Virus record (IMG/VR): IMGVR_UViG_3300038701_001735
Location: 1 to 47,017 of that record
DNA from: a virus
Reading direction: 5' to 3' (one strand)
Length of the DNA stretch: 47,017 nt
The position numbers and the translations under genes are program-made. Shown piece by piece: positions 1-47,017 of this stretch. Below the pieces are notes generated by a model. It saw only the letters and a program-made list of their open reading frames with translations. It did no database searches and was not told where the DNA came from. Each line of letters starts with the position of its first letter. The first letter of the stretch is position 1.

Positions 1-127
1 TTCCGGTTCGACGGATCGCCCGCCCGCACCGCAGCTCCGACACGCGACCAGATCGAGGCCATCATCGCAGAGGCGCAGAGACGCGATCTGACGGGCTTCG
101 CAACCGGCCTGCTGTTCCAGTGGACAT
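1..127. repeat. Terminal overlap, identical to 46891..47017 (signature of circular assembly or terminal redundancy)
   Basis: Compared by eye: ttccggttcgacggatcgcc...ctgttccagtggacat occurs at both ends. Confidence 0.97.
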
Positions 128-639
128 ATGCCCTCAGAGCCGTTGACGTGCGCGGACAATGGCTGTCAGACCCCCATGGGGCGGGCGGCATCGCTCGGAA
201 CGGCAAGCGGTGGCAGGACGGCCTTACGTGGGACATGATTGCACCCGACATGCAGTCCTTCGCCAAGGTGATCAGCAAGACGACGCGATCCATGCCGGAA
301 CCCGCCGTCTATCCGATCACGCCGAAGATCCGCGAGGCGCTGTTGCAGACGCCGGCCGATCGCAGGACGGGGCCCATCATCCTGAACACCCACGGTGAAC
401 CCTATACCCGCGACGGATGGCATATCGCATGGCGCCGGCTGCGTGACGCGCTCGATCTGCCGAAGGAGTTGCAGGTTCGCGACGTGCGGGCAGGTGCGAT
501 CACCGAGGCCAAGCGCCTAGGTGCAGATCCCACCCTACTACGTGATGCGGCAGGACATGCCAGCATCGACATGACCACCCGCTATGCCCGTGACAGGGCG
601 CACGGAGCGGCGAACGTGATCAAGCTAAGGAATGTCTGA
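1..639 (+). CDS. int: Tyrosine integrase, C-terminal catalytic part (continuation of 46333..47017 through the overlap; 398 aa in total)
   Basis: Frame 1 is open from nt 1 to the TGA at 637..639. It contains ...TYALRAVDVRG..., ...VRDVRAGAITEA... and GHASIDMTTRYAR, matching the R...R...H...Y tyrosine-recombinase pattern. It lies next to attP. Confidence 0.9.
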   Translation, partial: FRFDGSPARTAAPTRDQIEAIIAEAQRRDLTGFATGLLFQWTYALRAVDVRGQWLSDPHGAGGIARNGKRWQDGLTWDMIAPDMQSFAKVISKTTRSMPEPAVYPITPKIREALLQTPADRRTGPIILNTHGEPYTRDGWHIAWRRLRDALDLPKELQVRDVRAGAITEAKRLGADPTLLRDAAGHASIDMTTRYARDRAHGAANVIKLRNV

Positions 640-878
640 TGCACATGAGCGGCGAAAAACCAATAAAACGGCACAAAGATGGAAGATACACCCACGGCAG
701 GACGCCATACCAGTGGCGGCGCGACAATGCTGCGGGTTGGAGGATTGGCTTTGGCTATTCATCCTACTTGGTCGCTAAAGGAAGTGGCGCCTCCATAGGC
801 GTCGGCATGAAGCTACTGCGAGACCTCCAGGGCGAATGGATGCACCGCCGCAAGGCAAGACGACCTATCAAGAAATGA
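639..878 (+). CDS. Hypothetical basic 79-aa protein (moron region between int and attP)
   Basis: ORF whose ATG overlaps the int stop (TGATG). Local GC is lower than in the rest of the genome. No recognisable motif. Confidence 0.35.
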   Translation: MHMSGEKPIKRHKDGRYTHGRTPYQWRRDNAAGWRIGFGYSSYLVAKGSGASIGVGMKLLRDLQGEWMHRRKARRPIKK

Positions 879-885
879 GGAACGT

Positions 886-1101
886 GTGATGAGCGGAGCA
901 ATCAAGAAATTCCAAGGCGAGAGAGAAACGCCTGGGTATTCTTTGTTTAACGATGAAGACGGTCCTTTTTGGTGGAAGGATTGCGCCACATCTGGTTGCA
1001 GCAACCAAGTCTGCACTTGGCTTTCAAATACACTATGCCACCCCTGCACAACAAAGACGGCCGCGCAGACCGTCAAGCAGGCCGACGCGCTCGAATCGTG
1101 A
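886..1101 (+). CDS. Hypothetical Cys-rich 71-aa protein
   Basis: A GAGG sits upstream of the ATG. The product contains C-x4-C ... C-x2-C (CATSGC..CHPC) and ends in ADALES. Confidence 0.4.
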   Translation: MMSGAIKKFQGERETPGYSLFNDEDGPFWWKDCATSGCSNQVCTWLSNTLCHPCTTKTAAQTVKQADALES

Positions 1102-1117
1102 ACACCGCCGCGCGCAT
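1084..1117. repeat. 34-bp direct repeat, copy 1 (gacgcgctcgaatcGtgaacaccgccgcgcgcat)
   Basis: 33 of 34 positions identical to 1290..1323. Spans a stop/start junction (..ADALES stop, then V/MNTAAR..). Confidence 0.9.
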
Positions 1118-1307
1118 CGAAGCCCTAGAGGCCGAAGTGTCCCGCCTCAAGCGCCTTATAGGCAGATACGCCATACACGTTGGCGACTGCGAAGGGACTT
1201 ATTTCCTATCCTACGCTGACGTTGGCGTGGATGACGAAAGCATTACAGAAGGCGAAGCCAGCGAGATCCAAAGCTACATTGATGCCGCGGACGCGCTCGA
1301 ATCATGA
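1098..1307 (+). CDS. Hypothetical acidic 69-aa protein (GTG start in a GTGA overlap with the preceding stop)
   Basis: Reads MNTAARIEALEAEVSRLKRL... with coiled-coil character and also ends in ADALES. Flanked by the 34-bp direct repeats. Confidence 0.4.
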   Translation: MNTAARIEALEAEVSRLKRLIGRYAIHVGDCEGTYFLSYADVGVDDESITEGEASEIQSYIDAADALES

Positions 1308-1323
1308 ACACCGCCGCGCGCAT
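1290..1323. repeat. 34-bp direct repeat, copy 2
   Basis: gacgcgctcgaatcAtgaacaccgccgcgcgcat. It recreates a stop/ATG junction followed by only a 23-codon ORF. Confidence 0.9.
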
Positions 1324-1325
1324 GA

Positions 1326-1360
1326 CACATCACGTCACATCCGCGCCCCTATGGCACATC
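1326..1360. repeat. Three direct CACATC motifs left of the attP core (candidate arm-type integrase sites)
   Basis: cacatc at 1326, 1336 and 1355. The inverted copies (gatgtg) lie right of the core. Confidence 0.45.
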
Positions 1361-1388
1361 CGGAAAATCTCCTAAGTCCTTGATTTTC

Positions 1389-1433
1389 TGGTACCGCCTG
1401 CCCGGTTCGAACGGGCGACCTCTTGATCCACAA
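1389..1433 (-). other. attP core: the 3' 45 nt of a tRNA-His(GUG) gene (anticodon loop to CCA). Not a complete tRNA.
   Basis: The reverse complement reads TTGTGGA (loop, anticodon GTG) - TCAAG - AGGTC - GCCCG TTCGAAC CGGGC (T arm) - AGGCGGT - A - CCA. The upstream sequence has no D arm and a mismatched 5' anticodon stem. Confidence 0.75.
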
Positions 1434-1472
1434 TCCAACGGGCGAAACCGGAAAAGCGCTGTGGATCAGGAG

Positions 1473-1493
1473 GATGTGACAATCAGCGATGTG
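1473..1493. repeat. Two GATGTG motifs right of the attP core, inverted relative to the left-arm CACATC copies
   Basis: gatgtg at 1473 and 1488. The segment ggatgtgac...gatgtgtcatg mirrors catgacacatc...tcacatcc at 1321..1342. Confidence 0.45.
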
Positions 1494-1516
1494 TCATGAT
1501 GCGGCGCTGTGTGAAA

Positions 1517-1552
1517 CCTGCCCCGTTCCCCGTCAAAGGGTTACGGGGCAGG
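1517..1552 (-). terminator. 10-bp perfect GC-rich hairpin after the last late-strand gene, with only a weak U tract
   Basis: cctgccccgt (16-nt loop) acggggcagg. On the minus strand it is followed by TTTCAC. Confidence 0.35.
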
Positions 1553-1564
1553 CTACGGTCAAGA

Positions 1565-1798
1565 TCATGTGAACCATCCATCTGCTAGGGCGTTACCGTC
1601 GCCACCTGCCTCGTTGACAATGCGCACGAAGGTCTCGCGGTCTGCGTCCAGAGGCACAACGGCTTCCTGCGCGGTCCAGACATCGTAGGGGCCTTGGAAC
1701 TCATCCTCTCCCGTGGTGTGGACGCAATCCCAATGCACCCGAACCACAGGGCCGATGACTTGGTAGATGGGGAGTTCCCAGCTTGCTGTTACTTGCAT
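1565..1798 (-). CDS. Hypothetical 77-aa protein
   Basis: AAGGAG lies 8 nt upstream of the ATG. Confidence 0.6.
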   Translation of the reverse strand: MQVTASWELPIYQVIGPVVRVHWDCVHTTGEDEFQGPYDVWTAQEAVVPLDADRETFVRIVNEAGGDGNALADGWFT

Positions 1799-2044
1799 GA
1801 TTGTTTCTCCTTGATGAGCGCCTTGGCTGTTTTTATAGCCGACAATGCGTCAATAGTCATGTGCTTGGACCACAGCGCTCGACCTTGACCGTGCTTGCAC
1901 CAACGCCAGTAAGACCCTGCTCCACCTACAATCTTGTGAGGGCTTAAACCTCCGCGCCATTATTCGCGTTACTGCTGACATGCACCACCTGTGATGCAGA
2001 GGTGGAATACACTAGAGATGTCACCCTATTCTGTTGCATCTATA

Positions 2045-3163
2045 TCACCAGCAGAGCCGCGCGCCGAAATCACGACTCGCAAAGCTCGCACCACCATTCG
2101 AACGCACGTAGAACGCACCCGCAACCGCGCCATCATTCGCACTACCGCCGACACGAACCACCCGCGACGCCGAGGCGGAGGCAAAGTGATAATCAGTCAA
2201 ATACGTGGTGGACGAACCTCCCGTATTATCGCCACTTAGAAAATAAGCGCCCGTTTTCAGGATGTTGCGGATAAAGCCAGAACTCGTAGGGAAGGACGAC
2301 GACACCAGCGTGTAGCCGGTAGTCGTGTCGTCAGCGAAGTCACGGTAGTCATTCGTGATGTGGACGTTGCCCGCAGAGTCTTCGTTGACGTTGATGCCGT
2401 CTGCCCACGTCCAAGTATTGCCATACCAGTTTTCGATGCCGCGATAGGACATGAACGCGGTGTCGCGTGTGGCGCTGGATGCGCCCGAGGTTGCGTCCGT
2501 CGAGGCATTGCCAAGGGAATTGGATTTGCCCGCTACGGAATGAGGGCTGTCGGTTTGGCTGGACGAAGATGCGACGTAGGACGCGCCCGTATTCCCATCC
2601 CCAAGGTTCGCCTGCGTGTTGAAGTCAGCGTATTCCACGAGGTAGAGCATCTGGATAGCCGACCAGAGCGCAAAGTCCAGTTGATGCCACCCCGTGCCGT
2701 TGTTCTCGGCCAGCGTTCGGCACTCGTCCCGCGTCACGCCCACCAGAGGATACACGCCAGACACCGACGCCAGCTTGTCATTGGCGAGGTCAAGGTTGCT
2801 GGCCATGTCGTCGAGGTTCAAGCCAGACTTGTAGGTGCTGTCTGTCGCGTCCAGATAACAGGCGTCGTAAGCGCCGATGTAGCGATAGTTCACCTCCACG
2901 CCCGCTTTTGTGAAGGCTGGATGCAAGGTGTAACCCGCCAAGGGAGTGGTTCTGATCTTCCAAGTGTTCAGCGGGCCAACGAGCGTATGCCGGTAATAAA
3001 ACTTCGGGATCTCAACCATGACATTGCCGTCAGTGCCGTCAATATTAGCCGCGCTGCCGTCCGCCTTCTCTGTGCTGTCGGAAGGATTGAGATAGTAGTT
3101 GACAGAGCCGTCTGCGTTCAGAACGCATCGCTTCATGTCTTCCCAAGGTGTATGCAAGCCCAT
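2045..3163 (-). CDS. Tail fibre / receptor-binding protein with an FGE/Mtd-like (C-type-lectin fold) C-terminus, 372 aa
   Basis: Start taken at MGLHTPWED with GGAG 8 nt upstream. Contains ..VEIPKFYY.., ..SYRGIENWYGNTWTWADGINV.. and the C-terminal ..RVGGSANDG..GAFYVRSNGG..SRDFGARLCW pattern typical of FGE-like/CLec receptor-binding domains. Confidence 0.65.
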   Translation of the reverse strand: MGLHTPWEDMKRCVLNADGSVNYYLNPSDSTEKADGSAANIDGTDGNVMVEIPKFYYRHTLVGPLNTWKIRTTPLAGYTLHPAFTKAGVEVNYRYIGAYDACYLDATDSTYKSGLNLDDMASNLDLANDKLASVSGVYPLVGVTRDECRTLAENNGTGWHQLDFALWSAIQMLYLVEYADFNTQANLGDGNTGASYVASSSSQTDSPHSVAGKSNSLGNASTDATSGASSATRDTAFMSYRGIENWYGNTWTWADGINVNEDSAGNVHITNDYRDFADDTTTGYTLVSSSFPTSSGFIRNILKTGAYFLSGDNTGGSSTTYLTDYHFASASASRVVRVGGSANDGAVAGAFYVRSNGGASFASRDFGARLCW

Positions 3164-3165
3164 AG

Positions 3166-3378
3166 TTATGCTCCATATGTGCTTTGAGTGTATGTATCTG
3201 CATTGCTGTCCCAAGTGACAACTGAAGTGTCCTCAGCATACAAAGACTGAGTGTATGTATCTGCATTGCTGTCCCAAGTGACAACTGAGGCATCTTCAGG
3301 CGCACCACCCCCGCCCGGACGCCGGCGGCCGAACAGAAACGGCGAGCCGCGCCGCGTCAGGAAAGGCGTCTCAGTCAT
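3166..3378 (-). CDS. Hypothetical 70-aa protein with an internal tandem duplication (E-D-x-SVVTWDSNADTYTQS, two copies)
   Basis: Its ATG overlaps the upstream stop (ATGACTGA). Its stop lies 2 nt before the fibre ATG. This is the only frame that reads both repeat copies identically. Confidence 0.5.
   Translation of the reverse strand: MTETPFLTRRGSPFLFGRRRPGGGGAPEDASVVTWDSNADTYTQSLYAEDTSVVTWDSNADTYTQSTYGA
3185..3288. repeat. Tandem 63-bp duplication containing two perfect 41-bp copies (3185..3225 and 3248..3288)
   Basis: tgagtgtatgtatctgcattgctgtcccaagtgacaactga occurs twice. Confidence 0.95.
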
Positions 3379-3667
3379 GGGATACGCTGACGATCGCGTT
3401 GCTGTCCTCGCACCATGCGTATACCCGCGCGACGGTGACGGCCTTGCTCAGATCCCCTTCATCGGCCGCCTGCCAGTTTTCAAGCGTCAGGCCTCCGTCG
3501 AACCCTGCTGCATTTGTCGGCGCGGACCCACCCGTTGCGACTGCCTTGAAGCGGACCTTGGCGTTTCCGAATACCTGGACCCGGATTCCCGACGCGATAT
3601 CGGCGCCATCGGTCAGTTCGGTCACGGTCCTTTGCGGGACTGCAACATGGTCTTCAAAAGCGGCCAT
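3371..3667 (-). CDS. Hypothetical 98-aa protein, first gene of the second fibre module
   Basis: GGAG lies upstream of the ATG. Translationally coupled to the next ORF. Confidence 0.6.
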   Translation of the reverse strand: MAAFEDHVAVPQRTVTELTDGADIASGIRVQVFGNAKVRFKAVATGGSAPTNAAGFDGGLTLENWQAADEGDLSKAVTVARVYAWCEDSNAIVSVSHD

Positions 3668-3878
3668 CGGGGATCTCCATTATTCCGGCGTTGGAAAGAG
3701 AAAACCACGCGCGAAGGCCTGTATTTCATGCACGAAGATGCCCTGGCCGGGGAACAGCCGACCAGGGCAGGGACAACAGCACGTCGCTGTGGGAGTGTCT
3801 GGGTTTCATCAAGCGCCAGACCGCTTGGGTTTCAGCCGTCCATCGGGATCGGCTATCCGGACCACCCGGATCGGAAAG

Positions 3879-4202
3879 TCAGCTCGTGTTTCGCACTCGC
3901 AAAAGGTGTTCGGAAATCGACGCCAGAACCTCGCGCGTTTCCTTCGCCGTGGCTTTCTGATCTTCGCGCATTTCCAGCATGGTCTGCCGAAGGATGGCGA
4001 ACTCCCGCTCCACATCCGTCTTTTTCACGGTGTCATCGCGCAAGGTATTTACGCGCTGGTGCAGCTCTTTTGTGTTCCTGTCCATTTCATCTTCCAGCCG
4101 ACGGATCATGCCAAGGATGCGCCAGAAGAACCCGGCAACGACGCCCGCGCAGAAGATCAGCGCAGTTAGCCCGGTTCCAATCAACCATTGAAAATCATCC
4201 AT
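3879..4202 (-). CDS. Membrane-anchored coiled-coil protein, 107 aa (lysis-associated?)
   Basis: N-terminal TM segment (LIGTGLTALIFCAGVVAGFFW) followed by a charged helical region. Lies directly after the spanin genes. Confidence 0.55.
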   Translation of the reverse strand: MDDFQWLIGTGLTALIFCAGVVAGFFWRILGMIRRLEDEMDRNTKELHQRVNTLRDDTVKKTDVEREFAILRQTMLEMREDQKATAKETREVLASISEHLLRVRNTS

Positions 4203-4204
4203 CG

Positions 4205-4438
4205 TTACCCCCTACATGTGCCGGTAAGAAAATCATCGGTATCTGCAATCCACATCGCCCAAGGTCCAGGCGGGAGGGCTGCATCTGGCATCTGCGCGCG
4301 GGCCTCTGCATAGGCGAAGCACCCGGCGTCACCAGGAACCGTCATTCCGGCGCAGGCGCTCGTCAGGAGGCATATCACGCCCATCAAGCATCCGCTTGCG
4401 ACCCTCGACCACGCGGCGGGCGGCTTCATCTTTCGCAT
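4205..4438 (-). CDS. Putative o-spanin (outer-membrane lipoprotein), overlapping the i-spanin gene in another frame
   Basis: MRKMKPPAAW..CLMGVICLLTSAC is a signal peptide plus a lipobox-like LTSAC. The mature part is Pro-rich. The architecture is Rz/Rz1-like and overlapped. Confidence 0.5.
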   Translation of the reverse strand: MRKMKPPAAWSRVASGCLMGVICLLTSACAGMTVPGDAGCFAYAEARAQMPDAALPPGPWAMWIADTDDFLTGTCRG

Positions 4439-4544
4439 CTTGCTCGATCCTTTCGCGTTCTGCCTTGCGCACGTTGCGCAGGACGATCCAGCCCACGACG
4501 CAGACGACGACAAGGCCGATGGCTGCGTTGATCAGGTCGGTCAT
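4329..4544 (-). CDS. Putative i-spanin (type II membrane protein), 71 aa
   Basis: ATGA overlap with the holin stop. N-terminal TM segment (AAIGLVVVCVVGWIVL) followed by a charged coiled coil. Confidence 0.55.
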   Translation of the reverse strand: MTDLINAAIGLVVVCVVGWIVLRNVRKAERERIEQDAKDEAARRVVEGRKRMLDGRDMPPDERLRRNDGSW

Positions 4545-4729
4545 TTCTGCGCCCGGAAGCTGACCGGCTTCGTCGTGTCGAAGCGCAAGATCATGTTGAT
4601 GATCGTGAAGGCCGCGACTACGTAGGGCTGCCAATCGGCCGGGACAACATCGACCAGTGCCTCAAGGATGCCCGCGATCAACCCGGCAAGGTTGAAAAGG
4701 ACCATTCTGGATTTCCAGATCGGTTTCAT
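4541..4729 (-). CDS. Putative holin, 62 aa with two TM segments
   Basis: ATGA overlap with the endolysin stop. TM segments are MVLFNLAGLIAGILEALV and WQPYVVAAFTIINMIL. Confidence 0.6.
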   Translation of the reverse strand: MKPIWKSRMVLFNLAGLIAGILEALVDVVPADWQPYVVAAFTIINMILRFDTTKPVSFRAQK

Positions 4730-5391
4730 GGTCTGCCTCCTGTCAAGTATGCCCAGAGGCGCGCCAGAGCCGCCCAGACGCCCGGTGTGGGCCTTTCCTC
4801 GACCCAAGGGGCCGGTGATGCCTGCGGGGCCTCTACGGGCGCTCTGTTGCCCAAGAGGCTGTCCACCTGTTCGCGGATATCCACGCGCACCGCGCTCGAC
4901 CAATCCGGCGTGTAGGTGCGATGCAGGCGGGTGTATTCCGTAACCTTCCCGCTGCCCGACCATTTGCCGTAAAAGAACAGATCGCGCTCTGCCTTCCGGC
5001 GCGGGATGATTTCGGCAGGCTTGCGCCAATTCATGATCGAGGCGCGGGCGGCAACCGTGTCACCGGCCTTCCATTGCTTCACCCACGTTGCCTTGTGGAT
5101 CGACCCCGTGTTCCAGTGGAACGACAGCGCGGCCGCGAATTGCGCTTCCGTCAGATCGTGACCGCGAAAGGCGTCCCGAACGTCCTTGGCGTATTTCTCC
5201 AAGACCCAGAGCCAGATTTCGACGCACTTCTCCATCGGGACCGGGTTGCCCTTGTATCGCCCGACCGAATGCCCCGAGGCGTCCGTCAGTCCAAAGCCCC
5301 ATGTCCAGACACCCACGCTGTCGCGATAGGCTTGGCGAACAACTCCCTCGTGATGGGCGACTTCAAGGGCGGTGCGTGTGGTGATTTGCAT
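4726..5391 (-). CDS. Endolysin, GH24 (T4/lambda-type lysozyme)
   Basis: HHEGVVRQAYRDSVGVWTWGFG matches the EG-x5-Y-x-D-x2-G-x2-T-x-G-x-G catalytic motif. Confidence 0.85.
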   Translation of the reverse strand: MQITTRTALEVAHHEGVVRQAYRDSVGVWTWGFGLTDASGHSVGRYKGNPVPMEKCVEIWLWVLEKYAKDVRDAFRGHDLTEAQFAAALSFHWNTGSIHKATWVKQWKAGDTVAARASIMNWRKPAEIIPRRKAERDLFFYGKWSGSGKVTEYTRLHRTYTPDWSSAVRVDIREQVDSLLGNRAPVEAPQASPAPWVEERPTPGVWAALARLWAYLTGGRP

Positions 5392-8300
5392 CAGAGAAAC
5401 TCCACAGAAAGAACGGGCTTGTCTGCTGTCAGGTCCAAGTCGCCGCCAGAATTTTGGAACACCCGCGCTCCGATGGTGTCTCCGGGGCTGACGCTGATGA
5501 TGCCGGTTGTCAGGCTCCCGAATGACTCATTGGATGCTACACGGCGATCATCTGCCGTGGCCGATCCATTAAGGAGAATCGTAGCAAGTCGCGCCCCCGT
5601 GCTGTTGTTCTCCCACGCCCATCGAAACGTGATGTTCGCGTATTTGATCCCGTTCGGAACGGTGATGTTGTAGGAGCCATCCACCGCATCCAATGGATCG
5701 ACGCCAATGCTGTTGAACGAAACCACAGTAGGAACGCCGGTTGGGATTGTTTGGGCTGCGTCACGGGTCACACGAACGCCAGCATGCGCTTTCCCATAAG
5801 CCAACCCGCCAAGACGCGAAGCTTGATCAGGCCCGGTCGAGAAAATCGTCATATCCGCGCCATCTTCAATCGTCGGAAGCGAAATGCTGTTGCCCGTGGA
5901 ATACCCGTAAACCACGTTGCCCCAAGAATGCTGGCCCGTAGTTGTGGATGCTTTAGCGATGATTGATCCTTGGCCACCTATTATAACGTTGTGGCGTGAC
6001 TTTTGCTCTGACGAACCCCATCCGGACAACGTGTCATCAGCATGCCAAGTCAGGGAGCCGCCCCAACGACAGCCGACGAGAGTATTCCCATCCGTGTCAC
6101 CAAAGTGGAGATGTTGGCTGATCGCGCCAAAGAACGTGCAGGACTCGAACGTGTTAAGCGAAACGTTTCCGTCAAAGTCTGCGCCCGTCCCCCAGCAAAC
6201 CAAGGTATAAGCCGTGTTCCCTCCGATGCCTCGATTGCATCCAAACAGACGGAACACGTTGTCAGTCATCGACGCATTACCATCGCCAGACGTTCCGGCG
6301 GCATTCGCCACACCATTGAGGCAGACGCCGAAGGAGAAATTTGCCGATGTGCATCGAATGGATGCCACGTTCCACCGACCGCCCCTCTGGCTGATCAACT
6401 CAAGGCCAATGGTCGCGACGTTCTGCCCATCAAGGACAATCCCGTCCATGCCGTTCCCCATCGCAACCCGGCCCGCCCCGGTTTCATCGGCAATAGTGAT
6501 CCGAAACATCTTGTCACCAGTCGTGCCGGAATCCCATTGGATCACGACAGGAGCATTGGCGAGAAACTGAGCATAACCGTCTTCGACAAGGCTCAAATCC
6601 GCTGCCTCAAACGCCCCGCCGATGTGTCGAATGCAGTCTCCTGTCTGGGTCAATGTGTCGGTGATGACATAGACACCATCCGGCCAATGGAGTTTTCCGC
6701 CGTTGTTCGCCTCCATGTAGTCAATCGCCGCCTGCAACGCCGCCGTGTCGTCGGTCGATCCATCGCCCGTCGCGCCGAAGTGTTTGACGGAGGTATCTCC
6801 CGCCGGGATGACATTCGACATGTCCGAGATAGCCGACGACGAAGCAACCTTCTGGAATTGCAGATCGCCGATCTTGAAGTGCTGGCCCACATACATCTTG
6901 GACAACGCGGCAATCGCGGCAGCACGGGTCGAGAACTCCAAGACAGAAAAGCCGCCATGCCGAACCCGACCATCTGTCGAAAAGACCGCCGCCCTTCGAT
7001 CAGTCAGGTTGTGGTCGTTCGCATCATCAAGAGACGCATCAAGCTCAATCTCGAACACACCACCGTCAGAAGTCGTCGCGTTGCCGCTTGCCGAAAACAG
7101 TTTGCCGTCACTCGGGAGCGTGATCTTCACCCGGCCCCGGTTGACGATCTGGCAATCCGTGTTCGGCATGTTCACGCCAAAGGTGCCTGTGCTGGTCGCA
7201 TCACCGCATTCACAGACAATATCGCTTCCACGGCGAACCGTGATCCGAGATGTCGGCCAAACCAGATCAGACGGGTGATTGCCCGGTTCGATCAGATTGA
7301 TGACGCCTTCGGCGTTCTGCGCGTTGGCCGTCCAAGCTCCATCCTTGAGCGTGTGTTCGTGTTGGGCGATGCCGTTAAAAACGATCACGCCTTGAATATC
7401 AAACAGCTTGTGGCCTGCCGTCCGCGTCCTCGTGTATCCGCTGATATAAGCTCGCGCCCACTTCACATGAAACGGCACGTCGATGCTTTCGATATCCGCA
7501 TCAATGACCGTCACAGACGTGTAATCGTCCTGCGTCTTGCCTGCGAGAGAGCGATCATCCGCGCCTCCCGTGTTGTTGTCGTCCGTGAACAGGAACATCC
7601 CGCGGCCGCTGGAATTGCGCACAACCGGCGAGACCAGACGGATATTGATGCCCCGGATGGCAAAGCCTTCTTCTTCCGTCCTGTCGGATTTGCAGTTGAT
7701 GAACGTGATGTTCTCGCAGCCGTGATGCGTATCGAAAGCGGCCTGCGCTCCCGTGTTGGTGCCTACGCAATCGCGGATGGTGCAGCCATAAGGCCCAGCA
7801 GCGGCAATAATCGAGTTCCCTTCCTCGCCCGCCGTGATCGACGCGGAGCCGGTCGTGTAACCGTGCCGGCAGAAATCCCACCGGCAGTTATCAACTACCG
7901 TGCCATAGCCCTTATCTTCGACTCCGTAGCCATATTGATTGTCGCCCGTATTGTTTTCCAGATGGCGGGCTGTGCAGTTCGTCACCTTCATATTGACGGT
8001 GCCGTTCAACTGGATGCAGCCATCGTAGCCGCGTTGCTGGTCGATGTTGGCGAACTCGCCCGTGTAGCCGAACACGCTGAACGCCGTGCCCTGCCAGATC
8101 GACCCCGACCCCTGCCCATGCCCTTCGGCATACATGATCCGGGCGTTCCGGACGTTCAGCAACTTGATGGCTGGAATCGCAATCCTCGCACTCTGCGCTG
8201 TCGTGAAGGCATCAATCCGTGCCTCGTCAGATGTGGCGGTGCCCGTGCCCGTCCCGGCACCCGTCGCAGTGAAGGTCACTCCCTTGGTGTTCGATGCAGC

Positions 8301-9530
8301 CCCGATGGCTGTGAAGTCAGTCGATCCGACCGTGAGGATCGTATAGCTGCGCCCCGTGACGAACGATCCCGCCGTGACAATGCCCTGGTCTGCGTTGGCG
8401 GTGCTTATACCCCTGACCCGCGAAAGCGGCGCCTTGAGAGCGATGCTGGTGGCCGTCGTGCCGGTGGCGGCGAATGCCCATTCGGCAACTCGGAACTGGT
8501 TGGCGTTGTCCTCGCTGTCACGGTTGTAAGGAGCGATCGCATCCGAAAGGACAATGAAAGGTTGCCCAACGTCCAGCGCCGTGGTCGTGGTACTGACCGG
8601 GATCGTCAACGCGCCCTTGGTGTAGTTCGCGCTCAGGTCGTAATATCTGATCGTTGCAGGCGGGAAGGAAAACAGCGTTCCAGAACTGTTCTTGAAAATC
8701 GTCGCACCGCGGAAGTCGACGTTGATATCTTCGCCGCTGGTCGTGATCGTGTCCGTGACAAGATAGACGGCACCCGCCTTGCCGAGAAGTTTGCGACCCT
8801 TTCTGGCTTGCTGCCATGTGAACGCCGCCTGAATTGCCGCTGTGTCGTCGGTTCCGGTTGCGCTGGTGCGATCTGCGGAAATGACGGCGTTGCCCAAGGC
8901 GCCAAAAGTGCGGAACGACGTGGTGTCGCCACTTGGGGCCATGTCGTCAAGGTCAGGGATAAACCTGACGCCTGTGGCCTTTACATAGTCATCGCCATCA
9001 ACGCGATATACCGTGCCTTCCGGGTCATCACTGAACTGACCGCCGGCTCGATAAGTGATCAAATCGGTGCGCTTGTCCAGCGTGACGGAGGTAGCCCCTG
9101 CCTGCGCCAAGTCGTAGGCGCTGTCAGCCAGATTGTAGGCATCGTCGGCGCGTTCAAGCCCTGCGGTTCCCTTGTCCGCGTCCCGTCGAAGCTCTTGCAG
9201 GGCCGCCGCACTCCGGCCGAGTTCTGCGTTCAGCTTAGCAACGATATTGGGCTCCCCGTTGATGTAGTCCTCAGCGCGATCTGGATTGATATACCCGTCG
9301 ATCCGCAAGATGTCGGCACCATCAAGGGCCGCGTCGAAAGTGATGGAGGCATTGTCGGAATAGCCGTCGACATAACTCGCTGAAATCTCAAAGTCTGACC
9401 TTTCGACGTTGTTGACATAGACTTTCAGATCCGTGTTCGAAAACAGGCGAAAGCCAACGAGAAAAGGCCCCGCGCTGGCGGAGCCTAGTGTTACCGTCTT
9501 TGAGCGGTCATCTGCGGGTATCGTAGCCAT
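5391..9530 (-). CDS. Tailspike/tail fibre, 1379 aa, with two pectate-lyase-like beta-helix modules
   Basis: Two copies of the GA-x-GDG/TG-TDDTAA(I/L)QAA signature: FGALGN..ATGTDDTAAIQAAF and FGATGDGSTDDTAALQAAIDY. The N-terminal ~120 aa look like a particle-binding domain. Confidence 0.8.
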   Translation of the reverse strand: MATIPADDRSKTVTLGSASAGPFLVGFRLFSNTDLKVYVNNVERSDFEISASYVDGYSDNASITFDAALDGADILRIDGYINPDRAEDYINGEPNIVAKLNAELGRSAAALQELRRDADKGTAGLERADDAYNLADSAYDLAQAGATSVTLDKRTDLITYRAGGQFSDDPEGTVYRVDGDDYVKATGVRFIPDLDDMAPSGDTTSFRTFGALGNAVISADRTSATGTDDTAAIQAAFTWQQARKGRKLLGKAGAVYLVTDTITTSGEDINVDFRGATIFKNSSGTLFSFPPATIRYYDLSANYTKGALTIPVSTTTTALDVGQPFIVLSDAIAPYNRDSEDNANQFRVAEWAFAATGTTATSIALKAPLSRVRGISTANADQGIVTAGSFVTGRSYTILTVGSTDFTAIGAASNTKGVTFTATGAGTGTGTATSDEARIDAFTTAQSARIAIPAIKLLNVRNARIMYAEGHGQGSGSIWQGTAFSVFGYTGEFANIDQQRGYDGCIQLNGTVNMKVTNCTARHLENNTGDNQYGYGVEDKGYGTVVDNCRWDFCRHGYTTGSASITAGEEGNSIIAAAGPYGCTIRDCVGTNTGAQAAFDTHHGCENITFINCKSDRTEEEGFAIRGINIRLVSPVVRNSSGRGMFLFTDDNNTGGADDRSLAGKTQDDYTSVTVIDADIESIDVPFHVKWARAYISGYTRTRTAGHKLFDIQGVIVFNGIAQHEHTLKDGAWTANAQNAEGVINLIEPGNHPSDLVWPTSRITVRRGSDIVCECGDATSTGTFGVNMPNTDCQIVNRGRVKITLPSDGKLFSASGNATTSDGGVFEIELDASLDDANDHNLTDRRAAVFSTDGRVRHGGFSVLEFSTRAAAIAALSKMYVGQHFKIGDLQFQKVASSSAISDMSNVIPAGDTSVKHFGATGDGSTDDTAALQAAIDYMEANNGGKLHWPDGVYVITDTLTQTGDCIRHIGGAFEAADLSLVEDGYAQFLANAPVVIQWDSGTTGDKMFRITIADETGAGRVAMGNGMDGIVLDGQNVATIGLELISQRGGRWNVASIRCTSANFSFGVCLNGVANAAGTSGDGNASMTDNVFRLFGCNRGIGGNTAYTLVCWGTGADFDGNVSLNTFESCTFFGAISQHLHFGDTDGNTLVGCRWGGSLTWHADDTLSGWGSSEQKSRHNVIIGGQGSIIAKASTTTGQHSWGNVVYGYSTGNSISLPTIEDGADMTIFSTGPDQASRLGGLAYGKAHAGVRVTRDAAQTIPTGVPTVVSFNSIGVDPLDAVDGSYNITVPNGIKYANITFRWAWENNSTGARLATILLNGSATADDRRVASNESFGSLTTGIISVSPGDTIGARVFQNSGGDLDLTADKPVLSVEFL

Positions 9531-9572
9531 GCGGCAAAAGTGCCGCGCGTAGGCCCCCGCGACGTATGCACG

Positions 9573-12065
9573 TTAGGGGTTAAAGGACGGCGCTCGATCG
9601 GGAAGCATCTCGCCCGGTTGCCAATATGACTGGTTCCCGTAGTCCGTTCGCTGCCGGTTGATCTGCTTGCGCATTTCGGCATCGGCCTCCGGGTCAAGGA
9701 TCTTCTGCATCTGATCCCAGAGCATTCGGTCCATAGCGGCGCGGGTAGGCCAGAAGGTCGAGCCCGGCGTGTAGCGAGACAGGAACCGCGTCAGATCGCG
9801 CCCGGCGTTTGCCTCGTCGCCGCGCATGGCCGCAACCGCATTGCCTGCCGTCAGATTGAAGGAGTCCTGCGCCAGATTGACCATGGGCCCGGCAATCCAG
9901 TTGGCCAAGCCGCCACCGATCCGGGTTTCCGCTGCGTTGAACAGATCGCCCGCAACGCCCGCGCCGCCACCTTGAAGGAACGCCGCGGCCCAAAAATTCG
10001 GCTGATCCATCGGGCGCGGATCGTTGCCCTTTGCGACCTCTTTCAGTTGAACGCCCACGGCACCCATGACGGTGAACATGGCAAGGCCCGCCATCATGTA
10101 TTCGCCCTTCCGCATCGGCGTGGGCGCGGCCATGAACTGACGGGCCTGGTTGATTGTGAAGGTCAGGGCATAGCTCTTATAGGACAGCATCGACCTCTCA
10201 AGCTCACCTGCGATCGTGCCCGGCTTGCCCCATCCGCCAAGGGTCGCCCGCGCCTCGTAGTTGATCGACGGCACAGCGATTTCGCCATACTCGCGACCAA
10301 GGCCCTCGATCGTCAGGGCGATCCGCTCCGCTTGCTCCACGTCCATACCGGCCTGCACCGCGGAATTTTTCCAGTAGTAAGGCGATGCGAACCGCTCCCC
10401 GCTGTCGGTGACGAAATGGTGGTCACGGTTGGCGAACAGCGCCCAATCCTCGTCCGTGATGCCGCGCTGCCGCAGGGCCTTGGCAAGTTGCGGGTCGAGA
10501 TCGCCAAGCGTTCGAGCGTCAGCCAGCGCGCCGGCAAACTCCATCTGGAACGCAATGCGCCCCATGTCTGTCCAGAACGCAAGCCCTTGGGCGCGCATGA
10601 CAAATCCGTTCAATCTCTCTGACCATTCCGACGACGGCGCCTCGCCCATGAAACGCGCCATCGTATTTCCCGCATCGGCCAACGTGTCCGCGATATACCC
10701 CATCCGGGCCGCGGACTCCCGCGTGGCCGATGACGCCATAAGATTGACGTGCCGGCTAATCGGGTTGCGCGGGTTCATCCCGATCGACCGCGCCGCCAAG
10801 CCCATGGCAACGCTGTCCGACATGGACACAAGCATTGCGGAGCCAAGGTGCGCGGCGCTCATGACCTGACGAACGCCAGAGAAGAACCGGGCACGAACCT
10901 GGTGGTTCGCCGCAGGGACATGGTGCCGACCGCTGATATCGTCCAGCATGGTCTGCGCCTTCTTGTAGGCGCCATCCAGCTTGTCGAGGCCCTTGGGGTC
11001 GTTCTGCAAGGCCTTTCGCGCGTAGTCATAGACGTTCTGCAAGCCGGTTGTGTGAGACGGCCCGAGAACCCGCATCATTGCGATATCGCGCGCCATAGCG
11101 TGAGCGTGACCCATGATCGCCTCGAACGGTCCAGATGACCCAAACCGCTCGTTGTATTTCATCCATGCGTCCGCGTTCTTGAAGTGCAGGATGCGCGGAT
11201 CGCTGTGCTTGTTGTGAAGGGCCCGGCCCTGCTTCATGCTCCAGGTGACGGTCTGCTTGTTGATCCCGTCCGTGTAGATCGTGTCGAAGATATCGGAGAG
11301 AAACCCGCGCTGCACATCGGCGGGCGGCGGGCGACCATCGGCCGAGAACGGGCGCCGCGTGGCGTAATTCTGGATCTTCGACCAATCCAGAAGCGGCGCA
11401 ATCTCCTTGAACCAGTTGTCGAACGCCTCGTCTTTGGTCGCGCCGGCTTCAATGATGGACCGGCGGTCATGCTTGTGCGGGATGTCGTAGTATTCCAGCT
11501 TGCCAATATCGCCACCGGCCGCGTTGAACAAAAGGCGCATACGCTCGAAGGAGTCTCGAACCGCGCTGGCAACGGCCTTGGCTTGCGGTGACGTGCTGCC
11601 CTCGCCGTTCAATTCGCGCATCACGTCCTTGAGCATCGCCTTGTTCCGGACGCTGCCCTTGATGTCGCGGGAGTGGTAGCGAAACGCCTCTTGAAGATCT
11701 GCATTGAACTGCGCGCGCAGAGCGTTCATCTCGGCCACGACGTTCCGGTTCCGGTTGGGCGAGTTAGAGGCGAACTCGATCACGCGCAGCGGAAGCTCCC
11801 ACTTCTTTTCCGCGTTCTGCACCATCAGGAAATTTTCGCGCATCTTGCTCAGTTGCGCCATGGTCGTGTGTCGCTTGGTCTTGAGGCCTTGTCGAAGAAC
11901 AGCCTCCACGTCTTCGGCTGCGGCTTGCTCTGCCATGTGGCGGCTGTATCCGGCCCGCTCATAGCGATCCGCGGCCTCGCGCCACAACTCAGTTGCCGCC
12001 TCGCCTCTTTCCTTTTGCGTGGCGTCCGCGCCCATCGCGCGGCGAATGCAGTCTGCAAAGCTCAT
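9573..12065 (-). CDS. Internal virion / ejection protein, 830 aa
   Basis: Start at MSFADC in an ATGA overlap with the upstream stop, with GGAGG 7 nt upstream. Position is equivalent to T7 gp15/gp16. Confidence 0.65.
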   Translation of the reverse strand: MSFADCIRRAMGADATQKERGEAATELWREAADRYERAGYSRHMAEQAAAEDVEAVLRQGLKTKRHTTMAQLSKMRENFLMVQNAEKKWELPLRVIEFASNSPNRNRNVVAEMNALRAQFNADLQEAFRYHSRDIKGSVRNKAMLKDVMRELNGEGSTSPQAKAVASAVRDSFERMRLLFNAAGGDIGKLEYYDIPHKHDRRSIIEAGATKDEAFDNWFKEIAPLLDWSKIQNYATRRPFSADGRPPPADVQRGFLSDIFDTIYTDGINKQTVTWSMKQGRALHNKHSDPRILHFKNADAWMKYNERFGSSGPFEAIMGHAHAMARDIAMMRVLGPSHTTGLQNVYDYARKALQNDPKGLDKLDGAYKKAQTMLDDISGRHHVPAANHQVRARFFSGVRQVMSAAHLGSAMLVSMSDSVAMGLAARSIGMNPRNPISRHVNLMASSATRESAARMGYIADTLADAGNTMARFMGEAPSSEWSERLNGFVMRAQGLAFWTDMGRIAFQMEFAGALADARTLGDLDPQLAKALRQRGITDEDWALFANRDHHFVTDSGERFASPYYWKNSAVQAGMDVEQAERIALTIEGLGREYGEIAVPSINYEARATLGGWGKPGTIAGELERSMLSYKSYALTFTINQARQFMAAPTPMRKGEYMMAGLAMFTVMGAVGVQLKEVAKGNDPRPMDQPNFWAAAFLQGGGAGVAGDLFNAAETRIGGGLANWIAGPMVNLAQDSFNLTAGNAVAAMRGDEANAGRDLTRFLSRYTPGSTFWPTRAAMDRMLWDQMQKILDPEADAEMRKQINRQRTDYGNQSYWQPGEMLPDRAPSFNP

Positions 12066-14242
12066 TGCGGGCCTCCGATGCGGCACATATTGACCTCCTT
12101 CAAGAAGGCCTCGTCGCCGTCCATGTCATCCAGCCAATCCTTCGGGCTGCGGGTTTCCATGACGCCGGGTTCGACCTCGATCGTGACGCCAACCTCTGAA
12201 AACTCTGGGTTGCTTTCCAGGAACTCGCGCATGTCATCCGCCGCGGCCTTGTTCGCGCCAAACAGGCCTTCGCCCATCGGATCGTCAAACAGGTCCATAC
12301 GGGCCTTGTCGTGGGGGTCGAACAATCCGCCGACCTCACTGTCGGGACCGCGCGCATCGCCCCCCATACGGGCGCCCATGGCCTCCTGGAGCCTATCCCG
12401 CGCTGTGATGGGCTCGACGCCCTCTATGAGTTGCTGTTCGCCTGCTGCCGTCGGCTCTGTGCGCGGGCTTCGATCCGCTTGATCACCCGCTCGGCCGCTT
12501 CCCGCTGCTGCGGCGTCCGGTCCTCGCGTTGCAGGATCGCTTGAGCCTTGCGGTGGTTCCGCTGCATTTCGCGGGTCATCCCAAGGTAGGTCTGCATATC
12601 GGTGTTCATCGGCTCCCGCCCTCTGTAGGTCTGCCCGGTCAATCTCGTCGAGGCTGTCATCAATGCGGCCACCATACTGCCCGATTATGTTGACGAGCGC
12701 ATCCTTTTCTTCGGCGGTCAGCATCTCGTCGATGCCCCGGCCCACAAGCGCATCGTTGACCTGCCCTCGCACCCGCTCCATTTCGTCAGACAATTCGACC
12801 GCATCGCCACCGTAATCAACCGGCTCGATCGGTTCGTCCGCCAGATCGCGCAGGCGTTGATACTCGGCAAGCTGTTCCTCCAACTCCCGAATGCGCCGAT
12901 TGGGCCCGATATCCACCGTCTCGTTGTTCAACTCGCGGGCAAGCTGTTGAAGGAAGCCCTCTTGGTTGATGTAGATGCCATCGTCCGACCGCCCGGCAAG
13001 ATCGGTGATACCGGGAAACTCGCCTTCCAATTCATCCGCCGGCAGGTTGTCCAGATCATCCTGCCCACGACGCGAAAACAGGCCCGGTCTGGACCTGCTT
13101 GTGATGCCGAGGGATTGAAGCGTCTGCGCGGCCTGCCCGCCGGGGCGGATTTGCGACGTTCGAATGGTGCCATCCGGCAGTCGCTCGGGTTCCCGCTGCA
13201 TGAGATACCGCGACATGGGCTTGGGCGGCAGGCCTTCCTCTTGCTGTAGGCGCTCAATTTCAGCCCGTAGGGACGCCTCTACGTCGTCCTGGGCCATCTG
13301 GTCGGGTTGGGCCGGGATAACGTCCTGTGGCCGCTCTGTGGGCCTCTCAGGGGGTGTGTCGGACGGGGTGAAGTCGAAGATGGCGTCATTCTCGGTGGCG
13401 ATCCGCTCTGCCTCGTCGATCGCCGCCTGTGCTTCCACGCCTTTCTCGGGCGCGTAGTCGGGAACTTGCTGCACCCGCGACCGGGCATATTCCAGCGCGC
13501 GGGCGTATTCCTGACTGACCTGGGCCCGGCCTGCGCGGGTTGCCACCGTCAGACCCCCATAGAACGCACCACCGAGAGCCGCGCCGAGGGCGATCTGCGC
13601 GGCTGCGTTTGGCCGTTCGATGTTCAGGTAGTCGGCCATCTGATTCTGGCGGGGCAGGATCGCGGCTTCCGCTGCGGCGCCAAGCGCGGATTCACGCAGG
13701 AATATTCGCGCCACAGAACCCGTTCCGCCGGATGCAAGGCCAAGCATGATGCTTGTCGGGTCCGTCAGGGCGGCGGCGCTGCGGCCCAAGAACGACGCAA
13801 CACCCGGCATCACCCCCACCATGCCCGCGGTATCCATCACGTCCTGATATTCCGCCTGGTATTCTTCCCGCACGAAGGTGTCGAACTCGTCGGAAGTAGT
13901 TGGCAAGCCCCGAAACAGGTCCGGTGACGATTGCGCCGCCTCTTGCGCCATTTGCAGGATAAGGCCGCTTTCCCGACGTTCGCGCCGGCCCGGCTGTTCC
14001 CGGCGAGGCGCGTTCTCAGCGAGGCGCCGGTTCACTTCATCCTCGCCCATCGCCTCCGTCACGGCAGACCGGATGCGGTCCCTGACCTCGGCTTGAAGCG
14101 ATCCAAGCTGGCCGTAGGAATCAGTCTCGATCCGCTCCGCTTCGAAGTTTGACGCAAGCCCCTGCCAAAACGACTGAACGCCGCGGCTTGGAAGGCGCGG
14201 CGTCAATTCGGGAGCGACGAAATTCTCGCCAGACACAAACAT
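12062..14242 (-). CDS. Internal virion / ejection protein (726-aa ORF as read; see the frame anomaly at 12424..12684)
   Basis: Long ORF in a TGATG overlap with the upstream gene. Acidic and coiled-coil rich. Confidence 0.6.
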   Translation of the reverse strand: MFVSGENFVAPELTPRLPSRGVQSFWQGLASNFEAERIETDSYGQLGSLQAEVRDRIRSAVTEAMGEDEVNRRLAENAPRREQPGRRERRESGLILQMAQEAAQSSPDLFRGLPTTSDEFDTFVREEYQAEYQDVMDTAGMVGVMPGVASFLGRSAAALTDPTSIMLGLASGGTGSVARIFLRESALGAAAEAAILPRQNQMADYLNIERPNAAAQIALGAALGGAFYGGLTVATRAGRAQVSQEYARALEYARSRVQQVPDYAPEKGVEAQAAIDEAERIATENDAIFDFTPSDTPPERPTERPQDVIPAQPDQMAQDDVEASLRAEIERLQQEEGLPPKPMSRYLMQREPERLPDGTIRTSQIRPGGQAAQTLQSLGITSRSRPGLFSRRGQDDLDNLPADELEGEFPGITDLAGRSDDGIYINQEGFLQQLARELNNETVDIGPNRRIRELEEQLAEYQRLRDLADEPIEPVDYGGDAVELSDEMERVRGQVNDALVGRGIDEMLTAEEKDALVNIIGQYGGRIDDSLDEIDRADLQRAGADEHRYADLPWDDPRNAAEPPQGSSDPATRGPDAAAAGSGRAGDQADRSPRTEPTAAGEQQLIEGVEPITARDRLQEAMGARMGGDARGPDSEVGGLFDPHDKARMDLFDDPMGEGLFGANKAAADDMREFLESNPEFSEVGVTIEVEPGVMETRSPKDWLDDMDGDEAFLKEVNMCRIGGPQ
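12424..12609 (-). CDS. Embedded alternative-frame ORF, 61 aa (MNTDMQTYLGMTREMQRNHRKAQAIL...)
   Basis: GGGAG lies upstream of the ATG. By hand count, third-position GC is about 82% in this frame versus about 45% in the host ORF frame over the same DNA. Confidence 0.4.
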   Translation of the reverse strand: MNTDMQTYLGMTREMQRNHRKAQAILQREDRTPQQREAAERVIKRIEARAQSRRQQANSNS

Positions 14243-16998
14243 CAGCGCAGGCCCTCCAGCAGCGTGTTCACATCAAAGACGAAGACCGAGCCATCTTCGC
14301 CGGTCACATCATAGGTGTTGTTGCCGATCGTGTATTCCATCCGGTAGCGACCTTCGACGACCTGTTCGCCCCGCGTGATCGGGACAAGGCGCGTATCTTC
14401 CAGGTCGGAATGCGACAGTGGCTCACGACCCTCCTGAGTGGCGAGATAGGGGATGCTGCCACCCCACATATCAGGCTGCGGCTCTGTCGCCTCGCGCGTG
14501 AAGCCGCCGCCTTGGGTGCGGTTCACGGCGGGAACGCCGACCGCAACGCGCAATGCCACGCTCAGATCGCTTGCAGAAACCGAGGGCGGCAACAGGGCGG
14601 GCTGACCGTTGACCTCTTGGACGCCGCCGCGCACCACGCCGAAGTTGTCCGTGTGCTGCCCCAGGGCCTCCTGATACGCCCGGCGCAGCGTATCGCCTTC
14701 ATCCATATCACCCGTGAGAACGCCCCGCGCATCCAGTGCGTAGAGTGCCCGCGCCGCCGATTGCAGTTGGCCGCGCAGGTTTGGAATGTTGGGCACCGCG
14801 TTGTGGATATCGTCGCCGTTGATGCCGGTCGTGCCCCAATCGTTTTCGACCAGATGCTCGATCGTCGTGGCGTTGGACGGCATCTGAATTGTGCCGCTGT
14901 CGATCAACTCCATTCCGCGCACGATATCGGCGGCGAGTTGGGGTGATCCGCCCAAGGCCGAAATGCTTGCGCCGTGAACAAGCGCCGGGTCTGCATCCAG
15001 TTGCTCCATGACAAGACCGGCGTTCGGGCCCGCCGCGCGGATCAGGGCAACAGCCGCCGCACCTCGCACCGCCCATTCCGTATCTTCACCGACCAAGGAC
15101 GACAGCGCCTCGCGCTCTGCCTGATCGAAGAACACCGGCTGCGGCGTGAAGCCATCGATCGTCATCTGCGTTGCGTAATCCATCCGGCGCTGGAAGCCTG
15201 CGACGAACTGATCCTGCGTGACAGAACCCTCGATTACGCCCATGAAATCCGGCAGCTCAGGCGGCTTGTTCCGGCTGCGACGTTCACGCGCCCAAGTGAT
15301 CGGGTCGTCTTGCAGCGCCTCCACGTTGGATTGGCGAATGCGATCCAGCGCCTCCACCTGGCGCGCGGCGTCTTCCGAGGGGACGGGATCGTTGCGCAGA
15401 TCGTCGATGAACGCTTGCTGTTCTGCCGGCGGGGCGCGCAGGAACTCCGGTGTCAACTCGCGAATGAGGACGGTATCCACGGCGCGCTGCCATTCTTCCG
15501 GCCGCGCGGCGCGAATAGCCGGGTTTGCCAAAACCGCCTCGTTGTCATGGACGTAGCCCATCGCTGCGGTGCCGGTGATGTCTTCAAGCATATCGCCCCA
15601 CTCAGCGACTTGCTGATCCCGGCGCGCTTCCCGCATTTGCTCTGCGGCGTCCTCGGCGGCGAGAATGACGTTCTGCGCTTGCTCCGGGGTATAGGCAAGG
15701 CCGGGCAGGCTGGTGCGCGCGATCAGCGTTTCTTCAAGACGCTGACGGGACGCATTGATTTGATCCTGATCGCCCGACAGAAGCGCGTCCGAATAGTCGT
15801 CGCTGTAGCGGTTCACCAGGGCAAGGTTGGAGTTGGACGCGCGCTGACGGACCTCGCGGTGCATCTGGTCCATGGCGCCGCGGTAGACCTGCCCAAGCTC
15901 TTGCTCTAATTGCATTCGCAGCGGGGTGCGCAGGCTCTCGTGGGCGTTCTCGACCATCTGATCAATCATTGCCTCGCCACGCTGACGGACGCCCTCGGGG
16001 TTGCCCGCCATTTCGTTGGCGATGCTCACCATGTCCGTGACGTAGCGGTTGGTCACTTCCGACGCATAGGCCAGATCGGCAGCAGCATTGTGCGCTTGCA
16101 GGATCGGCCCAGACAGCGGGGAATACCGGCGGTTCTCGATCCGGCCATCGGCGGTGCGAATGCTGGTCGGCTCTGCCGGCGGGGCCGCGGGAACGGAGCC
16201 ACCGGGCGCGGCTACGTCTGGCTCGCCAAGAACCGGGGCGAGACCACCGGAACTGACGCGGGCTTCAAGGTCTGCGCCATCTGCGCCGATGGCGGACAGA
16301 AGGCGCCGCGCATTCTCTCTGTGCGGGCCAAACTGGTTGTTCACCTTGTCGGCAACAGTGCCGGGCGCACCACCGTTGTTCGCGTCAGAGCGGTTGTATA
16401 GCCCAGGACCGCCGGCGTTCACGATAGAATAGGCGTCCAACTCCGACATGCCGGGTTGCCACCCATTGCTCCGGAAGTAGTTGGCGATCGCGCCATTCGG
16501 CCCAAGTTGCGATCCGATCGGGTCATTCCAATCAACGCCATACTCTCGCGCCTGCGGTTCGCCAAACTGGATCAAGCCGCGATGCTGTCCCCATTGTGTT
16601 GTTGGGCCCGGCTGTGTCGGATCGAACGTTCCGCCTGTCTCATAGGAAATGATCGTTGAGAGGACTTCGGGCGACATTTGCAGGGCATTTGCTGTCGCCA
16701 CAATGCCCGAGGCTAGATCCTGACCGTCCCATTCCGAGGACGACATGCGCGCCTGCGGCTGACCGTTCTGCCCGTAAAGCGGATAGATCGGGCGCGGCTC
16801 GCCTATATCGCGCTGCGCTTCCGCAAGGCCTTGCTCCATGCCCTGACGTTCGGCCTCCTGCATCGCAGCAGGTTCCAGCGCGCGATACGCCTCCTGCATA
16901 ATGCCGGCCAAACCGAGGAAGGCCGTGCCGCCTTGGGCTGGTGCACGGCTGAAATTGCTCAGAGCGGGGCGTTCGGTGATCTTTCGCAGCTCGGCCAT
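14242..16998 (-). CDS. Internal virion protein with a lytic transglycosylase (SLT-like) domain, 918 aa
   Basis: ..TIISYETGGTFDP...GLIQFG...AYSIVNAGG.. is a lysozyme-like motif near the N-terminus, analogous to T7 gp16. Confidence 0.75.
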   Translation of the reverse strand: MAELRKITERPALSNFSRAPAQGGTAFLGLAGIMQEAYRALEPAAMQEAERQGMEQGLAEAQRDIGEPRPIYPLYGQNGQPQARMSSSEWDGQDLASGIVATANALQMSPEVLSTIISYETGGTFDPTQPGPTTQWGQHRGLIQFGEPQAREYGVDWNDPIGSQLGPNGAIANYFRSNGWQPGMSELDAYSIVNAGGPGLYNRSDANNGGAPGTVADKVNNQFGPHRENARRLLSAIGADGADLEARVSSGGLAPVLGEPDVAAPGGSVPAAPPAEPTSIRTADGRIENRRYSPLSGPILQAHNAAADLAYASEVTNRYVTDMVSIANEMAGNPEGVRQRGEAMIDQMVENAHESLRTPLRMQLEQELGQVYRGAMDQMHREVRQRASNSNLALVNRYSDDYSDALLSGDQDQINASRQRLEETLIARTSLPGLAYTPEQAQNVILAAEDAAEQMREARRDQQVAEWGDMLEDITGTAAMGYVHDNEAVLANPAIRAARPEEWQRAVDTVLIRELTPEFLRAPPAEQQAFIDDLRNDPVPSEDAARQVEALDRIRQSNVEALQDDPITWARERRSRNKPPELPDFMGVIEGSVTQDQFVAGFQRRMDYATQMTIDGFTPQPVFFDQAEREALSSLVGEDTEWAVRGAAAVALIRAAGPNAGLVMEQLDADPALVHGASISALGGSPQLAADIVRGMELIDSGTIQMPSNATTIEHLVENDWGTTGINGDDIHNAVPNIPNLRGQLQSAARALYALDARGVLTGDMDEGDTLRRAYQEALGQHTDNFGVVRGGVQEVNGQPALLPPSVSASDLSVALRVAVGVPAVNRTQGGGFTREATEPQPDMWGGSIPYLATQEGREPLSHSDLEDTRLVPITRGEQVVEGRYRMEYTIGNNTYDVTGEDGSVFVFDVNTLLEGLR

Positions 16999-17438
16999 TA
17001 TCCAATCCCGCCTTGGCTATAGTCATAGAGGCTGAACAAGGATTGCCCGGCCCTCGCGACACCGCCGAGGAAGCCCCACGTTGCCCGTTGCCCAGCCTGT
17101 CGCCCGGCCGCATCAAAGTCGTAGGCTTCCATCATCCGGTTGTTGAAGTTGATCCCGCGCTCCCGGTTCCGCACATCGCGAAGCTCTTGCAGCATTTCGA
17201 ACGTGCCGACGCCGCCCGATTGCCCGTTGGCGGCAAATGCGTTGCGCATCGTCGCCAGCTCGTCAGACAGGGCCCGGCGATCGAAGGCGTCACCCTGTCG
17301 TGCGCGGGTGCGGCCGATGAACGCATTCGTCTCGGCCTGGCGTTGTTCAGCGCGGGCCTGTTGCGCCTGACCAATGCCTTCGAAGATGCTGGTTGCTGCG
17401 CGGAGGCCAAGGGCGGCGGGGATAAGCCATGCGGGCAT
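16998..17438 (-). CDS. Small internal virion protein, 146 aa
   Basis: Position is equivalent to T7 gp13/gp14. Its stop overlaps the next start (TAATG). Confidence 0.55.
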   Translation of the reverse strand: MPAWLIPAALGLRAATSIFEGIGQAQQARAEQRQAETNAFIGRTRARQGDAFDRRALSDELATMRNAFAANGQSGGVGTFEMLQELRDVRNRERGINFNNRMMEAYDFDAAGRQAGQRATWGFLGGVARAGQSLFSLYDYSQGGIG

Positions 17439-19594
17439 CAGTATTGGACCTCCTGGCCGACTTGCAAAATCTTAAACGGCCCAGGTCGCACCTTTTTTAC
17501 CACCATCAATGGGTGGAAGCTGCGGCCGAAAAACGGGATGCGATAGGGCTTTGTTCTTACTGGCGGCGGCTCGCTGAGATCGGAGCCAACGTCGTATCCG
17601 CCGAGAGTCCGAGTGTGATTGTTGCATGTTGCGTCAAAAAGCCCGGTGCCCTGAACGCTCACATGGAACATAAAGGTTCGCGTTGGAAACCGCCCATCGC
17701 GCATTGAGTCTGTTACCGCCTTCGGCCAAGGCGCCACCGTCGAAACGATCGCAAGCCCTGCTTGCCCACCGTCTGCCATATCGGGCTGGTCACCCATGGC
17801 GCCGCTGACCGGCATAACCCTGTCGCCCAGATCATAGCCATTGTCGTAGAACTGGATTGTCTCGCCTCTTAGGTGCGACATATCCGGCTGCACTCCTGCG
17901 GCCGTAAATTTGGCGCAATCGACATACGTGTCCGCGTCCAATTTTTCGATATAATACTTTGTCGATCCATCAACGTCTCTATCAACGATCGCATAGTATC
18001 CGCCAAATATGGGGGCAAACCCAAGAAAATTGTCGGGATCGTTTGTGCGCCACAAGGAAAATCCGGTCGTCGCCTCGTCCAGCGACCCGAAGTAGCGCAT
18101 GGCCGCTGCCGTGCCATCCGCGTTCGTGATGATCAGATATCGCTCGGGCAGGGAGTTGTCCGCTGCCGGGCCGCAGATATGGACGGGTTCCGTGATGATA
18201 TCGTCATACATCTCGGAAATCGTGCGGACGTTCCATTTCAGGACCACGTTGCCGTCGAGATAGGCGAACCCGACCTTGCGGCCGCCCGCCTCGCCAAAGA
18301 CGATACCCCGACCGACAAGCGCGGGCTTCACGCTGGACGCGCCGCGGTGATCGAACAGCTCGGCATTGAACGTCGTGGGTGACAGGGCAGCGCCCTCGCG
18401 CAGGGGCACCACGTAGAGGCCTCGATCCGCCAGAAGGAGAAGATCGCCCGCGTTGATCGCGTGAAGGAAGCGGGGGGAGCCATCCCCTTCGCGCCGGGCA
18501 AATCCGTCGTCATCGGCCGCGCCGATTTCGATATCATTGATGGCGCGAACCGACGACCCGACGATCACGTCAGGCAATTCGGGGAAGTTGCAGAAGATCA
18601 TCCGACCAGACGCGGCGGCACCTGAGCCCGGCCATCCTCGCGCGTCCGACATGAGGCTTTCATCCCAAAAGCTCGTCGGGCGCGGCGTTCCTTCCTCTGT
18701 CACGGACACGATTTCATCTGAAAACGACGGACCTGACAGAATTTCGCCAACCTCCGGCTTGAGCTGGTTGAGCGCGACGACGTAGACAGTTTCCACGGCG
18801 GGGCTACCCGGCAAAAACGCCACTTGCGCAATGACGCCCTGAAAGCCGCTGTCCGCGCATATGACGATATTTCCTGCTGTGAAAAATGCGCGCGCTTCCC
18901 AATTAAATGTGATGGCATAGCTAGGAGGCAGATTCGCGTCTGAAACGGTTCCGTCAACTTCCGTTGCGCTTGTGTATCCGGTGATCTCAATCTGGCTACC
19001 GGCATAGCGGATTGTGCTGCCCACATGCGCCGCCGTGAACACCGGCGCCGTGGCTGTAACTGTGATGCTTCCGCTATCGGCGCTTGGCGTAATGCTGGTG
19101 CCTGGATTGAACGACCAAAACGGCTGCGCGCTTTCGCCCTGCGATGTCGTCGCAAAGGTCCAATCGTCCAACGACCACGCCCCGCCATTGTAGGAAAGCA
19201 CCTGCATTCCCGTAGTCGGGTGCCCGATCACGACCTGATCGCGGAACTTGGCCATCCACAAATCATCTGCCGAAGTCCACCCAACCGATGACGTGGTGAA
19301 ATCGATCGTGCCATCTTCCTCCATCACGTATAGGTCGGTGTCGCTGGCATAGACGAACCGCTTCACGTCGTTTTCCGGCCAGATTTCCTCCCAAAGCGTC
19401 GTGCCGTTGGGTATCTCGCGAATGAACTGAGTGCCTGGCCGGGCCTCGACAGCCCCAGAAATTGTTGCCTGCACATTCCTAGCTTGGCGCAGTGAGCGAT
19501 TCCGCAAATCCAGATCATCACGCTCCAAGAAGTCGATCTTTGTTTGCAGAAGGCTAAAATCGCGCTGCACGATGTTTTGACGCCGCCTAGCCAC
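17438..19594 (-). CDS. Tail tubular protein B / nozzle-like, 718 aa
   Basis: Size and position match T7 gp12 (follows the gp11-like gene, with an 8-nt overlap). Confidence 0.6.
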   Translation of the reverse strand: MARRRQNIVQRDFSLLQTKIDFLERDDLDLRNRSLRQARNVQATISGAVEARPGTQFIREIPNGTTLWEEIWPENDVKRFVYASDTDLYVMEEDGTIDFTTSSVGWTSADDLWMAKFRDQVVIGHPTTGMQVLSYNGGAWSLDDWTFATTSQGESAQPFWSFNPGTSITPSADSGSITVTATAPVFTAAHVGSTIRYAGSQIEITGYTSATEVDGTVSDANLPPSYAITFNWEARAFFTAGNIVICADSGFQGVIAQVAFLPGSPAVETVYVVALNQLKPEVGEILSGPSFSDEIVSVTEEGTPRPTSFWDESLMSDARGWPGSGAAASGRMIFCNFPELPDVIVGSSVRAINDIEIGAADDDGFARREGDGSPRFLHAINAGDLLLLADRGLYVVPLREGAALSPTTFNAELFDHRGASSVKPALVGRGIVFGEAGGRKVGFAYLDGNVVLKWNVRTISEMYDDIITEPVHICGPAADNSLPERYLIITNADGTAAAMRYFGSLDEATTGFSLWRTNDPDNFLGFAPIFGGYYAIVDRDVDGSTKYYIEKLDADTYVDCAKFTAAGVQPDMSHLRGETIQFYDNGYDLGDRVMPVSGAMGDQPDMADGGQAGLAIVSTVAPWPKAVTDSMRDGRFPTRTFMFHVSVQGTGLFDATCNNHTRTLGGYDVGSDLSEPPPVRTKPYRIPFFGRSFHPLMVVKKVRPGPFKILQVGQEVQY

Positions 19595-20213
19595 GGAGGA
19601 ACCTTGCCTTGCTGAACCGGCTGTCGCGGAAGGGTTCTCTTGCGGAGCGGGACTTCGACGAAATCACGCGGGCCCGGTCAAATTCCGCATCGGCCATCTG
19701 GTCAAGCATCCGCGCTTCGGACGCCTCTTCCCAGACCGACCGGCGAATGACGGACTCGAGACGAAGCTGAATGCCCTTCACGAACCGGGGAAGCCAGTCC
19801 GTCGTCGCGGCGGAATTGAGGTATTCGATCATCACGCCGTCAGCCTTGTCGACGTGGACCCGCGATCCGTCCTCCACCCAATGCATGTCCAGATCACGGA
19901 TGCCGTCCGCATCTTCCGACCAGACGTGCCGAACGTGCAGGCAATCGGCCGGCAGCGCGTAGGCGTCGGGGAAGCCGAACAGCCCATCGGTGCGGGTTTG
20001 CAGGTTCGCTTCCTGCTTGGTGAAGCTGTAAAGGCCATCCTGCAACTCGGCTTCGACGATGATCGGCCAGTTGCGAACCAGAAGCGTGAACTCCGGGTTG
20101 GAATCAGTCTCGGAGACCGCAGCATCAAGACCCTGCGAAACAAGGGCAGCGTTCATGATCTGCAACATGGAGTGTGAAGTAGCCATGGCGGAAAATATCC
20201 GCCTCGCGCGCAT
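19587..20213 (-). CDS. Tail tubular protein A / adaptor-like, 208 aa (alternative start at 20186)
   Basis: Size and position match T7 gp11. The N-terminal ..MLQIMNAALVSQGL.. resembles the gp11 N-terminal motif. Confidence 0.55.
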   Translation of the reverse strand: MRARRIFSAMATSHSMLQIMNAALVSQGLDAAVSETDSNPEFTLLVRNWPIIVEAELQDGLYSFTKQEANLQTRTDGLFGFPDAYALPADCLHVRHVWSEDADGIRDLDMHWVEDGSRVHVDKADGVMIEYLNSAATTDWLPRFVKGIQLRLESVIRRSVWEEASEARMLDQMADAEFDRARVISSKSRSAREPFRDSRFSKARFLRG

Positions 20214-20301
20214 GTGACCCTATGCACGAAATGCGACGAGGGCGACCGTTCCGCACAGCCGCCCTCGCCATATAGCCCCACGAGGCAGGTTAGTCGCCGG
20301 G

Positions 20302-20526
20302 CTATTCCTTCGCCTTCGGCTTTTCCGTTCGAATCTGGCGCATCCAGTTTTCGGAGAACGCGCTTTTTTCGATCAGACCTTTCCAGCCCGGCTCGACATA
20401 ATGACCGCCGGGCAGGACGCCGGGCGCCGTCGTGATGACGGTAATGGTCGTCTCGGTCTCGGGCGCATCCTTCGCCTTCACCTCGACTTCGACTTCCTTC
20501 GCGCCACCCTGCACCTTGTCGGTCAT
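20302..20526 (-). CDS. Hypothetical 74-aa protein
   Basis: Start overlaps the upstream stop. Lies within the structural module. Confidence 0.5.
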   Translation of the reverse strand: MTDKVQGGAKEVEVEVKAKDAPETETTITVITTAPGVLPGGHYVEPGWKGLIEKSAFSENWMRQIRTEKPKAKE

Positions 20527-20951
20527 CAGGTGTTGACCTCCGTGGCGATGGCCGCGGTGATGGCGCCGGCGGTGGCGTTGGAGCCCGCGACCGTGTAGCG
20601 CAGCCCGAGGTATTCCAGCATGGTCGCATCGGGAAGCCAGCGCATCGAAGTCCGGTATCCTGCAACCAGACTGGCGACGGGGATCGCGCCGGTCGTGTAG
20701 AGGACGGTGGACGAGGTAAGGTTGGCAGCGGCCGACGTTTCCAGCGTGATCGTCAGGCTGGTCAGGGTCGCGAAGTTTTCGACAACCTGGATCAGCACCG
20801 GGATCTCGTTACCGGCACCAAGGTTCCGGGTCAGGGCCGACGACGAAAGGGGCGGGGTGCCCATCGCCGGCCATTGGATGACGTTTTCCGAGATCGCGGT
20901 GGCGGTGACCGCCTGCGCCTCGGAGAGCGTGAGGTTCATGTCAAGAATCAT
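20526..20951 (-). CDS. Capsid decoration/cement-like protein, 141 aa
   Basis: Immediately downstream of the major capsid gene. The N-terminal ..LTLSEAQAVTATAISENVI.. resembles, from memory, Bordetella phage BPP-1 Bbp16-type cement proteins. Confidence 0.5.
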   Translation of the reverse strand: MILDMNLTLSEAQAVTATAISENVIQWPAMGTPPLSSSALTRNLGAGNEIPVLIQVVENFATLTSLTITLETSAAANLTSSTVLYTTGAIPVASLVAGYRTSMRWLPDATMLEYLGLRYTVAGSNATAGAITAAIATEVNT

Positions 20952-20962
20952 TGTCTCTCTCC

Positions 20963-21991
20963 TTAGACGACGCGGGCTTCGGTGTTGAGGATCGCGTCCG
21001 TTTCACGAATGGGGATGTTGCGGTAGGACATGACCTCCGTTCCATCCAGTTCCATCGGCCGCAGGCGGATATAGTTGTCGGAGCCGACGCTGTTGGTCTG
21101 AGCCGCGTCCAGCGCCTCCATGACCTCGGTGTTGCAATACATCACCGTGCGGCCGGCGGCGCCCTGATCGGCCACCTTGCCCTTCCGGCGTGTGTGCAGC
21201 TTGTAGTAGGCCTGCCGGGCGAGCTTGTAGATATCGACGCTGCCGGCCCGGAGGTTCGACACGTCGATGTTCGCCACGCGGGAGATGTTCCGCCAGTCCT
21301 TGACCACCCATCCCATGTGCGCCGAGAACAGTTCTTCCTCGACATAGTAGGGGTTGCCGGCGGCGTCGGTGACGCGCTGCGGGCCCTTGTCTTCCTGCTT
21401 GATCCCGCCGGTCGTGCCGTTCGGGTAGATGCCGCAGAAATCGCGATCGGACCAGGTGACGAACCAGATCGAGGTGTTGTCGGAACCGGTGCCGCCGCCG
21501 TCGATGATCTGGTTGCCGGCGCCGGTCGTGTCAAGCGCGCCGAAGCGGGCGCCGAGGCCTTTCGGGTGACGGACGTTGGTTCCGCTGTCGTAGTAGAACA
21601 TCGACTTCACGAGATCCTGCGCCATGGATTCGATGAACGACACGCTTTCGTTCATGCGGACCTGGAGCCGGTTCGGGCCGGCGATATCGAGAACGCGCTG
21701 GTCGACGGTGGAAAGCGCTTCGACGAAGCCGGTCGTATCCGTGACCTGCTGCGAAGAAGACTTGGACTGAGCGATGCCCTCGTAGAGCGCGCCCCACGAA
21801 ACGCTCGGGAGGCCGGTGCGGATCGTGTGGATATGCTTGGTGCCATCGTTGCATTCCATCATGAGCCAGTCGTCCATGATGTATTGGGAAGTGTCGTTCA
21901 TCACTTCGATGATCTGACCGATGCCCTCGCGACCGTTGGTCTGCTTGTAGACATCGGCCATGGTCAGGAATTTCTGAACCAGGGTTGACAT
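20963..21991 (-). CDS. Major capsid protein, 342 aa
   Basis: Position after the scaffold gene, appropriate size, high-expression codon usage, and a strong ORF. Confidence 0.75.
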   Translation of the reverse strand: MSTLVQKFLTMADVYKQTNGREGIGQIIEVMNDTSQYIMDDWLMMECNDGTKHIHTIRTGLPSVSWGALYEGIAQSKSSSQQVTDTTGFVEALSTVDQRVLDIAGPNRLQVRMNESVSFIESMAQDLVKSMFYYDSGTNVRHPKGLGARFGALDTTGAGNQIIDGGGTGSDNTSIWFVTWSDRDFCGIYPNGTTGGIKQEDKGPQRVTDAAGNPYYVEEELFSAHMGWVVKDWRNISRVANIDVSNLRAGSVDIYKLARQAYYKLHTRRKGKVADQGAAGRTVMYCNTEVMEALDAAQTNSVGSDNYIRLRPMELDGTEVMSYRNIPIRETDAILNTEARVV

Positions 21992-21994
21992 AGT

Positions 21995-22744
21995 TTAATC
22001 CTTTCGGGAGTTGGGGTAGCGAGCCGCGATTGGGTCGACGGTGGCGGTCTTGGGCTGTGGGATCGGCGCGCTGCCACCTTGGGGCGCCAACAGCTTCTCC
22101 AAGGCGCGGAAAGCCTCGAAACTCTGAATGGATTTCATGATGGCGCCGGCGGCGTCTTCGCCTACGCGGCCTTGCAGGGCGCGCTGCGCGGTCGAAAGGC
22201 GGGCGCTGACCTGCGCCTTGTCGGTGCCGAGTTTCTGCATCTCGGCCTGGTGCGCCTGTGCGATCTTGGCTTGCTGGCCGGCCTCGTATTTCGCCAGGAG
22301 ACCCATGAACCCGGATGCCGCCTCTTGGGGCAGGCCGTTGTCTTTCAGCAGTTGCGAGAACTCGTCGAACATGGGCTGAAAGGTCGGGTCTTTGGGGTCG
22401 ATCTCGGGCTTGAAGCCTTCGGGCAGGGTCATGTCACCGAAGTCGATATCCTCGGGAACGGTGAACTCGTAGGCCTCGGGAGCCTGCGGCTTTTCGCCGG
22501 CACGGGCTCTTTCGGCCAGCAATTCCTCGTAGTAGGCGCGGAACTCGTCGGTCTTGAAGCCATCCTCGCCAACGAACTGCTCGCCTGCCCACGAAAAATC
22601 GGGGGTCGATGCGGCGGGCGCGGGAGCCTGTTCGCCACCCTGCGGGGTCGCGTCAGGAGTTGCCGTCGCCGCTTCCGGCACCGCGCCGGCCCCGCCGTCC
22701 GCTGGGCTTCGAAAGATCGAGGTCGAGAATTTCATCCAGTTCAT
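21995..22744 (-). CDS. Scaffolding protein, about 249 aa (start uncertain)
   Basis: Acidic, Ala/Gln-rich and helical. Lies between the portal and the capsid gene. Confidence 0.55.
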   Translation of the reverse strand: MNWMKFSTSIFRSPADGGAGAVPEAATATPDATPQGGEQAPAPAASTPDFSWAGEQFVGEDGFKTDEFRAYYEELLAERARAGEKPQAPEAYEFTVPEDIDFGDMTLPEGFKPEIDPKDPTFQPMFDEFSQLLKDNGLPQEAASGFMGLLAKYEAGQQAKIAQAHQAEMQKLGTDKAQVSARLSTAQRALQGRVGEDAAGAIMKSIQSFEAFRALEKLLAPQGGSAPIPQPKTATVDPIAARYPNSRKD

Positions 22745-23033
22745 TTGTCGCAATCCTTGCAAGATCGAGGAAAATAAACGCCTGCGCGTTGTGTGCTTCC
22801 AATGCACGGGCGTCAGTTGAAGGCGGCAGCGCGAACTCAAGCGTCGATTTTTTCAGCAAATCCAGCATGATAGCGCCTGCCTCTGTCGAAGCGACGGCCT
22901 TGATCGCCCTGATCGCTTCCTTCGCTGCCGACAAATGCCGCACGTTTCCGTTCTTCCGCGCGTCATCTGAGAGCCAGACGAGGTAGTCGAAAACGGGGCC
23001 GCTATCCTTGCGGCGGTTGGGCAGGTTGCTCAA
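22653..23033 (-). CDS. Hypothetical 126-aa protein between portal and scaffold
   Basis: ORF overlapping the portal 3' end by 32 nt and the scaffold 5' end by about 90 nt. The N-terminal two-thirds are protein-like. Confidence 0.45.
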   Translation of the reverse strand: MSNLPNRRKDSGPVFDYLVWLSDDARKNGNVRHLSAAKEAIRAIKAVASTEAGAIMLDLLKKSTLEFALPPSTDARALEAHNAQAFIFLDLARIATNELDEILDLDLSKPSGRRGRRGAGSGDGNS

Positions 23034-24498
23034 CAGGTTCGCTCCTGATCTTCATGATTTCGTCGCCCGAGGTCGTGACCATCGACTTGAGGCTTTCGCC
23101 AAGATCGACGATCTGGACGAGGGCTTCGGGCCCTGCTGCGGCAGCGATCGTTTCGAGGTTCGACCGGAAGACGCGGATTTTGTCGTAGTTCTGGGCCTTT
23201 TGCAGAGGCGAGATGGGCGTGACGAGAATCTGCCCTTCCGCGTGACTGATCGCCTCCTCGATCTGCCCCGTCAGGACGCCGAGGTATTCGAAGCGCTGGA
23301 TCAGCGGGCGGATCATCTCGGTCCAGAGGGGGGCAGAGGGCTTGCCGATCCGCTGCTGGACCCGGCGGCGCTCGTCGGCCCATTGCGTTGCCGTGGGCGG
23401 CGTGTCGCCCCGTTGCGTGGGCCCGTCCTGATAGAAGGCGGTGCGGATGCGGCGCTCGTAGGATTCCTGCGAGAAATACCCGTAGTCTAGGTTCACGCCG
23501 CGGTTCAGTTCGAAGATCGAGTTCCGATCGAACTTCGGGCCGGCGGGATATGCGCGTCCGGGGTCGATGCCTTCGGACAGGTCCAGCGCGCCATCGGAGG
23601 GATAGATCAGCGTATTCAGAAGGGACTGATCGAGGCCGGCGAGGATCGCGTCTTCGATGCTGTCGTTCGTGCGGAAGTCAGGAAGCGCCTTGATGCCGCA
23701 ACCGCGACCCCACGGCTGACCGGGCTGCGGGTTGAACCGGCCGACCAGAAGCGGGCAGGAGCCAGCGATATCGCCAAGGGTCAGGGGGTCTTCGGGCGTC
23801 ACGCGCTTGGCGTCGACCGTGATTTCACAGCGCCAGAGCGGGCGGTTCGGGTCAGACCAGTCCACCCAGAAGCCCCAGACCACATCGCATTTCGCGCCCG
23901 GCTTGGCGAACTTCTCTTCCAGTTCGCGCGGATAGGTCACGTTGTAGTCTTGAAGGAGAGGCTTGACCGCGAAGGCCTCCACCGTCGTTTCGCGGAAGCG
24001 ATCGAGGTAGCGGTGGCCGGGGGTGATCAACAGCTCGTGCGGCGGGACCACTTCACAATGAATGGGCTGGCCGATGGCACCGCGCGTCACCCAGAGGGCG
24101 GGGGTGCCGTGGACGGCCGCCTCGAACCCCCATTGCGGAGCCACGTCGTTGTAGTTGGACTGCGCGATCATGTCGAACAGGTCGCGCTCACGGGCGCGGA
24201 CAAGGTTCAGCACGACATCTGCCTGGTCGGGGTCGACTTCCGTGATGACAGCATAGGAGGCCCACATCGCCTCGGGCGGCGTGAAGTAGGACACCAGATC
24301 GCCGGCAAGGTCCGTTGCGACCTCTTCACCGATCGACGAGAACACATCGCTCTCGCGAACGGCTTTCGGGATGTCGACGAAATCGTATTCGCGGCCCGGC
24401 GCGCAAAAGCGGAACGCCCCCTGGATCAGAGGACGGATGCCTTCGCGCCATTGCTTCGCGTTGAGATAGCGGGTGCTGAAATCCTTGGACGGGTTCAT
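23002..24498 (-). CDS. Portal (head-tail connector, T7 gp8-like), 498 aa
   Basis: Position follows terL and size fits. Contains ..QRGDTPPTATQW.. as in podovirus connectors. Confidence 0.8.
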   Translation of the reverse strand: MNPSKDFSTRYLNAKQWREGIRPLIQGAFRFCAPGREYDFVDIPKAVRESDVFSSIGEEVATDLAGDLVSYFTPPEAMWASYAVITEVDPDQADVVLNLVRARERDLFDMIAQSNYNDVAPQWGFEAAVHGTPALWVTRGAIGQPIHCEVVPPHELLITPGHRYLDRFRETTVEAFAVKPLLQDYNVTYPRELEEKFAKPGAKCDVVWGFWVDWSDPNRPLWRCEITVDAKRVTPEDPLTLGDIAGSCPLLVGRFNPQPGQPWGRGCGIKALPDFRTNDSIEDAILAGLDQSLLNTLIYPSDGALDLSEGIDPGRAYPAGPKFDRNSIFELNRGVNLDYGYFSQESYERRIRTAFYQDGPTQRGDTPPTATQWADERRRVQQRIGKPSAPLWTEMIRPLIQRFEYLGVLTGQIEEAISHAEGQILVTPISPLQKAQNYDKIRVFRSNLETIAAAAGPEALVQIVDLGESLKSMVTTSGDEIMKIRSEPVEQPAQPPQG

Positions 24499-24671
24499 GA
24501 CATGCCGCGAAAGATTGAAAATCCGGATCGGCCATAGGCGGAACGGAAATCTGTGGTGAGGTCAGCCGCTTGCTGTTGGGCTGCGAGGGTGCGTTCCTCG
24601 TCCGCCAATTCGCGCGCCGCCTCTATTTCCGCGTCCATGACACTTGTGTCTGGGGCTTTCTTCCGCCGCAT
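24495..24671 (-). CDS. Hypothetical 58-aa protein
   Basis: ATGA overlap with the portal start. Third-position GC favours this frame over the overlapping tail of 24562..25047. Confidence 0.45.
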   Translation of the reverse strand: MRRKKAPDTSVMDAEIEAARELADEERTLAAQQQAADLTTDFRSAYGRSGFSIFRGMS

Positions 24672-25047
24672 GAATAATCTCCGCTCCGTGTGCCAACAAC
24701 TTCCTGTGGAGGCCCAGTGGGGTATATGCACGAAGGCCCACGAGAGCGGCGCATTGGGACGCGCAGGTCATGGTCACATGGAGGGGAATCGCTATTTCCC
24801 GGTCGGAATGCGGGGCGCGGAGGATGGTTTCGCAATCGCGGTAGATCATGGCGATGCGCAGTTCGGCTTCCTCGCCATCGGGGATTGCCTCGATCGCAGA
24901 CCGGCGGCCCTGGGGATCGAAGAACACCCAGATCCCGTTGGGCTGATACCAGAAGGCCTCGACGTGGCCGAAGATCAGGCGCCAGTCAGCCTGACCACGC
25001 GCGGCGGCGATTGCGGAACTTGTGCTGTGGAAAGCGAGAAGCGTCAT
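24562..25047 (-). CDS. Hypothetical 161-aa protein between terL and portal
   Basis: MTLLAFHSTSS...HVTMTCASQCAALVGL... Third-position GC is high from 25047 down to about 24680. Confidence 0.5.
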   Translation of the reverse strand: MTLLAFHSTSSAIAAARGQADWRLIFGHVEAFWYQPNGIWVFFDPQGRRSAIEAIPDGEEAELRIAMIYRDCETILRAPHSDREIAIPLHVTMTCASQCAALVGLRAYTPLGLHRKLLAHGAEIIHAAEESPRHKCHGRGNRGGARIGGRGTHPRSPTASG

Positions 25048-26560
25048 CGGATCGGACCCTCGGGCTTGGGCGAATGACGGGGGAAGGCTTGGGGGGCGTG
25101 TAACCGGAGGCGCGCACGATCGCCTCACCCTCGCCGCCGCCGAGGAACCCGTTCTCCATGGCCTCGACGATGTGGGAGTATTGGTTCTTGAGCGGCTTTG
25201 GGGAGTGCAGACCATCGGCGCCGCGGATTTTCCGGTAGTGGTATCCGCCCGCCATGCCTGTTCTCAGCGTCAGGCACCGCGGATTGAACCGGGCCCCGTT
25301 GTGGCGGGACAGGACCGCATCGACGGTCGAGCGGCGCATCTGGGGGTTATTGTCCGAGGTTGCGGGGAACACTCTGATCCCGTGCGTCAGGAAGATATCG
25401 TAGGCTGTCGTCTCGTCCGACTGATTCTTGTCCGCACCTCGCGGATCGCCATAGGCCTCGAACGTGAAGCCCGCGTATTCCTGCGCCAGTTTCCTCGCCA
25501 CACGCGGCGCGAACTTCGACGCCGGCTCATTCGCGCCGATGATTTCCTCCAGGATCGTCCACTGTCCGTTGACCTCCTGCATGATGGCACACGCCGGATC
25601 GCGGCCGAAATCCAGACCGAGCGTCAGACCGAACCCTTCCACCGGATCGACATCATAGCGATTGTCGTGGATCGCCGGCGTATAGGTCGGATAGACCGGC
25701 TTGCCGCCAACGTAGAGGCCGACCTTGTTCAGAACCCGCTGCTTGATCCACTCGGGCGACTTACCCTGGATTTGCTCCATGTAGGATTTCTTGAGGTGCC
25801 GCTGGTTCTCCGCATCCGGGTTCGGCTGGTAAACCACCTCGCCATCCTTGTGCGCCTCCAACAGACCCGGCGGCTGGACGAGGAACCGCCACGTCTCGGG
25901 CTTCTGCATCGCCTTCTTCTCCGCATCCGCCCAATCCCGCGGCAGGGGAATGTCCCCACGCATATACGGTATCCAGTGACCCTCCTGCGGTGCGTTCAGA
26001 TCCACCATGCCACCATACCACGTTGCACCGGGGCCATTGCGCTGAGACGGATACCGGCCGCACCGGGACAGCAACTCGTCGATCACCGCCTTGTCCGCAA
26101 ACTGGCCCTCGTTGAACCAGAAGCCCGTAATCTCGAAAGACGCCGCCTCCTGTTCCGCCGTCTCCGGACTGTCGATCGCAAGAAAGATCACCTCGCAATC
26201 AACGCTCGTCCCGTCACCAGAAGGATGCTGATACTTCAAATGGTGCGTCATCGGCTCCGACCGAACCATGTCGCCAAACTGATGCTCGGGAAACCATTCC
26301 AGCCACGTCTTGATCGTCGTCTTCTTCAACTGACGATACGAGTTCCGAACAATCAGCCACCGCGTCCGACGAACACCGTCGAAATCCGGCTCCTGTTCCT
26401 GCGCCAGCATGTTGATCCGGTGACAACTCGCCGTCGACGTCCCCGAACCGATCGGGCCCTGGACAACAACCAACTCCGACCGATCCCACAGATACTCCGT
26501 CAGAACCTCGCCATCCGGCTCATAAAGCCGCCGACCGTCCCGCAAGAACTTCGCCGCCAT
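24986..26560 (-). CDS. terL: Terminase large subunit
   Basis: Walker A (VVQGPIGSGTSTAS), Walker B-like (ITGFWFNEG), and nuclease-domain motifs (LGLDFG, YGDPRG). Confidence 0.9.
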   Translation of the reverse strand: MAAKFLRDGRRLYEPDGEVLTEYLWDRSELVVVQGPIGSGTSTASCHRINMLAQEQEPDFDGVRRTRWLIVRNSYRQLKKTTIKTWLEWFPEHQFGDMVRSEPMTHHLKYQHPSGDGTSVDCEVIFLAIDSPETAEQEAASFEITGFWFNEGQFADKAVIDELLSRCGRYPSQRNGPGATWYGGMVDLNAPQEGHWIPYMRGDIPLPRDWADAEKKAMQKPETWRFLVQPPGLLEAHKDGEVVYQPNPDAENQRHLKKSYMEQIQGKSPEWIKQRVLNKVGLYVGGKPVYPTYTPAIHDNRYDVDPVEGFGLTLGLDFGRDPACAIMQEVNGQWTILEEIIGANEPASKFAPRVARKLAQEYAGFTFEAYGDPRGADKNQSDETTAYDIFLTHGIRVFPATSDNNPQMRRSTVDAVLSRHNGARFNPRCLTLRTGMAGGYHYRKIRGADGLHSPKPLKNQYSHIVEAMENGFLGGGEGEAIVRASGYTPPKPSPVIRPSPRVRSDDASRFPQHKFRNRRRAWSG

Positions 26561-27207
26561 AGATCACCCCGCTCTTTCCCAAAGAGCATCGCGAAATCAG
26601 AAAATTTTCAGGATGCACAATCGGGGGCAGGTTGCCGTCTACCCGCCCCCGATGACCCCCTTCCCAAATGCAGCGGCAGATACCGCATAGGTCAGGGGTG
26701 TTGGTTGAGCGCGGGCCGGGCGCTACTCCGGCTCCGATGTGAGTTGCCCTTGACGGTCGGACCCGTGGACAATCCGTGCGTGTCTGCTTTCCACGCCGCC
26801 GCGCTCAGGTGGGCAATCGGCACATCTACGCCAGCATCAGCACCACTGCGGCTATCCCGCGACCGATATGATTGCCCGCCAGAAAGCGGACAAAAAACCC
26901 CGATGCTCCAAGACCAAAAGCACCGGGGGTAAGTGGCGATCCGTGAGTGGGTAAGTCTCAAGACCACGAGGAAGTCCCAAACCAACCGGGAGGAAAAATC
27001 AGGACCAACGCCAATGTGACAAAAGACACGCCACCCGTCAACAGACAAAAGCACATGAAAAATTCGCATAGACACCCCCTGAGAGGGGATGAATAAACCT
27101 TCACCCCCTAAACCGCTAACATACTGAAAAATATAAAAATGGGGAAAAGGGGGTGGCGCGTGGGTGAGGTGGTCGACTAGCAACTATTCGCGCGATTTTT
27201 GCCCCCG

Positions 27208-27239
27208 CCCCCCCTATCCGGATCGATACCCCCCCTATC
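27208..27239. repeat. Two CCCCCCCTATC boxes 21 bp apart (candidate protein-binding, cos or pac element)
   Basis: Boxes at 27208..27218 and 27229..27239, in the terS-terL non-coding gap. Confidence 0.8.
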
Positions 27240-27282
27240 TGGGGCGGTCGAGATGCGCGCGAGGTAGGGCCAGAGCTAGGCG

Positions 27283-27305
27283 GATGTGTCGCCGCATGAC
27301 ACATC
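27283..27305. repeat. Perfect 8-bp inverted repeat GATGTGTC-N7-GACACATC
   Basis: Read directly. It shares the catgacacatcacg string with the attP left arm (1321..1334). Confidence 0.8.
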
Positions 27306-27358
27306 ACGATTGCGCAAAGCCCTTGTTTTATTGGGGATGATGGGTCGAGACCGCTTGC

Positions 27359-27847
27359 CTAGCTATCAAGACGGCCTTGCTTCGCCTCGCTCTCGTCATC
27401 GCTGGGCGTGATGTCCACCACCTGTTGACCGGGCTTGGCGTAACCGTAACCGCCTGAATTTACGTTGATATTCACGCTTGCGGGCGATCCGTTCGGGGTC
27501 GCCTCGCGTGCGAAAAACTCGACCATCCTCGCCCTGATCTGTTCGGACTTTGAGCGCTCCATCAGCTCGATGCCTGTAATGATTGCGAGGCTTTTGGCGG
27601 ATGCTTTGAGGGTGTCGGCTTCGAGTGCGAGGCTAGTTTTCTCTTGTTCTACAACGGCTTGGACGTGTGGCTTTCGGAGTGCGCGGGACAACGAGACTTC
27701 ATGTATGCCGGCTTGTTTCGCTGCGTCTCTTTGGGTGAAGCCGGATTTAACGATCAGCTCGATGGCTTTTCGGATTGGCTTGCTTACACGCCCCTGCGGG
27801 GCCGCTGCGCTCCCCTTCTGTGTCTTTGCTGGTGTCTTATGTGGCAT
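27359..27847 (-). CDS. terS: Putative terminase small subunit (N-terminal HTH); could alternatively be a late regulator
   Basis: HTH FTQRDAAKQAGIHEVSLSRALRK. It is the first gene of the late strand, upstream of terL. Confidence 0.45.
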   Translation of the reverse strand: MPHKTPAKTQKGSAAAPQGRVSKPIRKAIELIVKSGFTQRDAAKQAGIHEVSLSRALRKPHVQAVVEQEKTSLALEADTLKASAKSLAIITGIELMERSKSEQIRARMVEFFAREATPNGSPASVNINVNSGGYGYAKPGQQVVDITPSDDESEAKQGRLDS

Positions 27848-28045
27848 GGAGACGTTATGCGGCGATTCAGTTGGTGCTTGCGATGCACGATGGGTGCGAG
27901 GTGCGGGCGGGCAAGTTGGCGCTGTAGGGCCCTTTTCTGGGCTTCTCAGGCATCATGCGTTTTTTTCACGTTTGGGGGTTGACGTCCTGCTATTGCGTCG
28001 CTAGGTATGTAACAGTTGACACAAACCAAACCGGAGACCGAGACC

Positions 28046-28300
28046 ATGTGGACACAGATCGAATTCGAAGCAGACCGCGATGACTGCGTCGCCAGTCGTG
28101 GCGGTTGGGATATTTACGAGGACGGCGGGCGCCTTGTCGCTGTCGTAGGCGCGACCCCGACTGACGAGACGGCTTTCTTGATTGGCCGCGCGTTCGATAC
28201 CGGCGCCGCGTCCCTGCATCCTGATCTTTGGGGCGATCTGTATCGGCGCCCGGTCCCGCAACAGCGCGGTGCCCATCTGCCTGACGGAACAACGGCCTGA
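28046..28300 (+). CDS. Hypothetical 84-aa protein, first gene of the early plus-strand cluster
   Basis: GGAGACCGAGACC directly precedes the ATG. Confidence 0.55.
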   Translation: MWTQIEFEADRDDCVASRGGWDIYEDGGRLVAVVGATPTDETAFLIGRAFDTGAASLHPDLWGDLYRRPVPQQRGAHLPDGTTA

Positions 28301-28310
28301 CACTAGCTAG

Positions 28311-28330
28311 GCGGTCCCTACGGGGGCCGC
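28311..28330 (+). other. Intercistronic GC hairpin with a UACG tetraloop
   Basis: gcggtccc tacg ggggccgc, 10 nt after the stop codon, with no U tract. Confidence 0.6.
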
Positions 28331-28391
28331 TCATGGTGCTGTCAGCATCCGCCGAGTGAAACCGGCGACAACCCGAACCGGAGCAAATCCA

Positions 28392-28850
28392 ATGTCTGAC
28401 CTTTTCGAGAATGCCGACGCATTCGCTATCGTGGAGCAAGCGCGCGCCTATCTGGCAGAACGCGCGACGGAGCAACCGTCCATCACGTCATGGGCACAGC
28501 TTGATGACTTTCTGACCATCAACGCCGCACAGGAGCGGGTCGAGGTGTTCCGCGTCCTGTTTCTGGACAAGAAGAACCGCTTGATTGAGTGTCGCGAAAT
28601 GGGGCGGGGAACCATCGACCATTGCCCCGTCTATGTCCGCGAGATTGCCCGCGCGGCGCTGGATCTGGACGCGTCTGCTGTCATCCTGACGCACAACCAT
28701 CCTTCCGGCGATCCGACGCCTAGCGGGGCCGATATCGCGCTGACGAAGCAGATCCGCGATGCCTTGGACCTGTTCCAGATCACCACGCATGATCACGCGA
28801 TCACCGGCGGCGCGACCGTCTACAGCATGAAAGCGGAGGGCCTTTTCTGA
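28392..28850 (+). CDS. radC: RadC-like JAB/MPN domain protein
   Basis: LTHNHPSGDPTPSGADI matches the JAMM motif HxH-x7-S-x2-D. GGAG lies 8 nt upstream of the ATG. Confidence 0.9.
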   Translation: MSDLFENADAFAIVEQARAYLAERATEQPSITSWAQLDDFLTINAAQERVEVFRVLFLDKKNRLIECREMGRGTIDHCPVYVREIARAALDLDASAVILTHNHPSGDPTPSGADIALTKQIRDALDLFQITTHDHAITGGATVYSMKAEGLF

Positions 28851-29026
28851 TGTTCTACGTTTGGCAGATGAACGACGGCCGCTGGCATGTTGACGCATTC
28901 ACCAGCGCCCCGCGATCCGCTCACCGGCTGGCCCGTGACATCACCGGCAGCGAGACCAAGGCGGAAGCCGAACGCAAGGCGCGGGAGGCAAACCGCGCGT
29001 GGGGCGATCTCGCCGCCTTCGCTTGA
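28850..29026 (+). CDS. Hypothetical 58-aa protein (below the ORF-track size cutoff)
   Basis: TGATG overlap with the radC stop. Third-position GC is high. Reads MFYVWQMNDGRWHVDAF... Confidence 0.5.
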   Translation: MFYVWQMNDGRWHVDAFTSAPRSAHRLARDITGSETKAEAERKAREANRAWGDLAAFA

Positions 29027-29036
29027 CCCATTGCAG

Positions 29037-29056
29037 CGCCCCGTTGCGGCGGGGCG
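29037..29056 (+). other. Intercistronic GC hairpin
   Basis: cgccccg ttgcgg cggggcg. Confidence 0.6.
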
Positions 29057-29127
29057 TCACCATGGGCCGACCCATGAGCCGGAGTGAAACCCGGCGCAAC
29101 TTTCCGAACCAATGGAGACCTAGACCG

Positions 29128-29313
29128 ATGCTGAAACTAACCTTCAAGACGGACAACGCGGCGTTTGCCGATTATCCCGGCGCCGAATCTGCGCGCATTT
29201 TGCGCGAGATGGCCGACAAAATCGACGGACGCGGATTTGTGTCTGCGCCTGTTCGCGACGTGAACGGCAACACCGTGGGCCGGATCGACTTTGACGCAGA
29301 CGGGGAGGCTTGA
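29128..29313 (+). CDS. Hypothetical 61-aa protein
   Basis: GGAGACCTAGACCG directly precedes the ATG. Confidence 0.5.
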   Translation: MLKLTFKTDNAAFADYPGAESARILREMADKIDGRGFVSAPVRDVNGNTVGRIDFDADGEA

Positions 29314-29316
29314 GCC

Positions 29317-29769
29317 ATGGCCGTGAAAATGTCTGATCTGCGTTTCGCGATCCGCTCCGACATCCCTTATCGGATGTACCATCATCACGTGATCTTGCCC
29401 GATGGCGCCGTGGCATACACTGACCACAAGTCAATCGAAAGCTACGCAGCCGAGCATGGGGGCGAATATCGCATCTTAAGCGGCGACGAGCTGGACGCGA
29501 TCATCCGCGATGCAGAGCGCAACTTGCGCACCAAGCCGGCGAGGATCACTCAGGCGCGCTTTTGGGATTATCTCGAATGCCTGCCGCCTTGCCGCTGGCA
29601 CAATCACCGAGGCGTTGAGCTTTTCCACGTCTCGGAGCGATTGACCGGCGATCTTGTGCAATGGTGCGCACGCATTGGCGATCAGCACTTCGGCTGGACC
29701 GACTTCGCCAGCGCGAAATCCGATGATCTGGCCGCAATGGTGGCCGAAGCAGCGAAACAGGAGGCTTGA
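29317..29769 (+). CDS. Hypothetical 150-aa protein
   Basis: Tightly packed ORF with good codon bias. Confidence 0.65.
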   Translation: MAVKMSDLRFAIRSDIPYRMYHHHVILPDGAVAYTDHKSIESYAAEHGGEYRILSGDELDAIIRDAERNLRTKPARITQARFWDYLECLPPCRWHNHRGVELFHVSERLTGDLVQWCARIGDQHFGWTDFASAKSDDLAAMVAEAAKQEA

Positions 29770-29772
29770 ACG

Positions 29773-30222
29773 ATGATTTATCGCAACTTGTGGCTCACCA
29801 GCTTGACGCCAGAACAGCACGAGCGGACGTGCGACTATTGGTATACGATCACACAGGCAGGAACGCCGCACACCGCTTTCAGAACGCGCGAGGCTTTGTT
29901 TCGCTGGCTTGCGCGGCGCGGCCTCACCATGACCGCCGATCTTGCCCCGCATGGCAAGCACAGCACTCAGCGCCTTTCGGGCGAGTATGAAAAGCGGTCG
30001 CACATGAACGCCGCCGACATGCCGCGCAACTGGATCGAGCCGCCATTCCTTGCAATGGATAACGGGCAATACACCGAGGCGGTCGCAACTTTTGAAAACG
30101 GGCGGCGCGTGATCCACACGATGAACTGCAACGCCGCGCGGCCCGTGTTTGATCATTGGATTGCGCGGAATCATGAAGATCGCGGATTGCCTGGCCTTCC
30201 CGGCGCACAAGTCTACGCCTGA
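29773..30222 (+). CDS. Hypothetical 149-aa protein
   Basis: Tightly packed ORF. Confidence 0.65.
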   Translation: MIYRNLWLTSLTPEQHERTCDYWYTITQAGTPHTAFRTREALFRWLARRGLTMTADLAPHGKHSTQRLSGEYEKRSHMNAADMPRNWIEPPFLAMDNGQYTEAVATFENGRRVIHTMNCNAARPVFDHWIARNHEDRGLPGLPGAQVYA

Positions 30223-30233
30223 CGCATCGGTGA

Positions 30234-30255
30234 GGGGCGGCGCAACTGTCGCCCC
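30234..30255 (+). other. Intercistronic GC hairpin
   Basis: ggggcg (10-nt loop) cgcccc. Confidence 0.5.
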
Positions 30256-30303
30256 CATCCCATGCGCCAGCATGATAACCCCGAACCATAGGAGAATAGG
30301 GCG

Positions 30304-30543
30304 ATGGCCTTTCTAACAACAACTTTCAGCGCCTACAATCAGCGCCCCGAAAACGGCGCCCTGCCCCGCCTTGTGTGGCGACACCTTGGGCCGCGGAGCG
30401 CCCATTGCGCGGGAGCGATCGCGAAAACCACATACGGCACATGGTCGGGCAGCGTCACCAACCGACAGAACCGGACCCGCCATTTTGAAGCGAAGCACTT
30501 TCGCACGATCAAGGCAGAAATCAGGGAGTTTATGGAACAATGA
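30304..30543 (+). CDS. Hypothetical 79-aa protein
   Basis: AGGAGAATAGGGCG directly precedes the ATG. Confidence 0.55.
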   Translation: MAFLTTTFSAYNQRPENGALPRLVWRHLGPRSAHCAGAIAKTTYGTWSGSVTNRQNRTRHFEAKHFRTIKAEIREFMEQ

Positions 30544-30935
30544 CCAGCAAGAACGATTGCCAACGGGCTTTTGACCGGATCGCGGCGCGACCTGACGCCA
30601 CGGAGATCCACACCGGGCCCGTTCCCCGGATTGAGATACGCCGCAAGATCGCTAACCCCGGCGACCTTTCAGACGGAACGCGCGCATTCCTCGTTTCACC
30701 GTGCGAGCGGTGGCGGTGGCTTCGCGTTGACTTTGGGTGGAAAACGCTTGTCGAGATAGACCAGCGCCCGCACTTTGGCCGGCCTGACGAAATCGCGAGG
30801 CTTGTCATGGAGGCGATCGACTTCGCTTGCCCGACCTACGGAACCGAACTTACCCCCGAAGGCGAACAGCACGTCATCCCCGGATGTGAGCGCAACTTGT
30901 CGCCCAAGGTGCAGCAACTGGATCTTTTCGGATGA
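30540..30935 (+). CDS. Hypothetical 131-aa protein
   Basis: ATGA overlap with the upstream stop. Confidence 0.6.
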   Translation: MTSKNDCQRAFDRIAARPDATEIHTGPVPRIEIRRKIANPGDLSDGTRAFLVSPCERWRWLRVDFGWKTLVEIDQRPHFGRPDEIARLVMEAIDFACPTYGTELTPEGEQHVIPGCERNLSPKVQQLDLFG

Positions 30936-30941
30936 CCTATT

Positions 30942-30982
30942 GCGCGCGCCCACCTCTTGCGAGGGTGAAACAGGGCGCGCGC
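30942..30982 (+). other. Intercistronic long GC hairpin
   Basis: gcgcgcgccc (21 nt with an inner stem) gggcgcgcgc. Confidence 0.6.
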
Positions 30983-31028
30983 TGTCCCAAACCAAGAGAC
31001 CCGACCGACATACAAGGAAACCCAGACC

Positions 31029-31328
31029 ATGAAAACCCCGGCGCAACTTTCCGAGCTGACCGACCAGGAGCGGGCGCAACTGTTCCGCGAGGCGCTGACC
31101 GAAATCTACGGCGACAGCAAAACCCGAATGCGGGACGCCCTTAGCGACCTCGATATCTCCGACCGCACCTATATGAAATATCGCCGCGAAGGGCCCCCGG
31201 TGCCGATCCTGTGCCTTCTTCTGGCATGGCGCACCGCGAAGGCAGCGCAACTTACCGCTTCGGACCTGCGCCACGCGGCCGCGCGGGCAATGGCTCTGGC
31301 CGATAGGATCGAAGCTGATCTTTTGTGA
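31029..31328 (+). CDS. Hypothetical 99-aa protein (possible HTH)
   Basis: ORF. Its first codons contain an 18-bp string also found in non-coding DNA at 29091..29108. Confidence 0.5.
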   Translation: MKTPAQLSELTDQERAQLFREALTEIYGDSKTRMRDALSDLDISDRTYMKYRREGPPVPILCLLLAWRTAKAAQLTASDLRHAAARAMALADRIEADLL

Positions 31329-31791
31329 AGCGGTCCTTCCGCTTTTCCAACATCCCACGATGCTCGGCCTCTGCAATCGCGCGCTTCAAATGCGGCGGGA
31401 CAGGGCCGGGCATCAACGTTATACGAATGCCCAAAGCCTGCGCCCATAGCATGATCGTATCGAATTGCGGCGTCCTGGCGGGCAGGTTCTTTTCCATTTT
31501 GAGCAAGTGCCCATCCGCCAGACCTGCCATCGCCTCGACCTCGGTGATACTCAGGCGCAACTTTCGCCGGCGTTCCCTCAGATACTTCCGCAAGAAATTG
31601 TAAGCCGTGACGGTGAACCCATAGCTGTCATCCTGCTTTGCCCGCGGCGGCACCTGATCCGCGCTTGAAACACGGGCCCGCATCACGCACCCCTGCTTTG
31701 GGCAGCGCACAACGCAACTTTCCTGATCGATCGTGTCAACGATCCACCCGGCGCCCTCGATCGCCTCTATCAGTCGCGTTGTGTCGCTCAC
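31252..31791 (-). CDS. XRE-type HTH protein, 179 aa, last gene of the replication operon
   Basis: HTH LSITEVEAMAGLADGHLLKMEKN. Its start abuts the dnaB stop. Confidence 0.6.
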   Translation of the reverse strand: MSDTTRLIEAIEGAGWIVDTIDQESCVVRCPKQGCVMRARVSSADQVPPRAKQDDSYGFTVTAYNFLRKYLRERRRKLRLSITEVEAMAGLADGHLLKMEKNLPARTPQFDTIMLWAQALGIRITLMPGPVPPHLKRAIAEAEHRGMLEKRKDRFTKDQLRSYRPEPLPARPRGAGPKR

Positions 31792-33177
31792 CTACAAGCC
31801 CTCCTGTTCATCCTGGATCGACCATATCCGATTGGTCGGCATGTGCGCTCCGACTTCCGCCGATGCGAGGGGCCCGTGCCTGTTCTTCCTGACGATCAAC
31901 TCCATCCGGTTCTTGTGCCGCGCCATGTCGGCCTCGAAATCGGCCCGCGCATCCATCGTCACCGTGCCATCCTTCGACAGTTCCGGGCCGCGCTTCATGA
32001 GCCAGTATTCTTCGCGATGACAGAACACCGCCTGATCGGCATCGTTTTCAAACTGCCCGCTTTCCTTGATATCGGACAACTGCGGGCGGGGATCAGGGCG
32101 ATTGCCCAGGTTCCGGTCAAGCTGCACCAGCGCCACCACGGGGATCCCGAACTCGCCGCCCAGGTCTTTCAACTGCGTCGGGATCGAGGACATTTGCTCA
32201 TATCTTGTCCGACCTTCGGCCTCTACGATCTGCGCATAGTCTACCACGAGCATGGCGGGCGGAGCATCCCGGTTCATATCGAACAGCCGGGCGAGGTCAG
32301 ATCGCGCATCCCTGATCCGCTTTGTGCGCTTTGGGATGATATCGAAATGCAGATCGGCCAGCTTCTTGGAGCCGTTCGCCCACTTGCGCATTTCATCCTC
32401 GGCCAACTCCGACGCATTGCGCGCCTTGGAGTAGGCAATCCCGCACTCGCTCGATATCATCCTGGCGATCAACTCGCTTTCCCGCATTTCCCGAGACCAG
32501 AACGCAACGCTGCGTTCCTTGGCTATCATTTTGGCGATGTGAAGCGCGCATGTCGTCTTACCCATCGACGTGGAGCCACCGAGAAGCATCAAGTCACCGG
32601 GCGCTAACCCCCCGATAATCTTATCCAATTCGGATACACCTGTGCGGATCAGGTGGCGTTCCTCCTTGTAGTAGGCCAGCGTTTCCTCCATCGCGGACGT
32701 AATCGCCGCGACCGCCGAAACCGTGCCGCCTTGAAACTGATCCGGCAGCGAGTAGAAGAACGAGTTGAGGTCGGATTGAACCTCGCGCACCGGCTTGGAA
32801 TACAGATCGGTTTGCGCGCGCTGGATATGCTCCTGCATCACCCGCTTGACGTAAAATTCGATCACCGTGTCGGCGTAGTCCTTCACTGCCGATGAAGACA
32901 CCGCGGAGCCCGCCATCCGGACCAAGTATTGCCGCCCGCCTATGTCGCCCATGTCCAGATCGAGGATCTTCGACGCCATCGTGACAGGCGAGGCAATGCG
33001 GCCGGCGTGGATTTCATCCAGCATCCGACCGTAAAGCGTGGCGTGGATTGGATCGTAGAAATGTTCCTCCTTGAGAAATGCCGAAATGCGCGACAGCAAC
33101 TCGTTGTTCGTCAGCATCGCGCCCAGGATTTGCTGTTCTGCTTCGACGGAGAACAGACCGTCAGCCATATCCTTCAT
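31792..33177 (-). CDS. dnaB: Replicative DNA helicase (DnaB family)
   Basis: The N-terminal AEQQILGAML.. is DnaB-like. Walker A is GGSTSMGKTT. Start taken at MKDMADG in an ATGA overlap with the upstream stop; the ORF extends to 33228. Confidence 0.9.
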   Translation of the reverse strand: MKDMADGLFSVEAEQQILGAMLTNNELLSRISAFLKEEHFYDPIHATLYGRMLDEIHAGRIASPVTMASKILDLDMGDIGGRQYLVRMAGSAVSSSAVKDYADTVIEFYVKRVMQEHIQRAQTDLYSKPVREVQSDLNSFFYSLPDQFQGGTVSAVAAITSAMEETLAYYKEERHLIRTGVSELDKIIGGLAPGDLMLLGGSTSMGKTTCALHIAKMIAKERSVAFWSREMRESELIARMISSECGIAYSKARNASELAEDEMRKWANGSKKLADLHFDIIPKRTKRIRDARSDLARLFDMNRDAPPAMLVVDYAQIVEAEGRTRYEQMSSIPTQLKDLGGEFGIPVVALVQLDRNLGNRPDPRPQLSDIKESGQFENDADQAVFCHREEYWLMKRGPELSKDGTVTMDARADFEADMARHKNRMELIVRKNRHGPLASAEVGAHMPTNRIWSIQDEQEGL

Positions 33178-33380
33178 CGCTTCCCCCGCGTTTTCGGCAT
33201 CGAGGCCAGACGCTCCCGCCATGCCCATTGCTCTGTTTCGGTTGGCTGTTCAGGCGAATTGCGGCGCTGCCAGATGTAGGCCGACAGATCCTCCCGCGTC
33301 TTGTGCCGCTCGATCGCGTTTGCCCGCTCCGGTTCATACTTCCGCAGAAGGTCCATCATGTTGCCCTGTTCGACGCTCAT
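33174..33380 (-). CDS. Hypothetical 68-aa protein
   Basis: ATGA-coupled on both sides (methyltransferase stop and dnaB start). Confidence 0.5.
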   Translation of the reverse strand: MSVEQGNMMDLLRKYEPERANAIERHKTREDLSAYIWQRRNSPEQPTETEQWAWRERLASMPKTRGKR

Positions 33381-34651
33381 GATGGAAACTCCTTCTCTAT
33401 CCAGTCGATACGCTCACCAATGAACTGCATCACGTTGACGGCCATGCTGTTGCCGAGGGCCTTGTAGCGCGGACCATCTGGGCACTTGTCTGCGGGCTTG
33501 TTTCGGTAGGGAATGCGCGTGAAGCCCGGGGGAAACCCCTGCAATCTCTCGCACTCCACTGGTGTCAGGCGGCGCACGGCATAGCCATCTCGAACAGCGG
33601 GATAACCCTGGCCCGGTTTACCGCCACCCGAACTCAGTGACGGCGAAACCGCACTTTCGCGAAGCACGCCTTGTTGGTTCTGCGCAAACGCCACCGCCTG
33701 CGGAACGGTTCTTGCCTCCATCGTGTAGGCCGCGCCGTTAGACTGAACCCCAACGCCATCTGGCCCCGTGTCAAGGTTTTCACTCACAGCCCGCTCTTGA
33801 ATTGCCACCGGCACAATCGGCGTTCCGCGTCCCGTTCCGTCCTCGGATGCGTCGAAGCCTTCACCGCGGAGGGCATGGGCGACCATTGTTTGCCCCTCGT
33901 CCATGGTGGTGTTTATGCCTTTGTGCATCCGCGCCGTCAGGGGGTTGGCGACTGGCTGCGTCATTACTGCGACAACCGGGTCTTGGCCTCTTGTTTCACC
34001 GGGTCGCTCTACCCCCCTGCCACTGCCAACAAGGCTTCCCGCAACACCGTGGGCAGTGCTTTGCCCCGCTTCTCGGCTCGGCGCAGGATGCCCTGACATG
34101 CCTTCTGGCTCAGATAAAACCGCAGCGGCACGTCTCCAGTCTCCAAGATATCCGACAACGAACACACGTCTCCGTCGCTGTGGGACAGCATGTGGGAAGC
34201 CGGGTGTTCTGACATACTGAGCGTCAAGCACTCGGTAGGCGAACCCATACCCGAGTTGCCCCAAGCCCCCGAGAAAGGAACCAAAGTCCCGTCCTGATCC
34301 GCTGGACAAGACGCCGGGGACATTCTCCCAAACGATCCACTTGGGGCGATATCGTTCAGCGATGGCAAGATAGGTGAGGGCGAGGTTCCCCCGTGGGTCA
34401 GCAAGCCCCTTGCGTAGTCCTGCCACGCTGAAACTTTGGCACGGGGTTCCTCCGACGAGAACATCGACATCTGCATCTGGCCACTCCTTGAATTGTGTCA
34501 TGTCGCCCCAGTTGGGCACGTCTGGATAATGGTGGGCGAGGACCGCTGCCGGGAATTGATCGATTTCGGAAAACGCGACAGGCGACCATCCAAGCGGATG
34601 CCAAGCCTGCGTTGCGGCCTCGATGCCGCTGCACACGCTGAGATACCTCAT
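33377..34651 (-). CDS. DNA (cytosine-5) methyltransferase
   Basis: Motif I (LSVCSGIEA), IV (GGTPCQSFS), VI (WENVPG), VIII (QRRRRVFVVG) and X (GNSMAVNV). Confidence 0.92.
   Translation of the reverse strand: MRYLSVCSGIEAATQAWHPLGWSPVAFSEIDQFPAAVLAHHYPDVPNWGDMTQFKEWPDADVDVLVGGTPCQSFSVAGLRKGLADPRGNLALTYLAIAERYRPKWIVWENVPGVLSSGSGRDFGSFLGGLGQLGYGFAYRVLDAQYVRTPGFPHAVPQRRRRVFVVGYLGDWRRAAAVLSEPEGMSGHPAPSREAGQSTAHGVAGSLVGSGRGVERPGETRGQDPVVAVMTQPVANPLTARMHKGINTTMDEGQTMVAHALRGEGFDASEDGTGRGTPIVPVAIQERAVSENLDTGPDGVGVQSNGAAYTMEARTVPQAVAFAQNQQGVLRESAVSPSLSSGGGKPGQGYPAVRDGYAVRRLTPVECERLQGFPPGFTRIPYRNKPADKCPDGPRYKALGNSMAVNVMQFIGERIDWIEKEFPS
34009..34476 (-). CDS. Candidate overprinted ORF (155 codons) inside the methyltransferase gene, in a different frame on the same strand
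   Basis: AAGGAG lies 7 nt upstream of the ATG. By hand count, third-position GC is about 70% here versus about 55% for the methyltransferase frame over the same DNA. The C-terminal 50 aa are protein-like. Confidence 0.3.
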   Translation of the reverse strand: MQMSMFSSEEPRAKVSAWQDYARGLLTHGGTSPSPILPSLNDIAPSGSFGRMSPASCPADQDGTLVPFSGAWGNSGMGSPTECLTLSMSEHPASHMLSHSDGDVCSLSDILETGDVPLRFYLSQKACQGILRRAEKRGKALPTVLREALLAVAGG

Positions 34652-35046
34652 TTCCGCACCTCGAACTTCTGCGCATGGCGAAACACGATCCCGGCCACGG
34701 CGCTGACGCTGATGCCGAACCGCTCACCAATTTCGGCATACGGTTTTCCCTGACGACGAAGCTCCAAAATGGTCCGATTGCGGTCCTGATCGACGCCCAG
34801 ACGCTTCCGCCACCGCAACGTGCGGCCCGGCGCCCTCATTTCAGCCCCCCATATGCGCTCCGTAGAGAGCGGTTTGCCCTTCCCGGCGCCCCTACCCCCA
34901 GAAACACCCGACTTGTGCTCTGACGGGCCTCTCCGTGGGTCTGAGGGCACCTTTGGCTTCTGGTAGAAGCTTTCCGTCTCCCGGTGGTCGGCCTTCATGC
35001 CCCGCAACTGGTCTGTCAGGGCGTCCAATTCATCCTTGATGCTCAT
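34648..35046 (-). CDS. GcrA-like HTH protein, 132 aa, translationally coupled to the methyltransferase
   Basis: The C-terminal ..ILELRRQGKPYAEIGERFGISVSAVAGIVFRH.. resembles the GcrA N-terminal DNA-binding domain. ATGA overlap with the methyltransferase start. Confidence 0.5.
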   Translation of the reverse strand: MSIKDELDALTDQLRGMKADHRETESFYQKPKVPSDPRRGPSEHKSGVSGGRGAGKGKPLSTERIWGAEMRAPGRTLRWRKRLGVDQDRNRTILELRRQGKPYAEIGERFGISVSAVAGIVFRHAQKFEVRK

Positions 35047-35221
35047 GATCGACTTCCTCTTGGTTTGGTTTCGCGACGTTCAAGATCGCCTCTCGGTCAA
35101 CCGTGAACTCCGCAACGATCCGGCCTTCACCGCCGGGCCCGCCTATGACTTCCCCGCCGAGAACGACCGTGCGGGCGCCAGTCGTTTCAAGAATGCGGAG
35201 AGTGATCTTGCGCTTCGTCAT
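35030..35221 (-). CDS. Hypothetical 63-aa protein
   Basis: ATGA overlap with the upstream stop. Confidence 0.45.
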   Translation of the reverse strand: MTKRKITLRILETTGARTVVLGGEVIGGPGGEGRIVAEFTVDREAILNVAKPNQEEVDHEHQG

Positions 35222-36042
35222 ACGTAATTTTCCCAGAACGGCTTATCGCCGGGGCGATGGACTATTTGCCGGTCTGCTTTGGAATCCGAAAGCCAAGGCT
35301 CCCACTCGGGCGCGTTCAAAAACCTTTGAGTGCTAACGAGGTAGGTGAAGTCGCCATTGAACGAAGCAATGTATCTACGCGCCGCCTCATTCAATTCACT
35401 GGGCGACAATTGGCGACTGGCTCGCTTGTGCTTGCCCTCGCACGTCTTGCGATAGAGCGCTTCACACGCTTGCTTTGGCTTTTTCCGTGAATGTGATGGC
35501 CAGATATCATGCCAAAACTCTCGAAAGCCAACTTCGATCGGATCGGGCGACTTTGGCTTGGGTTCTTCTTTGCCGTGAAGGTCAGGGAAAAGCTCAGGTT
35601 CGTCAGAACCGGCATTATTGGACGGTTTAAGGACGGTTTTAGGACGGTTCGGGTGAACTGACTTCACCTCTTGGGGTGAACTGACTTCACCTCTTGGGGT
35701 GAACTCAGGTGACGGGTGTAAATCTGCACCTCTTGTTTCATCCAGTGTTAGAGCGTCTTCTAGCGCCTCGATCCCCGCAAGATTCAGCGCATATTCTATG
35801 ACGTATCCGTTAGGGCATTTTCGCTTTCCGACCTCTGATAAAATCCCCTCCGTCACAAACTCATTCATCGTCGAAATGACTGTCTTCTTGGAGCACTCAA
35901 CCTCTTTGGCGATGCGGACCTTCGAGGCCCAAACGCCCGAGCCATCGTCGTTCGCTCGCTCTGCGCAGTAAGCAAGTATTGCCTTGCGCGCCATCGATCC
36001 GATGCGCTTTCGATAAACCAGCGCAGCAACATATCGGCTCAT
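35218..36042 (-). CDS. Replication initiator-like winged-helix protein (lambda O analogue), 274 aa
   Basis: N-terminal wHTH (..IAKEVECSKKTVISTMNEFVTEGIL..). Iteron-like repeats lie inside the gene. It sits upstream of the helicase. Confidence 0.6.
   Translation of the reverse strand: MSRYVAALVYRKRIGSMARKAILAYCAERANDDGSGVWASKVRIAKEVECSKKTVISTMNEFVTEGILSEVGKRKCPNGYVIEYALNLAGIEALEDALTLDETRGADLHPSPEFTPRGEVSSPQEVKSVHPNRPKTVLKPSNNAGSDEPELFPDLHGKEEPKPKSPDPIEVGFREFWHDIWPSHSRKKPKQACEALYRKTCEGKHKRASRQLSPSELNEAARRYIASFNGDFTYLVSTQRFLNAPEWEPWLSDSKADRQIVHRPGDKPFWENYV
35620..35650. repeat. Three GGACGGTT(T) iterons with 11-bp phasing (candidate origin)
   Basis: Copies at 35620, 35631 and 35642. Confidence 0.6.
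35651..35705. repeat. Tandem 23-bp repeat, 2.4 copies (gggtgaactgacttcacctcttg), each containing GTGAA-N5-TTCAC
   Basis: 35651..35673 equals 35674..35696 exactly, and a partial third copy follows. The period is not a multiple of 3, so the repeat is conserved at the DNA level rather than the protein level. Confidence 0.85.
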
Positions 36043-36557
36043 TGTGTTGGACCCCGCTTTGAATACACGCGCTGCAATTCTCGGGACCGCAATCGAGACC
36101 GCTCAAACACATCTCTCGCCTCTCCATCGTCGAAAACATCGAGGATATGGCCCACGTCATCGACGGCGCATCCGGCCTTTTGGGCAAACAGCCAAAGTGA
36201 AGACCCGTCGATGAAATCGTCTCTTGGGATCAACGTGTATTCTGGCGCATAGGCGCTAACCATCTCAGCCATCTGTTCGATCAGATGATCTTGGACTTGC
36301 CGCTGCGCCTCGGCTCCCGTCAGCCGAAAAAACTCGCGGCTGTCACTCAGTCGCTTGTCGGACAAATCCAGATGAAGCCGCCGCTCCAAATCCACGCAGT
36401 CAGGACTCAGAACTTCGATCACCACGTCAAACGGCGTCGGAACGCCGGTCTGGTAAAGCTCGTGGGCCCGCCGCTGAACGCTGCGGCATGTTCTGCCGAT
36501 CTTGATTAACCCTGGCATCGCCTGATTGCTCAGTGCGTAAACGTATCCTTTGCTCAT
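36039..36557 (-). CDS. T5orf172 (GIY-YIG-related) domain protein, 172 aa
   Basis: GYVYALSNQAMPGLIKIGRT...RRAHEL...PF.V...EFF is the T5orf172 pattern. ATGA overlaps on both sides. Confidence 0.7.
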   Translation of the reverse strand: MSKGYVYALSNQAMPGLIKIGRTCRSVQRRAHELYQTGVPTPFDVVIEVLSPDCVDLERRLHLDLSDKRLSDSREFFRLTGAEAQRQVQDHLIEQMAEMVSAYAPEYTLIPRDDFIDGSSLWLFAQKAGCAVDDVGHILDVFDDGEARDVFERSRLRSRELQRVYSKRGPTQ

Positions 36558-37075
36558 GTGAACAGCCCTCCAATCGGTTTGGCTTGTGTTCCTGCCCACT
36601 TTGCGCAGGCGTAATCCCAGATCGCGCAGGCATCGGCTTGATCGTCGTCGTCCACCTTCCAGCCGAGCATGTTGCACCGGGCGATCAGTGCGCGCTTGAT
36701 CTCCTGCCGGGCCCGACCCTTCGACATGCCGGGAAAGCTGGCCGAGGTCAGATGCTTGCCGAGGAAGTGCTTGCGGACTGAGGCGATGGCGATCTTCTCG
36801 GGCTCAAACCCAAGGCGCGTGGCCTCACCCACGAAGCAGGCAGCAATCCCGACCAGCGTGTGCGAAGTCTTCGGGCCACCCACGGGCGCCTCGTAGACCA
36901 GCAGATCGGGCTTGTGCTTGCGGATCAGCGTGTTCGTCAGGCCGATCATCTTGGAAAACCGCACCGCCTCAGAGCGCGACTTGCCAAGATCAACGGAAAT
37001 GGCGCGCGGAGTTTCCCCCGCGACACCAAAGGCAACGCCAGTGCAACCGGCGATATCGAGGGCCATCACCCTCAT
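36554..37075 (-). CDS. ruvC: RuvC-like Holliday junction resolvase
   Basis: MALDIAG (Asp), ..VYEAP.. (Glu), ..DDDQADACAIWDYA.. (Asp-x2-Asp). Confidence 0.75.
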   Translation of the reverse strand: MRVMALDIAGCTGVAFGVAGETPRAISVDLGKSRSEAVRFSKMIGLTNTLIRKHKPDLLVYEAPVGGPKTSHTLVGIAACFVGEATRLGFEPEKIAIASVRKHFLGKHLTSASFPGMSKGRARQEIKRALIARCNMLGWKVDDDDQADACAIWDYACAKWAGTQAKPIGGLFT

Positions 37076-37488
37076 GCGCCGAACGCCGACACCACGTTGT
37101 CGTCGTCGAGACCTTCAACCGCCTCGTCGAACTCCGCGCTTTCCTGTTCGATCTCGTCGAGGTCATCACCGACCATCTCGGCCGGTTCGCCCAGGTCCAT
37201 CTCGACGTTGCCTTGGGACTCGACGTGATTGCGGACCATCGGCAGCGCCAATTCCAGCGATCGGATCACGTCCATCGCCTTGGACTGGCCGTCCTTCTTC
37301 GGAAGCTGCTTGAGGATCTGCTTGAGGAACCCGTAGGCCTTCGCGTTCAGGCGCGTGTCTTCGAGAAACTCCTTGACCTTGGCCGCAGATTCAGAGGCAT
37401 CGGAAGATCGCGCGTGTTCCTCGCGTAGCCGGGCCAGAAGGTTGTCGATCAGTTGATCATGCTCGATCGTGATTTCGTCATCGCTCAT
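37072..37488 (-). CDS. Hypothetical acidic 138-aa protein
   Basis: AGGAG lies 8 nt upstream of MSDDEITIE. The C-terminus is strongly acidic. Confidence 0.55.
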   Translation of the reverse strand: MSDDEITIEHDQLIDNLLARLREEHARSSDASESAAKVKEFLEDTRLNAKAYGFLKQILKQLPKKDGQSKAMDVIRSLELALPMVRNHVESQGNVEMDLGEPAEMVGDDLDEIEQESAEFDEAVEGLDDDNVVSAFGA

Positions 37489-37639
37489 TGGCGTGTCTCC
37501 TGTTTGTGAAGCCGGTTCTCGCACCGGCAAGCGCCTGATGGTGCCCTTGGACGTGTTCATGAACACCCGCGCCGAACGTCGTCAGGACACCGTTGCGGCC
37601 TCAGCGATCAGCCGTAGGAAGAACTCGGGCGGGTATGCG

Positions 37640-37673
37640 AAAAACGCGGGCGACATCACTCTGCCGCCCGCGT
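37640..37673 (-). terminator. Intrinsic terminator overlapping the stop codon of the Cro-like gene (tR1-like position)
   Basis: On the minus strand: ACGCGGGCG (12-nt loop containing the TGA) CGCCCGCGT followed by TTTTT. Confidence 0.6.
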
Positions 37674-37907
37674 CTCATCTTCATGCTCTTGAATGTTGTG
37701 CCGATTGGCACAATCTTGTGTGTCATCGACCGGATGTCTGTGCATGTATTCGGTAACCCGGCGAACATCGTCCGCCAGTGTCTCAGCTTTCCGCTGCATC
37801 CGATCCCAAGAGTAAGCATTGCCAGTCACACGACGGACCACGTTCGCAGGCGTCGTCCCGTTGGCTTCTGCGTAGTCCTCGACGGTTTTGAAAAATGTGT
37901 TCAGCAT
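37656..37907 (-). CDS. Cro-like small DNA-binding protein, 83 aa, first gene of the leftward early operon
   Basis: Divergent from the cI-like gene across the operator region. ..YAEANGTTPANVVRRVTGN.. is HTH-like. The SD is weak. Confidence 0.5.
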   Translation of the reverse strand: MLNTFFKTVEDYAEANGTTPANVVRRVTGNAYSWDRMQRKAETLADDVRRVTEYMHRHPVDDTQDCANRHNIQEHEDETRAAE

Positions 37908-37916
37908 AAGCGCCAG

Positions 37917-37932
37917 AGTGTCAAAAGACACT
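37917..37932. promoter_or_regulatory. Operator 1: perfect palindrome AGTGTCAAAAGACACT
   Basis: Read directly. Lies between the divergent HTH genes. Confidence 0.6.
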
Positions 37933-37942
37933 GGAAAACACA

Positions 37943-37958
37943 AGTGTCAAAAAACACT
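37943..37958. promoter_or_regulatory. Operator 2: AGTGTCAAAAAACACT
   Basis: 15 of 16 positions match the operator 1 pattern. Centre-to-centre distance is 26 bp. Confidence 0.55.
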
Positions 37959-37988
37959 GTAGCGCCAGCGCCTTGGAGTGCGCAGAAA

Positions 37989-38312
37989 ATGGGCATGGCA
38001 AGAACGTTTAGAGACGCCTTGATCTGGCACCTGGATCGCCACAAAACCAGCATCACAGACTTGGCGCGAAGCTGCGGCGTCTCGCGAGATGTCATCAACA
38101 ACATCATCCGCCGAGAGGACTCATCCACCAGTGTAGAGCGGGCAATCGCAATCGCTTCTTACTACGGTGAAAGCGTCGAGCAATTCCTCGCTTGCGGCGT
38201 CCCAAACAACCGACTTGATGTCGTCGCGCGCCTGATCGGCCTCATAACTCCCGACGAACTAAAGATGCTCGAAAGCCAACTGCGCGGCCTTATCTCGTCG
38301 CGCAAAATCTGA
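37989..38312 (+). CDS. cI-like XRE-family HTH repressor, 107 aa
   Basis: HTH TSITDLARSCGVSRDVINNIIRRED. Flanked by operator palindromes on both sides. Confidence 0.7.
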   Translation: MGMARTFRDALIWHLDRHKTSITDLARSCGVSRDVINNIIRREDSSTSVERAIAIASYYGESVEQFLACGVPNNRLDVVARLIGLITPDELKMLESQLRGLISSRKI

Positions 38313-38389
38313 TTCGCCGCAAAAATAATCCCTGACATTTCCAGACGATGACGCAAAATCTGTGTCATTTGACAAGTTTTGCCTTGCGG

Positions 38390-38405
38390 AGTGTCAATCG
38401 ACACG
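38390..38405. promoter_or_regulatory. Operator 3: AGTGTCAATCGACACG, overlapping the -10 region of a TTGACA (38369..38374) promoter-like element
   Basis: 15 of 16 positions palindromic. Lies upstream of the rightward operon that starts at 38443. Confidence 0.45.
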
Positions 38406-38442
38406 ATATCCGTTGTTTTGCAGACACGGAGGCAAGCGACAC

Positions 38443-38718
38443 ATGCAGGGCTACACCCACGACTTCTACGCCAGCGTTGCGACGAGCGGCCAAGGCGTTC
38501 TTTCGATCGAGTGCGAGGCCGCGGAATACGAGGTCTGGCGCGACGACGATATCGAGGTGCGCTTGGGTTCGATCAAGGTCGGCCCCCGCATTCTGACACG
38601 CGCTGATCTGGCCCGTCTGTTCGGTGAACACACCGTTCGAGAGGCAGAGCAAGCCGTCTCCCAACACATCATTGATCTGGGCGGGTTCGAGGTTGTGTTT
38701 CCTCGCGACGATGCCTGA
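38443..38718 (+). CDS. Hypothetical 91-aa protein
   Basis: GGAGG lies 10 nt upstream of the ATG. Confidence 0.55.
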   Translation: MQGYTHDFYASVATSGQGVLSIECEAAEYEVWRDDDIEVRLGSIKVGPRILTRADLARLFGEHTVREAEQAVSQHIIDLGGFEVVFPRDDA

Positions 38719-38743
38719 CGACCCCTCACACACGGAGACCAAC

Positions 38744-39343
38744 ATGCTTACAAAAAACCACGCCGAACTGACCGCAGAGGTTCGCGCGCACATCGCCGCC
38801 GATGCGGTTGTGCAGGGCAACTATTGGGACGGCAGCAAGGGATGTTTTATCGGGTGCCTCGCGCATTCGCCGGATGCGATGGTGTTGCAAGATCGCTTTG
38901 GCCTGCCTCGGCCGCTCGTCAGGATATGCGAAAACATATTCGAGGCCCTGTCAGCCGATGATGCCACGGCGTTTTTCTCGGCCATCCCCGATGCGGTCGG
39001 GCGAGACGGGAAAGACCTGAGCCGCGTTCACTGGCAGTTTCTGGCGTCTGAGTTGCGCGCTTTGCCAAAGGTTCCCGCCGAAATTCAGAAGGTCATCAAC
39101 CCTGTGATTGAGGGCATGGACTTGCTGGCATCCGGGAAGGAATGGCCCGCCGCCTATGCCGCCTATGCCGCCGCCTATGCCGCCTATGCCGCCTATGCCG
39201 CCGCCGATGCCGCCCGTGCCACCTTTGCCGCCGCCGATGCCGCCCGTGCCGCCGCCTGTGCCGCCGCCTGTGCCGCCGCCTGTGCCTCCGCCCGAGGCAG
39301 GCAGCGGGACACCATTTTGCGCCTCATTTCAGAAGCCGCCTGA
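38744..39343 (+). CDS. Alanine-repeat protein A, 199 aa (globular N-terminal domain plus an AAY/AAAD/AAAC repeat tract)
   Basis: GGAGACCAAC directly precedes the ATG. Contains ..GNYWDGSKGCFIGCLAHS.. followed by AAYAAYAAAYAAYAAYAAADAARATFAAADAARAAACAAACAAAC. Confidence 0.65.
   Translation: MLTKNHAELTAEVRAHIAADAVVQGNYWDGSKGCFIGCLAHSPDAMVLQDRFGLPRPLVRICENIFEALSADDATAFFSAIPDAVGRDGKDLSRVHWQFLASELRALPKVPAEIQKVINPVIEGMDLLASGKEWPAAYAAYAAAYAAYAAYAAADAARATFAAADAARAAACAAACAAACASARGRQRDTILRLISEAA
39149..39286 (+). repeat. In-frame GCC-rich short tandem repeats (units gcctatgcc(gcc), gccgccgatgccgcccgtgcc, gccgcctgtgcc x3)
   Basis: Read directly. Confidence 0.9.
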
Positions 39344-39348
39344 CCCCC

Positions 39349-39373
39349 CCAGCGGGGTTAGCGCCCCGCTCCC
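39349..39373 (+). repeat. 25-bp hairpin element, copy 1 (ccagcggggttagcgccccgctccc)
   Basis: Identical to 40097..40121. A 7-bp GC stem lies directly after the stop codon and before the next SD. Confidence 0.95.
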
Positions 39374-39390
39374 AACTTGGGAGAATGAGA

Positions 39391-40092
39391 ATGACCGACT
39401 TGACCGAACTTTTTGACCGCTGGAACAGCGATGAGGGGCGCCCTTACAAAGGCATCCTGATTAACATGGACGCATATTCCAAAGCCCCGGACAACATCGG
39501 GTGCATGTGCGCACAGGGGCAAGTCCTGCACCTTGTTGCCGGATGGTCTGCTGACAAGCTGAATACCGCGTCGCAAGACGATGCCGATGCTGAGACGGCA
39601 AAGTTGCTGAACATCAGCCGCGCTCATGCCGTCCTGCTGCGCGTTGTTAACGACAAGGCAGATGGCGCCCCTGCTGTTGTGCTGACGGCCCCCGGCAAAG
39701 TCCTTGGCGACAAGTGGTCAACTCTGCTGGATTTTTGGTGGCATTTGGACGGCATGAGCCATGAGCAATGGACCGCCGCATGGGTCTCCGCATGGACCGC
39801 CGCATGGGTCTCCGCACGGGACGCCGCATGGGTCTCCGCACGGGACGCCGCATGGGTCTCCGCACGGGACGCCGCAGGGGACGCCGCAGGGGACGCCGCA
39901 CGGGACGCCGCACGGGACGCCGCACGGGACGCCGCACGGGACGCCGCAGGGGACGCCGCAGGGGCATCAAGCGAAATTCAAGGCGCGGACATTTTGCGCA
40001 AGAACGGCAAATCGCTGTTTTTCCTGCCCGCGTTCGGCTTTGCCGGACCCGAAGATATCCCCGCACGGCCTGCTGATTACGGAACCCACTGA
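39391..40092 (+). CDS. Alanine-repeat protein B, 233 aa (globular N-terminal domain plus DAAWVSAR x3 and DAA(R/G) x8 repeats)
   Basis: GGAG lies 7 nt upstream of the ATG. The repeat tract is TAAWVSAWTAAWVSARDAAWVSARDAAWVSARDAAGDAAGDAARDAARDAARDAARDAAGDAAG. Confidence 0.65.
   Translation: MTDLTELFDRWNSDEGRPYKGILINMDAYSKAPDNIGCMCAQGQVLHLVAGWSADKLNTASQDDADAETAKLLNISRAHAVLLRVVNDKADGAPAVVLTAPGKVLGDKWSTLLDFWWHLDGMSHEQWTAAWVSAWTAAWVSARDAAWVSARDAAWVSARDAAGDAAGDAARDAARDAARDAARDAAGDAAGASSEIQGADILRKNGKSLFFLPAFGFAGPEDIPARPADYGTH
39772..39963 (+). repeat. In-frame perfect tandem repeats: a 24-bp unit (gacgccgcatgggtctccgcacgg) x3 and a 12-bp unit (gacgccgca[c/g]gg) x8
   Basis: Read directly. Confidence 0.95.
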
Positions 40093-40096
40093 ACCT

Positions 40097-40121
40097 CCAG
40101 CGGGGTTAGCGCCCCGCTCCC
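40097..40121 (+). repeat. 25-bp hairpin element, copy 2
   Basis: Identical to 39349..39373. Confidence 0.95.
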
Positions 40122-40139
40122 TACAGACAGGAGAATACG

Positions 40140-40289
40140 ATGGGACAGAGATTCCTTGGGTTGCAAGTTGGCGACGTTCTCGATCGCTGGCTGACTGACA
40201 GCAACGTGGACGGGTTCGCGAAATCCGTCGCCCTGATCCTCGCCGTTCTTTTCGGATCGGTGATGCTGATCGGGTGGGCGTTCGGATGA
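40140..40289 (+). CDS. Small membrane protein, 49 aa (below the ORF-track cutoff)
   Basis: AGGAGAATACG directly precedes the ATG. C-terminal TM segment SVALILAVLFGSVMLIGWAF. Confidence 0.4.
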   Translation: MGQRFLGLQVGDVLDRWLTDSNVDGFAKSVALILAVLFGSVMLIGWAFG

Positions 40290-40477
40290 CCTACGACCAA
40301 GCGATCCGCGCGCTCAATAAAGCTGCCTATGCAGCAATCCGCGCCTGCCGAGACACCACCGACCTACCCAACGTAGACCGCCGCGCGCTGCGCCTGATCG
40401 CAAGCGAGACGGATCGCCTTGTCGATCATGGCAGCGACAGCGGCAGCTTCCCAAGCAGAATTGAGGCGGCGTCATGA
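40286..40477 (+). CDS. Hypothetical 63-aa protein
   Basis: ATGA overlap with the upstream stop. Confidence 0.5.
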   Translation: MTYDQAIRALNKAAYAAIRACRDTTDLPNVDRRALRLIASETDRLVDHGSDSGSFPSRIEAAS

Positions 40478-40632
40478 CACTTCTTGCAATGGCAGAAGGC
40501 GCGCTCTCGCCACGAGCGGCATATGACTGGTTTTTCCCTATGCGCAAAACGTGGGGGTATGGGCGAGACCCAGAGGAATGCTGCCGTTTCCTTGGTAAAA
40601 ATACCGCCGTCTCTAAGCTGATTTGGTGCTGA
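40474..40632 (+). CDS. Hypothetical 52-aa protein
   Basis: ATGA overlap with the upstream stop. Confidence 0.4.
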   Translation: MTLLAMAEGALSPRAAYDWFFPMRKTWGYGRDPEECCRFLGKNTAVSKLIWC

Positions 40633-40636
40633 CATT

Positions 40637-41605
40637 ATGACCCAAGAAATCCGCACCCTTGCAGATGACGAGTTGATCACGGAGCCCGGCCTTTACGCCA
40701 TCTCGCTTGATCGCCACCACTCACAGCCCTGCGATGGCGTGTCCGTCACGTCTGGCGTCCTGCGCAAGATGGAATTGGAAACGCCGGCAGACGTTTGGGC
40801 ATTCCACCAGTTGAACCCGCGCAGGTTCGAGCGCCCGGAGACGGACGCCTTGCGCCTGGGCCGTGCGATGGCCGCGTTTGTCGAGGGTGGCAAGTCTGGA
40901 CTGGAACAGCATTTCGCCGTTCTGCCGGCAGACAAGCCCCGCAGGCCGACCGCGCAACAGCTAGATGCCTACGACAAGGGCAAGGCGACCGAAGCGGGCA
41001 AGCATAGCGTGGAGTTTTGGCGCGACGTGGATCTGGACCCGCGCGACTACATCACGCAGCAGGAAATGGACCTGCTTCTGGATATGGGCGCGGCGCTGAT
41101 GGACGACCCTGCCGCGTCTGCCGTGATGGAAGGCATCCCCGAGGTCACGATGGCGTGGCGGGACGAGCAGACCGGCATCTGGTGCCTTGCTCGACCGGAC
41201 ACGATCAACCTCGATGGGACCGTGACGGATTATAAGCGGTTATCTGGTCAGGGTCAGCCGTTCTCGCATCGCTTGGTCGATCGCCGGATCACGGACCACG
41301 GCTATGACATGCAACTCGCCTTTGCGGCCGAGGGGATGGAGCGCGTTCTGGGTTTCTGGCCCGAGGCGGCAGCGATCATCGCGCAGTCCGCAACGCCGCC
41401 CTACCACGTCATCCTGCGCGAAATCTTGGACGAGGATCTGAGGCTTGGGCAATGGCGCAACCGCGTGGCCCTGAACCGCTTTGCCGAATGCCTCGAAAGC
41501 GGCATCTGGCCCGGCCCCGGAATGGATACCGCCGCATATCAGCGCCCAGAGTGGCAGCGGCAAATGCTGATCGAACGTATGGCTGTCGAAGGAGAAGCCC
41601 CGTGA
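40637..41605 (+). CDS. PD-(D/E)XK family exonuclease (partner of RecT)
   Basis: ..CLARPDTINLDGTVTDYKRL.. matches D...(D/E)xK. Lies immediately upstream of recT and is coupled to it. Confidence 0.7.
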   Translation: MTQEIRTLADDELITEPGLYAISLDRHHSQPCDGVSVTSGVLRKMELETPADVWAFHQLNPRRFERPETDALRLGRAMAAFVEGGKSGLEQHFAVLPADKPRRPTAQQLDAYDKGKATEAGKHSVEFWRDVDLDPRDYITQQEMDLLLDMGAALMDDPAASAVMEGIPEVTMAWRDEQTGIWCLARPDTINLDGTVTDYKRLSGQGQPFSHRLVDRRITDHGYDMQLAFAAEGMERVLGFWPEAAAIIAQSATPPYHVILREILDEDLRLGQWRNRVALNRFAECLESGIWPGPGMDTAAYQRPEWQRQMLIERMAVEGEAP

Positions 41606-42645
41606 ACCAACAGAACCCCATCATCGTGTTCAAGCAGCAATTGAACGGGCTGCAAGACAAGGGTGAGTTGGCCCTTCCCGACACCGTTCCGTTCAAGAAC
41701 TTCCAGAACGCCGCGATTGTCGCCGTGTCGGACAACCCTTCGATCCTGTCGTGCGATCGTCAGAGCGTGTTCAAGGCCCTGCGCACCCTTGCTGCGGCTG
41801 GCCTTGTTCCTGACGGGCGTGAGGCTGCGATCGTTCCGTTCAAAGGTTCGGCCCGGGCCATGCCGATGGTTGCCGGTCTGGTCAAGGTGGCCCGCAATTC
41901 CGGCAAGATTTCAACGCTCTGGTCTGAAATCGTCTACGAGGGCGAGACGCTGAACGTCTGGATCGAGGACGGGGAGCGGAAGTGGGACCACGTTCAAGAC
42001 GATGGCACCCCGATCAACGTGATGAAGCGCGGCGGCAAGATCATCGGCGCTTACGCTGTCGCCAAGCTGACGGACGGGACGGTCGAGTTTCAGCCGATGT
42101 CATTCGACGATATCGAGAAGCGCCGCATTGCCAGCGCCAACCAGAAGGACGCGGAGAACCCGAGCGGCATCTGGCGCGACTGGTATGAAGAAATGGCGAA
42201 GAAGACCGTCATTCGAAACCTGTGCAAGCGCCTGCCCATGTCCTCCGACGACATGGAGCGCCTGATGGTCGAGCAAGATCGGATCGCGGGCCTTCGCGAC
42301 GTGACGCCCAAGGACGAACCGACCGCATTGCAGCGCAAAGTGATGGCCGCGCGGGGCGAGGACATGCCCCCAGAGCCCCAGAGTGCGCCCGTGGAGGGCG
42401 AAACGATCGAGGGGCAGGCAGAGACCCCCGACGAGCAGAACGACGCCCCTGCGCCCGCTCATTGGACGGAGAAGGTGGACGCGTCCGATGCGTCCCCCGG
42501 CGCCGATGAATGGGACGAGGGCGTGAAGGCCGCACAGGCTGGAATGAAGCGGACCATGTGCCGGCATGAGCCCGGCTCGCAACAGGCGAAGGATTGGCTG
42601 GGCGGATACGATGCCGCGATCAAGGCGAAGGAGGCCGCAGAATGA
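41602..42645 (+). CDS. recT: RecT-family single-strand annealing protein
   Basis: GTG start in a GTGA overlap, with AAGGAG 7 nt upstream. RecT-like core: ..AAGLVPDGREAAIVPF...MPMVAGL...KKTVIRNLCKRLP.. Confidence 0.8.
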   Translation: MNQQNPIIVFKQQLNGLQDKGELALPDTVPFKNFQNAAIVAVSDNPSILSCDRQSVFKALRTLAAAGLVPDGREAAIVPFKGSARAMPMVAGLVKVARNSGKISTLWSEIVYEGETLNVWIEDGERKWDHVQDDGTPINVMKRGGKIIGAYAVAKLTDGTVEFQPMSFDDIEKRRIASANQKDAENPSGIWRDWYEEMAKKTVIRNLCKRLPMSSDDMERLMVEQDRIAGLRDVTPKDEPTALQRKVMAARGEDMPPEPQSAPVEGETIEGQAETPDEQNDAPAPAHWTEKVDASDASPGADEWDEGVKAAQAGMKRTMCRHEPGSQQAKDWLGGYDAAIKAKEAAE

Positions 42646-42995
42646 CCTACCGCACCGTTGAAGACAGCAAGAAGATGATCTGCCCCATTGCGCGGATCAG
42701 CGGCAACGAGCCAACCAAGGCCAAGTGCGTGGCGGGCGACTGCATGTTCTGGCGGTGGCGCGGCATGAGCGCGATGGATGCGCGGTTCCAAGGGGCGGTC
42801 TCGCGCGAGGTTTCGTTTCTGGCCAGCGAAAACCCCAAGGTGAAGCCTGACCTTCTGCACAAGGAGGCCGTCAAGCGCGTCACGAAAGACCCGATGGCCT
42901 ACACCTTCCCCGATCCCGAGGTCGATCTTGGTTTCTGTGGGCTTGGTGGCCCGCCCGAACATGCGACGACAAAGGGACAGGCCAATGATGCGTGA
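42642..42995 (+). CDS. Hypothetical 117-aa Cys-containing protein
   Basis: ATGA overlap with the recT stop. Confidence 0.55.
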   Translation: MTYRTVEDSKKMICPIARISGNEPTKAKCVAGDCMFWRWRGMSAMDARFQGAVSREVSFLASENPKVKPDLLHKEAVKRVTKDPMAYTFPDPEVDLGFCGLGGPPEHATTKGQANDA

Positions 42996-43203
42996 TCGCC
43001 CCGCCACCGACGAGGAAATCCTGCACATCCTCGACCTGCACGACAACGAGGGCCTGACCTTCACCGAAATCGGCCAGCGCGTCGGCAAGAGCAAGAGCGC
43101 AATCGCCGGCCTGGCCCATCGGATCAAGAAGGTCAGCGAGCCAAGCGAACACGACGGCACCATGCCTCGCCGCTGGTGGACAGACAGGAAGGCGCACACA
43201 TGA
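42985..43203 (+). CDS. GcrA-like HTH protein, 72 aa
   Basis: ATDEEILHILDLHDNEGLTFTEIGQRVGKSKSAIAGLAHRI aligns by eye to the GcrA N-terminus (WTDE..L..LW..GLS.SQIA..LG..SRNAVIGKVHRL). Confidence 0.55.
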   Translation: MMRDRPATDEEILHILDLHDNEGLTFTEIGQRVGKSKSAIAGLAHRIKKVSEPSEHDGTMPRRWWTDRKAHT

Positions 43204-43670
43204 TCCACGCACACATGCTTCCCAAGGCCAGGTCGAAGGCCATCATGTCCGCGGCCCGGCAACAGCCCTGCACCCTGCGCGTTTCCAGCCTGTTCCCCGG
43301 TCACTTCTGTTCCGGCGTAGAGACCACCGTTGCCTGCCATCTACCCGTAGACGGTAAGGGTGTGGCGACGAAGGTGACTGATACGTCAATCGCGTTCGGT
43401 TGCTCCAACTGCCACGACATTGTGGACGGCCGCGACCGCAATCGCCGGGACTACATCATGGAGAAGGCGCCGACCGCGTTCATGGAGCGACTGCTACGGG
43501 CCCATTGCGAGACGATCACGCGGCTTTGGATGGATGGCGTGATTCAGATCACCGATCAGGAGTGCCAGCATTGCAAAGGCGGTGATGCGCCGCCGGATGA
43601 TCTGGACGGGTTCGATAATTGGCGCTGCCCGGCGTGTGGTGATGTCTATTCAATCGAGGGTGACGAATGA
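43200..43670 (+). CDS. YbcO/DUF1364-like putative nuclease with an extra C-terminal CxxC...CxxC zinc ribbon, 156 aa
   Basis: ..QPCTLRV...TVACHLP..GKGVATKVTD..AFGCSNCHDIVDGR.. matches the YbcO pattern. C-terminal CQHC...CPAC. Confidence 0.55.
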   Translation: MIHAHMLPKARSKAIMSAARQQPCTLRVSSLFPGHFCSGVETTVACHLPVDGKGVATKVTDTSIAFGCSNCHDIVDGRDRNRRDYIMEKAPTAFMERLLRAHCETITRLWMDGVIQITDQECQHCKGGDAPPDDLDGFDNWRCPACGDVYSIEGDE

Positions 43671-43900
43671 CCGCTGCCGACAAACTCCGCGCCATTGCCG
43701 CCGATCCCCACGCCGCCGTCATCCGACAGCCCACCGCGCGGGAAACAATCGAGGCAAGGATTGGCAAGAAACTCCCGCCGACCGCAGACCTTCCGCCCGA
43801 TCTGAGAGAGGCAATCAAGCTGCTGGCCATCCAGCGAATAAGGAACCGACAAAAGCGCAAGCTGGACGGAACGACCGTAAGGAGGACTGACGATGCCTGA
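43667..43900 (+). CDS. Hypothetical 77-aa protein
   Basis: ATGA overlap with the upstream stop. Confidence 0.5.
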   Translation: MTAADKLRAIAADPHAAVIRQPTARETIEARIGKKLPPTADLPPDLREAIKLLAIQRIRNRQKRKLDGTTVRRTDDA

Positions 43901-44030
43901 CCCCCGTTTTACCGAAATGTGGACGGACTACAACGCCGCCGAGATTGACCGCATGGTGCGCCGCGCCTGCTGGATCGGCATCATCTTCGCCGTGGCGTTG
44001 TTTCTCACGATGAAGGGGATTTACGGATGA
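43893..44030 (+). CDS. Small membrane protein, 45 aa
   Basis: AGGAGG lies upstream of the ATG. TM segment CWIGIIFAVALFLTM. Confidence 0.4.
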   Translation: MPDPRFTEMWTDYNAAEIDRMVRRACWIGIIFAVALFLTMKGIYG

Positions 44031-44191
44031 TCGCCAGCCACCAGACCCGCCTGAACGTGCTGCTGAACAACGTCCTGCACGATTACCGCGAAGAACACCC
44101 CGACCTTGATCAAGACGAGGCCCGAGCAGCGCTGTGGGATGCCCTAGCCGATCTTGGCGAGACAGTGCCGGAAAAGGAGGATGACAAATGA
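44027..44191 (+). CDS. Hypothetical 54-aa acidic protein
   Basis: ATGA overlaps on both sides. Confidence 0.45.
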   Translation: MIASHQTRLNVLLNNVLHDYREEHPDLDQDEARAALWDALADLGETVPEKEDDK

Positions 44192-44427
44192 CTGACCACA
44201 CCGAATGGCTAACAGACAAGAATGCAAACCGCTGGGAGATGCCGGTTGCCCCGTGGTGGAAGCGCCTGCCTGTTATCCGCCACATTCGATCTGTCGCACT
44301 GAAATGGAAAGTCGAGCGCCACTATTCCGTTGGCATGGGCGTCTTTGGCCTTCGCACCGGCTATGACGATTGGGTGCTTTACGGAATTTGGCACGGGCTA
44401 GAGCGAAAGGATCATGAAGATGACTGA
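44188..44427 (+). CDS. Hypothetical 79-aa Trp-rich protein
   Basis: ATGA overlap with the upstream stop. Confidence 0.55.
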   Translation: MTDHTEWLTDKNANRWEMPVAPWWKRLPVIRHIRSVALKWKVERHYSVGMGVFGLRTGYDDWVLYGIWHGLERKDHEDD

Positions 44428-44719
44428 ATATCCCAAGCGCATCAGCATATCGCCCGTTTATCGCCAGAAGCGCGACGATGATTTCTATCTTGTCGATAGA
44501 GACGCATTTCCCGGCAAAGGGAAAGAATACGTCCCCGCCGACCTTCTCAAAGCCGAGCGCGCCCGTGCGGATAGGCTGGAAGAGGCGCTGCGTCGGATAG
44601 ATGAAGCCAGCAACCACTACGCAATGACGCCAACGTATTCGGAGGGGACGCTGAGATATGCGCACCAGTCTACGCGCAACCTCGCCCGCGCCGCCCTTGG
44701 TGACGAGGTGGACACATGA
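44414..44719 (+). CDS. Hypothetical 101-aa protein
   Basis: ORF overlapping the upstream gene by 14 nt. Confidence 0.55.
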   Translation: MKMTEYPKRISISPVYRQKRDDDFYLVDRDAFPGKGKEYVPADLLKAERARADRLEEALRRIDEASNHYAMTPTYSEGTLRYAHQSTRNLARAALGDEVDT

Positions 44720-44836
44720 CCGCCACCGAAGCCGCCCTTCGCGCCATCATGGCCCGATCCCCGGTGCAATCGACCGAGGAAATGAACGCGGCCAAACAGC
44801 CCTCGCGGGCGATCTGTTCGAATGGGGAGTAGAGGG

Positions 44837-45037
44837 ATGAAAAGTCTTTTACTGTGGATCATTGTCTGGCTCGGCTTTTCTTTTGCCAGCTACGGAGTGA
44901 TTTTTGCAGTTGCCTCGTTCATTGCATGGGATATCGGCGTTATGTCCGCTTTGGCGCATCGCAGCACATTGGCCGTTTGTCTGGTTGGTTTTGGGCTGAT
45001 CTGTATTGGCGCGGCTGTAGATGAGATGGACAAATGA
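44837..45037 (+). CDS. Integral membrane protein, 66 aa, markedly lower GC
   Basis: GGAGTAGAGGG directly precedes the ATG. Two to three TM segments. Confidence 0.55.
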   Translation: MKSLLLWIIVWLGFSFASYGVIFAVASFIAWDIGVMSALAHRSTLAVCLVGFGLICIGAAVDEMDK

Positions 45038-45390
45038 CCCGCATCATCGCCTTGGCCCTGTTCGCCAGCCCTGCCAGCGCCGAGACAATCCGCGAATGGC
45101 ATGGCGTCGGAGAAACGTCCTACGTCGAAATCCACGAACCGACCGCGCCGAATGCGGTGGCCACGGTGACTTTCGCAAATCGCCCTGTCCACAATCAGGA
45201 CGAGCAGTTTGTCCTGACCTTCGACGGAATCGAGGTGCGGTTCGGAATGCGCTGGGGCTATCACTCAGGGCGCCGCGAAGAAACTCTGACGATCTATCCG
45301 CCGGATGGGTATATCGCCGTTCCGCCCGAACTCGACCTTGACGAATGGGTCACGGACGAAGCGCAAATCTATCTGTGGGAAGGAATGTGA
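45034..45390 (+). CDS. Secreted protein, 118 aa
   Basis: Signal peptide MTRIIALALFASPASA/ET. ATGA overlap with the upstream stop. Confidence 0.6.
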   Translation: MTRIIALALFASPASAETIREWHGVGETSYVEIHEPTAPNAVATVTFANRPVHNQDEQFVLTFDGIEVRFGMRWGYHSGRREETLTIYPPDGYIAVPPELDLDEWVTDEAQIYLWEGM

Positions 45391-45391
45391 G

Positions 45392-45904
45392 ATGAAGATC
45401 GAAGACGGAAAAGAATACCGGACGCGAGGCGGATGGAAGGCCCTTTGTTGGCAGGATGATAACGGCGTCTTTGCGGCAATCCATTTTGACAAACGTGAAA
45501 GTGTCGAACACCGGGCTGATGGCAGCTGCCATATTCGTGGCGACGATTATGACATCGTTGCCGAATGGTCAGACGACACGGACGGCGAATCCCCGAAACT
45601 CTGGCGCGACATGACCGACGCCGAAAAAGGCGCGCTGCTATTGGCGCATTATGAGGGGAAGGTGATTGATGTTTGGCACGCCGATACGGGAAGCTTTGGC
45701 AGACCTCTCAACCCTGCGCTTCCCTTTCGCGCATGGCACGCCTACCGCGTCCGCCCCGAGCCAAAGCGGGAGACGGTGACGCTTTGGTGGGAAGGTGGGT
45801 GCATTGGTTCGAGGGAGTATTACGATGACGCAACCCATCGCATCACCTTCGATCGGATCGACGGCGAACCGGATTGCGACAGCGTAAAGATGGAGCGGCT
45901 GTGA
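45392..45904 (+). CDS. Hypothetical 170-aa protein
   Basis: The ATG lies 1 nt after the upstream stop. Confidence 0.6.
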   Translation: MKIEDGKEYRTRGGWKALCWQDDNGVFAAIHFDKRESVEHRADGSCHIRGDDYDIVAEWSDDTDGESPKLWRDMTDAEKGALLLAHYEGKVIDVWHADTGSFGRPLNPALPFRAWHAYRVRPEPKRETVTLWWEGGCIGSREYYDDATHRITFDRIDGEPDCDSVKMERL

Positions 45905-46068
45905 TGCCTACATGGCTGGATTTCATTCTTGGTGCTGCTCTTATATTCGTCTTTCTTTGGGGGGGCGCATCTTTCATCCGATGGGAACTGTTGCCACCTA
46001 GCGATGTTCTGTTTCGCTGCATTGTAGTCATTGCGGTCTATTTGAAATGGAAGGTGCGCGAAAAATGA
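45904..46068 (+). CDS. Small membrane protein, 54 aa
   Basis: TGATG overlap. TM segments WLDFILGAALIFVFLWGG and VLFRCIVVIAVYL. Confidence 0.45.
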   Translation: MPTWLDFILGAALIFVFLWGGASFIRWELLPPSDVLFRCIVVIAVYLKWKVREK

Positions 46069-46343
46069 CCCGCCGCGCGCCTCTTGAAGCAGACCGCACG
46101 TTCGATCCAGCCAGCGCCTTCGGATCGTCCCTGTGGGCCGCAACGCGCCTCGGGATGACGCGCGACACCTTCTACCGCAAGAAGCTCAAACTCATGCGCC
46201 GCGGCTTTCCCAAGCCCGACGAAATCACCGGCCACTACCTCAAGGCCGATGTGGATCGCTGGATTGAACAGCGACAGACGGTGCCCTCGCATGATACGGT
46301 GGAGGTTTCCGGACCAAAGGGAGTGAACTTCGATGCGATTTAA
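46065..46343 (+). CDS. xis: Excisionase / AlpA-like HTH protein, 92 aa
   Basis: ..RLGMTRDTFYRKKLKLMRRGFPKPDE..YLKADVDRWIEQR.. Lies immediately upstream of int and overlaps it by 11 nt. Confidence 0.65.
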   Translation: MTRRAPLEADRTFDPASAFGSSLWAATRLGMTRDTFYRKKLKLMRRGFPKPDEITGHYLKADVDRWIEQRQTVPSHDTVEVSGPKGVNFDAI

Positions 46344-47017
46344 GGATGACCTATGGACTGAGGCAGACCCGCATTACGCACCGGGTAAGGTGCCGAGCCG
46401 GGATAACTTCTACTGGACCGCGCCGCGCAAATATCAGCGCATGGGATACGAACCCAAGCGCATCCGCCTGACCGGCAAGGAAGGCGACGGCAAAGACCTG
46501 ATCCGCGCCAAGGAATGCCGGGACCACACGAAGGCGATGCTGCGTCACTTCGGTATCGAAGACCCGTATGGTCTGGACGCCAGCGTTGGCACATGGGGCT
46601 GGCTGATCCGCAAATGGAAGGCCGACCCACACGCGCGTTACCAGAAGGTGAAGCCGAACACCCGCGCGATGTATGATCACTTTCTCGACCGATGGGATCA
46701 GATCATCGGCAAGGCCCAGATCAGCGCAATGACCTACGTTCTCGCGTCCGACATTCTGGCCGCGATGAAGGACAAGGGCCGGTCACAGGACAACATGGCC
46801 CGCATGTTCGCGATGCTGCGCACCCTCGCCCGCTATGGAAAAGCCATCGGCGTAACCGGCGCGGACAAGGCAGAGGCAGCGATCGGGCAATTCCGGTTCG
46901 ACGGATCGCCCGCCCGCACCGCAGCTCCGACACGCGACCAGATCGAGGCCATCATCGCAGAGGCGCAGAGACGCGATCTGACGGGCTTCGCAACCGGCCT
47001 GCTGTTCCAGTGGACAT
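46333..47017 (+). CDS. int: Tyrosine integrase, N-terminal part (open to the window end; continues at 1..639)
   Basis: The ATG at 46333 opens frame 1 with no stop before 47017. The last 127 nt equal nt 1..127, which continue in the same frame to the stop at 639. Confidence 0.9.
   Translation, partial: MRFKDDLWTEADPHYAPGKVPSRDNFYWTAPRKYQRMGYEPKRIRLTGKEGDGKDLIRAKECRDHTKAMLRHFGIEDPYGLDASVGTWGWLIRKWKADPHARYQKVKPNTRAMYDHFLDRWDQIIGKAQISAMTYVLASDILAAMKDKGRSQDNMARMFAMLRTLARYGKAIGVTGADKAEAAIGQFRFDGSPARTAAPTRDQIEAIIAEAQRRDLTGFATGLLFQWT
46891..47017. repeat. Terminal overlap, identical to 1..127
   Basis: Compared by eye. Confidence 0.97.

What the first reader, a model, noticed from the sequence alone, without database searches (positions are those of the whole stretch)
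34009..34476. SD-preceded 155-codon ORF overprinted on the catalytic core of the C5 DNA methyltransferase gene
**What the sequence shows**
- An ORF with ATG at 34476 and stop at 34009..34011 lies entirely inside the methyltransferase gene, on the same strand but in another frame.
- It covers the DNA that encodes methyltransferase motifs IV (PCQ), VI (ENV) and VIII (QRRRR).
- Its ATG is preceded by a perfect AAGGAG with a 7-nt spacer.
- By my hand count, third-position G+C is about 70% (109/155) in the embedded frame. Over the same DNA it is about 55% (88/160) in the methyltransferase frame. The methyltransferase frame is about 65% downstream of the overlap.
- The last ~50 residues (CSLSDILETGDVPLRFYLSQKACQGILRRAEKRGKALPTVLREALLAVAGG) have balanced, helical-looking composition. 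The other alternative-frame ORFs in this window are Arg/Pro-rich junk by comparison.

**Possible interpretations**
- From memory only, and unverified, that segment resembles the ..LSDILE..VP.(K/R)(Y/F)YLS.. segment that follows motif VIII in other C5 methyltransferases.
- So this could be a genuine overprinted gene.
- It could instead be a frameshift product: motifs I-VIII followed by an alternative C-terminus.

**Caveat**
- Long alternative-frame ORFs are common at this GC content, so length alone is not evidence.
Basis: partly seen in the sequence, partly recalled or inferred. Interest (0 to 1): 0.7.

Follow-up and report, generated by a model that had tools for sequence, protein, structure and literature searches.

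The report
Hidden gene inside phage cytosine methyltransferase
The 155-codon reading frame inside this prophage DNA cytosine methyltransferase gene is a real second gene, kept by selection in thousands of phage methyltransferase genes (including dmt of phage P1) and almost never annotated; its function is unknown.

Summary

The ORF is not a chance product of high GC. In 84 relatives chosen only by similarity in the methyltransferase (MTase) frame:
- The +1 frame has no stop over about 145 codons in 82. A synonymous-codon shuffle predicts 3.7. The +2 frame is open in 0 of 84.
- Variation at four-fold synonymous sites of conserved MTase residues is 1.85 bits before the ORF, 1.18 to 0.45 inside it and 1.83 after it.
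- Over MTase codons 184-207 the wobble moves to MTase codon position 1. pN/pS is 0.31 in the +1 frame and 1.48 in the MTase frame.
- The start and SD are conserved. The Lys codon that forms AAGGAG is AAG in 45 of 45 cases, against 48% gene-wide.

The same +1-frame gene lies in P1 dmt, in mycobacteriophages of the Omega group, and in Bacillus, Vibrio, Akkermansia, Burkholderia and Caulobacter phages. A profile search found 4852 clusters.

AlphaFold2 predicts about 100 disordered residues followed by a confident basic three-helix C-terminal domain. No Pfam, NCBIfam, PADLOC or PDB relative was found.

Best reading: an independently translated overprinted gene. I found no report of it. Expression has not been tested.

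The parts
33377..34651 (-). Host gene: C5 DNA cytosine methyltransferase, 424 aa (frame 0)
   Evidence: Pfam PF00145 at 3e-47 over residues 1-415; phrog_116 at 2e-85. This frame is intact in all 88 relatives analysed.
34009..34476 (-). Embedded overlapping gene in the +1 frame, 155 codons plus TAG
   Evidence: Open in 82 of 84 MTase-selected relatives against 3.7 expected. 1524 word-index hits and 4852 50%-identity clusters.
34484..34489 (-). Shine-Dalgarno AAGGAG, 7 nt upstream of the embedded ATG; made from MTase codons Lys55-Glu56
   Evidence: At this site Lys is AAG in 45 of 45 relatives (gene-wide 48%) and Glu is GAG in 31 of 39 (gene-wide 45%). An SD of at least 5 nt precedes 61% of these starts, against 5% of other +1-frame ATGs.
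34462..34476 (-). Three in-frame ATGs (embedded codons 1, 3, 5), each made from an MTase GAT (Asp) codon plus the following G
   Evidence: An ATG lies 6-10 codons before motif IV in most of the 88 relatives. Eight lack any ATG there and carry TTG instead; a few start further upstream.
34498..34500 (-). +1-frame TGA from MTase 'GDMT' that closes the embedded frame just upstream of its start
   Evidence: stop at this column in 78% of relatives. Translation of the +1 frame must therefore begin downstream of it.
34012..34167 (-). Conserved C-terminal domain of the embedded protein (residues 104-155: VCSLSDILETGDVPLRFYLSQKACQGILRRAEKRGKALPTVLREALLAVAGG)
   Evidence: Column conservation 0.9-1.0. AlphaFold2 pLDDT 88-94 with three helices. 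This part is also conserved in P1, mycobacteriophages and Vibrio phages.
34031..34102 (-). Stretch where the selected frame switches (MTase codons 184-207): the MTase reads a variable linker, the +1 frame reads A-C-x-G-I-L-R-R-A-E-K-R-G-K-x-L-P-x-x-L-x-x-A-L
   Evidence: Entropy is 1.0-1.9 bits at MTase position 1 and about 0-0.4 at most positions 2 and 3. pN/pS is 0.31 in the +1 frame and 1.48 in the MTase frame.
34168..34461 (-). N-terminal about 100 residues of the embedded protein, written over MTase motifs IV-VIII; kept open, weakly constrained, predicted disordered
   Evidence: pLDDT below 50. +1-frame pN/pS is 1.33 to 1.0 here. Single MTase third positions are frozen where the embedded protein has conserved residues such as L98, L123, P125, W130, G134-M135-G136, T143 and L144 (MTase codon numbers).

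Best explanation
**What it is.** A true overlapping (overprinted) protein-coding gene sits in the +1 frame inside the catalytic half of a phage/prophage orphan C5 DNA methyltransferase gene.

**How it is made (inferred).** Ribosomes start on the MTase mRNA at an internal SD (AAGGAG) and ATG. That site lies in the variable loop between MTase motifs III and IV. They read about 155 codons and stop in the variable linker after motif VIII.

**What the product looks like.**
- The first 100 or so residues are dictated largely by MTase motifs IV-VIII. They are kept free of stops, are only weakly constrained, and are predicted to be disordered.
- The last 50 or so residues form a small basic three-helix domain. 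Here selection on the embedded protein overrides selection on the MTase, which reads only a linker in this stretch.

**Shown versus inferred.**
- Shown: the frame is maintained; purifying selection acts on its amino-acid sequence; the start and SD are conserved; the gene is spread across phages of distant hosts.
- Inferred, not shown: it is translated, and what it does.
- My best guess at function: it acts together with the MTase it is always inherited with, or on the same DNA, as an accessory or regulatory partner, with the C-terminal domain as the working part. I hold the gene call at about 0.85-0.9 and this functional guess at about 0.3. The confidence given for this explanation (0.85) refers to the gene call.
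For: **1. Openness.** In 84 loci selected only by MTase-frame similarity, the +1 frame has no stop over about 145 codons in 82. The +2 frame is open in 0 of 84 and the antisense frames in 6, 0 and 0. A synonymous shuffle gives mean P(open) 0.044, or 3.7 loci expected.

**2. Synonymous constraint.** Entropy at four-fold sites of conserved MTase residues is 1.85 bits before the ORF, 1.18, 0.48 and 0.45 inside it, and 1.83 after it. Mann-Whitney p = 1.3e-9.

**3. Frame-specific selection.** At MTase codons 184-207, position 1 varies while positions 2 and 3 are nearly invariant. Embedded residues are 0.92-1.00 conserved against 0.25-0.75 for MTase residues. pN/pS is 0.31 in the +1 frame and 1.48 in the MTase frame. 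Control regions give the opposite pattern, 1.5 against 0.25.

**4. Start site.** ATG and SD are conserved, with biased synonymous codon choice at the SD.

**5. Breadth.**
- 1524 and 4852 relatives in two protein searches.
- 128 GenBank phage records.
- The match is in the +1 frame of the annotated MTase in P1, CobraSix, BhaS-171, CP-T1, Chantilly and Bcep22. Shuffle P(open) is 0 in 2000 for the low-GC BhaS-171 and for CP-T1.
- All 31 viral loci recovered with the BhaS-171 embedded C-terminus (most of those checked are low-GC) are again +1 relative to motif VIII; in two, motifs IV and VI sit in another frame.

**6. Within P1-like plasmid prophages** (34 haplotypes, at least 96.8% identical): the ORF is open in 33. 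In its C-terminal 63 codons, synonymous/non-synonymous polymorphic sites (S/N) are 5/3 in the +1 frame against 20/138 elsewhere.

**7. Structure.** AlphaFold2 gives a confident three-helix C-terminal domain.

**8. Gene callers.** They repeatedly prefer this frame to the MTase frame.
Against: - There is no expression evidence of any kind: no Ribo-seq, proteomics or tagging.
- The loci are related to one another, so 82 of 84 is not 82 independent trials. N-terminal MTase identity of 57-84% and saturated four-fold sites outside the overlap argue that synonymous sites have had time to randomise.
- The MTase-selected set is the best 80 of at least 595 viral hits plus 9 genomes. More distant MTases were examined only through hits to the embedded protein, which is a biased sample.
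- Two of 84 loci (L016, L032) carry a single in-frame TGA near the conserved Trp.
- The N-terminal two thirds shows little amino-acid constraint and no predicted fold. The functional unit could therefore be shorter than 155 aa. P1-type genes start later.
- The functional proposal rests only on strict co-inheritance with the MTase, on a TRD-like (target-recognition-domain-like) N-terminal extension in one subfamily, and on the basic helical domain. No homologue of known function exists.
Confidence: 0.85

Rival explanations
1. Frameshift product. Ribosomes translating the MTase slip +1 and make an MTase N-terminal fragment with the embedded C-terminus. Alternatively, they start in the embedded frame and slip back, giving embedded domain plus TRD and motifs IX-X.
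For: - Natural in-frame fusions exist in databases. P0192 (342 aa, 19 contigs), P0198, P0170, P0220 and P0229 join the embedded protein to the MTase C-terminal half. P0167, P0131 and P0144 join the MTase N-terminus to the embedded frame.
- An SD-like element upstream of a shift site is a known stimulator of +1 frameshifting in prfB (my own knowledge).
Against: - The conserved C-terminal segment overlaps motif VIII itself, so a fusion cannot carry both.
- The +1 frame is kept open for about 100 codons upstream, with a conserved ATG or TTG and SD.
- I saw no slippery or stall site between the +1-frame stop at codon 51 and the ATG at codon 59 (read by eye).
- The MTase frame stays open through the overlap in 88 of 88 loci.
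- In L094 the fusion arises from a 1-nt indel that truncates both products, which looks like a mutation rather than a design.
Confidence: 0.05
2. Not a gene. The long open +1 frame and its apparent conservation are by-products of high GC content and strong conservation of the MTase amino-acid sequence.
For: - The window is 60% GC, and long off-frame ORFs are common at that composition. The same region has several on the opposite strand.
- The N-terminal 100 residues of the embedded protein have +1-frame pN/pS of 1.0 or above.
Against: - A shuffle that keeps each MTase protein and its codon usage predicts 3.35 stops per locus. The observed mean is 0.02.
- The +2 frame behaves as the null predicts.
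- The ORF persists in genomes of 30-49% GC.
- Four-fold sites are frozen only inside the ORF.
- At codons 184-207 the MTase protein is not conserved but the +1 protein is.
Confidence: 0.02
3. The constraint is on nucleic acid rather than on a second protein, for example an RNA structure or a DNA site inside the MTase gene.
For: - Nucleotide identity is unusually high here. The only megablast hits of window 33000-36000 to GenBank phages are 75-79% matches confined to about 34051-34628.
Against: - Variation has a strict three-base period in phase with the +1 frame. +1 positions 1 and 2 are fixed and position 3 is free, over more than 24 consecutive codons.
- Stop codons are avoided only in that frame.
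- The start codon and SD are conserved.
- Insertions and deletions among relatives keep the frame.
- I did not run an RNA-structure test.
Confidence: 0.02
4. It is a real gene, but its function has nothing to do with the MTase. The MTase gene is merely a widespread, tolerant host sequence. The product could be, for example, an anti-defence or host-takeover factor.
For: - The embedded ORF stays intact in loci where the MTase frame is broken further downstream: L001 and mycobacteriophage Phoebus.
- Overprinted phage genes often encode accessory functions unrelated to their host gene (review PMC8227390, listed; abstract only).
Against: - Every copy examined overlaps an MTase, and no free-standing copy was seen. 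Only the best-scoring hits could be inspected.
- The C-terminal domain is nearly invariant across phages of Proteobacteria, Actinobacteria, Firmicutes and Verrucomicrobia. That fits a universal partner such as DNA or the co-inherited MTase better than a host-specific defence protein.
- One subfamily adds an MTase TRD-like module to it.
Confidence: 0.25

Closest known systems
Classical embedded out-of-frame genes of phages made by overprinting (phiX174 E within D and B within A; lambda Rz1 within Rz). From my own knowledge; general review PMC8227390.
   Same: - A second protein is read from another frame on the same strand, wholly inside a host gene.
- It has its own internal start.
- The novel product is compositionally odd and largely disordered.
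- Synonymous variation in the host gene is suppressed.
   Different: - The host gene here is a universal enzyme family, and the overlap covers its catalytic motifs IV-VIII.
- The pair is conserved across phages of several bacterial phyla and thousands of sequence clusters, not one phage family.
- Function and expression are unknown.
Hidden out-of-frame HNH endonuclease in the 'ShiLan domain' insertion of mycobacteriophage DNA methylase genes (PMC11855218)
   Same: - An unannotated ORF in an alternative frame inside a phage DNA methylase gene.
- The methylase frame stays open across it.
- How it is translated is an open question.
   Different: - That element is a mobile insertion carrying a recognisable HNH homing endonuclease, with a patchy distribution.
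- The present gene is not an insertion. It is written over the methylase's own conserved core, has no recognisable domain, and is nearly universal within its methylase clade.
dcm-vsr of E. coli (a C5-MTase gene whose 3' end overlaps the next gene in another frame; my own knowledge)
   Same: A C5-MTase gene shares nucleotides, out of frame, with a functionally linked small gene.
   Different: - The vsr overlap is only a few codons at the gene end, and Vsr is a known endonuclease fold.
- Here the overlap is 155 codons and internal.
- The Pfam scan returned no family at all for the embedded protein, so no Vsr family either.
Two-subunit C5-MTase M.AquI (alpha = motifs I-VIII, beta = IX-X, encoded by overlapping ORFs; my own knowledge)
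   Same: Some relatives (L094-type, P0170, P0198, P0220) have one ORF ending after motif VIII and a second, overlapping ORF that carries the TRD and motifs IX-X.
   Different: - In the window and in 88 of 88 sampled relatives the MTase is a single intact polypeptide.
- The embedded ORF ends before the TRD.
- The fused forms are rare variants and may be indel mutants.
Canonical post-motif-VIII segment of C5-MTases ('F.FP...L.D.LE..V..KY.LS')
   Same: The embedded protein reads 'SE(F/W)P......CSLSDILE..VP.(R/K)Y(F/Y)LS.K', which looks like that segment. Compare L012 'RPLSEFLEKDVSELY'.
   Different: - It is in another frame and lies on top of motif VIII rather than 20-30 residues after it.
- No statistical similarity to PF00145, to solved MTases, or to this family's MTase profile.

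Membership tests
Overprinted (overlapping) protein-coding gene | Second frame kept open beyond expectation in relatives chosen independently of that frame | tested here: met
   82 of 84 open against 3.7 expected; +2 frame 0 of 84.
Overprinted (overlapping) protein-coding gene | Suppressed synonymous variation in the host frame, confined to the overlap | tested here: met
   Four-fold-site entropy is 1.85 and 1.83 bits outside the overlap and 1.18, 0.48 and 0.45 inside; p = 1.3e-9.
Overprinted (overlapping) protein-coding gene | Purifying selection on the amino-acid sequence of the second frame | tested here: met
   Met for the C-terminal third: pN/pS 0.31 at codons 184-207 and 0.68 at 163-183. 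Not met for the N-terminal two thirds, where it is 1.0-1.3. Polymorphism among P1-like phages agrees.
Overprinted (overlapping) protein-coding gene | Own translation start signal | tested here: met
   AAGGAG, 7 nt, ATG in the window. Start position and SD are conserved, with biased synonymous codons. P1 has GGAG, 7 nt, ATG.
Overprinted (overlapping) protein-coding gene | Product detected in cells | not testable with these tools
   No expression data were available. Literature searches found nothing.
C5 DNA methyltransferase (PF00145): is the embedded product itself a member? | Significant match to the family profile or to solved members | tested here: not met
   No Pfam hit at E<=1. No PDB chain better than E = 1.1, and none an MTase. 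hhalign against this family's MTase gave probability 0.2%.
Programmed ribosomal frameshift product | Slippery or stall site where the frames join, and no need for an independent start | tested here: not met
   Independent start conserved. The +1 frame is closed 8 codons upstream in 78% of relatives. No slippery heptamer or in-frame stop at the junction, read by eye; no formal scan was run.
Vsr-type or controller (C-protein) partner of an MTase | Vsr endonuclease domain or helix-turn-helix domain | tested here: not met
   No Pfam or NCBIfam domain. Foldseek found no significant match in the PDB (best E = 3.4).
Known anti-phage defence or counter-defence protein families (PADLOC) | Match to a PADLOC model | tested here: not met
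   No hit at E<=1.
Split two-subunit C5-MTase (M.AquI type) | MTase frame ends after motif VIII and a second ORF carries motifs IX-X | tested here: not met
   The window MTase is one 424-aa ORF with motifs I-X. The same holds in 88 of 88 relatives. It is met only in rare variants such as L094.

The most novel reading that the evidence does not exclude
The embedded protein is an obligate trans-acting partner of the methyltransferase that encodes it. Its C-terminal three-helix domain docks on the catalytic domain or on the DNA beside it, and sets activity, specificity or timing. The N-terminal stretch serves as a flexible tether.

On this reading, this large clade of 'orphan' phage C5-MTases, P1 Dmt included, would be two-protein enzymes made from one stretch of DNA. 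The likeness of 'SEFP...SLSDILE..VP.KYYLS' to the canonical post-motif-VIII segment, which these MTases lack in their own frame, would mean that a structural element is supplied in trans.
Probability: 0.2. Interest if true: 0.9.

Novelty: new member of a known kind. Interest (0 to 1): 0.78.

Why it matters
- **A missed gene on a large scale.** A long, deeply conserved second gene has gone unannotated inside one of the best-studied enzyme families. It lies in a classical model phage (P1 dmt) and in thousands of phage and prophage genomes.
- **Consequences for past and future experiments.** Knock-outs, codon-optimised clones and 'silent' mutations of these MTase genes also alter a second protein. 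Phenotypes attributed to phage cytosine methylation may need to be looked at again.
- **Effects on annotation.** Gene callers sometimes pick the embedded frame and truncate the MTase. This pollutes protein databases with unexplained 'hypothetical proteins' and split methylases.
- **A clean case for studying dual coding.** Two frames share catalytic motifs IV-VIII. Selection visibly hands over from one frame to the other within about 25 codons. The case comes with thousands of natural replicates across GC contents of 30-64%.

Tried and rejected
**Searches for a known relative of the embedded protein**
- Pfam, NCBIfam, PADLOC, PDB sequence search, and Foldseek against PDB and BFVD. Nothing informative came back.
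- phrog_16143 'DNA methyltransferase' and Thibault gp104 matched. gp104 is an annotated copy of this same overlapping ORF; phrog_16143 probably collects such copies too, which I did not check.

**Homology to the MTase itself**
- hhalign of the embedded-protein profile against the family's MTase profile was negative.
- To build a profile of canonical MTases for the 'L.DILE..KYYLS' question, I searched with the L012 MTase. All 120 listed hits were at least 93% identical, so the search was useless for that purpose. The question remains open.

**Free-standing copies**
- I looked for copies of the embedded protein outside MTase genes. None was found among the loci inspected.
- N-terminally extended forms (P0082, P0125, P0129) turned out to be insertions inside the MTase gene, not other genes.

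**Fused forms as evidence for a split MTase or a frameshift**
- In L094 the fusion comes from a 1-nt indel that damages both products. I set this idea aside as the general explanation.

**Technical failures**
- The first P1 population script extracted nothing and was fixed.

**Not attempted**

**Literature**
- Four searches found no description of this gene.
Full report
**1. The observation**

Window 34009..34476 (- strand) holds a 155-codon ORF (ATG to TAG). It lies wholly inside the 424-codon C5 DNA methyltransferase (MTase) gene 33377..34651, on the same strand and 175 nt into it, so it is in the +1 frame. The MTase matches Pfam DNA_methylase at 3e-47. The ORF covers MTase codons 59-214, which include PCQ, ENV and QRRRR.

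AAGGAG (34489..34484) lies 7 nt before the ATG. GC3 is 0.705 in the embedded frame. In the MTase frame it is 0.548 over the same DNA, against 0.69 upstream and 0.648 downstream.

The gene sits in a replication module. A sigma-70 region-4-like HTH gene ends in an ATGA overlap with the MTase start. A 68-codon ORF and a DnaB helicase gene follow downstream.

**2. Is it more than chance?**

A protein search with the 155-aa product returned 1524 hits. The best 120 were all 148-229 aa long and 59-73% identical over 90-100% of the query. A profile search of 1.8 billion cluster representatives gave 4852 hits at E<=1e-3 and 3071 at E<=1e-10. Such hits are biased, because only open ORFs enter protein databases.

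I therefore built a sample chosen only in the MTase frame. It comprised 80 viral contigs found with an MTase alignment and 9 genomic loci found with the MTase protein. The MTase frame is intact in all 88 loci with full N-terminal coverage, the window copy included.
- Over about 145 codons, from 8 codons before motif IV to 50 codons after motif VIII, the +1 frame has no stop in 82 of 84 loci.
- The +2 frame is open in 0 of 84, with a mean of 5.6 stops. The three antisense frames are open in 6, 0 and 0.
- A shuffle of synonymous codons within each gene keeps the MTase protein and codon usage. It gives mean P(open) 0.044, 3.35 expected stops per locus and 3.7 open loci expected.
- The two exceptions, L016 and L032, each have one TGA at or next to the conserved Trp. 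Their downstream sequence is still conserved.

**3. Is the frame coding?**

Three tests agree.
- **Synonymous constraint.** At conserved Gly, Ala, Val, Pro and Thr residues of the MTase, third-position entropy is 1.85 bits before the ORF. Inside it the values are 1.18, 0.48 and 0.45 (N part, middle, C part). After it the value is 1.83. Mann-Whitney p = 1.3e-9.
- **Phase of variation.** At MTase codons 184-207, entropy is 1.0-1.9 bits at MTase position 1 and near zero at most positions 2 and 3. The wobble has moved to +1 position 3. The embedded residues A-C-x-G-I-L-R-R-A-E-K-R-G-K-x-L-P-x-x-L-x-x-A-L are 0.92-1.00 conserved (E and the first K about 0.75). The MTase residues on the same DNA are mostly 0.25-0.75 conserved.
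- **pN/pS (Nei-Gojobori counts, 600 random pairs).**

| Region (MTase codons) | MTase frame | +1 frame |
|---|---|---|
| 5-50 (control) | 0.27 | 1.55 |
| 64-119 | 0.31 | 1.33 |
| 120-147 | 0.36 | 1.01 |
| 163-183 | 0.54 | 0.68 |
| 184-207 | 1.48 | 0.31 |
| 359-404 (control) | 0.23 | 1.52 |

At codons 163-183 synonymous differences are also low in both frames (pS about 0.23-0.26), which indicates dual constraint.

So the C-terminal third of the embedded protein is under clear purifying selection. The N-terminal two thirds is kept open and is constrained only at scattered residues: L98, L123, P125, W130, G134-M135-G136, T143 and L144, in MTase codon numbers.

**4. How translation most likely starts**

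In 78% of relatives the +1 frame is closed by a TGA made by MTase 'GDMT', eight codons before the embedded ATG. An ATG lies 6-10 codons before motif IV in most of the 88 relatives. Eight lack any ATG there and carry TTG instead, and a few start further upstream.

The SD is built from the MTase Lys-Glu codons of 'FKEW'. Lys is AAG in 45 of 45 cases, against 48% gene-wide. Glu is GAG in 31 of 39, against 45% gene-wide. An SD of at least 5 nt precedes 61% of these starts, against 5% of other +1-frame ATGs in the same genes.

This points to independent internal initiation. The frameshift alternative fails for four reasons:
- 'CSLSDILE' and the motif VIII strand 'RVFVVGYLG' use the same nucleotides.
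- The frame is kept open about 100 codons further upstream than a late frameshift would need.
- I saw no slippery or stall site at the junction.
- The MTase frame stays open throughout.

**5. Breadth**

tblastn against GenBank phages found the embedded protein in 128 records. They include:
- Roseobacter phage CRP-821 and Caulobacter phage DMCA;
- mycobacteriophages of the Omega group (Omegavirus: Omega, Porcelain, Dallas, Phoebus, Thibault);
- Akkermansia phage Chantilly, Vibrio phages including CP-T1, and Burkholderia phage Bcep22;
- Bacillus phage vB_BhaS-171 and Pseudanabaena phage Pan4;
- Salmonella phage SJ46, Escherichia phage RCS47 and Escherichia phage P1.

In every record inspected the match is in the +1 frame of the annotated MTase gene, or of its motif VIII part where the MTase reading frame is disrupted. 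These were P1 dmt, CobraSix, Phoebus, Lelie, BhaS-171, CP-T1, Chantilly and Bcep22.
- In P1 the ORF is L099 2186..2674. A GGAG lies 7 nt before the second ATG, at 2201.
- Shuffle P(open) is 0.007 for P1 (49% GC), 0 in 2000 for BhaS-171 (42% GC) and 0 in 2000 for CP-T1.
- Thirty-one further viral loci recovered with the BhaS-171 embedded C-terminus (most of those checked are low-GC) are all +1 relative to motif VIII. In two of them motifs IV and VI sit in another frame.
- Among 34 P1-like haplotypes at least 96.8% identical, the ORF is open in 33. In its last 63 codons there are 5 synonymous and 3 non-synonymous polymorphic sites in the +1 frame, against 1 and 7 in the dmt frame. Elsewhere the +1 frame shows 20 and 138.

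The ORF is annotated separately only where the MTase is broken up, as with Thibault gp104 next to an HNH insertion. Automatic callers sometimes choose it over the MTase frame.

**6. The product**

AlphaFold2 with 120 homologues gives pLDDT below 50 for residues 1-102 and 88-94 for about 120-155. It predicts helices at 107-113, 124-137 and 143-154, with a basic 'RRAEKRGK' turn.

No relative of known function was found in Pfam, NCBIfam, PADLOC, the PDB (sequence or fold) or BFVD. There is no profile similarity to the MTase's own sequence. The protein therefore looks like a de novo product of overprinting: a mostly disordered stretch imposed by the MTase motifs, plus a small evolved domain placed where the MTase needs only a linker.

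The pattern 'SE(F/W)P...CSLSDILE..VP.(R/K)Y(F/Y)LS.K' does resemble the canonical segment after motif VIII of other C5-MTases. The MTases that carry this gene lack that segment in their own frame. I could not show homology, and I treat the likeness as a lead.

**7. What it does**

This is not shown. Clues:
- It was never seen apart from an MTase gene.
- Its C-terminal domain is nearly invariant across phages of distant hosts. That fits a universal partner, such as DNA or the co-inherited MTase, better than a host-specific target.
- One common subfamily carries an insertion of about 55 codons between 'EWPD' and motif IV. It reads as junk in the MTase frame. In the embedded frame it reads as a target-recognition-domain-like (TRD-like) module, 'IAIQ...G.G..D.mFTLNT.D.HAV' (hhalign E = 6e-4).
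- Rare lineages fuse the embedded protein in frame to the TRD and motifs IX-X.

I therefore favour an MTase-linked accessory or regulatory role, at about 0.3, over an unrelated function, at about 0.25. The rest is unknown.

**8. Comparison with what is known, and novelty**

It works like the classical embedded genes of phiX174 and lambda. The nearest published case in a phage methylase is the hidden out-of-frame HNH endonuclease of the 'ShiLan domain' (PMC11855218). That case is a mobile insertion, not an overprint of the conserved core. Four literature searches found no description of this gene. The library is incomplete, so prior description cannot be excluded. I class it as a new member of a known kind, unusual for its depth of conservation and for lying across catalytic motifs.

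**9. Limits**
- There are no expression data.
- The loci are phylogenetically related.
- The unbiased sample covers the closer part of the clade only.
- The pN/pS counts are simple pairwise estimates, not a tree-aware overlapping-frame model.
- The function is inferred.

Noticed in passing
L097 (about 266-430), L098 (about 53-200), L093 (987-1190); proteins P0123, P0125, P0126, P0129, P0140: A common subfamily has an insertion of about 55 codons between MTase 'EWPD' and motif IV. It is open in both frames. It reads as junk in the MTase frame and as an MTase TRD-like module ('IAIQ...G.G..D.mFTLNT.D.HAV') in the embedded frame. In L093 the insert repeats a stretch of that locus's own MTase TRD.
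   Followed up: partly
L094 2823..4029 (also L095, L096); protein P0192: In one phage population (19 contigs) a 1-nt indel near 'PPRREA/GILRRAA' ends the MTase frame early. It fuses the embedded protein, minus its last helix, to the MTase TRD and motifs IX-X. This could be a mutant, a split enzyme, or a site of frameshifting. Similar but independent fusions: P0170, P0198, P0220, P0229.
   Followed up: partly
L016 about 1889-1891 and L032 about 1892-1894: The only two MTase-selected loci with a broken embedded frame each have a single TGA at or beside the conserved Trp of 'W.NSGMG'. The conserved Met of 'SGMG' just downstream could serve as an alternative start for the C-terminal domain.
   Followed up: no
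L001 4001-4558 and L002 4001-4498: Automatic gene calling chose the embedded ORF and a truncated C-terminal MTase instead of the full MTase ORF, although in L002 the 410-codon MTase frame is open. This is a systematic source of 'hypothetical protein' plus split-methylase annotations.
   Followed up: yes
L103 (mycobacteriophage Thibault) 644-2445: The MTase gene is split into gp102 and gp105 by an HNH endonuclease gene (gp103). The 81-aa gp104 between them is the C-terminal part of the embedded protein. Phoebus (L101) has an MTase frameshift further downstream. The Schatzie record says the methylase coding region could not be determined.
   Followed up: partly
window about 34051-34628: Megablast of window 33000-36000 against GenBank phages hits only this stretch: 79% identity to Pseudanabaena phage Pan4 and 75% to Caulobacter phage DMCA. 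Nucleotide conservation between distant phages is concentrated in the dual-coding part and the MTase N-terminus.
   Followed up: no
L102 (Faecalibacterium phage Lelie) 900-2528: MTase motifs IV-VI are in one frame, and motif VIII to motif X in another. A motif I-like 'LFDGIGGF' follows motif X in the same ORF. This is either a permuted or tandem MTase arrangement or sequencing frameshifts. The embedded ORF is still +1 relative to motif VIII.
   Followed up: no
window 34648..35046 (-) and 33174..33380 (-): The upstream 132-aa gene has a sigma-70 region-4-like HTH (E = 5e-6) and ends in an ATGA overlap with the MTase start. A 68-codon ORF overlaps the MTase stop (ATGA) and also the start of the DnaB helicase gene 31792..33228. 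This looks like a tightly coupled replication-module operon.
   Followed up: partly
L099 (phage P1) 1885-4149: In P1 Dmt the C5-MTase domain is N-terminal and the Dam-like domain C-terminal. The embedded ORF starts after motif IV, later than in the window type, yet begins with the same 'MQLT' N-terminus.
   Followed up: partly
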